A stretch of 64,000 nucleotides of DNA from Rhizodiscina lignyota (taxonomy: Eukaryota): NCBI GenBank assembly GCA_010015805.1, contig ML978128.1:620001-684000 (forward strand), read 5' to 3'. Below are positions 1-64,000 of the stretch, piece after piece (within the stretch, counting starts at the first letter, position 1; the number at the start of each line of letters is the position of its first letter). The position numbers were made by a program, and so were the translations under genes. The notes beneath the pieces are model-generated. The model did no database searches. It saw only the letters and a program-made list of their open reading frames with translations, and was not told the origin of the DNA.

Positions 1-564
1 GTGTTGAAAATGAGACACGCGATATCAAGTTAGGGTAGTGAGGATAGATGAAAGAAATAAAGGAAAAAGTAGAAATGGCTGTCTGCATTCGCCTGCATCA
101 CGAATGGGAGACTCTGATCCGCCTACTTCCTGCTGCTCCGTACGTTTGTTCCCTGAGCCCCAAGCCCACTCTACGAAACGGCACAATCGTTGGCTTGGAA
201 AGCAGAGGAGGAGAAGTTGAGAGCTAGGAGGACATGAGCTCCCCAAGACGTCTCTGCCCCATATGTATGTCTGCAGTGAGGCTAAAATTGCAGTGCACAT
301 CAGGGCGGGCAAAAGGGCGAGTCGGCGAATCGCCGGCTACATGAATCAATCTACACGTGCAGCCACCGCGATCCCGGCATCAGACGTCACTTCCAACGTT
401 CCAATTCAGTCTGTCTATCGCATATCCCTCCAATGTGACACATTCAAGCGTCCTCCTACCGAACACTTATCCTCACCGTTGTGTCATTGTCTCCAGACCC
501 CGAATCTCACGATCCCCATCTCCATCGCGCGCCAATTCCTGCATTCTCAGACCGGCATTCCACC

Positions 565-960
565 ATGCCGCCTCCTCGCAACAACGCAGACCCAACGCCG
601 CACCCGCACCGCCAGACGCTCAAGTTCATCCTCGTGCTGCTCTCCGGCTTCCTGTTAGGCGTGCTGCTCGGCATGCTGTCGACGAGCCTGGTGTTCTACT
701 TCGTGCCCGCGCCCTTCCTCGAGAACGTGCTGAAGCAGCGGCGGAACAAGTTCGACGAGCTGCTGCAGATGCGGCGGATGTGCAAGAGCAGCGAGGGCGG
801 GTTCGTGGAGAAGTACGACCCGGTCGAGAACGTGGTGCAGATCTGCACGTGTTGGCCGCGAGGGTGGAGCGAGCTTGGGGGGTGGATGGTTAGCTGTGCC
901 AGGGTGGAGTTGGTGGGGTGGGGAGAGGTTGGCAGCTGGGGCTTGGGAGAAGAGACCTGA
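565..960 (+). CDS. Small putative membrane protein (~131 aa), unknown function
   Basis: ATG in CACCATG context at 565, in frame with ORF 481..960. Strongly GC3-biased codons. Hydrophobic segment FILVLLSGFLLGVLLGMLSTSLVFYFV followed by a Cys-containing region. Confidence 0.55.
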   Translation: MPPPRNNADPTPHPHRQTLKFILVLLSGFLLGVLLGMLSTSLVFYFVPAPFLENVLKQRRNKFDELLQMRRMCKSSEGGFVEKYDPVENVVQICTCWPRGWSELGGWMVSCARVELVGWGEVGSWGLGEET

Positions 961-1691
961 GAGTATTGGGATGAATTGGGCGAGTGGGTCTTGTTAGAAT
1001 TGATACAGCTGGCTTGTTGGAGTCGGTTGGGCTATTGTCATACATCACAGACGAGGACGTCAGCTCTTCGCCATGATATCATGGCGAACGCGGGATACCG
1101 TTCACACCTTGCGAAGCGGCAGTTTCTAGACCATAACTTCCGAGGTGTGCAATTGCCCGAGAGCGCCGTTCTGATGCATCACGATTAGGAGAGAGCATTG
1201 GAATTAGTCCCGGCTCAAGACATCCATCAGCAGCATGTCTGATGACGGCTGACATGATTGGTCGCCAATAATGAGTATAAATCTCACACCACGTCACATT
1301 GACATCCAAACTGATTGCTTTCAGGACTGGTGAGAGAGAAGATTGCGTAGTAAATTCTATATGCCCACTATTACTGTGGAAGACATTGGCCTGCCGTTTA
1401 TTGCTCAAATCACACTCATCAATGATCTAGGTATCCTCCCTAATGAGTGAGGCCCGTTACCAGCATTCCCTTCCGTCAGTGTATTCTATTAATACAAGCA
1501 GACGGTCCATATTGTCCTGTCCTCAGAAAAGACTGAAAAAATGCTCTCGGGAGCGCCCTCTAGACACTCTACCGATCAAGCCACGGCTAAGAAAATCCTG
1601 CAAATCACTTTGACCACCCGTTTGGTGCAATTTGACGACCACCGCCATTACGTCGTCCGATCTCTATACGGAAGCCCAAGGAAAATCAAAC

Positions 1692-2387
1692 TTAGAAAAT
1701 CTTGGCGAGTCTTTTGCCCTTCATGCTCCATCTCTTCGACGTTGGAACACCAGGATGCGCCTCGACGCCATTCGTCCCCGATGCTCCTGTCCCGCCGCTG
1801 CTTGTCGAGTTCGCCCTGCTACGACCAGACGTCCCTTCGGGTTCGACGTACATGCTCTGCTTCCCTGCGCGAGAAACGTGCTCCGGGAGCTGTGCCAGGT
1901 ACGAATCGATGCGCTGATTGCGCTGGATGTTGCGCTCGCTTGCAATTTGGGTGAGGGGCGTCATCGCGTATGCTGCGGTTGTTGGTGCGGCACCGGGATT
2001 CACATTAACGTTGTAGCTTCCCGCACCACCTCCATATCCATAGCTGCTGCTGCCAGTGCTGCTGTCGCTTCTGGCAAGGCTTCCTCTCCTGCTGTCTCGA
2101 CGGGCACTCGCCAGGCTGGAGGTTGTCATAGTGCTCAGACTGTTGGTGCGTGAGAGGTGTGCTGGACCGATACCGCCCGCATCGTCGTAACCGAGCAGGC
2201 GATAGTTGGATGGGTCGAGTGCCGCCGAGCCGTTGCAGAAGGCGCAGGCATCCGTGCGGTTCTCCCAGCCGGACAGGGAGAGCTTCCCGCAGTTGGCGAG
2301 GTTCGAGCCGGTAGAGCAGGGCTTGGTGAGACGAAAGTAGGTGTGGCTGCAAGGGCCAGTGGAACGGTTGAGTTCGGCCACACACAT
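1692..2387 (-). CDS. Uncharacterised fungal protein (231 aa) with an N-terminal Cys/His-rich module and a Ser/Gly-rich disordered C-terminus
   Basis: Single ORF with ATG and coding-like codon usage. N-terminus MC..CSH..C..C..GWE..CAFC. Confidence 0.75.
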   Translation of the reverse strand: MCVAELNRSTGPCSHTYFRLTKPCSTGSNLANCGKLSLSGWENRTDACAFCNGSAALDPSNYRLLGYDDAGGIGPAHLSRTNSLSTMTTSSLASARRDSRRGSLARSDSSTGSSSYGYGGGAGSYNVNVNPGAAPTTAAYAMTPLTQIASERNIQRNQRIDSYLAQLPEHVSRAGKQSMYVEPEGTSGRSRANSTSSGGTGASGTNGVEAHPGVPTSKRWSMKGKRLAKIF

Positions 2388-4618
2388 TGTTGCTGATCTG
2401 ACGCTAAAGGGATCGTAGTTTACTGGATCTCCGAGGGAAGGATACTGGTAAAAGATCGAAGTTGTCGAAGGATCGGGGTCGTGAACGACTGGAATGAAAG
2501 TACTCTAGTACCTTGCACCGAGGGCGACAGGTCCACGTCAAGCGTATAGCAGCGGACACGGTCGGAAGTAGATGAGGTGGTGGCGGTGGCGCGGTAACTG
2601 GGAACTTTCGAGGGCCGAAAGAGAAGTGCAAAGGAATGGATGCCGCGGAAGGCGATGAGAGTGGTAGGGGACGTAAAAGGTCGCCGTTTTGAAGGACGAA
2701 AAGCGTTGGCAGCAGGGTCGGTCGATAGGCACGCCGGTGGGGACGTCTCTCGTCGCTTTGAGTGTCGGAGCGGTGCTTTGAGGGAGCGTGAGAAGCGGTC
2801 TTGGCTGGCGTGTCTTATACGTGCACGTCTGCCTTCCCCTTCGCAACTTTTTTTTCGATAGTGGAGGTTTATCGCAGTCGCACAAGATCTGATAGCGCCT
2901 TATCAGGGCATGTGTCTGACGCACGTGGCGGCTGCTATAGGTGCAAACGGGTCCGCGTGCAGTCGAGCGAGAACGAAGGGGAACGACGCAGATTTCAGGC
3001 AGTTTGCCAGGCAGTCGCGGTGTGCAAAGGGCCCGTTGTTGTACAGGATGACGGAATGCGCGTCTGTGCGCTCCTCAGTAGCTAAGGGAAACTTGCTTTG
3101 CTGCTAACGCTCTGCTAATGCTCTGGTCCGCGCGGGTGGGCCCGAAATGTCCACTAATTACCGCTGGTTGGGTCGGGGAAGCTGGAGCGGGAGGAAACGT
3201 GGTCTAGATTCGCACGCACCGTGCGCCTGGGTAAATTGTGCCTGTAAGACCACCGAGGTGAGCGAGGAAGGGGGTGAAGAAAAATATATGTAGCGCGGAC
3301 AGCCCGCCCACCATGCTGCTACGGTGAGTAGTCATACTCGTCTCAGCAGCGACAGCAGAGGAACAGCCAGTGCTTAAGAGTCACCTCCTGCGCGGACGTG
3401 GGCAGCACATGACTGACCATTGCTCAGTCCGCCGCGTCCAAGCCTGGCTGTGCCGTCTCATCAAGCTCTGCCCAAGATCTCCGCCGGCATCCCTTCCCGC
3501 AACGCCGCCCCAGCCAAGGGCTTGTCGAGCACTTGTCAGCGCCTCGACGTGTGAGGACTTGGGCGGTAGGGAGAGGTGTTGCTAAGCTTGACAGAGGATT
3601 ATGGGCCATGGCGACCCCCTACTCCTACCTAGCGGGTCAGGACTCACGAGCAGACGTTGCGCGGAAGGAAGCGCTAGGGCGTGCAGCTAGGCGTGCTTCC
3701 GCGGGCGCCGGAGCCCTCTGGACGCTGCTTGGCGGGCGAAGATGGACGGCCGGTGGGCTGAGCTGGTGAGATGAACGCTGATGGGCATCGATGCTGTTCC
3801 AGAGCCACAGCGTCGGGTCGCACGCGAGATGCTCTGCTCTGCTGGCACGATGTGCCATTCTGCAATATTACGGGCGTTGACTCTCCGCGTGCAGAGCGTG
3901 TACATGTACATGTACATGGCAGATCGTTGAAGCGCAATTGGAGACTAACTCACGGCTTAGTCTCCATTGCTCGCCGCACAGAGGCTCAACGTAGCGAATT
4001 GAGCCTCCTCAGCGCTCGCATGTCATCTCTTATCCGCATGAAAACATTATGAAAAAATTGCTGACCCCGGCACTTGCAATATTGCCAAAAGTGGGCATGC
4101 AGTGCCTAGCTGCTAGCCCGTTTCTCCACACAAGCACGACGGCCGCCCAGATCGCATACCAAGAGGTCCAATCCAGCCACACCGCGCCAGACGTCGCGGC
4201 ATTGGAACCCCTCGCCTCTTCGCATGGGACTGCATATGTATACTCCACACCTCTTAGCAAGCAAGTCGCTGTGAGTCGTCACGTCGCTGTTCGTGCCGTC
4301 CCGCACGCTTTGCCGTTATTAGCTGTGCTAGGTACTCCGCACCCGGACACTGATGGTGTGCGAATGCAACCTTTAGCCAATTCTCCAATCCTCATCGATG
4401 CGGCACCAGGGTGTGCAGAATCGCTACTGAAATGTGACTTATCACTTTATTTCTGGCCCTCAAACTTTCCGATCGTTTCGGATTGCACAGTTTATATTCT
4501 TGGATCAGATGCCTGCCAATGTTACAGAGCATAACCTCTATGTACAATTTGAGCGCGATAAGGATGCAAAATACCAGTCTTATTAACGCAAAACGTAGGT
4601 ATGAGCAAAGGAAAATTA

Positions 4619-7600
4619 TCAGTCTGTCTCCCTGTCACACAGTTCCTCCAACATTCTCCCGAGATTTCGCACGACACCTTGGGCTTGCTCAAGAGACAGC
4701 ATCTTCTCTGGGCAAAACAGCCCAACATGCAAGGAGCCATCCACAACGGCGGCCTCAACGTCCACGGATTGCTATATTACGTCAGTACTGCATGAAACAG
4801 CGAAAAGAATGTGCATCGACTCACCAGGTACGCCCCTTTAACCACGTTCCGCTTCAGCTCCGGCGGATTTTCAAATTCTTCGGAGGAGACGTCCACAACA
4901 CGACCATAACCTTCCGATCGTCGAGAATTGAGCTCTGTGATTTGCACGGCAACTTCTCCACTCTCCTCCACGGGCCGATCCGTACCTCCGTCGCCAGCAT
5001 CCGGCAGTTTCAGAAAATTGACAAAGCTGTCGATCTTTACACCAGTCCATTCCTCAATCTCGCACAGCCCAGCAGCGGAGTTTGCAACACTGCTAACTTC
5101 TTGGAGATCCTGTTGCACCTGTATCGCAACTTCAATCAAGCTTCTACTTGCTGGCGCGACGACCCGAAGCGGGACAAGGTTGACCGTCGGCATTGGCAAA
5201 TCAGCCAAGTCGTCAAGAGCGTGCGATCGATTTGCGAGGTAGATCCCAAATACCACATCCTCCAGGGCATTCTCCTCTTGAGGAGAAACGAGCCTTGCGT
5301 AGATTCGGGCGTAGGCAGCGAGGAATAGTGCCTGAACTGGCAACCCCTTCTTTCTCGCAAGATTGTCGAGTCTCTGCACGCCCGAGAAGGCGCCCGGAAC
5401 AAAGATTTCCACACGCTTATCGATGGAATTTGGCTGCGAAAAGCATGTGGCAGGTGCTCCGCGAAGGTATGACGTCCAGAACTCTCGGCTAGTGCCGTGT
5501 GCGTCTTGCGGAATTGTCTGTGCGATGTACTTCTCGTAAACGCCAAGCGGCGGTGAGACGACGTGTTTGTGATTGCAGAGGTCCTGTAGCTGTGAGATCA
5601 GAAGTGGAAGGCTGACGCCATCGTAGAGCGCATGGTGAATTTTCAGTCTTATGAGCCAATCACCCTCTTGAGGTTGCACGGCCAGGGCGACCAAGGGCTG
5701 GTTCGCAGATTTTTTTATTTCTGACTGGTCCGTATCAAGAACCTGAACTTCATTGACGGCTGACTTGAGAATGACTTGGATGACTGGAGTGTCCCTTCGC
5801 CCAGTCGCTACCAGAACTGTGCGCAACATTGGATTGAACTTTACAAGATCTGCCCAGGCAGTCTGTAGCGTGTCGACTGAAAGTTGCATGGGTGCGGAAT
5901 ATTGGAACTCTGGGTAAAACAGCGCGCCCTTAGCCTGTTGCCAAACCGATAGCATGTAGACCTGCCCCGATGTAGCTGGCAGCAGCTTCTCAACATCGGC
6001 CTTTGCAATGCCTGCAACGTCGAGGAGACTATTCAGCTCCGCATCTGGAAGGTCCAATAAGGACCGACTAGACAGCTGAGTATCTTGAGAAGAGTCAATG
6101 CCATTCTTCGAAGACGCCAGCTGAGCCATCTTTGCAATCGATCCAGCACGTAGAAGCTCGCTCACAGAGAGCTTCATACCTTCGGAGCGAAGAAGCCTTG
6201 ATACCTTGATAGCGCTGATGGAATCCAGACCGAGATGGTACAATGTTGACTGCTTAGAGATTTCAGCCTCCGCGACACCGGACACTGTAGCAAGGACCTT
6301 GCGGACTGCTACTTCAGCAACACTCCAATGTGTCGGATCAACAGTGCCTTCAGAGGTCTTCAAGTCGCTCGGCTCGGTGCTTGAAGGATCAACAGCCTCA
6401 ATCTCAAATTCAGGAAGACCTGCAACACTCAGGCCATCTTCTAGATCATCCAAGACAGGTGTGTCTGTCGAATCGAGCATTCGCTGGAGGACAGAGTCAA
6501 GGCGCTCCAAGAGTGCTTCAACACCATTGACGTCTAAGACGTCGCGTTTGCATGCAGTACGCCAAATAACTTCATCCCCAACAATTTCCATTTCGACACA
6601 AACAGGAAACTCCACATCCGATGCGCCGCCAATAGACTCGTACAGGGGCTGTCCAGCATCTTCACCTTCCGGCCTTGTTTGATAGATGAAAAGCGTATCG
6701 AACAACGGCCCGCCGTTAGTGTCCGCAAATTTAAGAGCCTTGGCGAGAGGGAAGTGCTGGTGCTCCCTTGCTGAAGTGACGCTCTCCTGCACAAACTGCA
6801 GCATCTCGACAAATCGGCCATGGATGAACGATCGGAAGGCAATTGTGCTCATTGTCGGAAACATAACCTCATTCGCCTCTGGGGTATCCCGACCCGATAG
6901 AACAACGCCGAAAACGACATCCAGCTTCCGCAGGTAGGACGAAAGCACTAATGACCAGCATGTTAGCGCCACAGCTTGTGCAGTGACGCCGTGATCTTTC
7001 GAGAATAACCTCAACTTCGGTGCTGATATTCTACTCTTGTTCTCTAGCCGCTGCAGACGAGGTTCATCTGCACCTGTAGATGTTACGGGGAACAAGGATG
7101 ACTGTGCCCCTGCAAGTGTGTCGTTCCAAAACTGATGCGCTTCACCGGAGTTGGAGTCGGATATGATGTTCTTCAAAGTCTCAAGGAAATGTGGACGGCC
7201 AACATCGGATTGAAGGTAGGCCTTTTGGACATCGGAGTGCAACAAGCTGAGAGACCATCCATCGTAGAGTGCATGTGCTATGGATAACACAAGATAAATG
7301 TCGTCTTTGCAGCGGACGAGGGTCACTGAGAACAGGGTGTCTTTTCCATTCTGCTCTGCAGCGTTCGCCCTTATCTGCTCCTGAAGCTGTAAAATGTCTT
7401 CGACCGTGTCGCAGCTTGTCTCTGTTAGAGCCAATTCGCTCGATCGACGAACGCACTGTGCGAACGCGTTGCTATGGGCCGGGTCATCCACCGGTATGAA
7501 AATCGTCCTCAGGATGGGATATGTCTGATACAATGTATTCCAGGCATCTCGCAATCTCCGTACGTCGGTGTCTTGCGCTAGCTTCATGACATCCATGTTG

Positions 7601-10600
7601 TAGTACTCCGTGAAGTCCGAGCTCAACATCTCCGCAACCATAGCATCCTGCATGGGCGAAGTCGGCAACACGTAGTCGAAATCTTCAATCGCAATCTTTG
7701 AACCCTTCAGACTCCGTATCAACTCCGATTCAATGCTCTCCATGTCGACTTGTGGAGAGGCCGAGCCAGGCTCGTCTGGCTTGCCTTCCAGACGATTTGC
7801 GATTTTCTCTATTGTCAGTTCACGCATGATTGTGCTGACCGGAATCTTGCGACCGATTTTGGCAAGCCTGGAGGAGAGCTTGACTGCGTCGATGCTGTCC
7901 AAACCAAGCTCTAGAATGGATTGATGGGAGGCAATTGTCTCGGCATCAATGCCAGCCAAAATGGATATCTCGTCCCTTACCGCAACTTGAACAGGGGTCC
8001 AATCCTGGCTATTATCGTTTCTTTGACCATATTCTCGTGTTCCGTTCAATTTCTCGACGTCGTTCGCCGTATGCAGCACCTCGATCTCGCCGATAACGTG
8101 TGAGACCAAACCGTCGGAGCTCTCTAACATTGCAGAATATGCCATTTCAAGCAGTTCTTTCATGCGTTCAAGATCTTCGCCGCTGAAGTATTGGTTTTGG
8201 GCAACGAGTTGTACCTGGAGAGTCCCATTCCGACAATACTCGACGTCAACGGCGAGTGGATAGTCTGCAGCTTGTTCGGACTCTAGCGGTTTCCAAAGAT
8301 CGGCATAATTGTCCTCTTCCGTTTGCTTCTGGAAAACGAATAGTGTGTCAAATAGTGCGTGCCCGTGCGGAACTTTGAGCCACTTCCGAATATCCCGGAG
8401 AGGTGTATGCTGATATGGAAGAGCGGCAGCATTGAAATCGTGGCATTTCCTGATCACACTGGTCCAAGTATCTGATCCCTCAAATGCAAAGCAGAAGGGA
8501 ATCGTGTTGAACATTGGCCCAACGACCCGATCGGCATCTTTGAAATCAATGGACCGGCCAGAGACAACCATTCCGATAGTCAAATCACCCTGCTTTTGAT
8601 TGCGAAGAGCCGCGAGCCAGCAAGCTTGCACTAGGGCTTGATCCGTGACACCAAGTCTGCGCTTTAGCTTCTCGAATTTAGTACCGCTAGATAAGCTCAA
8701 TGACATTGAGTGAACAGCATTGTCCGGGTCAGTGGAAATGGTAGGCAAATAATATCCTTGGGCTCCTTGTAGCCGCTCTAGCCAGAACGTCTTTGCGCCC
8801 GCAACTGTTTGCAGCGGCCCATGAGCAAGGGCTTCGTGGAACGCTGGGCCGTAGTCTATCTGTTCCTGTTGTTTATACTCGGCCACGACCAGATGCAGGA
8901 GAAGCGCTAGACTATTCGCATCGTAAAGGCCATGGAAGATATGAAGAGCCATAATTGCCTTGGTCGAGCTTCTTGCCACCACAATCTCAACTGGGTGCCT
9001 GAAGGTCTCCTTGTTTTGCTGCCACCATTGACGATGTCGCTCGGCAAGATATTCTAAGCTATCATGTCCATCAGGAAGGCCAAGTTCGCTCCAGAGTTGG
9101 TCAACTTCTCGTAGGGCTACTTGCACATAGCCTTCGGTGGTTGGTACAAACCGCGTCCGCAAAATCTGCAGGGACACGACTGCTTTCTCCCATGCTCCAC
9201 GTAGCGCGGCAAGATCGATATTTGGGTGCAGCTCGAAACGAAAGGCTGTGAAATACAGAGGCTGGTCGCTCTCGATGGATTTTGAAATGATGCCTTGTTG
9301 GAGCGCAGTACATGGTGCGATACTTTCCACCTCAGACGCAGAGACATCAAGGAGCCTAGAGACCACATTTTTGTACTTGTGCCGGGCAATAGCGATTGCT
9401 TGCTTCGCCGATAGGACTGCTCCTTTACCGGTTCGCTTTTCCGGAGAGACAGAGTCAAGCGCCGAGGCCAATTGAGATATTGTAGAATCTCACTTTGTCA
9501 GTACACGGCCAACAATCGTACGCCAGAGCATTTACTTACTGTTCATAATAAGTGAGACCGTAGCTGCGCGAAAACCGTTCGACTTCAAAGCTTGTGAAAA
9601 TCCAAAGACCGATATGGAGTCCAGCCCCAGTTCAAAAATGCTCGTTGATTTTCGCACATCGTCGCTGTCAATTGAGGCAAAGTTACCAAGCACTCTAATG
9701 ACCGCCTTCTCTCGCTCAGTAAGCGATACGTTTGAACTATCGGCACCAGCAGAGAGTTGGAGAAGGTTTTCTCCAGATATCTCGCCATATATTTGTTTCA
9801 GAGTGTGCGCGTCTGTCTTGTTGTTCGCGGAGAGCGGAATTTTCGTGAGGAGGATTGCATGCGTGGGAACCATATACGGAGGAAGCTTTCTTGAACATGC
9901 GTCAAGAGTTCCTGCAACGATCCCGGAGCTTTCTTGGTCGTACAGGACCTCAGGTTTAGTAGACGGATTCCTAGAAGCCGTAGTGACGAGAAACGTGACT
10001 AGCTGCTCCCGCTGTTGAGTTGGATGCTTCAGAACAAGCGTTGCGATGTCTTTCAGCGACGGAAGGGCATCCCGGATGACACTATTGATCTCTCCAATCT
10101 CAAGTCTTTGACCCCTCAGCTTCACTTGATCATCCGCACGTCCGAGAAAGTCGAAACTTTCGTCACTGAGAATCCGGACTAAATCTCCGGTTCGATAGAG
10201 ACGCTCCCCATGCCTCTCGAGGAATGGAAATCGCTCTGCAGTTAAGTCTGGCCGATTGAGATAGCCCTTGCCGACAAGCTTCCCTGAGACGCATAGCTCT
10301 CCAACTGCGCCGCGTAGAACGGGAATATCAGATCCTGGTTTCAGCACGTAAGAGCCGACGTTCAAGAACTGTGGGCCGATATTCGATGGCTTGCCGTTAG
10401 CTGGGACTCGAGGGTACATTGTAACTCCAATTGTTGCTTCTGTCGGCCCGTAGCCGTTGTATATGACGCCCTTTGGACCCCAGACATCGAGGATCTCTTG
10501 TTGAAGCTTTTCGCCGCCGGTAATGAAAACGCCCCTACAAAGGTCTGGCACGTCATCCGGAGTCAGTAGTTTTGCCAAACTGGGCGTCAGATCGATATGA

Positions 10601-13600
10601 GTGATCTTGAGACGTCGGATGGACGAGGCAAGGTCTTCGAATATAAGGTCTCTCGGTGCTGAGACGACACGAATGCCTACAGACCAACTCCAATACTGCT
10701 CGAGCACGGACACATCGAAATGGAACGAAGCAAATTGTAACCAGCGCGACTTCTTATCCCAGTGGCCACTGAAAAGATGCTGGAAGGACAGCATAGCCTG
10801 CACCGCATTCTCGTGCGTGATTTCACAACCTTTCGGAGTACCTGTAGTGCCGCTGGTGTATAGACAGTAGCAGGTTGCTGATGGTGTAATGGGCGGCTGA
10901 TGCTTGTTCTTGGCAGCGCTCGGGAGGTTTGACATGTTTGCCAGATCAAAGACGTGGACTCGTGAGAGGGTTTTGAGACTTTCAGCTTGCTCCCCAGAAG
11001 ACAGCACCAAGGACGCCTTGGAGTCATCCAGGATAAATTGCTTTCGCGCAGTCGGTGCATTAGGATCGATCGCAACATATGCGTATCCAGTCTTCAAGAC
11101 TCCTAGAATCGCGAAAGAAGCCTCGGGGCACTTGTCGAAACAAATTGCAATGAGCTGGCCGGCCTCAACACCTTGCTTGCATAATAATGATCTGACACGG
11201 TTGCCTTCGTCATTGAGCTCACTGTATGTCCAGTATCTGCTGATAGGCTGATCCCCGTCGAAACCATCAACAAACTCCAAGGCGTATCTGTCCGGTATTT
11301 GACGTGCCTTCTCCTCGACGAACTCGTGCAGTAACTTGACATTCGACGGTAGCTCCAAATGTTTTGCAGGTGTTATTGAAAACAAGTCAGTATGTCTCTT
11401 ATATAACTGCTCAGATGAGGCATTTGGATGGAGCACCAAGTCAACAAATATCATATCAAGTTGATGCAATAATGTCTCAGCTTGTTGCTGAGGAAGCTTC
11501 GTAGTATCAAAAGTCAATCGGAATGAGAAGTAGCCGGACCCAGACTTCTCCAATTCGACCGACACAGCATACTAACAATTATTAGCAGAAAATGCAGGAT
11601 GAAGGATTTCTTTTCTTACATCTGTTGGAGAATATTCCTCTGCTACTGTCCATGGTAGATCCGGGAGAGTGACCGTAGTTCTTTGGTACGCGAAAATGGT
11701 GTCGAACAAGGCCTCTCGTGTGTGCCCACTCCATCTCCGGATGCTCGCCAAGGGCGCAAATTGGAATTTGCGCACAGAGTTGTTGTAATCCATGGCCTGC
11801 TTTAAGACCGATTCATTACCGGGAGAAGCCGAACTAGAGTATGGGAGGGTTGTAATGCAAGGAAAGCAAGCCGACTCTGCTTCAGTGGACTCACGTCCAG
11901 AAAGGACGATTCCGAACGTGATCTGATCTTCTCCGAGATACGCTGCCAAAAGACGTGCCCACGAAGCCTGCGCTACCGCTTGGACCGTCACATCAGCACT
12001 GCTGCAGGCCTGTTCTACTTCCTTACAGCTCTGAGAGCACTTGCGTGACAAGCTCTGAAAGGACCCATAGTGTTGCTGTAGAGGGTTCATGTCTGGGAAA
12101 CGAACAATGCGCAACGAATTAGCTTGTTTAGTCCAGAAGCTCCGCTGATCTTTGGATTCCACAGAGCTCGACTGGATGATTTCCCTAAGCACGACAGCGA
12201 TGTCGGATTCCTCTTGGACAATTTGATCCTGAAGCGCCTGTGCTAGGTCGTTGAAGATCATCTGGAGGCTGTGTGCATCGTAAAGAGCATGCAGTATCAC
12301 GAGGTCGATGTACAAGTCATTCTCCACTTCGTAATGAAGCATCCTCCAAGGTGGTCTCTGCAGACTGTTCTGAATCTCCGCTGCGGCATTGTTTCTCCAC
12401 TGCTCCAGGTTGCGAACATTGCTTTCCAGCATCTCGCCTGCTGGGTAGGAAGAGTCATACCACAACATCGCGAACGGATGTTGAGGCTCATCAGTTTGTA
12501 CAAAACCGGTGCGCAGCATCTGGCGAGCTCTGGTTACCCTACACATCGCGGTCCTAATATCGTGAAAGGACCACGTTGAATGCAGCTTAAGCGTGATTCG
12601 ATTGCAGTAAAGGCCGTCGAATGATTTCAAGAATTCCGAAAGAATTCCATTTTGCGTTGGAGTGCAAGGGAGGATTTGTCCAACCGATTTCTGAGAGCCC
12701 TTGGAAATCTTGTGCTTGATTCTTTCTTCGAACGCTGAAAAATCAATCTTAACCGCATGAGGGTCATCGTGACTGTCCCTTGACAATCTCTGATCGATGA
12801 ATTGCGCGAGAGAGCCACAGGTTGGATGTTGGAGAATGTCAGCGACAGTGATTGATGGCCAAGATTTGCGAAGCAGCATGGCAACCTTGGTCGCGCTGAT
12901 GCTGTCAAGGCCGAGGCGGAATATTGTCGTATTTTTATGAATGTTCTCTAGTGAAACTGTAGATACTTCTTGTAGTGCGTTTCGGATTGTGATTTCCGTC
13001 GTAGACCAGTGTGGCGTCTTACTGAGTGGCTCGTCCTCGATAGCAGCTCTAAAGAGCGAGCGAAGCCTGCGCATATTGAGTTTACCAGATTTCGTATATG
13101 GCAATCGGTCAATCAGGCAAACTTGTTGAGGTGATAGAGATAAGGAATATGCATCCTTCAGGGCATCGCAGGCTGCACTCTTGTGCGCCCCAAACATCTT
13201 CGAGTCTGCCTCGCCATTCAAGACGATGAAGGCTACTAAATCCTCAGAGCCATCTGCAGAGTGATTGATGCTGACTATGGTTGCGTCCTGCACGAAGGGC
13301 AAATCGCGAACAGTCTGACTGATGCGCTCCGTATGTTTCTCTGTACATCCACGCAACTGAATGACCCCATTTGGATGCATGCGAGCTAGGTAACCCGTGC
13401 GACATTGGTCTGAGCTATGATGATCGTCCTTGCTATTTTGCGGTTTGGCTTCCTCATTTTCTTGAACGACAACTTCTCCGACTGCCCCGAGAGGTACTAT
13501 CGTGTCGTCTTCTGGGAATAGAATATTTACTGTGGTGCCAGAATTCCACGGTCGCTCTCCTCTTGCATGGGATAGAACAACCCCGATAGGTGGAAGGGTT

Positions 13601-16600
13601 CCATATCCCTGAGGATGAGTGACTGATGGCGAGCTCTGAGCGGTTTGAATATCGCAAGTTGAATGATACAGCTGCGTATAAGAAATGGAGGAAATCGAGA
13701 ATGCTTTGGAAGCCGAGGATTCAATGCAGCAATGAAGAGCTGCCTTGAACACTGAGAGAAGTAACTGAGCACTCTCATATTGGAGTAATGACCTGCACGA
13801 CAGTTTAGTCTAAAGCATTCGAGGGTGTACATTCAACATACACATCGTAATGAAGCTGAAATCTAAGGGTATCATTGTCGCGAGCTGGAGTGAATTCAAG
13901 AATTAAAGGAAACTAGCGATCATGTTAGTCACATTCCTTAACATATTGAAATGGCGTCTTTAGCTACGCCGTCCAAACTCACATCCATATCACCACTGTC
14001 CTCCTCAAGTGTCCAGATATTCCGATCTAGGGTATACTCTGATTGTTGCAATAAGATTAAACTGTCAAAAAGCGGCGAGCCGTCTAGCTCCAAACTTGAC
14101 TGAATCTGCCGTAAGGATGATAAAGAATGTGACAAGGCTTCCCCATTAAACTGCTGTAGTCGCTTAATCAGATCATGATTTGTGGTGCCAGTTGATAGAT
14201 CCGCTCTGATGGGGATGGTATTGAAGCATGGCGCTACGAGATGATCGATATCTTCAACTGGTGTATGTCGACCGCTAACAACAGTGCCGAAGCATACATC
14301 GTCCGTACTAAGGAACATTGCTAAGACTTTAGCCCAGGCAGCTTGCAAGACAGATAGTACTGTGCAAGAGAGCTGGCGACACTTTAACTCAAGCTCTTGA
14401 AGGGGCATATCGATGACCGAGTCGGTAATTTCATGGCGATTCTCGGGGTTCGAATAACCGGATGAGTCGACAACTTGGAAGCTCGGGAACTTCACGGGTT
14501 CAAGATCTTCAAACGCTGCTTTCCAAAAGGCTTGAGTGTCATTTGATTGATGCTGCTTGATGATATTCCGGATGAATGGCTCGAACTGCGGTGGCGGTGG
14601 TAGTGCGATGCCTTTGTAAAGCGACTCTACCTCCTCAATCAGTGTCGCAAAGGCGATTCCGTCATAAAGAGCATGGTGACAGAAAAAGACGAGGAATGTA
14701 CGCTCTCCTCGCACTACCGTCGCAATTGTGAGAGGAGGCAAGGCAGTCTCTACAGACTGGCGTACATTCCTTTGAAGGTCGCTGAGAAAAGAAGCCCAGT
14801 GACTGTCATCCATGATTTCTATCTCGAGACACTCAAAATCGTAGTCGGATAGAACAGCCTGTACAAATGGATCGGAGCTGCTGTCGTCATTGATAAACGC
14901 AGTGCGGAAAATTTGATGTCGCTTCAGGGCCTGAATGAAGCATTCGCGGACATATGGAGCGTTTTCCTTCAGGTAGAAAATCACTCTGTTGCAATACGCC
15001 CCATCGTCCGCACCCAGTCCACTGGTAAGCATGGCCGTCTGTAGTGGAGTACATGGCAAAAATTGCTCAACACGTCTGTTTTGACGAGCAGCTTCTTTCT
15101 GCAGCCTCTCTACATCCTCGGCACTGTAGAATGGAACGCTTTCAGCAGATTGAACGGTTTCAGTGTCTCTCCCGCTCTCGAGAGCACGACTTAGTCGAGC
15201 TACTGTTGGATTGCGAAGGATCTCGGAGACGAGGACAGAGCTACCCGCACTCGCTTCTAAGGCGCGCGAGAATGGAATAGCTGAGATTGAATCTAGGCCG
15301 AGATTGAAGAATGAGGTAGCTCTTTGAATTTCTGATGTAGACATTTGCAGTACTTTGCTCAACGTGGCTGCAATCTGTCGTTCAAGTGAGGTCCATTCGC
15401 CTTCAGGCTCATCCCCTGAACCTTGAGATGTTGCGGCAAGATCGTTCGAGTGCATTGATCGGAAAGTGGACGACAGCAAGCGTTTGTCAACTTTGCCTTG
15501 CGGAGTCTGCGGAATGATGGTAACAGGTATGAGATTACTTGGGATCATATAGTGTGCCAGTCGTGAGGTGATGATATTGTATAGATCCTGTATGTACTGT
15601 GATGTGGTTTGGTCGATGCCGACCACGTCGAAAGTTTGTGCCTTTGACTCCAGTGGAACCCAGAAAGCAACGAGACGCGCAGATTTTCCGTCCGCAGACT
15701 GCGTCAACACTGTCACACAGTCGTAGACGTAAGACTGCGCGAGGGCGCATCTATTAATTTCCCCGAGTTCGACTCGTTGGCCCCTGATCTTGATCTGGTC
15801 GTCTGCTCGTCCTTCAAACAGGATCGCACCGTCTGGAAGGAGTCGGCCAAGATCTCCGCTACGATACAGGCGCCCAAACTTAGGGTGGTTGATGAACTTC
15901 TCTGAAGTGAGGGCGCTTCGATTCAGATAGCCTCTGCAGACTTGATCGCCACCAAAGCAAAGCTCCCCAACGCCGCCTTTAGGCTTCGTGTCTGTACTCA
16001 ATGGGTCCAATACGAAGACAGAGGTGTTCTGTAAAGGATTGCCGATGTTGTTGATCGCATCGTGTGAAGAAACTGATGGCCGCACTGTACAGATGTTGAC
16101 GGTCTCAGCAGGACCATAGCCTTGGTACAAGCCTTTGTCTGCCCAGCGGCGGAAAACCTGTTCGGTCACTCCCTCGCCGGCTGTGACAAGGAACTGCACA
16201 CGAGGGACTTTCGTAGGATCAATTAGGGACGCAACCGTAGGCGTGAGACTGAGATGTGTGATCCCCATTTGTGCAATGGAGAGCTCAATATCTCGAAAGA
16301 GGATATCATTTGTTGCGGAGCATAGACACATGCCTTGCTGCCACGCAAAAAATATCTCAAACACAGACACATCAAACGCTTGAGAACAGCTTTGAAGGAG
16401 CCTCGCCTGTGCAGAAGTTGGATAAATCGCCGCCAGTTCTTTCAAATTGCTCAACAGATTATCTTGCGTGACAAGGAGGCCCTTTGGCGTACCTGTACTG
16501 CCGCTCGTGAAAACAGCATATGCGGCATCGTCTCCACGATACTGAATGCGGATGTTCTCGCTTGAAATTGTATCCAGTTCGAGCAGATCGACTTCAATGG

Positions 16601-19600
16601 TGATATCCTTGCTATTTTCGGGCAGCACCCCAAAACAACTGCTAAGGCTTAGGCATAGACGTGGCTGTGCGTCATCCAGCATCGACTGTATCCTCTCGCG
16701 GGGTGTCTGGGGCGTGACAGGTAAATATCCAGCCCCCGACTTCACTACGGCAAGAACGGCAACGTAGAACAATGGACACTTTTCCATGCAGATGCAGACC
16801 AGATCATTTGGCCGAACGCCCAGAGAACAAATATAATGAGCCAGTTGGTTGGCTCGCTTGTTCAATTCCGAATAAGATAGTTGCTCCACATCTGCCATAC
16901 CATCACTGATTCTCTTGTAGAATGCTAGGGCAGGTCGAGTGGGATAATGTCTCGAACCGGATTCCACATCATTCGCAAGTCCAGAGTCAAAGACATTGTG
17001 AGTCGTATTTGCGAGCTCAATCGACAGAACAGCGTCCGGAAAACATTTCGAGAGCGAGTTTAAATCTGCATCTCCAGCATGGAGCAAATTGTTGAGAATA
17101 GCATCAAGCTGTTGTAACAGGAGTAGGACCTGGGCTTCTGGTAGAATTGAGCTTTGATAGCGGGCGTGTACGAACACATCGCTGCCGCTGGGTTCGAACT
17201 CCAGAGTAAGATTGAACTCCAACTGGTCCCAGCTGTCCACTACGCGAACTGTATTGTCAGAATCGTGATCTGACTGCAAAGTCTCTTGCCAGATGAAGAG
17301 CGTGTCGAAGAGTTTTGCTCCAGGCTTCACGCCAGCAATCCGCTTGATATCCTTGAGGGTCAATTTGTCGTGCTCGAGCAGATCGCGATTACTTTGGTGT
17401 ATCAACCTGAGCAAGTCTTCCGTTGACTGGCATTGCTCAATATTGAGACGTAAAGGGAGAGTAGCCAGACAGGGTCCGATAATGTCCTCGATTCCAGTAA
17501 TAGGTAAGGTACGCCCGGATGTGACTGTTCCGAATGTAATATCGTTGGAATTGTGGTAGCAGCTTAACAGATACGCCAAAGCCGCCTGGCATAGCACCTG
17601 GGGCCCGATCTGTGAGGCACTCGCGCGGACTCTGATGGCCTCGAGCTTTGGTGTGAGTATAGTGGTGTAGGATTTGAGCATTTCTTCATTAACTTTCCGG
17701 CCATGGAAGTTAGGTAAGAAGGCCGGCTGGTAATCCAACAAGCGTTCTTCCCAATATTCCTCCGCCGTTCGGGCGAAGGATGCGAGCCTTGGGTTCCTGT
17801 AGTGTTCTGTAACCCGATAGAACTGGGGACGATCGACAAGATCACTACCACGAATTGATGTTGCCAAATCTGTCAATATGAGATCAACCGACCATCCATC
17901 GTATAGTGCGTGGTGAATGCATATCAAAGCATGCGGTCGGTGATCTTTAATTGACAAATCAATGCGCAAGGGATGCAGAATATCAAGAGCGGAGTCCTGT
18001 TTACCCTCGTCGAGCGAGTCAGTGTCACGGATCTGCTCTGCATCTAATCTTTCCCACACAACAAGTGCGTAAGGAGAGTCTGGGTCATCGAGAGGACAAA
18101 ACCCCGACCGGAGGATATCATTTTTGCGTACCAGATCCCCAAAACTGCGCTTGATCTTCTCTAACGGGGTATGAATTGGGAACTCCAATTCTATCCAGTT
18201 GAAGTACGCTTTGGAGTCCATAGCTGTTTCAGCCAGCATTGACAACTGCAGAGGCGTGCATCGATAAACGTCGGCAATTCTGCTCTCATAGTCGGCAAAG
18301 TTGGGCAAAATCAAGCTGTCGTGTTTTAGCCGTACAGAGTAATCAGAAGCACCATCCAGACTCGAGTGATTAAGCTGCATGGAAGAAGATTTCCTTTCCT
18401 GTAAAAGTGGTGCAAGCTGCAAAATGTTGTGTGCTTTCAGCAGGTCGACTGCTCCAACCTCCCAGCCAGCTTCTCTTAAGCAAGATGCTGCTTTTATCGC
18501 AAGCAGGGAGTCGAGGCCAGCTGTTGGCAACTCTGAAGAAGGCTGAATCTTTCTTTGTAGAATAGTTCCAAAAATATGGCAGAGAGTATCATGAACTCCG
18601 TCACTGATACCGTGGTCCTCGTCATCAATATCATTCTGCTGCGTGCGATAGTCTTCTTCCAGTTGACGTTTGTCCACTTTACCTGATGGTAGCTGTGGGA
18701 AAGAGTCCAGAAGCACAACATCGCTGGGAATCATGAAGCTAGGAAGCCAGCGCCGGCATATCTGAAGCACGGCTTCTCGATGAAGCGAGTCATCTCTCTT
18801 GACGCAAAACACCACGAGCGTGCCATCGATAACACACGCTGCTGCCAAAGTGCAGTTCGCGAGTCGCAAGATGACATGCTCGATCTCGCCTAATTCTATA
18901 CGCTGCCCTCTGAGTTTGACTTGACCAGTTGCAATTCGTCCCAAACACTCCAGGCGTCCATCAGGAAGCATCCGAGCTTTATCGCCTGTTCGATAAATGC
19001 GCCCAAACTGAAGTGTGTCGTTGAAAGCTTTTAAGGTTTGCTCTGGTCTATTCAGGTAACCGTCGGCTAACTGATGTCCACCAACAGCCAATTCGCCGAC
19101 ATGCCCGATGGGAAGTATTTCGAATTCCTGATTCGGATGAACGTCATCTGAAAGTGGTTTCACGACCATTGCAGACGTAGTGTCCAAAGGTCGGCCAATG
19201 ATGCCTGCTTTAAGGTCCGATTGGAATGTAGGCTCCAAAGTGCAGTGAATGGCCGCTTCCGTAGGCCCATACATGCCAAACAGTATCCCCGGAGAACTGT
19301 GGGATTGGCCAAATTCTTCAATGACGCTTCTCGTCAGCATTTCGCCGATGGTCAAGAGAAGCTTGAGACCTGGGACTCTTCTTCTCTCCTGCAGCAGTCC
19401 TGAAGCAACAGTAGGCGTAAGTTCAGCAGCATCAGCTTCAGTCTCGTTAATGACAGAAGGCAAGTCATTGAGCAGTCTGGAACGGTCGCAGCAAACAAGC
19501 GTGCAGCCTCTGAATAACGGAAAGAAAATCTCGAACACTGACACGTCAAAGGTTGGTGCAGCGAACTGAAGGAATCTGGAAAACTTTGGTATGTGCCGCT

Positions 19601-20738
19601 CATGAGCTAGCAGACTCTGTGTAGCTGCCAAATGTGATACGACAACACCTTTCGGCTTTCCGGTGGAACCACTAGTGTACATGACATAGGCTGGGTCGGA
19701 GGGACGCAATGTGGTCGACGTCGCTGGGTCTTTGACACTGCATTGCGATATATCTTCATCCACAATGAGTATCTTCACATCATGCACCGAAGGGATACAA
19801 TCGCGCAGAGCTGAAGTCGTGACAATAACTTTGGCCGAGACATCGCCAAGGATGAACCGAATGCGCTCCTCAGGGGCATCGAGATTCAAGGGGCAGAAAG
19901 CACATCCAGCCTTGAGAATTGCTAGCAGTACAATGTACAGATCGGGACTTTGAGGTATCAGTACTGGGACAATGCGGTCGCGGGTAGTGTCGTTCCTGTC
20001 CATTGCAAGTAAGATACTTTGGGCGAAAAGGTCGCTCCGAGAATGGAGATCCAAGTACGATATCTTGTGACGTTTGCCAGAAGGATCAAGGTAGTCAATT
20101 GCATGATTCTCACAGATTCCACCGTGAACGAGGTCATGCAAAAGTTGGGAGCCAGGTAAGAGCGCTGGTGAAGGATTGGCGACCGATAGTCTCGCTTCTG
20201 TAGATAGTCCCAGCTCCATTTTTTCTCTGTTAGGTTGCTGACGGAGTACACTCGCGATGTCAATCAGCTGCGAGGCCACTTCATCCAAGTGGGAGGAGGG
20301 AATATAGCCATTAGAGGAGAGTCTCGCCTTCCTGTCTATCTCATTGACAGACAATGCCAACGGTAATAAATCGCTTTGAGGATTCTAAATATAATCAGTA
20401 TATCATAAAACTAAAAGGAATGATGGACATACATCGCGGAAGAAGACTCCGGTGGCGTTCTCCGCCGCGCTCTTTTCCTCGTCAGAAAGCTTCGGATCAT
20501 CACCTGGTTGATTGACCTGCTTGCTGATCGTGTCGACGTAGATACGGCCATCATCAGACAAAAAGCCGACACTTTCAAGTCCAGTATATCCTCTTAAGAG
20601 TGTACCCCACGCGAAGAAGATGAGATCTTGGAGGGGGCTGAATGGCAGAGGAAACAAAGTCGCATATCTCTCATGATCTGGCCCTCGGTTTGTAGATGCC
20701 TGAATACTTGGAAACCGTGTCAAAGACGCGTCAGACAT
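4619..20738 (-). CDS. sidC: Ferrichrome/ferricrocin-family siderophore NRPS (SidC/NPS2 type): partial N-terminal C remnant, then A-T-C-A-T-C-dA-T-C-A-T-C-T-C-T-C
   Basis: A-domain cores YTSGSTGKPKG, FTSGSTGTPKG and YTSGTTGTPKG. Six T domains (GLDS) and six C domains (HxLYDG/A). Inferred exons: 20738-20433, 20384-13983, 13912-13842, 13792-11620, 11571-9540, 9488-4825, 4771-4619. All joins keep frame. The terminal T-C-T-C repeat is typical of ferrichrome synthetases, and sidA is nearby. Confidence 0.95.
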
Positions 20739-21448
20739 GATAATGAAATATAGAAAGTGGGACGCGGCTCATCGGGCTCATCGAGGCTTCAGGAGATGGA
20801 TTCAAACGAAAGCAAGCCCTGTATGAACGCGATTGAAACGCGCTTGTTCATCGAGCCACGCCACCAGTCTGAGTTGGGGCCCCAGAATGAGCAGACATAT
20901 GCGAACAAGTGCCTTGAGGCTCTAGATCCCCAACGTACTCTCATCGCTTCTCCCAGGCGCCACAGTTGACGAAAAACGCGTGACTTGCAGAGAGTGCCGC
21001 ACGTCATGATTGTATGTAAGCGAATCGCAACCTTGGAAGGCGGAAGCCCCATCGAAGCGGCGGAAATAGTATTTCCTAATTCGTCCGTGGTCTTAAAGCG
21101 GCGTGGAGTGACTTTTCTTTTTCACGGGCCGGCGGCTCTCTGGCTAATACATTTGTCTCACACTTTGACTCCAGAGAACTCTTCGTCAAGTTTCCAAGCC
21201 TCAGCAAAATACGCCGATGGTCAATGGTAATAGAGTATCAGGCTCTTGTTACATCCGAGGGGATGTTCCTGCAGCCAAATACGTAACGCCCCGCCTGTCG
21301 CTCTCTGGGCATTTCGCCTGTTTTCTTGCCTTACGTCGTCGATCAACAATGCTTCATTCAGTCACCTTCAGCCTCTGGTAGTGTCTGCAGCACTTCGGTC
21401 CGCAAAATTTTCCAAATCGTTTTGCCATGGCATTTCGTTCGAATAAGG

Positions 21449-21457
21449 TTATCAGAT
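21449..21457 (-). promoter_or_regulatory. SreA-type iron-repression GATA element (ATCTGATAA on the minus strand) in the divergent NRPS/ABC promoter
   Basis: TTATCAGAT on + is an exact match to the ATCWGATAA consensus. A near match, ATCAGATAT, lies at 21562-21570. Confidence 0.7.
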
Positions 21458-22258
21458 CCGCCTCAAGTTTGGTTCGAACGTCGATCTTTGCATGCGGCTC
21501 GGGCTTAGCCCATATGTTAGGACTAGCGATGCAGAGTTGCGCCATCTTCATTAGGCGACGGATCAGATATGCTGCGCAAACCTGCTTGATCCCATGTTTC
21601 CTGCTTGTCTTCAGAGTAACTCGTGCCGTACGATGGCTATCCGACTTCGGCAGACACTTTCTTGTACGTACACGCCTGCTTTATTAAGACTCTCATCGGT
21701 TGTGCCTGAAAGCCGTACTCCACCACGATGGGCACTTGGCTGGCGTCATTCGGCGGCAGCTCCTTTCTCAGAAATAGCTGTGGCTTGGCCGAATAGTCTC
21801 GGGGCGGAGTGGAGGCCACCAAGCCAGACCAGAGAAATGGTCTTAATGAGATCTACAGGTTTGAATTCCCCTCCAGGACAACTGGGGCACATTGTGCCCA
21901 CCATATTGAAGAAAATTACTTCTCTCACGCAGTCACAGGGTTGGTCTTGAGATGAGCCAGTTCCTTTGTGGAACTTGCGCTCAGACACTCAGGCTATGTA
22001 ACCAAGCGAGCATATGTTTACAGCTGTACAATGATGCTGAGATCGCCCAGCAATGCACAATCATGGAAGTAAACTACCTGTGCCTTACAGGTTTCCAAGG
22101 ACCGATGGCGTTTTGGCAGTTCAGCTCTTCTTTTGCAGCCGATGGATACCCAACATTTAGTCATCTTGAATGCGGAGGCCTTTCACACCAAATTGCTCAA
22201 ATTTACGACGCACTGCTCTGATATGGAGCCCTAAAGCGCACATAGCACAGAATAATCA

Positions 22259-25200
22259 ATGGAGCCAGCTCTAGCTCCCCAACAACCAGTCAACTTCCCG
22301 GTTATTCAGCTCGAAGCCTACGATGAATCTATCGGAGATGCAGTCTCCAGAGCTCGGCGCAGTTCTGTTCGATGTTCCAACGCGTCAAGACAACATCAAG
22401 AAACTTTGTCGCTTAGCACGGCTCAACATCATGTCTATATTCAAAACTTTGGACGTATTTCCAGACAACTCCTCAAACAGATCCTTGGCCTCAATCCCTT
22501 CAAAACTTCGTATGCGACACTATACAAATCGTTGGAATCAACAAAAAGCAGGCTTCTTCTGTGTACAGCTATTATACTTTCTCTAGCGGCTGGAGCGCCA
22601 TTGCCTATAATTGGGCTCCTGTTCGGGAAGATTATCGATGAATTTCCCCCTCCTGAAGACGAGTTGCGCACCAGGCTCGGGCAACTAATGGTAAAAGCCC
22701 ATGTTATCGTTTTCGTTCTTGCATTGTACTAATCTATGTCTCATGATTCCAGGCAACTGCCTGTGCATACTTTGCTATCACATGGGGCTGGTCGGTATGC
22801 TGGTCAATTATCGGCGAGACAATATCAAGGGAGCTTCGAGAAAGGTCTCTTGAGCGGCTGCTTGGCATGGATCAGGCCTTTTTTGATATACATCAACCTG
22901 ACGTTACAGGAATTGTTACAGAGAAAGTTCAGACTGTCCAGCTTGGCACATCCGAAAAGGTCGGGCTCTTCTTACAGTCCATAAGTTACTTCCTCGCAGC
23001 ATTTGGCGTTGGCTTCTACCTTCATGCGAAACTAACAGGAATTCTTCTCGCAACCGTCATTCCCGCAATGACCATCATCATCTTTTTTGGCTCAGCTCTC
23101 ACCTCGCAATTCTCCAAGAGAGCAGCGTCATGCTCGGAGGAGGCAGCCGCTCTAGCAGAGGATGCTATATCTGGCGTCAAAACGGTCCAGGCCACTGGTG
23201 CTTTCGACGCTCTGTGCGACAACTATCGAAAGATACTCAATGCAAAGCTTCACTGGGGTCTGCGTAAATCGATGTCTGGGGCTGTCATGCTTGGATGCGT
23301 ATATTTTGTTGCCTACGCTGCTAACGGGCTAGCATTCTATGTTGGTTCAAAAGAGATAAATAACCAGGGCGGCAACGGCGCAGGAACCATCTATGCTGTC
23401 GTGTTCTTGATCCTCGATGCTTCCTTCGTTGTCGGCCAATTCGGTCCCTTCATACAGACGTTTGCTCTTGCAGCGTCCGCCGGAGCATCGATATTTGGCC
23501 TACTTGAGCGCAATTCACCGCAGATAAATGTATATGCATCCCATGGCCGAACTGTAAGCCGTAATTTGTTTAAAAGCCCCATCGAGTTCAAGGACCTCAA
23601 CTTCGTATATCCTTCTCGACCCACGTGTCGCGCCTTGGATTGCTTTTCTCTCAATCTTGAGCCTGGAATCATGACGGGTATTGTCGGAGCATCTGGATCT
23701 GGAAAGTCAACTCTAACACAACTATTGCTCCGGTTCTACGATCCGTCAAGTGGGCAGATTATGCTAGCTGGACACAATCTCCGAGAGTACAATGTGGCAT
23801 CGCTCAGGTCACACATCTCTCTTGTCGGTCAAGATCCAGTTCTCTTTGCCGGTAAGGGCCCAATGTCCCCAGTTATCATCCTTAATGTACACTCAGGCCA
23901 TAGTCTTGACGAATTCTGCTAATTTATGCTGCACAACATTAGGCACGATTCTCGACAATATCCGCCATGGCCTCTCTGAGCACCACAGACTCACTGAGGT
24001 CGAGCTTCTCCAAAAATGTAAACAAGCAGCAAGCGACGCTGGCTGCGACGAGTTCATCACTGCTTTACCCGAAGGGATGAATACCGGAATTGGAAGTGCC
24101 AATTTCTCTCAACTCTCTGGAGGGCAGAAACAGCGCGTTGCGCTTGCCAGAGCTCTAGTTAGTAAGAATAGCACTGTGCTTTGCACTATTCTATTTCAAT
24201 CTACTGTTAAATGTGATGTGAACTTTGCTAATACATTGCACACAATTTTAGGTGATCCAGCTTTGTTAATTTTAGATGAATACACAAGCGCAATGGACGC
24301 GAAAAGTGAAGCAATGGTCCTTCAAAGCTTGCTCCGGCGCTCGCGGAATCGAACGATTCTTGTCATAGCCCATCGACTCGCAACAGTTCGAGATTGCTCT
24401 CGCATCGTTGTGATGAGCCAAGGCCGTATCGTTGAAAGTGGAACTCATGATGAGCTAGTGCGACACGGAGGAGCATATCGATGTCTTGTGGACGCTCAGA
24501 CTCTCGATAGCACCGATTCATCCTCGAACAGTTCAGGTGAATGCACTGAGACAGTTGCCGATTCACCTGCAAGCACGAGATCTTCCGTCTCCAGCGCAAA
24601 CTCTCACTCTGCGGAGGACCTTCCAGCTCTGCAGTCACAAGAAAAGCTTGGAATTTTGTGCGTCATGAGTAGAGTGTTTCGACTAAACAGGGACAAAAAC
24701 TTGTATACCGCAACGGGTCTGCTTGCCTCAGCGATCAGTGGTGCGACTTTGATTGGCGAAGCAGTAATCTTCGGGAACCTCATCAACATCCTCAACAACA
24801 CCGGACCATCCATGTCTCAGGCATCCTTCTTTTGCTTGATGTTCTTCGTTGTATCATTGATCGCATTGTTAGCTTACAGTACTAGTGGTGTTGCTTTCGG
24901 GATCGTTTCTGAATGGCTAGTGTTGAAAGTACAAGAGCAGTCACTCCGAACGATCCTGAGACAAGATGTCAACTGGTTTTCCAGCCCACGCCGATCCCCT
25001 CACCATCTTGTGGCCTCGATTGGCGCAGACTCTGGTCGCCTTAGCGGACTTTCTGGTGTTATATTAGGGACCGTTGTCTCTGCACTCACGTCAGTTTTTG
25101 GCGGGATTGTGTTGGCCCACGTCGTTGCGTGGAAGATTGCCATTGTCCTTCTTGCATGCGTACCGGTCATGCTATTGTCTGGCTTTCTACGCCTGAGGAT

Positions 25201-26530
25201 GTTAGCCAAGGCGGAGCAGAGGCATCACACAGCATACAACGACGCTGCGGCGCTGGCGTCCGAGGCCTGCTCTGCGATACGCACAGTCGCCGCACTTGGC
25301 AAGGAGCGATATTTCCTTCGCGCGTACCAAGAGTCTCTCGACAAGCCTTATAAGCAAGGAGTCAAATTCGCCTTGCTTGGAAACATATTGTTAGCATTCT
25401 CACTGTCAATCACTTACTTCATCTACGCATTGGCATACTGGTGGTGAGTGCATACTCCCATCTCTTTGATGACATGCACATTAGACTGAATCAATACTGA
25501 TGAGTAGATGCACAGGGGCTCACGACTGGTCGGCGATGGAGAGTATAGCATACTCGAGTTCTTCATCGTCCTCCCTGCTCTGCTGTTTTCGGCCCAAGCT
25601 GCCGGCATTATGTTCTCTTTGGGCCCGGAGCTCACACAGGCTAGCTCCGCAGCTCAGAGGTCCCTTCAACTGCTTGACGAAAAGCCTAGTATTATGCCTA
25701 CTCAATTCGACCCCACGACTCCAAGTGGCCATTCATACATATCAACAATTGCCGATCTGTCGGAGAAAGTGGACAAGCCTCCAGATGGCACTCACATCGA
25801 GCTTCGAGACGTTAGTTTGTCATATCCGACCAGAGCAGGTGTTCTAGCCCTGAACCAGCTGGACCTGTCCATAGGCGGTGAGCAGTTTGTTGCCTTTATC
25901 GGTCAGTCTGGCGGGGGAAAATCGTCTGTCATATCTCTGATTGAACGCTTCTACGACCCAACAGCAGGTGCTGTCCTCGTCAATGGCATCAATATCCGCA
26001 CTCTCCTTGTGGAAGATCATCGTTCACGCATCGCTTTAGTTCCTCAAGATGCTGAACTATTTCCTGGTTCGATCGCCTTCAACATCAGTATTGGCGCCCG
26101 ACGGGACCAGCGTCCTGCTCATGAAGATATCATAGACGTCTGCAAGAAGTGTGGGCTTCACGACTTTGTCATGTCACTACCAGAAGGCTACAACACACCA
26201 TGCGGGAAGAAAGGCTCAGCTCTCTCGGGCGGACAGAAGCAGCGTATCGCACTTGCACGAGCCTTAATTAGGGACCCGGAAATTCTACTCCTCGATGAGG
26301 CCACCAGCCAACTGGATGCACAAAGTGAACTAGATGTAAGAAGAGCCATTATAGAGGCTTGTAAGGGGAGGACAGTCGTCATGGTTGCACACCGTCTCGC
26401 CAGCATCCAATACGCCGACAAGATCTGCGTTTTCGAGCATGGCAGGATCATTGAAACGGGCTCCCATTTTGAGCTTTGCAGAAGTGGAGGCGTCTACGCG
26501 AGCATGGTAAAGATGCAGCATCTCGGTTAG
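22259..26530 (+). CDS. Full-length ABCB/MDR-type ABC transporter (TMD-NBD-TMD-NBD), siderophore-cluster associated
   Basis: Walker A GASGSGKS and GQSGGGKS, signature LSGGQKQR twice, Walker B LILDE and LLLDE. Inferred exons: 22259-22690, 22753-23851, 23943-24161, 24252-25443, 25516-26530. Confidence 0.93.
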
Positions 26531-26943
26531 ACGGTCAAAAGTGGTCAAAAGTCTTCCTTGCAAATCTAGAGCTTCATACGTGTTCTTGCCTTACTTCATG
26601 ACTCGTCGTACTAGTGCGTAGCGCCTCTCATCCGGCTCACTTCGTGCCTCGAATTCGGGTTACATATTATTTCCGGAAATCTTTGAATCCATCGAACATC
26701 CCGTGCCAGCCCCATCTATATTACTATAGGAAAGCTTGTTAGAAGCCTGTTACAGCAACCTCCCCGCCTGCTCGAGCCGTTCTATCTGCACAATGACACG
26801 ATGGACCAAGACTTCTTCGATACTCGCGCGGGCGGATGGGCCCAATACGAGCGTCTCTCGTCAATTCCTTCTCTGAGGCCATAACCCCTGAGCAATGTAG
26901 TGCCTGGCGTGCACTCTCCGAACTTCGGACGTGCATGATCTGA

Positions 26944-26952
26944 TTATCTGAT
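26944..26952 (-). promoter_or_regulatory. SreA-type GATA element upstream of sidA
   Basis: TTATCTGAT (reverse complement ATCAGATAA) inside the GATA-dense stretch GATCTGATTATCTGATTGATAA. Confidence 0.7.
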
Positions 26953-27165
26953 TGATAAAAATTCTGCCCTTGCCCCACATGGCCGCCTGGTACCTACGGG
27001 TCCTGGTTGCCGCCCCGCCGGCCGCACTTGGCGCGAAAATACCCGCAACGCATGGTGCTATGCTCCTCCGACAAAACTTTGCAGGTCACTCGGCTTTCAG
27101 CACCACTCAGGCAATGCCCCCACACATCCTGCACAGCGTGAGTCGAGCTCGGCGAGAAACCCATC

Positions 27166-27174
27166 TTATCAGAT
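27166..27174 (-). promoter_or_regulatory. Second SreA-type GATA element upstream of sidA
   Basis: TTATCAGAT (reverse complement ATCTGATAA), exact consensus. Confidence 0.7.
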
Positions 27175-27760
27175 GAGATTATGTGCTTCGACTCCCAGCG
27201 CGATGGGACAGCAATGGGTTTCGCGTCGAGGCGTCGGCAAGGCTGATCAACCTTCCATCATGGCGCTTCTCGACGGAGGAATGGTTCCTGGCGACAGTAA
27301 TTGCACTACGCGCCCTGACGCGATGAGCCGGCGCAATGCCAACCGGACAGTCTCGGCTTTCTTTTCTATGGCGGGAAGGTAAGATAGCTTGTACGGAGCT
27401 ACACCATGACCCCAGACCCTCCTGGTGGCATGACAAAGCGGCAACGCCAAAGCTACTTCACATGGCTGCCGCTATAATTTTATTTTTTTTCGAGCTTTGA
27501 GCTTCGTACTTCATGATTCACTACTTCCTCTAACTGTCTGTTGTCTGATCAATTTCGGAAGCTCTGTGATTAGAGTCGTTCCATTTCCCCTTGCGTCCAT
27601 TTACGTTGCGTCATAGACTACAAACTTTTCTACCGATCCAAACGAGTAACCTCTCCCCACTAAATGCCATAGGAGATAGCAGCCACAACATTCCAACAAA
27701 TATATTGCCCCCCTTACAGCGGCACGATATCTGGGAGCCTTCAGAGACCGGTAAGTTTAG

Positions 27761-29501
<1,741 letters not shown>

Positions 29502-30171
29502 GGAGAGTAGCATGGATATCTAGAGGATCTGTCTGATGGGAATGGGAGAAGGGACGTTGTGAAACCAAAGTTCAGGTTTCAGGAGGAGGCGAACAATCGA
29601 TATGAATCTCTCAATCAGCGAATCGCCAATCTACAGCAAAGCACCTCAGGGTTTTCTCTTTATTTAATTAGCTGCATCATCACAGTTTACTCATGGTGTT
29701 GACGAACAGCCATACGGCACAATGCTGACTTCTAATACGGAACGTCCGCAAAATTCAGTAACGTGATCAAAACAACGAATTTCTTAAGGGTTAAAAAAAA
29801 AACTTAGCAATAATCGTCTGGTAATTTAGACTATTGCATCGAAGTCCGAAAAATTCTAGGACGTTGGTAAGGTACTTTAATTAAAGCGTTAATAAAGTGA
29901 CTTTTAGCGGTCAAGCCTATGTTACTACAGTTTTGGTGGGGTTGGCAGCATTCCTGGCCGTGAGGCAGGGAGGGGGCTATTTCATGTCTCTAGAGCTACG
30001 ATACTCTCCGGATAGCACAAGCTCTCCAATTTTCTCTAGAAACTGTCTTCGTTATCACAGTGGGTATCTAGCTTTAAACTGATAATTCTGATATAAGCTT
30101 ATCGACTTTACTTAGTGACAACGACCCTTGCCCGCAATTTAATTGCGTTTCCCTGACACACTGACGTGGCC

Positions 30172-30855
30172 ATGTACACCACTATCAAAACATCGCAACG
30201 TACCTTTGTCACTGACCCTGAGCGATGGCTGAGTCAGAGTATATATTTCGACAATCTGTTCTCCGGAAAATGGGGCGACAAACAGGAGGATGGCTCATAC
30301 TTCATCGAAACTGACGCCCATATCTTCGAACATATCCTTCGGCATCTCCGTACCGGAGTTCTTCCAGTCTTCTACGATAGGCTGGCAGGCCACGACTTTC
30401 CACTGTACCAAGCTCTACTGGATGAATCGATGTATTTCGCCATTGATAGGCTACAAAAGTGGTTATGCGAGCGAAAATATCTAGACGCTGTCAAGATCCA
30501 CTATATCGCTACCGAGACTCACGATCGAGAAGCTTACAGAAGATTCACTACGAGTACGCCCGACGGTCGCACATTTATGGAAGAGGATCGCTTTATTGAG
30601 ATCACAACAAGCAGCAACATGGAGACTACTATAGTTCCCGTAACACAACAGCGGAACTCATTTTATTGCCCCGACGCAAAGCATGGTAAGAGTAGTGAAG
30701 AACACTGTAGGAGCTGCTTTGGCCGGGCAAGGGACGACGGAAAGATTGGATATGGTGGGTGGAGAAATGAGGACCAACTCAAGTGGTGTATCGTGCGAAA
30801 AGAAGTCGTTTTCAACCACGATCTCTGCGTCAACGCATTTTTGGGAGATAGTTAG
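30172..30855 (+). CDS. BTB/POZ (KCTD/T1-type) domain protein, intronless
   Basis: YFDNLFSGKW..QEDGSYFIETDAHIFEHILRHLRTG..ALLDESMYFAIDRLQKWL matches the pattern of fungal BTB_2 proteins. Confidence 0.75.
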   Translation: MYTTIKTSQRTFVTDPERWLSQSIYFDNLFSGKWGDKQEDGSYFIETDAHIFEHILRHLRTGVLPVFYDRLAGHDFPLYQALLDESMYFAIDRLQKWLCERKYLDAVKIHYIATETHDREAYRRFTTSTPDGRTFMEEDRFIEITTSSNMETTIVPVTQQRNSFYCPDAKHGKSSEEHCRSCFGRARDDGKIGYGGWRNEDQLKWCIVRKEVVFNHDLCVNAFLGDS

Positions 30856-31064
30856 TCACACCTCGAGTAGGCGGTACGATTTGTCGACGGTTACGGTGCT
30901 CCCGATCTCGAGCGGCCCGCATACCTCGAAGCGTGACTGGCGCAGCAGACGCGATATTGATGCTGGGTCTCAATCTCTACTCGCCGGTGTATATGACCAG
31001 TACACCAATATCGTGGCCGAGACAATAGTCTTGGGGGAGGACTTCTTTAGCGGAGGATGTTTGG

Positions 31065-31592
31065 GCGGCATTAGCGAACTTCTGTGTCTCTGTAGGCTCT
31101 GTTTGCTCATCTCATTAAGCATATAAGCATGCTTTTTGATGATTAGATTTTGTAGCGACTTCAGACCCTCTGCGGAAACGGGCGCCACCGGCGTTTTCGG
31201 TACTCCGTCCTGCGAGCAAGGCACCACCTTTGCCCTATGGGCCTTTGGACTAGATAATTCTGCTGGGGCTTTCGGTATATGTCTAAGTACTTTGTCTAGT
31301 TTAAATAGGAATGACCTACTTCTAGCGAAGCCGGCCTTGATGTTCTTAGCTGTGAACGCTCTTCCCTTTACAGGGCTGAAGAGCGAGGTGAAATGCTCTT
31401 AACTAATTGTACTGGTACTACCTCGCTCTAATCGTTCGACTTGCTCGCGACAAGCTGGTTTGAGTGGGGCGAACACTACGATATCGTAGGGCTGAAGCTT
31501 GTGGGAGGTATGAGAGGGAAGACAACATAGGATAATGTTGTTTTCGAAACAATGCTCTAAGATCTCGATGGTCTCATGCGTTCTGAAGCAAT
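31065..31592 (-). mobile_element. Decayed Fot1/pogo-family DDE transposase fragment
   Basis: Minus-strand translation THETIEILEHCFENNIILCCLPSHTSHKLQPYDIVVFAPLK..REQVERLERG..IS*EHFTSLFSP..RAFTAKNIKAGF..PKTPVAPVSAEGL matches the C-terminal half of a Fot1-type DDE transposase. It has an in-frame stop and no N-terminus. Confidence 0.85.
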
Positions 31593-31807
31593 CGCTCTCT
31601 TCAACAGTTAGCGAGAGAATAAAAATTCCCCTGTGGCAACCATGGGGACAAATCTCTTATGAGCTCACTTGGACCTTTCCATCGATACTCAAGTTGATTC
31701 TGCCGTTAGAATCGTGCTTTGTCATTTGCCATCATCATCATCATACATCCATCCGATAAGCCCACCAGCGCCATGCTATGTGCAGAGGTATATAAAATCA
31801 AAAGCAC

Positions 31808-32943
31808 TCATTTCTTTTTACCCCAGAAGACTCTGTTCAATTCGTTGCATGCCATCTGATAGTGTTCTTTGACACCAGGCATCACCCTAAGTGGATTCGG
31901 CGCCTTGTCCCACGCGTGTGATACTCCAGGGATGCAGTGGTAGACGACATTCTTGTGCTGCTCTTTTATCAACCGGTCCCGCAGCCTCTCGCCTTCCGCA
32001 AGAAGCATGTCCCACTCGCAGGTGAACATAACGATTTCGTCGGGCAGACCAGCAAGCATGTAGTCTGGAGCAACGCCCGGACTAAGATATGGGTTGCTCC
32101 GGTCTAGCGTCGGAGGTTGAAGATACGAATCGTCGAACAACTCGAAGAAGACCGCAGGCAACTGCTGGTCCGGTCGTGCACAGGTTAGCCGTCGCTGCTG
32201 GCGGCTCTGTGTGTAGTCCGTGCTAGGATACCAGGATACAATCGCCACTATTTTTATCTCCTTGTGCACGTCCACCAGTGTGCGTCCCATGCTTAGGCCC
32301 TTTTGTATGAGACTTTCAGCGGATGAGTTGGGGGTCGCTTCAGATAGCATCTCCTCCTGCAAGCGTAGCGGTACGGTGAACGCCATGTTGCCGCCAGAGG
32401 AGAAGCCGCTGATGGCGAAACGGTCGGCATCGAGGTTGAGTTGTTCCGCGTTGGATGCTAGCCAGAGGACGGCATCGACTCCGTCTTCAACTGCCGTGGG
32501 AAAAGGGTGTTCTGGAGCCCTCCGGTATTCCACTCCTACGACGACAGCACCTGTCTCCTGCACAACAGCATCTGCCCATCTAGCATCGTCCATGGTCTCT
32601 CCCAAGGTAAATCCACCTCCGTGGAAATTTATACACTTTACCTAAATGTTAGTATGATAGTCGACCTTGTGGATTCTACTAGAATATAGCGGTTACGTAC
32701 AACTGGATATCGTTTGCTAGCATCGCCCTTCTCCTTCTCCTCTTCATAGCCTTTCGGCACGTAAAACCGCAGCTTAATAGCTCCCTTCTTTTCTGCTACC
32801 GTTGTCTTGATCTCCCTCGAGAAGTTGGGGCGTGGTGGTCGAGGCGAGGCAAGTTTGTGAAGGAACATGCCAATTTGCATGAGGGAGCGCCAGAACAGTG
32901 CCTGGACATGGAGAACCCATCGCGGTCGACCTCGTTCAGCCAT
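31808..32943 (-). CDS. Alpha/beta-hydrolase (hormone-sensitive-lipase family esterase)
   Basis: NFHGGGFTLG oxyanion motif, YRRAPEHPFP, GFSSGG nucleophile, EWD and SHAW. One intron from donor 32700 to acceptor 32642 or 32636 (both in frame). Confidence 0.9.
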
Positions 32944-33602
32944 GACGGGTATTGGAACGCATGTGGGTTGAGCCTTTCTTCTGCTCGTGCGACCGTTGAT
33001 AAGGGTCCTGCGAGGATTGATGAAACTAGAGGACAAGAGTAACAACCAAGGATTCGGTTTAAGGCCAGGATTCGGGATAAAAGGTTGCAGAAGTAGTGTA
33101 CAAAGCTGAGTTTTCACAATTGAGCGGCAGGAAGACTTGAAGCGCTGGCAAGCCAGGCTAGTTTCAAGGTCTTGTTTCTTGGCCAAGCACCGCAGCGTGA
33201 CATCATCAGGAATAGTATCTGCCAAGATTTTGAGATCCAAGGCGTTCTCCGCTCCAATCGAGCTTTTCCAGAGCAGAACAATCTCCACCAATTGACTTCG
33301 AGCCTCCGCCAACATGTTATAGGTTTATTGCGATGGGAGGCCCCATCAATGCGACGAGTCTGAGCTAATTACAATGCAAAAGTACAGAGAAAGCCAGTGA
33401 TACCGCAGGGCTGTCCAGTCTCCAGCGCCAGAATATAATGCACGCTGGTATCATCCCGAACGCCCACGCAATGCAAGTCCAGATCCATCGACCGTCCGAA
33501 CGCCAGAAAACAGGAAATCCAATTGTAACAATATCATAACGCCGTAACCAGGAAGGGAAGAAGGCAGTCTGATCGCATCAGCCCAGCAACCTCGCCTCAT
33601 CC

Positions 33603-34219
33603 TCAAACGAACTCGTAGTCTGCATCCTCCGCAATAGCTGGCACAGCGACTTCGTCACCCTTCTTGCCCTTCCTTCCACGCACCGCCTTAGCCGCGACGC
33701 TCTCACCATTGTGGTCGAGGACGTCGTACTCGTCCTTCACGATCTTGTCCGTCATATTGCTCTCGAAGCGCTCCACAGCTTTGGCGAGGGCGGCGTTGAG
33801 AATCTGACTGCCGTGGTTTGGGCCTTTCTGGCTGTCATAGCTGTAAAATATTTCAGAGGAGGGTGTCGGTGCCGCGGAAGCCTCGACAATATCTTCATCG
33901 ACTGAGGAATCGCTTTGAGACGCATAGTCTGTGCCGGAGACGATCTCCTGGACTTGAGCCGACTTGAGGGCGGGACGCTTAGAGCGCTTAGGAGAGGCGG
34001 CCCTGGGATTACAAACAAGCCTCAGCAAGGACTGGAAATCACAGAAGGGGTGATATGAGCATACCTCTGGCCTAGCTTCACTGGACGACCATGTTGGTCA
34101 GGAAGTCGACCTGGGCCGAAGGCAACGCCATGAGCCCATTTCTTCTGTTCGTGGTCGCGTTTGTAATCTATGGAAGCGCTGCGGAGATCATTGGTACTGA
34201 ATGTCGGGGCCGCAGACAT
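33603..34219 (-). CDS. Uncharacterised ~184 aa fungal protein, two exons
   Basis: Exons 34219-34065 and 34002-33603 are joined by a GTATGC...CAG intron that keeps frame. Coding-like codon usage. Confidence 0.75.
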
Positions 34220-37186
34220 TGGGTTTGGAGATGATGCGTTGGATGGAGAGAATGTAGAGCTTGAACTTGGCGAGAACAGCTCGGCTGGAAGGTTATGGAA
34301 CGTATTCAGTGGAAGCTCGGAGGGAAGAGAACAGGTATCTGGGTGTAGTGTGGAGCTGCAGGAAGTCGCTCGGAGGTAGGTTTATCAAGGACGGAATGAG
34401 TCGACGTCTCGGCTTGAGTCAGATGTGCTGTGCAAGTGAGTGAGGCTCTGTCTCAGCAAGCAGGCACGAGAAGGAAACCTCTGGAATGAGTTCGAGGCTG
34501 AGCTGACTAGGCAATCGCGTATTGGTGTTGCTGAGCGTGGAGAACAAAGAGGTAGCAAGAGCGTATGACACCTGCTACTAGCTTGTCAACAAAGGGACGG
34601 GAGCGTACGGTAATAAAGGTACGCGCGGGGGGCTGTTGATGGATGATTAGAGGGGAGCTTCGGCTGCGACCACTCAGCCAGCATCATGCGGAGCGCTGCC
34701 CTTCGTGGTTGACCTTATCTGGAGCTCACGCTCGCAGGCTAGCTTGGTACGGAGGGCAGCGCGTCACTGTATCACTGGGCCAGCTCCTTGAACTCCCGAC
34801 TGGCCGAGGTGGATGAGGCCTGTCCGATGATGCGTGTGTGGCTTTGAGCTCGCCAGTTGCGCCATTGCGCGTTGAGCGTGTCATCCCGTGCCCGGATCGA
34901 GCTCCAGCTGCCTGCGACATGTTTGTGGTTTGGAGCTTCGCAAGTTGGCACGCGCCCCAAGCTGTGCCAGGAACGGCGCCGGACCAGCCGCCAGCGAGCG
35001 AATGAGACGTTGGCCAGGCCAACGTGATCTTCTCCGCAGCGGGCCAAGTGACTTGCATGATCAAAGCAATAATAGCAACATGCGTCCAGATTCGTCCTCA
35101 TGGATGGCCGGAAGACGTCACCCTTCTCTGATTCTCCCAGAAACGTGGAAGCTTGGAGGCCTCGTCATCCAGGGCTCTCTCCCGCCGTTTCTGATGCGAT
35201 TATGATATGCGATCGCGATTCGGTACCAAGATTCCCATGTCGTCCTGGCCTCAGATTCAGGTTTCGGGGTGGCGGGACGGTGGGCTTAAAATGCCATGCC
35301 GAGGGTGCCATTTTGTAGCACAGCTTGAGTCACATGATGACTCTTGAGGTGCACTCGAGTTCGACAATATAAGAATGCCAACCTTTCGTCTTGAGTGCCA
35401 ATCTTATCACGAAGCCAACGCCACTGGAACAGGCGCCTGCTCATGACCTCAGATCCTTGGTTCTGTTGACCTTCTGCAACTACCGATCTCGTCTAGGTCC
35501 TAGATCGAGCCTTGTCAGGTCTCCTTCATGAAGGGGCCGGTCACGTACATGCGATATCTCCCTACAGATCAGACGCTTTTGTTATCTCAATAGATTTACT
35601 TTCTTTGAAAGACGATTTCGCACACCCACTCTTTTTCATAGTCTGAGAAGCACGTGTTTTCTTCGTGATAATGAAGCCCTTAGCGATGTCTAGTCAACGT
35701 GTGCCCACGTCTATCAAGAGCTCCTGGTGCGGGATTGTCTGAATCGATGCCGTACCTTTTGTATCTGCTCGATTCTTCTCTTATATTTGCCAGTTCCTTA
35801 TAAGTTCCGTAATGATCACCACTTCGCTTTTGCCTCTGACACACCATGGCCCGGTATCGCCCAAAACATCACTTTGGGACCATCGATCTCCAGTAATCAG
35901 TCGGGGAATGATCTCACCCGCAGACAACCGGCGGATTGCCCTCAATAATAGGATGTCCTTATCTCATCGAGACGACAGCTCGCCGCGTGCAGCATCCAGG
36001 TATGGTTCGGCATCCCACCGACCACGGCATCTTTCCGGTGACAGATGGCACACGAGACTCAGGGAGGAGCATCATGTTGATGAATGCATTTTACTCGCAG
36101 ATCATCGGGCCCGTCGTCTCATCCCGTAAAGATCAGGAAGCATCATCAACTTTGCTTGAGCAGCATCGTCCGGTACGTTCTTGAGTCAGCCGTGCCAATT
36201 TTGACCACCATAACACGCGAGATACTAATCCGATGGAACTTGCTATGGCAGAAAGTGAGTAATCAGGAAATATGTAAGCAACGCAAACTAAACCAAGTCT
36301 CGAGTCGACGCATGAATCCCATGAAAACAATTCCTACCACACGGTCTTGGTACTGGACCAGATCCAAATGTAGATCCCCTTTCTAAATAACAAGAACGAC
36401 TTTGCATATTGGCACAACTCTGGCGAGGAGTAGAGGATTTCCACATATTGTGCATTTTCCACATCGGAGTATGAGATTTTGGATTTGGACAAATGACTCA
36501 TGTTCGCCAAGTCTGGCGTTAGCTAGGAGAGGAGAGATTTCGAATTGGGTGGCGGATGATATTACGTGGTGATACTCCATGGTCCTAGAGTAATTGTAGA
36601 TCCATTCTTTTCAGGATCTAAGTACATAAGCCGCCTGAGCGTCCAGAATGTCGATTATGTGAAGCCTAAAAGGGAACTCTGACGAGATTTTCGATGCAGG
36701 AGGCGTCGCCAGGATAGAAAGTAGATATTCGAGATATTCGAGCGCATGATAGCTTAAATTGGAAATATACAGAGGAAGTTAATTGCAATCCATTGTATTC
36801 CAGGAGTCTCAATGGCCGTCTCTGGCTTTTGAATATCGACTGACGAAGCCGCGCCAATTCAAGTCGCGACACCGAAGAAGCCATGAGCAGCGAACAGCCA
36901 GCCTTATTAATTTTACTCGCGCGAGATCCATGAAGCAATAACTTCGATGAGAAATGTAAGGGCATATTGAGCAAAGATGCAGCTAGTTTAACTGCTGCCC
37001 CAATCCGGTTTAGCTTCAGATCAGACGACGACCGGACGACATAAAATCTCCCCGACTCACAGCAATTCGTACTTCCTCATAAGGCACCTCAAGAACAGTG
37101 TGAAAGATGGCCAACCTTCAGCCTCTCGGTCATCTGCGAACCTACAGCCCTTTTGTTAGTCTATTGTCCCGAGCACGTGTCAAACC

Positions 37187-38868
37187 ATGTTCCAATTCAT
37201 CAACATCCATCTGGCATCGGACGCCAAACCGTCCGATCCACAGACGCGAAAGCGGATTCGGAAGCAAGCAATGCTTGCATCTGCCAAAATGGCGAGAAAA
37301 CGGAGGGAAAAGAACCCGCAATTCATATTCAAGCTTCACACACCTGTTGAGAATGCTGGTGAAGGTTCGTCGTCTAAGCAGACGATGGCCATCCGGCCAG
37401 CGGCATCTTCGTCTAAAACCATTGAGAAATCAAAATACGGGGATGTCTTGACGCTAGGGGTAGAGAATCCGTTCCCTCTCTTGCCTTGGTTATACAATGA
37501 TCCAGGATCTGGGCGTAGAAACCCGTTCGTAAGGTATCCAATAGCCATGAGCCTGAAGACCCATGCGATCATTGATACTCGTAAGTCTCTCCATCCCTGT
37601 GCGTCGCAGGATCCCGATATAGCAGTACCCTCCTGCACTGGCACCCACTTCCTTCTCCTGGATCTCAGGATTGCGTAGGAGCAGTAATCAAACCCTTATG
37701 GCTCTCGACACCCAGACGCCCGTTAGATGGATTCTTGAATACTGATTTGTCGTGTCTAGTTTTCAACGACCCATCAGGTGGTTTCTGTCCATTCCGGGAG
37801 TTCTGGTACCCTGCGAGTCTGACTGACCCGGCTGCGTTTCATCAGACGCTGTCCAACATCTGCACCAACTTGGCTGCACAGCACCCAGATGACGAAGAGA
37901 CACCGAAGCTCTCTGTCATCCACCACAGTCTTGCAATACGCTCTGTTAGCGAACGCCTGAATGATTTCCAGCCGAATGAGGCTGCTGGTATTATAACTAC
38001 CGTCCTTTCTCTGGCAGCACATTCGAATATTACCGCCAACTACCCGGGATTCGTCTCGCATATGGATGCCATCTCAAGAATTGCTCAGCTTGCTGGAGGA
38101 ATCAAGGCCATTCCACTCGCAAAGCAGACACGGTTGCTTGTTTTCCTCGTAGAGGTCAATGGCATCACCAGAAAGGACGAATATCCACGCTTGCCGATGC
38201 CAGTCGATCTGATTCCCAGTAGCGACGAATTTCTTCCTCCTGGCTGGTCGAGGAAGGATCCGATCACTCTACCCGATCCTCTACAAAGTGTCATCAGGGC
38301 TGAAGATATTGAGCTATCCCAGCGGCTCCGGGATCTTTACAGACTCGGCGCGGTACTAAATTTCAACTTCTCGGCCAGACGAATGGTCTGGGATGAGACG
38401 AAAATATCCGCTGCCTGTATCAGTCCTCTCTTACAAGGACTTCTGATGCTTCGGCCAGAAGCCGTCGATGTCGAGGACCCGTTGAGTGCTCTCAGAGAGG
38501 CAGTCAGAATAGCTGCCCTCATCGCTCTCGCGCCTGTACGAAGAGGACTTGGAACCTTCGAGGTTTTCAGCGATGCCCTTGTTGGGAAGCTACAAGACCT
38601 TCTGTGCCAACATCTTCAGCCAGGTAATATTAGTGAAGCTGTGGCCTCGAGAGCACCACTGATATTCTGGCTTCTCATGACGGGAGCTGTACAAGCGGTA
38701 GAAACTGAACATGCTCTTTGGTTCCGCCAATGGATCTTCGAATGTTCTGGCATCTTGGACATCCGTGGCTGGCTAAGTGCGCGCTCCTTGCTGGCAGAGA
38801 TCTTTTGGATTGACGAAGTCCATACTCCTCCAGGAATGGTGGTGTGGGCTGAGGTGCGGGCGATATAG
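37187..38868 (+). CDS. Fungal-specific transcription-factor-like protein (basic N-terminus plus helical Fungal_trans_2/DUF3468-like domain, no Zn2Cys6 cluster)
   Basis: N-terminus FQFIN..RKRIRKQAM, GSGRRNPF..YPI and DPAAFHQ..H..AIRSV..RL..HMDAI..AGGI pattern. Intron 37581-37759 keeps frame. Confidence 0.65.
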
Positions 38869-39267
38869 ATGCGAAATTGCACGAAATCGGATTCCTGCAA
38901 ATACCCAGACCGAATAATGAACGTCGGATTGGCACGCACTCCTTTGGACGAGCCCTGCTGTGGAAACTAGCGAAACTCTGGCGTGTTATGAATTCGATGC
39001 GTAGTTTGTGCTCTCGCGTGGAAAGAGTCGCAGTGTGAACATATTGTCTGAGGAAGGATATTCGTGATTTGCGAAGAATGGTAGTCAAAGTAAGTGTCAA
39101 GATCCTTTAGGTTTACGGCGTGAACCAGTGGTGTTATCTCGTTATCCTTCTTATGTTTATCTTCCAATTTGTTTTAAGTCATAAAGCTTGGGGTATGGCT
39201 TACCATGGGTACCCGAGCGCAGTAAAATTGTTGTTGACTATATAATTAGTTTCAGATTGCCTTACCA

Positions 39268-39470
39268 ATGCCTTCGGGCATATGGTGTAGTCTGGTGATC
39301 GGAGATTAAACTGAAAAGAACGGGTACGGTTAACGTGTTGCAGGGCGGTTCGATCCCCGAAGGGATCAAAATACTAACATTTAGGCGCTCAGTGACGGAC
39401 AGCACCTTCTCGTGGTACTGGGTGTAAGTAATCTTCTTAAGATGAAACTAAGACTGTCCATTATTTTTTT
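39268..39470 (+). ncRNA. Unidentified Pol III-type structured ncRNA gene with a spliceosomal intron (39324-39384) containing the B box
   Basis: TATATAAT at 39239. Hairpin ATGCC-TTCG-GGCAT at 39268-39281. A-box-like TGGTGTAGTCTGG at 39283-39295. Donor GTACGG at 39324. B box GGTTCGATCCC at 39347-39357. Perfect branch point TACTAAC at 39372-39378. Acceptor TAG ending 39384. Stem GGACAG/CTGTCC. T7 run at 39464-39470. Confidence 0.7.
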
Positions 39471-40212
39471 GGCATTTTTTTTCCTATGTAACTATAGCTA
39501 ACGATTCACCAAGATGTTGCACAGTTGTTCTGAATGAAGGCACTCGCATTCTTTTTTTTTTTTGGGATTTCTATTCATTGGCAATGCACGTGACAGAATT
39601 TTGCAGTGCCTTGAACCTCTTTATTCTCTCTGAGCTAACTGGTTCTGTAGGGATGCCAGTACGGTTATGCTTTAAGCGCACAGAGCTCGTAATGGCGCGA
39701 ATTAAGCTAGTACTGCCTTGTTGGCCTCGTCAAACTGCGTCACGAGATCGTTGAATACACTTTCCATAGCCGCTATCTCGAAACCCCTGACGAAGCTGCG
39801 AAGTCAATATGAGATTGATAACGTTTGGGTCGAGCAAGAGTGTAGACGTGAATATTTGGTCTCAGCATGCTCAGTTCAGAGACTCTGTCAGCTGGCGGCG
39901 TCTGGTGCAGCAAAAGTCAAGGATATATGGGCAGCGAGGAAGCTGGAGCTTTCCGTTTCGCTCCCAAAGGGCCAGGAGACCCTTTGATTAACTTTCACAC
40001 ACGTGAACTACTCACTCGAACGGTCGAACTCATTTCTTTTCCACAACCTCTGCACGCATAACTCTGAGAGCTGAATCCTCAACGCCTTCCATCCACTTTC
40101 TGCGAAAAATCCTCTCTGATCACACTCTCTCAATAACTCGCGGATAACACAATACGCACCTCCTCCACGGCACCATCCATCAAATCACCAAACGCGCACA
40201 AACACACGCACC

Positions 40213-40738
40213 ATGGCGCAATCTGCACCCACCTTCCTCGGCCTGCCGACCGAGCTGCGCCAGAAAATCCTCGACGAAGCTGCACAAGTCGTTCCATTAC
40301 CACAATCCCATACCAGGGAAGTCAATCCCGACTATTACGACGCAGTCGCCTACTACATCTCCCGGCGGAGGACGATCCGCGCGGTGCTAGCTGTCAACAA
40401 GCTATTGCACCAGGAGATGGTGAACGTTGTGGAGGTGCAAGAGCAGAAGTTTGTGGCGGAACTACCGCGCCTCCGCGAGCAGTACAGGGCCGCGATAGCG
40501 GTCTACTTGGACGAAGACACCGTGCTGTGTGTCGTGAACGAACAACACGAATTCAGCCAGGTTCAAGTCCGCAAGGGCCGTCGTGTGGCAGCGGTACCGA
40601 GTGGAGGGGCTTCTGTGGCGGCGTAGAGGAGGAGGAGATCAAGCAGAGAGGGATCTACGATTGGATCCGACGAGGTTCACAAGATGTCCTGGGAGCATTG
40701 CGGGTTTGGAATTGGGCACGACGTTTATATTGCACTTA
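40213..40738 (+). CDS. Hypothetical protein with an F-box-like N-terminal motif; 3' end uncertain (possible frameshift)
   Basis: ATG in CACCATGG context and PTFLGLPTELRQKIL motif. The ORF stops at 40626, but coding-like sequence continues in another frame to ~40738. Confidence 0.45.
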
Positions 40739-41117
40739 GCAATTTGGAAATGGTATGGGGAGCACTCGGATTTGAGTCTCCCATTTCCCGTGATATACCT
40801 TCATTCACGCGTCTCACTGTTGTTTGATTGTTCTTACCACTTCGCTACCAGGTTCCGTCCCAATGACCAAAAGCTCCACCGACTACCCAGCGCCCACCAT
40901 CGCGATACTCTCCGATCCCGGATATCTCAGGTGTGAACTCTCTTGCCAACGCAGCTGAAACCTTTATAACATGGCCTCACTATGTTCGAAGAAGGTTGCC
41001 CTCCAATTGAAACCACCGGCAATTATAGGCTTGATATCTGAAGGAGGCTGCCCAATACAAGCTCCGACATTGAATAACTTCGTGTTCTTCTAGTGGTTGG
41101 TATGGCCACCAAACTTC

Positions 41118-41792
41118 TCAGCTCTCTGCTCCATCATCCTCCTCCTCATCGCTTAGCTCTTCGCCAGGCAAGTTCGGAGGGAACCATCCAGCTTCCTCAA
41201 AATCCACCATCAGCTCTCCCAAACTCCCTCTATCCACCTTTACCCCTTCTTTCCTCAGAGCTGTTGCTTGTCGCGTCGCACCGTTTGGGCCCCTACATTT
41301 GTCCTGATTCAGCACCTTGATGTATAATATTGGGTCACGTGAGGACGTGTTCCAGCGCGTCGAGGACGGTGAACTGACCTTGGACTGATCATGCCTTTAG
41401 AGTTAATGACGCGTTGCCAAGGCGTATTTGCCTCATGAAAGCGTGGAGGTTTCTCAGTTTCGTCCTCTGGTTTATCGGGAAGGTGCTTGAGTGCTACGCC
41501 GACCTGTCTTCTGCTCGTCAGACACTTCAAACAGTACGGGGTGCAGTTGGCTACCTTGGACGTTCCGCTGTATATTTTTAGTAAGTTGTACTATTACGAC
41601 ACTGTGGAGATCCTTGAGAATAGAAGGAATGTTAGAAGACTTACGATGTCCCACAAGATACGCTATGTGCCCGTAGCTCGTAACTTTTCCGCGTGGTATT
41701 TGCTGGATCGCCGAATACACCATGTAATACCAGGCCGCCGCTTCTGCCGACTTCGGGCCCTGTGAGCGTTTAGACTTGCCGGCCCGAGGCAT
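41118..41792 (-). CDS. atl1: Alkyltransferase-like protein (MGMT/ATL family, Trp in place of the catalytic Cys)
   Basis: IPRGKVTSYGHIA..PRQVG..PWQRVINSKG. Inferred exons: 41792-41645, 41567-41555 (13 nt), 41507 or 41510 to 41379, and 41292-41118. Confidence 0.88.
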
Positions 41793-42015
41793 GATGATTG
41801 AATTTGAGACTCTCGAGAGCTTTACATGTCCAAATTCATATAAAACAGCGTCTAAGGAGTCCTGGCGGGACACGCGCTCTGATGATGGATCAGTCTACAT
41901 GTGGTCCGTGCGTGCATCGATCTTGAAGTTGAAATTTCTTGGCAATCGCAACCGTCACTTTATTTGAACTACGACGCTTCGCAGCTACAACATCCTCTAC
42001 CAGCTGTTACTAAAA

Positions 42016-43052
42016 ATGTCTTTGGCCGACTATCTCGCGAAGAAATACCTCACGGCGGACTCGAAATCAGAGAAGAAAGGCAAAAAGCGGAAAAGAAAAG
42101 AAGCCTCTGGCTTCAGCATTGCCGACGATGATACTCTAGGCTGGGAGAACCCGAAGAGCGGACGAGACGACGAGGACACGCCCATAACAGGTACACCTCT
42201 TTTTTCCATCTCATGCTGCAATGGTGAAAAGATACTAACTATTGCTCTCCAGTCGCAACCGGCAGCGCCGAATTCCGCAAAGCCAAAACCAACAACTGGA
42301 CAACAGTCGGCTCTACCGCGCCCTCAAGCGCACAGCTCGACCAGTCCGCCGAAGCCGCCGAAGCAGACGCTATCATCTCCTCCGCCGCAGCAGAGCGGGA
42401 GGCCGCCCGCGAACAGGAGGACGAGGCGCCGGAAATTGTTGACGAAGATGGCGTGACGACGATGCAGTCGGGCGCACTGGCAGGTCTGCAGACGGCAGCG
42501 CAGGTCGCTGCGGCAGTAGACAAGAAGCGCAGGAGGGAGCGGAAGAGAGCGGAGGAGGCGAAAGAAGGAGGCCCGGGAGGAGAGACGATATATCGTGATG
42601 CGAGTGGAAGAATTATCAATGTGGCGATGAAGAGGGCAGAGGCGAGGAAGCAGGCGGAAGAGGAGGAGCGCAAGAAGAGGGAAGCGCAAGAGGCGGCGAA
42701 GGGCGATGTGCAGAGATTGGAGAAGGAGAAGCGCAGGCAGGATCTTCAGGATGCGAAGCTCATGACTGTCGCACGATATGCGGACGACGTGGAGATGAAT
42801 CAGGAGTTGAAGGAGCGAGACAGATGGAATGATCCGGCTGCAGGCTTCATAGCAGAGAAGAAGCAAGGGAAGAGTGTGTCGGGGAGGCCGCTATACAAGG
42901 GCGCTGCTTGGCCTAATCGATATGGGATAAAGCCTGGGCACAAGTGGGATGGAGTGGAACGGAGCAATGGCTTCGAGAAGAAGTGGTTCGAGGCCAGGAA
43001 TCGGCAGAACAGCAGAAAGGAGTTGGAGCACATGTGGCAGATGGATGAATGA
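42016..43052 (+). CDS. BUD13: Pre-mRNA splicing factor Bud13/Cwc26 (RES complex)
   Basis: [31 protein letters not shown] and [26 protein letters not shown]. Intron 42191-42252. Confidence 0.92.
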
Positions 43053-43156
43053 AGTGCATACACCATAGGAAGTGGGACTCGACCACATTGGTCTTCAATA
43101 AACAGAATGGCCTATTTGTACAATGCATATACACAATGTGGCGAAGAGCCAAATAA

Positions 43157-45733
43157 TCACCACAATACTTCAACCCACATCTTACCCGGTCTTTCGTAGA
43201 CCAAGCTCCCTTCAGGATAGATTGGAAATCGCCTCCCATGTACACTTCTCGCGAACCTCTTTGCCTCCGCATCACTCTCAAAAGAGACGATCCACCGCAC
43301 ATCCTGCGACAGCTTCTCCTCACTAGGAGCCAGTAGCGCATCGCTGTTGTCTTTGCTATCTTCCACATCACTATCGCTTCTCTCATCCTCAATGTCTCCC
43401 GTCTCGATGAAGTCCTCGTTATCTCGCCCTTTTCGTGACTCCTTGGCTGTAACCTTGACGATGGCGTCTTGAGCATCAACCACAGCAAACGGAAGGCCGC
43501 GACGCTTGCCCTCAAGACTGATAAAGCGCTCAATATCCGAAGTTTGCTGTCCCGCGCCCTCAATGAAGAGGAGCACTTTGTGCTTATGCGGCCACTGAGC
43601 AATCTTCGAATATCCTCCCTCCACAACCAGTCTCTGCAACCAAGGACTGTACGGCTTTTTCATAAAAGAAAGCTGCAGCTTTTGGGTCGTCGACATCAAG
43701 CCGTAGGCCTGCTTGAACGCATCCAAGTCGTCCCCTTTAACCTGATACCCCGGTGGCGGTGGTATGTGCGACAGCATCGACGACTGCGTGTTCTCGCGAG
43801 CGATGCGGTGATGTTTCGAAACATTTGCCAGGTACGCGCTCGCCGCTCTATCCGACTTGAAAATGATGTAGTAGAAGTTCTGACGCTCCATGGTGTGCGG
43901 GTCCCGGCCTGGTATGACTTTGACGAATCCCCCAATGCCCTGCCACTCTGGGATGTGTTTTCCCTTTGGGATGAGTCGCTTAAAATCGTCTTCCACGAGA
44001 GAGTTGCTTGCGTTGCGTAGCAGCAGGACTGTGGGGTCTTCGCCGAGGCTCGCGAAATCCTGGGGGATCCGGCGCCTCTGGTCCACCGCGGCTTTCCGGT
44101 GGGAACGTGAATCGCTTCCCCTTTGATCCGACGAGCCTAACTTCAATCGTGGTATTTCTCGTTCTTGCTGTGATGATTCTTCTTCCTTCTTAACTCTGTC
44201 AGGAAAAAGTTCGTCCACAAGAGAGGTCGAAGTCGTGGTCGAAGAGGCCTCTTCCGGCTCATGGACTAGCTGACGTTTTGGGAACAGTTCATCTGCTATG
44301 GACAATTTGGAGGATTGGTCTGTTCCTTCATCCGCCCTGTCGCGTAAATCATCGGCATCTTCTTCGACTTTCTCTTTCTGGAGGTCTGGCTTGTGCGCAG
44401 GCCGATGTCTAGGAAGGTATTTTGACCGAACATCTGCTCGGCCATTTGACTCAACCTCTCGCGCTTGGTCTGGATTAGAGCCAGAAGCACGAACTTGCGA
44501 TCGTTGCCGTTGCTTCTGGACGGAATCTGTGCCGCGTGGGGAAGAGGAAACGGTTGGCTTCTTAGTCTGGGCACTGTTGGCTGTTGGACTGCTCATGGCT
44601 TGTGGGACTGGAGTCTCAGGTGGCAGCGAAGCCCCGGGAGGTATTAAAGTCTGAAACTCTTTGAAAAGCTCTTCCCGAACTTGCTGCGCAATGTGCTTTG
44701 ACATTTTGAGGATCAGTTCATCCATTGAACCAGGTAGATCAGCGGAAGTCTCAGCAGATGGTAGATGTGGAGGAGATTTCGTCGAGGGGGGAGCCAAAGG
44801 AGAACCCTTCCTTAGCCCTTCGTTAAAAGATTGTGCGGTAGAGCTTGAACTTTTCCTCTCTGGCTCGAGGTCGATGAGCGGAGTTGAAAGTCTCTTCTTG
44901 GGTATCGCTGGCTCCTCTGGACTCCAATTGATATGTCTAGCACGGTCTAGCGTGAGTCCGAGAGACGCCTCTTCCAATGCTTGTTTCTCCGATTGCTCCA
45001 ATCCGATTTCATGGCTGGGAGGCTCTGCTCGAGTTGCAGTTGTAGACAAAACGCGAGTCTGATTGTCAGACGAACTAGGTTGAGGGTCGCTATGCTTTGC
45101 AGAACCAGCCACAGACAATTTCTGACGTGCTGTAGTGCTGAATGTGTCAGATTGGAATCCGTCATGTAACCCATCTCGTTCCGAAGCTCCCCAAACGTCT
45201 TCCTTTTCCTCCAGGGGTATACGAATTACGACCTTTCGAACGAGTTCACCCATTGGCTTACGAGCTATCTCGCCGTGTGTCCCTCTTTCCCGGCCCATTT
45301 GTGTTTGTGTCATAGCCGTTCGTCTCCCCCAGGCGCCAGTAGAGTGCCCGGGCATCTCTCCTGCCCGCGATGCCATATCGCTACTGATATCCGCATTTTG
45401 ACTGCTCTCTCTGAGGCTCTTCTCTTCAATAGATCGTTCGTTGGCAATTCGAGCTCTAGTCTGAGCTCTCCTAGCTCTTTCTTTTCTCTGATCGTCTTTC
45501 TTCACAGAATGGTGATATTTAACGAGCCTACCACTGTGTAGGATATATCGAGAGAGTTGCGGTGGTTCGTTAGATTCTGCTGGCTCCGCATGCTTCTGAG
45601 GTTTATTAATTGGCTTCTGAGACGGACCTAAGGGCTCGTTATTGTCGGTCTTGATTTGTCGGCGTTGGAGGGTCAGAAGAGCCGGCCATGGCGGTCGCAG
45701 AGCTCGCGGAGGCAATTGCCTCACCGATAGCAT
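43157..45733 (-). CDS. Uncharacterised ~858 aa protein with a probable mitochondrial presequence, a long disordered middle and a conserved-looking C-terminal domain
   Basis: Long uninterrupted ORF. Arg-rich, acid-free N-terminus. C-terminal LLLRNASNSLVEDDFKRLIPKGKHI..KVIPGRDP..WIVSF..EAKRFAR. Confidence 0.8.
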   Translation of the reverse strand: MLSVRQLPPRALRPPWPALLTLQRRQIKTDNNEPLGPSQKPINKPQKHAEPAESNEPPQLSRYILHSGRLVKYHHSVKKDDQRKERARRAQTRARIANERSIEEKSLRESSQNADISSDMASRAGEMPGHSTGAWGRRTAMTQTQMGRERGTHGEIARKPMGELVRKVVIRIPLEEKEDVWGASERDGLHDGFQSDTFSTTARQKLSVAGSAKHSDPQPSSSDNQTRVLSTTATRAEPPSHEIGLEQSEKQALEEASLGLTLDRARHINWSPEEPAIPKKRLSTPLIDLEPERKSSSSTAQSFNEGLRKGSPLAPPSTKSPPHLPSAETSADLPGSMDELILKMSKHIAQQVREELFKEFQTLIPPGASLPPETPVPQAMSSPTANSAQTKKPTVSSSPRGTDSVQKQRQRSQVRASGSNPDQAREVESNGRADVRSKYLPRHRPAHKPDLQKEKVEEDADDLRDRADEGTDQSSKLSIADELFPKRQLVHEPEEASSTTTSTSLVDELFPDRVKKEEESSQQEREIPRLKLGSSDQRGSDSRSHRKAAVDQRRRIPQDFASLGEDPTVLLLRNASNSLVEDDFKRLIPKGKHIPEWQGIGGFVKVIPGRDPHTMERQNFYYIIFKSDRAASAYLANVSKHHRIARENTQSSMLSHIPPPPGYQVKGDDLDAFKQAYGLMSTTQKLQLSFMKKPYSPWLQRLVVEGGYSKIAQWPHKHKVLLFIEGAGQQTSDIERFISLEGKRRGLPFAVVDAQDAIVKVTAKESRKGRDNEDFIETGDIEDERSDSDVEDSKDNSDALLAPSEEKLSQDVRWIVSFESDAEAKRFARSVHGRRFPIYPEGSLVYERPGKMWVEVLW

Positions 45734-46145
45734 CAATCGTCGTTCGAGTGACGCGGCACATGGGACGAATGCACGGGAACGTTAGAGCCATCGCAGGTGT
45801 AAATATGCAGGGTGCGAGCTTTGGTCGAGTTGCCGCATACGCGCGTCTATCGCGGAAGCTGAGTAAGTGAAGTTCCGCGGCTGTGAGCTGTCAGCAACGT
45901 CGCTTGGCGTCACTGCGGGCATGGATGCGAGCTTGCTTGGTGAGATTCAGGTCGGCCTCGCCAACCGCATCAGCTCCAAAACACGCTCCCTCTCACCACC
46001 CTGAATTTTTCATTGTTTCCCTTCTGAGCGCCCGGAGATAATTCACCCCCTCACCAACACCTCAAACTCTTTCCGTCTGCGCACGAAACACCCTCATCCA
46101 CCTTCTCCGCCCCACCACGTGCACATGCGCCTCCGAACATCCTAA

Positions 46146-46865
46146 ATGGCCGTAATATTAGACCTCCTTCCACGCGATGACCAAAATCCACCAGACGATC
46201 ACAAAGACGACCACAATGGCCTCTCGGGCTGGGCCATTTTCATCATCGTTGTCGTAGTCCTTCTCGTCGTTGGCGCCGGCGCATGGTTCCTGTGGGCTTA
46301 CCTCCGCAAGAAACAATCGCCCAATACCAACTATCCTGCGCCTCGCCCCGGCGGTATCGTCGGCTGGTTCAATGACAAGTTCCAAAGCTTGAAGAACAGG
46401 AGATATGCTGCTGGCGCATACGAGGGAACATCTGGCGAGCCGCTCGGGGGGGCACGGGGACGCCGCGGGATGGACCCAGACGAGGCTTGGGATACAAGAG
46501 TCGGAAATGAGGCCGATGTATATGGGCCTGGTGGATACTATGAGGAACAGGAGCTTGGTCTGCAACCCCCTGGTGGCCCAACGGCATACTCGGGTACGGG
46601 ATATGGAGCGCCTTCTCCAGGATTGCATGTGGAGGAAGAACGGGGAAGAAGTCGAAGCAGAAGCAGACAGAGAGACTTTGACGACCGCGACGATTCAGAG
46701 ATGGGAAGGTCAAGAGCGGCCAATCCATTCAGCGACGATGCCGCATCCAGTATGAGAGGCGTCAGCCCAAGACCGCTGGACACATCTGGCGCCCGAGACC
46801 ACCAAGGCGACCACACCGGTAACAGCCCAACAGAGAGGAGGAGTATGTTCCGAGAAGCCGTTTAG
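46146..46865 (+). CDS. Single-pass membrane protein with a cytosolic low-complexity tail
   Basis: 239 aa ORF. TM helix GLSGWAIFIIVVVVLLVVGAGAWFLW followed by RKK. DPDEAWDTRV and NPF motifs. Confidence 0.85.
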   Translation: MAVILDLLPRDDQNPPDDHKDDHNGLSGWAIFIIVVVVLLVVGAGAWFLWAYLRKKQSPNTNYPAPRPGGIVGWFNDKFQSLKNRRYAAGAYEGTSGEPLGGARGRRGMDPDEAWDTRVGNEADVYGPGGYYEEQELGLQPPGGPTAYSGTGYGAPSPGLHVEEERGRSRSRSRQRDFDDRDDSEMGRSRAANPFSDDAASSMRGVSPRPLDTSGARDHQGDHTGNSPTERRSMFREAV

Positions 46866-47663
46866 TGCACGAAACACGATTCGACGCATGATTACTCAGG
46901 GATTATGATGGGCGTTTGAGGGTGTCAGCGAAATAGGAGCTTTCTTTTTTCTTTCGACGTGTATATTGACGGATCACCATATCTAGCCCAATACCATTGG
47001 AAGGCAACTCGACTTTTATGTATGGGCCCATGAGGAGGGATTTCTCTGAGGGCGGAAAATGCACCTGGCGGAAGTGTCCTGAAAGGCACAAGTCACATCT
47101 AGATCAACTACTTGTAATTCTGTTTCAAACAAGGCCCAGAAACCAGCTGGGCATCTCCTACGATATTTGAATCCTGTGTACAGTCTGATCATGAGATCGC
47201 ATTAAGGGCAGTGTCACTGAGTGAGATCTTGTCAGCTAGCGAGAGAGTACCAAGATCCGGTAAGTCTGTATACCGTTCGAAAGTAGTATCAAGATCCGTT
47301 AGGTTTGTATGGCGTTCGAAAATAGTTCGGACAGGAGCGTCAAGGACGGTCTCTGTTCCTTTGATATGATTCGGCTGGTCAATCAAAAATGCGGTTCCGT
47401 CTCGTCATGTCAAACAGCGTCACTGAGGTAGAAAGCAGATCGCGTCTTCACCTAAGTTATGTGGGAGATCCCTGCCGTGCAATGACGTGTGGATCTACGC
47501 GGATCTCGCAGCTGCACCGAAATCCTGGCACGACTCCGATACATTTTGTACAGCCCCTCTTCCCGTTTCCTAGATACTCAAAGCTTTCTACTGATTGTTC
47601 AATTCCTAATTTGTTACAAAACCGTCAAGTGACGACGTCTCAAGGAGGCGGAAGAGACCCACC

Positions 47664-50088
47664 ATGGCTCCTGAACCAAAGAGCCCCGGACTCCAGACGA
47701 ACATGGACGTCGAGTACGTGATTGTCTACAGATTTGCAAAAGTTGGTAAGAATGCTGAGTTGAATCGTCAACGACTCGCGCTGATAGCTTTATCAGAGAA
47801 GCAGAAAGCCACGGAAGAGTTCAGCAGCCTCGTGGAGGCGTTAGGCAATGTCGGTCTAGCCACGGAGGTCCGCAATGGAGAGAGCCACTCTCTCCTAATC
47901 TTCGTAAAGGTGGCCTCCGAAGAACATCTCTTTGGAGAAGTATATCGATCACGGTATGTTCGATATTGCCCCCCCTCCACCCGTAGAGCAACCTCTGATT
48001 AGGTATCACAGTGTCCGCGACTGGCTTTATGGCGTCCGAGCCGCCGCTCCCCCCAAAGAGACCCGCGGCGCTCTCGAATCCGAGCCTATGTATGAAGCAG
48101 AACGTCTCCGAATCATATTTCAGCTCATTACAAACTCTGAAGCAGAAGGTGGGGCGGGCATCACACTGAAGGAAGGCAAATGGAAGAATGTCGAGTCCAT
48201 CTTCGCTCTCCATGACCACGCACATAACAAGGAATGGATCAACCAATGGGCGCGGAAATGGTTTCTCAGCCCGGAGGATCTCGATGATATCAGGAATCGG
48301 CTTGGAGAGAAGGTTAGTTGTCACATACTTGGCGGAACTATAATCGGGCCCTTGGGGCTAACAAGGTGCAGATTGCATATTATTTCGCTTTCACACAGGC
48401 CTATTTTATGTTCCTCCTTGCACCTGCTGCGTTCGGCTTCGCATCCTATTTCCTCCTTGGCCACTATTCCTCCACGTACGCCATTGTTAACTCCCTACTC
48501 TGCACGGTCTTTACAGAGTGGTGGAAGCACCAGGAAGTCGACCTCGCTGTGAGATGGGGAGTTCGAAACGTCTCGCAAATCGCATCAAGAAATCGAGAGT
48601 TCAAGCAAGAGAAGGTGGTTACAGATCCGGTGACTGGGGAGCAGGTGGCTTTCTTTCCTGCTACTAAACGTCTTCAGCGACAGTTTCTGCAAGTGCCGTT
48701 CGCAATTCTGTGCGCGACCGTTCTTGGAACTCTCATTGCGACCTGTTTTGGGATTGAAATCTTCATCTCCGAAGTCTACAATGGCCCATTGAAGAGCGTT
48801 TTGGTATGTATCAGTTACTGTACTGAGTATGACGGGTGCTAATATGTTCCAGGTCTTCTTACCAACTGGCATTCTGACCACGTGCATGCCTATCCTATCC
48901 ACGGTTCTTACAAACTTCGCAACGCAACTCAACCACTTTGAGAACTACGAGACGCAGGCAGCCTACGACACCGCTTTTACGCAGAAAATCTTCGTTATTA
49001 ACTTTATCACCTCATACCTCCCCATCCTACTCACAGCATTTGTATACGTCCCATTCGGCACGCTCCTTGTCCCATACCTCGACATCTTCAGTGTCACGGT
49101 CAAGCCGTTCGCTAAGCATCAGAAGGAAATGGAGCTCCCGGCTGCAGGCTTCGAAATCAACCCCATGCGTCTCCGCAAGCAAGTCATCTACTTCACCGTG
49201 ACAGCTCAAATCGTCAATCTCGGAATGGAAGTCATCGTGCCCTACCTCAAGCGCAAAGGCTTCGCTAAGTTCAAGAAGATGCAAAGCGAGCGCGCCGCAA
49301 AGAATGGCGGCGCCGTACCTGATGCTGGCGCGAATGATTTACCAGACGAACATGCCTTCCTCACGCGCGTCCGTCAAGAATCAGAGCTGGATGTTTATGA
49401 TGTGACGACCGACCTGCGCGAGATGGTTCTGCAGTTCGGCTATCTAAGTCTTTTCTCCGTGGTCTGGCCACTGACAGCATGTTCCTTCCTCGCAAACAAC
49501 TGGCTCGAGCTGCGTGCCGATGCGCTGAAGATTACTATCGAGATGCAGCGACCCACGCCGTGGAGAGCCGACACTATCGGCCCATGGCTCGACTCGCTCG
49601 CCTTCCTCACCTGGCTCGGCAGCATTACGACCTCTGCATTAGTCTTCCTGTTCTCGAACGACGGCCTCGGTCCCGATGGCACGCCGTACGCGATTAAGGG
49701 CTGGGCGCTCCTTGCGACAATCATGTTCTCGGAACATCTGTTCCTTCTTGTGCGGTGGGGCGTCAGCATTGCAATTAGCAAAGTTGACAGTCCCGGCCGG
49801 CAGAAGGAGAGGCGTGAGAGGTATTTGGTTCGCAAGCAGTACTTTGACGAGAGCCTGAGCGAGTTGGAGAAAATACCGAGCTTGAAGGATGCCGCGACGG
49901 ACGAGAACATTACGCGTCGGAGCTTAGAGGATGAGGCGAGAGATGCGACGTTGGGCAACAGTCGCGTCGAAGACAAGTTCTGGGCACGGCAGAGAAATTG
50001 GAGGGAGACGGCGAAGGTTGGGGCGGGCTTGATCGAGAGGAGTGCGCCGACGGACGTGAAAGAGCGAGAAAGCAAAAAGGAACTCTGA
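47664..50088 (+). CDS. Anoctamin/TMEM16 family lipid scramblase/channel (Ist2-like)
   Basis: FALHD, LDDIRNRLGEK/IAYYFAF, DLREMVLQFGYLSLFSVVWPL, NNWLELRAD and RADTIGPW. Introns 47746-47796, 47954-48011, 48313-48371 and 48804-48852. Confidence 0.92.
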
Positions 50089-50200
50089 AGAGCGATTTTC
50101 GGTCACTTGCTTCAAATTGAGTATGCAGCAATTGAGCAACGGTGCTGTCGGCGTCATTTCTGTTCATTCGACCTAGGACATATGCTAGTATCAGTACGTT

Positions 50201-53200
50201 CTATCCTTGCTTCTTGAGCCCGTCATCGACCGCTTTTGGTGCAGCAGGCACCTCAATCCTCTCTATTTTCCACTCCATGCCGACATAACCATCACTGAGA
50301 ATAGTGGTGTTCACGTGCCGTGCATCCACGCCCTCTGGCAACCTGACCGCAACCTTGGTATTCAACCGTGACGCTGAAGCCTGCCTCCTGCCGTCATCCT
50401 TCATAGGCCAATTCACCCTCTTCATCGCAAGTACAGAGCCTGATACCGCATCCTCAACGACTAGAAAGAATCCTTCGGTTTGCGGCTTTGGATACTTCGG
50501 CGCGTACATCCGGAACTGTCTCTCAGTAACCGGATTGAGTCTCGATATCGCCACCGACAACCCCAACGCCGTCACATCTACAGCTTCAACCTTCAAATTC
50601 GGCAGCGCATTGAGAGCCTTAAAGAAGCGAGGCTGCACGGAAGCCGGGACCCCAAGCTGCCTAACCATCTGCTCTTGTGCCTTCCGACTCATTGCAACAG
50701 CCTCAACCAGCGTCTTCACCGCTCCCTTACCCTCCCTATCCGCCTCAGGCTTAATACCGGGGAAAATAGACAAAGCTTGATCCTCCGGCCACCTCGCGCT
50801 CTTAACGCACTGCAGCAGCCTGATCATCATCTTACAACTACTACCCAAATCCAACTCGGTCAACACATCGATGGACGCTTGAATAATGCGCACCGCCTGG
50901 TCCAACACGCTCGTCTGGTCGCCCACATAATCGCTAATCGGCAAATCGATTCTAGAGAAGTGCGCCTGCAGCAGCAAGAACGCCTTGACGTGCGGATCCC
51001 ACATCGGCAGGCCGAACCCCTCTGCCTTGAGGGGTAGATTCGCGCTGAGCTCGGCGTTGATAAGGTCCTCGTTGTGGCGCACAGGCAACTCGTCGTACTC
51101 TGTCGCGCAGGACATCCAGCTGAGCGCGTCTTCGAAGGTCGCGTCGCGTTTGGCATGCTTGATGAGGTGGCGGATTGTCTTGTGGGAGAGATAGTAGTAG
51201 CTCATTATCTTGCCGAGTGGCGTGGAGTCAATATCGCCGTTCGAGTGGATGGCTGCGCAGCCGGAGTCTGCGAGCTCGGTGAGAGACTTTTCGACGAGCG
51301 AGACCATATAGTCGTTTGCTAGGCGCTGCGCTTCTATTGTGTTGTGCTCCTCGGCAGAGATCTCGAGGCCGTAGTATGAGGGGTTCTTGTGGAGGCGGCG
51401 GAAGAAGAACGTCCAGGTGAGGTAGTCCAGCGCATCTTGTTTGGTGTTGATAGTCTCGGCTGATATCTCAGCGCCCAAATGGTTATCGAGGACTTTGTGA
51501 AGAGAGGATTCAACTGGAAAGCCGGTATGCAAGAAGTGCTTGTAGAATGCCTTCTTCGAATCCTGCGTGAAGATCCTCGCTATACCAGAGGTGTCAAACT
51601 GCGGACGACCTGCACGACCAAGCATTTGCAGAACATCTGTAAGGTCCATGTCCTTGTAGCCTTCAGTTTTGGCGTCGAAGAACTGCGTTCCTTTGACGAC
51701 AACGAGATGGGCAGGAAGATTCACACCCCATGCAAGAGTGCTGGTGGCCACAAGGATCTGGATCTTGTTATTTGCAAAAAGCTCCTCAGCAAGGAGCCTA
51801 TCGCTCTCAACTAGACCTGCATGATGCAGACCAATGCCGAAGGTCAAGGCTTCGCGCAGGGCTTCATCCTTGACTCTTGACAGATTGAGCGCCAGGTCTT
51901 CTTCAGACATGCCCAAGAATCGGCGTGGGTTGTCTTCCATGCCGCAGAAGTTGATGAGATCTCTGGCTGTCAGTCGAGTCTGCCGCCTAGATGCCACAAA
52001 TACAATGACCGGTTTCGATGGCGAGTGCGTCTTGATTGCCAGGAATGTCGGTCGGTTCATCGACTGCATCAGCGGACAAAAGCCCCGAACCTCTGGGAAG
52101 CCGTCGATGTAAATTTCAAGTGGGACTGGTCGAACAGAGTGTCTAAAGTTGAACAAGCCTTCTTTCACTCCTAGCCAGTTCCCCAGATCCGTGGCGTTGG
52201 CGCAGGCAGTAGACATGCCTACAAGGCGAACCGAGCCTTTCTTCTGAGACGCAATGTAATTCATCCTCGAAACGATAATCTCAAGAACCGGTCCTCTATC
52301 ACCTCCCAGAAGATGGATCTCATCAATGATCACAAGGCTGACCTGGCTGACATAGCTCCTCGTCTGCCAGCTACGACTAATACCGTCCCACTTCTCTGGC
52401 GTCGTAACAATGATATCTGCATTGCGAATCGAGCGCGTATCAGGAGTGTTATCACCAGTCAATTCCACGAGCTTCAGACCCATGGGCTTTGTGAGCCGCT
52501 TGCTCCAATCTTGCACACGCTCTCGAACGAGCGCTTTCATGGGTGCAATGTAGACGACTTTCGATCCAGGGTTCTCGCGGAATGCCCACCACATTGCAAG
52601 TTCGGCGGCTACCGTCTTTCCAGACCCAGTTGGTGATCCTAGAAGAACATTCGCAGAGGTGTGGTACATGCAGTGGAACAACTGCGTCTGCATAGGATTG
52701 AAGTACTGAAAGCGCTGACCATAGACCTCTTCCAGGATAGGGTTCTTCAGAGCAGATATTGGTAGAGGCTGGAGATTGAGAAGATCTGTGTATACGCTTT
52801 CGGTGTCAGGACGAATCAGATGTTGGAAAGATACAGGGTGAACGGTCTCCGCTCCCAGCCAACGATCGGATACTGCGCGAACGTAGATCTGAGACGGCAG
52901 TGGATCAGAGAGAGGAATCGTAAAATTGAGCTCATGATCATCGTACAGCTTCTTCCGATTCAGAAGGAAGAATTCATGATGATAGATTTCGGAGGTCTCA
53001 GAGTTTTCGACCCAGATCCAGTACGACTCAGACGTTCCATGGTGGCGTTCATTCCAGCGGAAATCAGGCGTGATCCACAGTCTGATCCTCAAGACATCCC
53101 GATTCAGCGGAGCAATTTCTGCATCAATGCTCAAAGTCGGGAAATTGTCCAGTAGTTTCGCAATCGTTGTGCCCATCTTATGATTGTGAACGAGTGAGCC

Positions 53201-56140
53201 AATCTCCGCAGGTTCCATATCTCGAAGCGATTCGATAGACATCACAGACGCATGGTCTGGACTATCCAGATTCCTGAGCACCGGGTTAGGTAGTTCGAAT
53301 TGGTGGAATGGATGCTGGTAAGGCCAGATCTGCCGCTCGATCGACTTGCACATTGTCAGTAGAATGAGGCATTGATGGCCCCATCGACGATTCAGCGCGA
53401 TCATGAAGAGCGCTCGACATATCCTGGCGGCATTTTGCGCCACGTACGCCGTATCAGAGACCAGCGTGTAGTCTTCAAGGCGTGCCTTCGAAATATACGA
53501 CTGCAAGAGGATGTTCGTCTTCGCATGTGGTGTGCCAACTCCGCCTTCAATAGTCGCCGGCACGATATTTTCATCATTCTTTAAATTGCTCAGCTCTTTC
53601 TCCTCACTGTCCCGAGACTGGATCTGATCGAACTCTCCGCTCATGCTAATCATCCTCAGCACATCTGCCTCCGTAGCCCGCTCTCTCATCATGCTGTTGA
53701 AGATCTCGATACTGCTCTGCAGGACATAGTACTGGCTCGCAATGCGACCAACATCCTTCGCTCGAAGCTCCTCTGTGGTTTCGTTGAAGATGATCATTTG
53801 GCTCTGCTGCAACACTCTTGCTGCATCGATCACTAGCTTTCGTCTCCGCTGTACCAGCTGAGGGTCATCGCGGATTTCGGCCCAATCAATACCATATGTC
53901 AAGGGATTCCGCTGCATGCGGACGAAGAGATAGGAGTAGCCCAGCCAGGTCACAGCCTCTGCGACAGAAGTGACTGTTCCAAGGGAGATCTCGGCATTAA
54001 GATTATCAACCAAATGCTTCGAAAATGTCGATTCAATCGGTTGTTGTTGCGTAACCGCCGTCAAGTAGTGCTGCAGCTTATCGTGAGTGGTGCAAATAAA
54101 GCCGGTACCAGTATCTTGGAACTGCGGTCTTCCGGCACGACCAAAAATCTGCAGCACGTCCAAGATACCCACATCCACGAACTTCCCGGCTTCTGCACTA
54201 TACAGCTGCGTGCCCTTGATGATGACAGCCGCTGCAGGCAAGTTCACACCCCAGGCCAGAGTCGCCGTGCAGCAAAGCACCTTCAGTACACCCTCAGCGA
54301 AGAGCCGCTCTATGAGATTTCGATCTGAACGAGGCATTCCGGCGTGATGCGTGCCCATGCCCTTTGAAAGGAGCTCTCTCAGCTCTCTACCCTTGGAGCT
54401 TTTCATGTCTCTGACAGCAGCATCGAAGCCCGGGTGGCCAGCGGGCTCAAATAGATCGGTGCACATAGACTCCATCGCTTTCTCGTATAGTGTGCGTGCT
54501 GTCTTCAAGGTATCTTTTCTGGAGTGCACGAATACCATGACTTGATGACCCAATCGAAGCATATCCGTAACTTTTTCAAAAGCAACTTGTTCGAGGTTCT
54601 CCCTTGATTGCTTCGAGCCTGGCTTTCCCCCTTTGACGCCGATGAAATGTTGTTCCAGGGGGACAGGCCTGAACGATGCGTCGAAGTAGAACAAACCAGC
54701 CATGCGATTGACTTTCAGGAAGTCGGAAACATCCACGAAGTTGGGAAGCGTTGCAGAGAGACCCACGATCCGGATCAGAGACTGTGTGCTCTCAACTTGC
54801 CGTTCCGTGCGTGCCACCAGAGACTCCAAGACTGAACCGCGCTCATCGTGCAGCATGTGAACCTCATCGATTATCAGTAGTCTGACTTTCTGGACAAGTT
54901 CTGTGTCTCCGGTGCTCTTTCGTGTCACGACATCCCATTTCTCGGGCGTTGTAACAATGATTTGCGTGCGGACGATTTCCGCTTTTGTCAAATGCATATC
55001 TCCCGTCAACTCGCGGACCTGGATACCAAGCCATGCCAGTCTCTTCCCAAGCTTCTCTGTAACTTCTGCCGCCAAAGCCTTCATCGGTGCTACATAGACG
55101 ATCTTGAAATCCTCCGTCTGCACCGCAAAGTCTGTGGCGTCGGAGTTTTCCATCGGATCAGGCGTCACGTATTTTGCGATCGTATTCAATATCGTCAACA
55201 TCGCAGCATCCGTCTTTCCAGCACCAGTCGGAGCACAGATGAGCATATTTTCGCTCGTCTTGTACGCAACAGGATAGACCAAGCTCTGCATGCGGTTGAG
55301 CGCCTTGTAGCCCTTGAATGTACGTCTGCACAGCCCGTCCAGATCCTTAATCTCCACGAGTTTCTGATGTCTGCCGAGCGTACCAACTCGGGAAGCCGGA
55401 ATAGTATATTCCTCATACTTCTCATGCTCCTCGCGCTTGCTGCCTTGAGGAAGCAGATAGCGACGACCGTGAGCAGACAGAGTGTTTCCGGCATCATGCG
55501 TACGATACACATGCGGATATTGCGGGCCTGTTCTGTCAATGCTTGAAGTAAGAGTGGTGTGCTTGTGCTCATAGTCCTGCTTTTGAAGCGCGGCTTCTCT
55601 CTGCTCTCGTGTCTGAAGGCGCCCAAGAACCCCATTGTTGGCTTGAGAAGTTGGTTGCTTCTTGTCTTGTATGATGCTTTGGCGATGCGCAATCAGGTCG
55701 GTGACAAAGTCCAGCTCATCGAAGCCCACGATGTCGGCGAGCATCATTTGCAGTTCCTCATCACCACTGTCAGAAGCCAGGATTGCGATGATCTGCTCCT
55801 CCAGCGCAGTCGAGTCTCCCCAGGAACCCCGGAGAGCGATATCATCGCATCTCTGCTTCAGCCAAACCCTGTCGTAACTTGGTGTGTGAGAGACACCGTC
55901 TGCGCCTACAGCTCCCGGGTCCTGCTCTTCCTCTTCATCCGATTCTTCATCACTGATTAGATCCCACAAATTATCCGAGCCCAGCGAATCTGAGAAGTCC
56001 TCTTCCGAGATATTGAGATCAGCTCCATACGGTTCCGTCAAACCATTCGCCTTGTCGAGCTTCAGCTCAGCAATAGCTGCCTTCATCTCAGCCAGCTGAG
56101 CCAGCCATTGTGACTGTGCGTCCTCGAGGACAGGCGACAT
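50201..56140 (-). CDS. SLH1: Ski2-like double-cassette helicase Slh1/Rqt2 (ASCC3 orthologue)
   Basis: 1979 aa intronless ORF with two helicase cassettes (APTGAGKT..DEVH and SPTGSGKT..DEIH), each followed by a Sec63 region. The intact second cassette favours Slh1/ASCC3 over Brr2. Confidence 0.9.
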   Translation of the reverse strand: MSPVLEDAQSQWLAQLAEMKAAIAELKLDKANGLTEPYGADLNISEEDFSDSLGSDNLWDLISDEESDEEEEQDPGAVGADGVSHTPSYDRVWLKQRCDDIALRGSWGDSTALEEQIIAILASDSGDEELQMMLADIVGFDELDFVTDLIAHRQSIIQDKKQPTSQANNGVLGRLQTREQREAALQKQDYEHKHTTLTSSIDRTGPQYPHVYRTHDAGNTLSAHGRRYLLPQGSKREEHEKYEEYTIPASRVGTLGRHQKLVEIKDLDGLCRRTFKGYKALNRMQSLVYPVAYKTSENMLICAPTGAGKTDAAMLTILNTIAKYVTPDPMENSDATDFAVQTEDFKIVYVAPMKALAAEVTEKLGKRLAWLGIQVRELTGDMHLTKAEIVRTQIIVTTPEKWDVVTRKSTGDTELVQKVRLLIIDEVHMLHDERGSVLESLVARTERQVESTQSLIRIVGLSATLPNFVDVSDFLKVNRMAGLFYFDASFRPVPLEQHFIGVKGGKPGSKQSRENLEQVAFEKVTDMLRLGHQVMVFVHSRKDTLKTARTLYEKAMESMCTDLFEPAGHPGFDAAVRDMKSSKGRELRELLSKGMGTHHAGMPRSDRNLIERLFAEGVLKVLCCTATLAWGVNLPAAAVIIKGTQLYSAEAGKFVDVGILDVLQIFGRAGRPQFQDTGTGFICTTHDKLQHYLTAVTQQQPIESTFSKHLVDNLNAEISLGTVTSVAEAVTWLGYSYLFVRMQRNPLTYGIDWAEIRDDPQLVQRRRKLVIDAARVLQQSQMIIFNETTEELRAKDVGRIASQYYVLQSSIEIFNSMMRERATEADVLRMISMSGEFDQIQSRDSEEKELSNLKNDENIVPATIEGGVGTPHAKTNILLQSYISKARLEDYTLVSDTAYVAQNAARICRALFMIALNRRWGHQCLILLTMCKSIERQIWPYQHPFHQFELPNPVLRNLDSPDHASVMSIESLRDMEPAEIGSLVHNHKMGTTIAKLLDNFPTLSIDAEIAPLNRDVLRIRLWITPDFRWNERHHGTSESYWIWVENSETSEIYHHEFFLLNRKKLYDDHELNFTIPLSDPLPSQIYVRAVSDRWLGAETVHPVSFQHLIRPDTESVYTDLLNLQPLPISALKNPILEEVYGQRFQYFNPMQTQLFHCMYHTSANVLLGSPTGSGKTVAAELAMWWAFRENPGSKVVYIAPMKALVRERVQDWSKRLTKPMGLKLVELTGDNTPDTRSIRNADIIVTTPEKWDGISRSWQTRSYVSQVSLVIIDEIHLLGGDRGPVLEIIVSRMNYIASQKKGSVRLVGMSTACANATDLGNWLGVKEGLFNFRHSVRPVPLEIYIDGFPEVRGFCPLMQSMNRPTFLAIKTHSPSKPVIVFVASRRQTRLTARDLINFCGMEDNPRRFLGMSEEDLALNLSRVKDEALREALTFGIGLHHAGLVESDRLLAEELFANNKIQILVATSTLAWGVNLPAHLVVVKGTQFFDAKTEGYKDMDLTDVLQMLGRAGRPQFDTSGIARIFTQDSKKAFYKHFLHTGFPVESSLHKVLDNHLGAEISAETINTKQDALDYLTWTFFFRRLHKNPSYYGLEISAEEHNTIEAQRLANDYMVSLVEKSLTELADSGCAAIHSNGDIDSTPLGKIMSYYYLSHKTIRHLIKHAKRDATFEDALSWMSCATEYDELPVRHNEDLINAELSANLPLKAEGFGLPMWDPHVKAFLLLQAHFSRIDLPISDYVGDQTSVLDQAVRIIQASIDVLTELDLGSSCKMMIRLLQCVKSARWPEDQALSIFPGIKPEADREGKGAVKTLVEAVAMSRKAQEQMVRQLGVPASVQPRFFKALNALPNLKVEAVDVTALGLSVAISRLNPVTERQFRMYAPKYPKPQTEGFFLVVEDAVSGSVLAMKRVNWPMKDDGRRQASASRLNTKVAVRLPEGVDARHVNTTILSDGYVGMEWKIERIEVPAAPKAVDDGLKKQG

Positions 56141-56498
56141 TCTCGGAGTTACGTTGAGGATAATAAAAAATTCCCTCTTCTTCGAATATACTTTGAGATG
56201 GGGACAAACGGCTCTCTAAGCAGCTCTATAATAGCCCGCCACGCCAACACTCTTCTGTGTTATTTGCTGGGCACTTATGGTAGTGTAATCGATAGCGGCC
56301 GCCGCGGGAGATTTTCATATCGGCGTAGGGCTGAAACGAAACGCCACCAAACCACTTTAATTTTAGCGCGGCAGGGAGCGCAACGTACGCTCTCACGCGT
56401 CGAGTAGCACAAAAGGACAGCTTCACTTTTCCTCGCGATCCGCCTATCTACTCAACCTCACTCTCTTCTCACCTCCTTTCTCCTCCACAACCGCCAAG

Positions 56499-57130
56499 AT
56501 GCCGTCAATGTGGTTATCAGACTCCCAAAGTGCGCCTCTCCCACCCCTTTCAATCGCAACCAAAACTAACAAGCGCACAGAAATCGGGGTAGCATTCTGC
56601 TCCGGGGTACGTTATGCGCCTGACCCATTCCGCCTCTCGCTGCGAACAGGAACTACACACGGCTAATGGAATCTTCATGACCAGGGAGGCTTCTTCCTCC
56701 TCGGCGGCGTAATGCTCTTCTTCGACCGCGCAATGTCCGTCTCCCCATCCATCCTCCCTTGCTATACATTCCAAGAATAGCATCTAATGCTGATTCATCT
56801 AGGCTCGCAATGGGCAACATACTCTTCCTCCTCGGCCTAACCCTCATAATCGGCGTGCAGAAGACAATTGCGTTCTTCGCGCGGCGCCAGAAGCTGCGCG
56901 GCACGGCCGCTTTCCTCGCCGGCATCCTCTTAATCCTCTTCCGCTGGCCCTTGGTCGGGTTCTGCGTCGAGCTGTACGGCATCTTCATCCTGTTTGGCGA
57001 CTTCTTCGGCACGATTGCGGGGTTTGCCGCGAATATCCCTTACGTGGGGAAGTATATTGCTGCGGCGTTTAATCGAGCAGGGGAGGTTGCGAGTGGTGGG
57101 GAGACGAGGAACAGTCAGTTGCCTGTGTGA
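56499..57130 (+). CDS. GOT1: Golgi transport protein Got1
   Basis: [53 protein letters not shown]. Introns 56530-56580, 56607-56684 and 56735-56802. Confidence 0.92.
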
Positions 57131-57495
57131 AGGGGAGCTGAATGCGGATGAGGCTGGAGGTAATTTCGCATGGCATTGCGCGGGCGTATGGGCGTTTTTG
57201 TTTGGAAGTATGGGCGGATGATATCCAGAGTTTGGGCCTATCAGATTTCAAGTGCAGCATGTAAGAAGTCCCAGCGGGATCTAGAAACTGTACGAATTCA
57301 ATCGAACTAACATGCAAAGACTTGCTATGGCTCTCAACGTGACACTCGTGCCAACTCCATCGCTAATGCTCCGGACGAGAAAAAAGAAAAGAGAAATATG
57401 CCTCCAATCTATGATATCGTACCCTCAAAACGCCATTCGTCCACGTCATCATACCTTCTGTACAAATGGCCGTTCGTAGACGAGACTTACTTTAT

Positions 57496-58458
57496 TTACA
57501 TTGGAATGTAGTGACTGAAATGTCCCGGAACTTTGGCCCGACACTTCTCACAATCCTCGCGATACCCCATGACAAACCTCGTCTTCTGCGTCGACAGCGC
57601 ACCACTCCTAGCTCTCCCCTTCCTCGGCGAGAATCCGTCACTCGACCGCGCATCGTCCACCTCCATGCTATCGCCCCCGTTCACGCTCAGCCGGGACATC
57701 TGATTTGCGGTTGCAATCGACGTCTCCATCGACCCATTCTGCGTGGGCGACGGCATTGGCACCTCCCTCGGCGACTGCAGCGACTCCCTGATCGGCGAAG
57801 GCATCGGATGGTCTCTATACCCTGATTTACGCGGCGGCGGCGCCATTGGACTCCGAACGATCTGGATCTGCGGCCGCACGTCAGCGAGGTCCATGTCGCT
57901 GACGTCGCTGCTTGATCGGGGGATGCTGGGGCTGCCGCCGGAGAAGAAGGTGCTGTGGATGGGCGTCGGCACGCGGCCTTCAGAAGTGAGGAGGCCGCGA
58001 TAGGGAGCGGGTGCGAGCTTTGCGGGGCGGTTGGTGGGTTGGATTGGTGTTGGCGGGGAGTGTGATTCCACGATGCTAACCATGTCGTCGTCCATGTCCA
58101 TGTCCACGTCAGAGGAGAACTCTGGTGGGGAGTTGGTGGAGACTGGCGAGCCATCTGTGGATTCGTCTGATATGCCGGGGTTCGAGGTGGGGCGGTACTC
58201 TTGCGAGTTGGGGAAGTGAGGGAATGTGTTACGCAGCGGGAGGCTGCTCAGGCGAGGCGTGCTTTCTGCGTTGTCGGATGTACGCCGTTTCTGGAGCACG
58301 TTCTGTGTTAGCAAAAAGTGTTTGGGAGAATTATCGATAATGACGAAATAGCTCACCTTCTCCGCAAAGAGCAGAGCCAAGTCGCCGTCATCGTCCTCTT
58401 CACGCGCCCTCTTGCGCGGTTGCAGTGCCATTCCAAGATAGCACGGTGCTGAAGCCAT
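57496..58458 (-). CDS. Uncharacterised disordered Ser/Pro-rich protein with an NLS-like RKRAR and a C-terminal CxxC..HxxH motif
   Basis: 320 aa ORF that reads through an in-frame intron (donor 58356, acceptor 58291 or 58303). Start at 58458 or 58431. C-terminus MGYREDCEKCRAKVPGHFSHY. Confidence 0.8.
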   Translation of the reverse strand: MASAPCYLGMALQPRKRAREEDDDGDLALLFAEKVSYFVIIDNSPKHFLLTQNVLQKRRTSDNAESTPRLSSLPLRNTFPHFPNSQEYRPTSNPGISDESTDGSPVSTNSPPEFSSDVDMDMDDDMVSIVESHSPPTPIQPTNRPAKLAPAPYRGLLTSEGRVPTPIHSTFFSGGSPSIPRSSSDVSDMDLADVRPQIQIVRSPMAPPPRKSGYRDHPMPSPIRESLQSPREVPMPSPTQNGSMETSIATANQMSRLSVNGGDSMEVDDARSSDGFSPRKGRARSGALSTQKTRFVMGYREDCEKCRAKVPGHFSHYIPM

Positions 58459-58911
58459 AGAAGAGAGTGAGTGCGCGATTACGGCTTTATGTTAGGGAGG
58501 GGGTGAAAGGAGGGAGGGCAGGTACGCGCCAGGCGTGACCATGCGAGCACACCAGTGGCAGCAAGCAAGAAGCAAATCCCTGGGACCCTTTCTTTCGCAA
58601 TCACCCGCGCAGCTGCAACATGGCCGGCGGAGGGAGCAATCAGGGCGGGCGGGAAGTGCTGTTGGAGCTGCTGGTGCGTTTCAGACGGCGATGTCTCTTT
58701 TGCTTCATGTCATGCAGGCACCGCACTCGAGCAGGGATGGCGCTTATGGGCGCGGCCCGCGGAGCAATGCACGCCTACGCCGAACACGGCATGGCGCCGA
58801 TTTGCACGTGCGCCTTCCGCGGGGCCGCAGCGACTCGAGGCTTGGCATGGGCAGATGGACCCTGGCGCGGTGGTGGAGCAAAAATTGCGGTCTGTGAGTC
58901 TGCACTCGGAG

Positions 58912-59006
58912 GAGTCATCGCAGATAAATACCACCACTCAGCTCTCCGCCTTTCAATTCTCCAACACCACGCACTACACTATCCATTCTAGCTCTATACG
59001 AGTCAA
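58912..59006. promoter_or_regulatory. Candidate Gcn4/CpcA sites upstream of DAHP synthase
   Basis: GAGTCAT at 58912-58918 and GAGTCAA at 59000-59006 (TGACTC on the minus strand), within 200 bp of the ATG. Fungal DAHP synthase genes are established targets of general amino-acid control. Confidence 0.45.
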
Positions 59007-59078
59007 TTGCCCTCTCTTAGCCCACACGGATTCCTAATTCCGTGTCCAGCTCCCGCAAGCTTTTCTTGTTTGCTATAA

Positions 59079-60334
<1,256 letters not shown>

Positions 60335-60720
60335 GTTATGTCATAACGATGAGCAAAAGCATCAACGAATTTTCTGCTTTCTTGGTTTGCATTTAGAGGC
60401 GCTCTGGGTATCATAGAGCGGGAAGGAGCATGGGATGAGCGTAATACTGACGATTGCGAATTTTTGCTGTTGGGCTTCGCAACATGAAGTTTGGGTAATC
60501 ATGGCCGATGGAAAAAGTCTTGTCCTTACAAAAGAGCATCTCCGTTCAAGCATAGGAAAAAGCGAGAAAAAAGTATAGGCTCTGGATTCAGGAGACCTCT
60601 TTCGTCCGTCCAAACGAGACTCTTTCTAGCCAACATGTGCCTTCATTGCAAAACGCCTCCAAACGCCAGACTCATACCCATCAATCATTCCCATATTAAC
60701 CCATCCGCTCGCTGCCCAAC

Positions 60721-61513
60721 TCACATGACAACACAGCACGAGTTCTGCTTCTTCGCCTGCGTATAAAACATCTTGCTCTGCGCGCTCAGCCCGTCGCTCT
60801 TCGCCACCAGACTGTCAATCTTCTCCCCGCGCTCCAGCACGCTCTCGATCGTCTTGTGCAGCACAATCTTCGTCTCGTCCAGCTCCTTCTGGATCTTCAT
60901 GATGCTGTCCGCCTGCGCCGGGTCCTGGTACTTCGTGATGTACTCCTTCAGCTGCGGGAAGGGCAGCTCGGCGTTGGAGGTGGCGAAGGCGCTGCGCGGG
61001 TACTTGGAGAGGAACTCGTCGACGACTTTGGAGAGGAGCTGGTGCGCGACCAGCGCGGGGTATTCGTGGTCGGAGATGATGATGCCGGCGATGCCTTCGC
61101 TGCGCGCGTAGGCGTGGAAGGTGTATGCTAGGTAGGTCTGTCAGTCTTGCGTGCTCGCCCAATATCTACGCTGTCTCTTGTATAGTGGAGGGCGAGGTGC
61201 GGACGTACATTGCTCTTCCACATCTTGCCGTTGTCCGGGCTTCGTGCGCTCTGCTACCGTCTTGGAGAATAACGTCATGAACTCGCCGACACTGAAGGCT
61301 CTGTGAGCAACGCCGCACAATCCTTAAGGCAGGTTGGAGGGGGAGGCTGACCTCGACCGTGTGAAGCGGCTATAACTCGTCAAGTCGCGCTCGCAGCATA
61401 GCTCGACCGCTGGCTTCTCTTCGTTCTTCAGGATCTGTAGCCGCAAAGGTCAGCTGTAGATAAAGCGAAGGCGGGTACGGAGGACTACATACGCCAATGT
61501 AGAGGAGCTTCAT
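60721..61513 (-). CDS. YKT6: Prenylated longin R-SNARE Ykt6
   Basis: MKLLYIG..KIQKELDETKIVLHKTIESVLERGEKIDSLVAKS..KKQNSCCVVM*. Exons 61513-61493, 61434-61352, 61291-61209 and 61127-60721. Not captured by the ORF track. Confidence 0.95.
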
Positions 61514-62025
61514 GGCTGTGGCTGTACGCTGGAAAGGTTTCAAGGGTGGACGAAGGGAAATGTATAGGTGGAGGGTTATGGAGTCGATTTAGGCAGGCGT
61601 TGAAGAGTGTCTTGTGATGACTGATGTTGTCTGTTGTCTGAAACTCGCGTGGCGGTGTATCGTCGCGGGGTAGTTTTCAAGCGATCTGACGCCCAATGCG
61701 CCTCAAGAGGCCCGCAAGCTCGGTACGTCACGCACCTAATCGTGCACCCAGCGGTACCTACCGAGCCTCTGGTGTCACGAGAAGGTTGGCTGTGGCATTC
61801 GGGAGGTCGAACAGATATGGGATAGCTTCTATAAATAATAGAAAACCTACGAGACCTGCGAAGCTCCGTAAGGATTCTCACATCAATAATCCACTGAACG
61901 AAAAGCTGCTGGAGAATGTCGCTGGGACACTGGTGGCTAAGACGGCCTTCTATTCTATGAGAAGCGTGTAAGCTTTTCAGTCGTGTACTAGTCGTGAAGT
62001 ACACTTTTAAAAATATAGAAGTATC

Positions 62026-62370
62026 GCTCGATCTATGTGTCTAAGTAATAAGTTAAGCGCCTTTATATAATTAAATTGAAGTTTAACATCTATGCGTGAG
62101 TCGGGAGTCTAGTGAGTGTACTGAATCGAAGCAAAGCTCGATCTTTCCGTGTAAGCTTTCGTTCAAGCGCCAGTGTATAATTGAATTGAAGCTCGACCCT
62201 CGCGCGGAGACCAGGTGCTAAGAGAGTATCGTAAATTGAGGTGAAGCTTAAGCTATGCGTACATATTACAAATCGAGCGCTTACGTATAATCAAGTTAAA
62301 GCTCAACCTTTATGCGGAAAGCTAAGTGCTAAGGAGGAAATTGGATTAACTTGAAGTTCAATCTATGCGG
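62026..62370. repeat. Degenerate tandem array, 55-bp period with a 110-bp higher-order unit
   Basis: Motif approximating (AA)GCTCGATCTATGCG starts at 62026, 62081, 62136, 62191, 62246, 62301 and 62356. AGCGC..TATAAT recurs every 110 bp. Confidence 0.85.
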
Positions 62371-62652
62371 ACGAATTAAAGAAGTGCTCGATCTGAGCGT
62401 GCAAGCCATAAGTACATACTCTAAAGAGCATAGAATAAAGCCTTCAGAGATAGTCTCACTTACCTTGAAATGCAAGAGCTGATCGCCCTTGCGTGTCAAG
62501 TTTACCGACTAGCATTCAGGTAGAGTATACTTTGCACCACCTCTCTTCATTTTCAGTCTGTGCCAAACATCTTTGTGGGCTTTCATTTGGACAACAACAT
62601 CTTTCATTTCCAAGAATTGGTGAATCGGTCGTTACATATCCTGAATGCTCTT

Positions 62653-64000
62653 CTATACACCATCCGCAAGCTTCTTCGTTGGCTTCTTCGCATACAAGTC
62701 GATAATAGCCTGCGCGATATCCTTCATAGGCGGCAGTGCGTACGACGGGTAACCCTCGAAAATAGCAGCCAACTGTTGCTGCCTCACCACCGGCTTATCG
62801 TCATCATCTTCATCCTCATCCTCGCTCTGAACCTCCTCAACTTCTTCAATGCTATTGTCCACAACAAGTCCCATCACGTCCGCCATGGATTCATCTTCTT
62901 CTTCGCCAACAAGTTCCGGTTCTGGCAAGCTATCCATACCCTTGGCTTGCCCGCGCGCGACGTTCTCTCGAATAATTGGTACAGCGGCGGACGCCACGTC
63001 CCTCAGACTATGTGCCTCGGCTTGATCGTTGAGGAAAACATAGCCAGATTGCTGGGGTACAGAAAGTAGCGCAGTAACAGTATCCAACCTCTTGCTGACG
63101 AACACTGGCTCGGGTTTCGAAGTGTGAAATATAGCGACACGATACTTCTTCCCCTTCTTCCAATATGGCAATGCAATCGCAAACGTGTCGCTCGTATCGT
63201 TGACGGCGAGGAACCTTGGCATCCGCAAATGCGAATTCAGTTGATACTGGTAATGGAGATCATCGTCAATCAGATTCCAAACGGTGAGAGAATCAGAGAG
63301 GACGACCAAGTATTTCGAGACAAAACCAACACCAGCTAGTCCGCTAGTGAAGAGGTCAGGTCGAGAATGGACGACCTCTCCAGTGGTCGGGTCGATGAAT
63401 CGGGAGATACTGTAGCCTTCGTGACCGGCGTACTCGTGGCAGGAAGCAATGAGTGAGCCATCGTGAGAGTGAGCCAAACGAGCTGTGGATGGTTTCAATC
63501 TGATTGTGAACCCATCTTCGACTTCATGTACCGGGCTTTCCAGTTCGACTGTCCTTTTGGCCGACCAAGTGATGAGTGGGCCACCAGCAGGAGTGCGCAC
63601 AGCCACGCCATTCTCCCTAAAACGTTGCCTCGCACGCCAAATGCGGATGTGACCGTCCTGTCCTGTGGTGACAAATTCGGGTCTTGTAGGGTCGGCCACT
63701 AGATCAAGAATGCGGGCAGGTGTTGTATTGTCGGGAAACATATGAGGTGTGTCAATTCGAGTTTCGAGCGCCCACTCATTATTCTGCTTGTCCCATCTCC
63801 AGAACTTCAGATATGACTCCAAGCGAATGCCGCGCTCATTCAACATGGAAGCTGGATCGTCCTTTATACTCGTGAATTCAAGGTCTAAGCGTGGTGGCGC
63901 CCATTCTTCCACAGTAGCAAGCCAACGGGAGTTGGCGCTAATCGCGATGAACTTTATGTCTGGTTCACCAAGTCTGTTCCCCTCCGGTCCAGTAATGAAG
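62653..64000 (-). CDS. UTP17: WD40-repeat U3 snoRNP t-UTP subunit Utp17/Nan1 (WDR75), 3' part; the gene runs off the window
   Basis: LATVEEW..LKFWRWD..W.LETRIDTPH, WD repeats and an acidic tail ending DDKPVVRQQQLAAIFE..ALPPM. Confidence 0.75.
   Translation of the reverse strand, partial: FITGPEGNRLGEPDIKFIAISANSRWLATVEEWAPPRLDLEFTSIKDDPASMLNERGIRLESYLKFWRWDKQNNEWALETRIDTPHMFPDNTTPARILDLVADPTRPEFVTTGQDGHIRIWRARQRFRENGVAVRTPAGGPLITWSAKRTVELESPVHEVEDGFTIRLKPSTARLAHSHDGSLIASCHEYAGHEGYSISRFIDPTTGEVVHSRPDLFTSGLAGVGFVSKYLVVLSDSLTVWNLIDDDLHYQYQLNSHLRMPRFLAVNDTSDTFAIALPYWKKGKKYRVAIFHTSKPEPVFVSKRLDTVTALLSVPQQSGYVFLNDQAEAHSLRDVASAAVPIIRENVARGQAKGMDSLPEPELVGEEEDESMADVMGLVVDNSIEEVEEVQSEDEDEDDDDKPVVRQQQLAAIFEGYPSYALPPMKDIAQAIIDLYAKKPTKKLADGV

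Follow-up and report, generated by a model that had tools for sequence, protein, structure and literature searches.

Spliceosomal introns in genes transcribed by Pol III have been described almost solely in U6, where they are interpreted as fossils left by reverse splicing at the catalytic centre. Families of repeats derived from tRNA, 5S and 7SL genes are known, and also from U1 and U2; RPR1- and SNR52-type tRNA-like leader promoters occur in yeast, and introner-like elements, or introns similar to one another in sequence, exist in fungi. According to PMC5855946, fungal U6 genes have variably placed TATA, A and B blocks, the B block of S. pombe U6 lies inside the intron, and up to four introns occur, clustered near the ACAGA box and the internal stem-loop (ISL). 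A table in PMC9518982 lists the T. reesei U6 gene as a 'promoter with 1st intron'. Among mobile sequences, the nearest counterparts are AfuSINE2 and AfuSINE3 of Aspergillus fumigatus, tRNA- and 5S-related SINEs described in PMC5063351.

Here we compare with these systems a unit of about 250 bp at 39232-39482 (+ strand) of the window, the 64-kb stretch of Rhizodiscina lignyota DNA that was analysed. The unit belongs to a dispersed repeat with roughly a dozen copies in this genome. We suggest, with middling confidence, that a U6-type gene gave rise to a Pol III unit which then multiplied as pseudogene or SINE-like copies, and that the unit described here is a somewhat decayed one of these.

Layout of the unit

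All the motifs that the first-pass annotation had placed at this locus are present on the + strand. A TATA element, TATATAAT (39239-39246), lies 29 nt upstream of a perfect 5′ hairpin, ATGCC-TTCG-GGCAT (39268-39281), at which the putative RNA would start, and the hairpin is followed by an A-box match, TGGTGTAGTCTGG (39283-39295). An intron-like stretch of 61 nt (39324-39384) runs from the donor GTACGG at 39324 through TACTAAC (39372-39378) to TAG (39382-39384), and within it lie a B-box match, GGTTCGATCCC (39347-39357), and a second perfect hairpin, GATCCC-CGAA-GGGATC (39352-39367). From the branch site to the T runs extends a 3′ module (39372-39482), by contig depth the most repeated part of the unit, which holds a putative 39-nt 'exon 2' (39385-39423) and a consensus donor, GTAAGT (39424-39429), the sole GTRWGY of the unit. 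Two Pol III terminator-like runs, T7 (39464-39470) and T8 (39475-39482), separated by GGCA, close the unit at 39464-39482.

Eight nucleotides of the first hairpin, CCTTCGGG (39271-39278), are complementary to CCCGAAGG (39356-39363), directly after the B box, and the MFE fold of 39266-39370 employs this long-range pairing. The surrounding gap had been described as free of open reading frames. This holds for the + strand, which has no stop-to-stop ORF of at least 50 aa over 39039-39451, but not for the minus strand, where ORFs of 57 and 61 aa overlie the same interval; the 61-aa ORF is without a relative in the protein collection searched.

The motif combinations were compared with those in 100 first-order Markov copies of the window, with both strands (128 kb) taken into account. 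An A box with a B box 25-90 nt downstream of it was observed once, against a mean of 0.03 (at least one in 3 of the 100 random windows), and a strict intron pattern (donor, 30-90 nt, TACTAAC, 1-15 nt, YAG) was observed twice, against a mean of 0.22 (two reached in 3 of 100). TATAWAW placed 20-45 nt upstream of a 5+4+5 hairpin was also seen once, against a mean of 0.27, with at least one in 23 of the 100 random windows, so that this pair, taken alone, is weak evidence against chance. The sole A-to-B match of the window, its sole TATA-plus-hairpin match and one of its two strict intron matches all fall within 39232-39482.

Copies of the unit in the same genome

The locus had been taken for a lone gene in an intergenic gap; instead, it proved to be one member of a repeat. 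Copies were read from contigs of the only public run containing the window DNA, in which 19 contig pieces map to 38900-39900: nine at 99% identity or more, four at 95-99%, four at 90-95% and two below 90%; the copy-by-copy comparison took in eight of the 19. Summed contig depth, which is not the same as copy number, rises from about 154 in the flanks to about 300 at 39240-39307 and about 670-710 at 39308-39375, and reaches 1919-2377 (three bins) at 39376-39477. Relative to the flanks, the intron and B-box part thus stands at about fourfold, in a collapsed contig, and the 3′ module at 13- to 15-fold. The contigs of the unique flanks come to an end at 39321 and 39444, and one contig of 146 nt, at depth 649, matches 39302-39411 without a difference. 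Other contigs bearing copies (records 2, 4, 5 and 6; 9.8-68.6 kb) have depths of 153.5-159.1, equal to those of the flanks (152.8 and 154.9), and are therefore single-copy parts of the same genome. A self-comparison of the window revealed no second copy inside it.

The limits of the unit are those at which likeness between copies begins and stops. In record 2 the upstream sequence is unlike that of the window, likeness begins at 39232, 7 nt before the TATA element, and 41 of the 49 bases over 39232-39280, which comprise the TATA region and the hairpin, are the same, with eight differences. Its middle measures 118 nt where the window has 91, and likeness is back at the branch site TACTAAC (39372). 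In another copy likeness returns at 39382, with that copy's own ..GCTAAC-CCA ahead of the TAG. At the 3′ side three contigs diverge after 39482 and one after 39469, that is, at the T runs, and other copies also end in T runs, one of them reading CTTCC and then T11. Since these limits coincide with Pol III signals (7 nt before TATA, and the T runs at 39469 and 39482), they support the view that what was copied is a Pol III unit.

Between these ends the copies differ unevenly. The segment at 39282-39301 is variable, sister copies having another stretch of 18 nt in its place, and these many differences within 20 nt are followed by 110 identical nucleotides; four copies are identical across these 110 nt, intron interior included, and exon 2 is the best-kept part among copies. 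At 39299-39305 the window reads TCGGAGA and the sister copies read ACAGAGA. The sister contig, which also has 12 hairpin bases (GCCTTCGGGCAT), runs in the order hairpin, 18 nt of its own, and then ..TACA joined to GAGATT, which places ACAGAGA about 30 nt from the presumed RNA start. This is a single 7-mer, for which we estimate a probability well under 1% of arising there by chance, although it was sought post hoc.

Matches elsewhere are attributable to chance. A 20-mer of the 3′ module matched 15 metagenome loci, all 15 of them as 20-34 nt in GC-rich, repeated bacterial coding sequence (..VTDSTFS..), and the one match of a 20-mer in the genome-contig collection was in a bacterial membrane-protein-like ORF. 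A 26-mer had no match in that collection, and the viral-contig collection gave none either, all of these collections being nearly devoid of fungal DNA.

The intron-like stretch and a control intron

Aspergillus rules, based on A. nidulans and given in PMC6616335, describe introns with donor GTRWGY, branch RYTRAY, acceptor YAG, a length of at least 42 nt and a branch-to-acceptor spacing of at least 4 nt. Measured against these rules, the intron proposed earlier fares unevenly: branch (ACTAAC), acceptor (TAG) and length (61 nt) conform, but the donor GTACGG differs from the A. nidulans consensus in two of six positions, the fourth and the sixth, and the spacing of 3 nt is below the 4-nt minimum.

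The window itself provides a control, a bona fide 59-nt intron in an alpha/beta-hydrolase-like gene (32642-32700, minus strand; donor GTACGT, 3′ end ATACTAACATTTAG), whose removal joins ..KRYPV to VKCINFHGGGF.. in frame. Its last 14 bases are the same as those of the intron-like stretch, both have the 3-nt branch-to-acceptor spacing, and the 15-nt identity with 39371-39385 has a BLAST E value of 0.049. A common origin of the two introns was considered and rejected, their interiors being unlike (alignments as good are obtained with 1351 of 5000 shuffles and with 1324 of 5000 random segments of the window). Since likeness between subfamilies resumes at the branch site, and since a true intron shares the last 14 bases, the intron signals of the unit look live. 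Like introner-like elements, the intron-like stretch occurs in several near-identical copies and has two ends equal to those of a true intron of the window; unlike them, the repeat exceeds the intron and has a promoter-like 5′ part and an 'exon'.

Comparison with U6, tRNA genes and other RNA families

The U6-like Pol III layout proposed in the first-pass annotation was borne out. As in the intron-bearing U6 genes of S. pombe and filamentous fungi, an upstream TATA lies near −30 (here −29) and a 5′ stem-loop, here with a UUCG loop, stands at the putative RNA start. These are followed by an intragenic A block, a B-box match in a short intron of the spliceosomal type and a T-run terminator, so that every element of the fungal U6 gene layout is found; the ACAGAGA of the sister copies, about 30 nt from the start, adds to the likeness. 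Unlike U6, however, the window copy is without ACAGAGA anywhere in 39230-39490 and without the AGC triad and internal stem-loop, as the annotation had also seen; the single AGC, at 39401, stands in another context. A repeated module of unrelated sequence makes up the 3′ half, and there are about a dozen variable copies. The Rfam U6 model RF00026 found nothing in the window at its gathering score of 44 bits, and at E ≤ 10 it found nothing in segments of 1001 and 231 nt around the locus.

A tRNA-type head is the second comparison to be made. The A box at 39283 and the perfect B box at 39347 are 64 nt apart, a spacing compatible with a tRNA gene into which some 20 nt have been inserted, and they are flanked by the 8-nt, acceptor-like complementarity; as in RPR1- and SNR52-type leaders, the RNA part downstream ends at a T run. 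Unlike a tRNA gene, the unit forms no cloverleaf, in agreement with the earlier reading, and has six bases too many from the 'acceptor' to the A box, whereas after the T loop three are missing. ARAGORN found 0 tRNA genes in the window at its default threshold, also with introns allowed (at lowered thresholds it made 120 and 244 calls window-wide, which are noise), and the Rfam tRNA model gave no match at E ≤ 10 around the locus. We consider a tRNA-type ancestor less likely than a U6-type one.

The earlier failure to assign the RNA to a known family was repeated with Rfam, which at gathering score over the whole window gave no match at the locus. The sole Rfam line at E ≤ 10 is SAM-II, aligned to the minus-strand A run with 15.2 and 13 bits against 44, and is a chance match. 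Resemblances to the 3′ half of 5S rRNA, the branch-pairing region of U2 (GUGUAGU), the 5′ end of U12 and loop 1 of U5 were dropped for want of support from an Rfam model, as was the Sm-site-like AU7GG at 39463-39472; C/D and H/ACA snoRNAs were set aside as well, no boxes being found by eye and no Rfam model lending support. Compared with shuffled sequences, the folds had no excess stability (z −1.10, −0.60 and −1.45).

Comparison with SINEs and mobile elements

The unit is dispersed, multicopy and short, and has internal Pol III promoter boxes, as SINEs and Pol III retropseudogenes do. Like the AfuSINEs of PMC5063351, it is short (about 250 bp, against 140-493 bp in that paper), low in copy number and dispersed, with Pol III promoter boxes in the head and an unrelated body behind. 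Unlike them, it has a T-rich tail (T7-GGCA-T8) in place of an A-rich or ACT-repeat one. It also differs from them in its intron-like stretch. None of the 13 sequences in Table 1 of that paper resembles it when compared by eye.

In one other copy the likeness extends 36 nt upstream of the presumed start, TATA included. This is not expected of a retroposed SINE, and either duplication at the DNA level or a start farther upstream would be needed. No convincing target-site duplication was found at the window copy: the longest direct repeats that 39200-39285 has in common with 39455-39540 are two of 6 nt, both away from the limits of the unit. Inspection by eye of the ends of the window copy revealed none of the features of a Helitron, an LTR element (TG..CA with a 5-bp repeat) or a MITE (inverted repeats).

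Discussion

The front half of the unit is built like a U6 gene of a filamentous fungus or of fission yeast, with TATA at −29, the UUCG hairpin at +1 and the A box. The ACAGAGA preserved in sister copies would have mutated to TCGGAGA in the window copy, and would be followed by an mRNA-type intron carrying the B box; the back half (39372-39482) would be an unrelated module of about 110 nt with two T runs at its end. From this layout we infer that TFIIIC would bind the A and B boxes and TFIIIB the TATA element, and that Pol III would start near 39268 and stop at T7 or T8, yielding a primary RNA of about 200 nt from which the 61-nt intron may be either removed or kept. The U6 origin of the unit and its spread as pseudogene or SINE-like copies are likewise proposals, and the lack of an Rfam match and of excess fold stability fits copies that are decaying. 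Several observations nevertheless speak against this reading. The 36 nt upstream of the start that are common to another copy, the absence of a target-site duplication and the T-rich tail sit uneasily with SINE-like spread; the silence of the U6 model at E ≤ 10 and the missing AGC and ISL region count against U6 as the source, and the 8-nt complementarity after the B box, resembling a tRNA acceptor stem, would point to a tRNA-type head. The uneven likeness between copies, with conserved ends and a variable middle, could also reflect selection on a working RNA and not decay.

That last point leads to the alternative that survives best, namely a working multicopy family of a spliced Pol III small RNA, which widens the first-pass proposal from one gene to a family, with a mature RNA of about 140 nt and the window copy as a variant member, which we regard as rather unlikely. 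In such an RNA the 5′ hairpin of U6 type, accompanied by ACAGAGA in most copies, would be joined to another 3′ domain running from exon 2 to the U tail, a composition that we likewise consider doubtful. Conservation is indeed patchy in the way that selection leaves it, with 41 of 49 bases kept over the TATA element and hairpin and likeness returning exactly at TACTAAC, exon 2 is the best-kept part, and the limits are those of a promoter and a terminator. The same 3′ intron end functions in a true intron of this genome, and no TTTT run occurs within 39268-39463, ahead of T7. Against this stands the identity of four copies over 110 nt, intron interior included, which argues for recent copying rather than for old paralogues held by selection. 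The donor GTACGG, two positions off GTRWGY, the branch-to-acceptor spacing below the stated minimum, and the lack of excess structure and of an Rfam match weigh in the same direction, and no relative was found outside this genome in collections nearly devoid of fungal DNA. Given the off-consensus donor and the lack of excess structure, the 'small RNA of unknown function' of the first-pass annotation is just one of several candidate readings, less likely than a family of pseudogenes or SINE-like copies.

Somewhat less probable still is a repeat of another kind, either read by Pol II or silent, such as a transposon or LTR fragment or a mobile cassette of promoter, exon and splice site. The A and B boxes would then descend from a tRNA-like relic within the repeat, and the T runs would act as the pyrimidine tract for a second intron, a reading of these two features that we find equally improbable. 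The perfect GTAAGT at 39424 does lie in the most repeated part of the unit, and a well-formed second intron can be drawn from it through GCTAAC (39497-39502) to CAG (39522-39524); the branch site and acceptor of this intron are, however, outside the repeat, so that each copy would need its own. The TATA element could serve Pol II as well, conserved ends around a variable middle are seen in non-autonomous DNA elements, and the acceptor-like complementarity together with the A and B boxes fits a tRNA relic. Opposed to these points are the absence of terminal inverted repeats, of TG..CA ends with a 5-bp duplication and of Helitron-type ends, the failure of ARAGORN (at default settings) and of the tRNA model to find a tRNA, and the lack of a + strand ORF of at least 50 aa. 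Chance motifs, or a lone decayed tRNA gene without a family, would agree with the missing tRNA and Rfam matches and with the single copy in the window, but an A-to-B pairing expected 0.03 times per window and the many same-genome contigs that bear copies make this explanation scarcely credible, and for practical purposes refuted unless those contigs are contamination or assembly artefacts.

Returning to the preferred reading of decayed, U6-derived copies, we note that if the copies are merely decaying pseudogenes the finding is ordinary, yet it aids annotation, since such units would otherwise be called novel ncRNA genes one by one. The consequences would be larger if the members still worked. 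There is a small likelihood that they form a family of still-spliced, U6-descended Pol III genes that kept the 5′ hairpin, possibly its cap signal, and ACAGAGA, and in which the catalytic 3′ half was replaced. The ACAGAGA box of U6 pairs with 5′ splice sites, and the new 3′ domain of such a U6-descended RNA would carry a perfect 5′ splice-site sequence, GUAAGU; a U6 paralogue of this kind could regulate the spliceosome or serve it as a decoy. A SINE founded on a U6 gene and its intron-borne B box would, if true, be just as new and the first of its kind. Our literature search turned up no paper on a U6-based repeat family in fungi. If the family does copy a U6-type promoter together with an intron-borne B box, it would show how a split Pol III promoter can move along with its gene, and the copies would supply natural variants with which to ask why a Pol III transcript becomes a substrate of the spliceosome.

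The flagged stretch is a repeat

The stretch that the first-pass annotation had taken for a Pol III-type gene is a repeat, a fact new relative to that annotation. Copies were compared by aligning the contigs of the sole public run containing this DNA to positions 38900-39900 at 80% likeness, which placed 19 contig pieces there; all statements on other copies come from that single comparison, among the eight pieces listed. Of two long contigs unique to the locus, one stops at 39321 and the other starts at 39444; between them lies a 146-nt contig, identical to 39302-39411, with a depth of 649, or about four times the flank depth (~154). The summed contig depth, which does not equal copy number, is ~300 over 39240-39307, ~670-710 over 39308-39375 and 1919-2377 over 39376-39477, and is back to flank level past 39482. 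The remaining contigs listed (records 2, 4, 5 and 6) are 9.8-68.6 kb long and match the flanks in depth (153.5-159.1), so they belong to single-copy sequence of the same genome, and a copy is present in each. No second copy was found within the 64-kb window.

In these copies the ends and the splice-like signals are kept, and the middle is variable. Record 2 is like the window over 39232-39280 (8 differences in 49) and unlike it upstream of 39232; 118 other bases then replace the window's 91, and likeness resumes at 39372, the first base of the branch site TACTAAC, as far as 39419 (2 differences in 48). In another copy likeness begins only at 39382, and the preceding bases end in ..GCTAAC-CCA, so that a separate branch-site match stands there, likewise 3 nt ahead of TAG. 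In the collapsed contig, the 12 hairpin bases recur shortly before 39302 with 18 different nt after them, and the junction with 39302 onward reads ..TACA|GAGATT..; ACAGAGA thus stands about 30 nt from the presumed RNA start, at the place of TCGGAGA (39299-39305) in the window copy. Among the pieces listed, three copies continue unlike past 39482, and one does so past 39469, continuing into another long T run. From these limits, the repeat unit spans from just upstream of the TATA box to the T runs (39232-39482, plus strand).

Motifs and splice-like signals

The motifs previously proposed, namely a TATA box, a hairpin (39268-39281), an A box (39283-39295), a 61-nt intron-like stretch (39324-39384) with a B box (39347-39357) and two T runs (39464-39470 and 39475-39482), were all found in place on the plus strand. 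Also present are another perfect hairpin, GATCCC-CGAA-GGGATC (39352-39367, +), 8 nt at 39271-39278 that are complementary to 39356-39363 (+) and that the MFE fold of 39266-39370 pairs as a long-range helix, and a consensus donor GTAAGT (39424-39429, +). A well-formed second intron that would cross the end of the repeat unit can also be drawn from GTAAGT at 39424 through GCTAAC (39497-39502) to CAG (39522-39524, +), with a T12 run after it at 39552-39563.

Against 100 Markov copies of the window, both strands included, an A box followed by a B box was observed once (random mean 0.03; reached by 3 of 100 random windows), the strict intron pattern twice (0.22; 3 of 100) and a TATA box before a hairpin once (0.27; 23 of 100). 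No enrichment over these copies was seen for the looser intron pattern (13 observed, mean 9.1; 17 of 100) or bare hairpins (122 observed, mean 136.2; 84 of 100). The window's only A-to-B box match and its only TATA-hairpin match both lie at the repeat unit, and their co-occurrence at one locus is not a chance arrangement.

The rules published for A. nidulans introns are donor GTRWGY, branch RYTRAY, acceptor YAG, and minima of 42 nt for length and 4 nt for branch-acceptor spacing (PMC6616335). The donor GTACGG of the intron-like stretch misses two positions of this rule, and its branch-acceptor spacing is 3 nt. The sole other strict match in the window, 32700-32642 (minus strand, 59 nt), is a bona fide intron of an alpha/beta-hydrolase-like gene, since its removal joins ..KRYPV to VKCINFHGGGF.. 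within the ORF, with the HGGGF motif directly after it. This intron starts with GTACGT and, as does the intron-like stretch, ends in ATACTAACATTTAG; the last 14 bases are identical (15-nt identity, BLAST E 0.049), and the interiors, when compared, are unlike. Its branch-acceptor spacing is likewise 3 nt, short of the A. nidulans minimum, meaning that such a 3′ end works in Rhizodiscina lignyota. The donor GTACGG stays doubtful.

Known RNA families and look-alike sequence

None of the known RNA families fits the locus. The whole window gave no Rfam match at the gathering score; at E up to 10, over 1001 nt and 231 nt around the locus, the sole line was SAM-II on a minus-strand A run, judged to be chance. 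The U6 ACAGAGA box is indeed missing from the window copy by motif scan, as had been claimed, and AGC occurs there just once. Fold stability is unremarkable, with a z of -1.10 for 39266-39470 (32 of 200 shuffles equally stable). The 5′-most 105 nt score -0.60, the minus strand -0.61 and the predicted spliced RNA of 140 nt -1.45.

In a scan for relatives over DNA collections with hardly any fungal sequence, the 20-mer 39392-39411 (+) matched 15 metagenome loci (L001-L015), several with many tandem copies. The identical stretch there recurs within bacterial genes encoding ..VTDSTFSGN.. repeats. These genes were judged to be chance matches rather than relatives, and such an identity would mislead pattern searches.

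Genomic setting

The window is fungal nuclear DNA. The repeat unit lies ~370 nt past the stop (38868) of a plus-strand ORF with a fungal-specific transcription factor domain (37585-38865; PF11951, E 3.6e-07), and ~220 nt from where a short ORF on the minus strand ends (39702-39803, terminal residues ..FDEANKAVLA); this ORF resembles the last exon of a putative small gene converging on the repeat. Farther on are a weak, below-threshold 2EXR-family match (40213-40623, +), an ORF with a methylguanine-DNA methyltransferase DNA-binding domain (41472-41894, -) and a homologue of the RES complex splicing factor Bud13 (42228-43049, +; E 1.1e-50).

Origin and nature of the repeat

According to a review, fungal U6 genes have a TATA box and A and B blocks at variable positions, with the B block within the intron in S. 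pombe, and bear up to four unrelated introns per gene, clustered around the ACAGA box and the ISL (PMC5855946); the 5′ half of the repeat unit agrees with this description. In a table of a Trichoderma review, a U6 promoter appears as used "with 1st intron" (PMC9518982). Given this fit and the ACAGAGA in sister copies, we prefer a U6-type origin for the head, with layout, a single 7-mer and the literature as its basis. The U6-like architecture proposed earlier stands for the layout of the 5′ half. The unit is not a U6: the covariance model gives no match, and the catalytic 3′ half of U6 is replaced by a ~110-nt module (39372-39482), the most repeated part of the unit. A tRNA-type origin of the head, for which an acceptor-like complementarity speaks, is less likely; ARAGORN, at default thresholds with or without introns, finds no tRNA, in line with the earlier claim that no cloverleaf forms.

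As to the repeat as a whole, we give about an even chance to a Pol III unit multiplied as pseudogene or SINE-like copies. Against plain retroposition, 36 nt upstream of the presumed start are shared, the tail is T-rich, and a target-site duplication was not found at the window copy. A working spliced small-RNA family, favoured by the patchy conservation, is unlikely, and an element read by Pol II, or another type of mobile element, is slightly less likely still. The nearest described class is the AfuSINE families of A. fumigatus (PMC5063351), although by eye none of the 13 sequences in the paper's Table 1 resembles the repeat unit.
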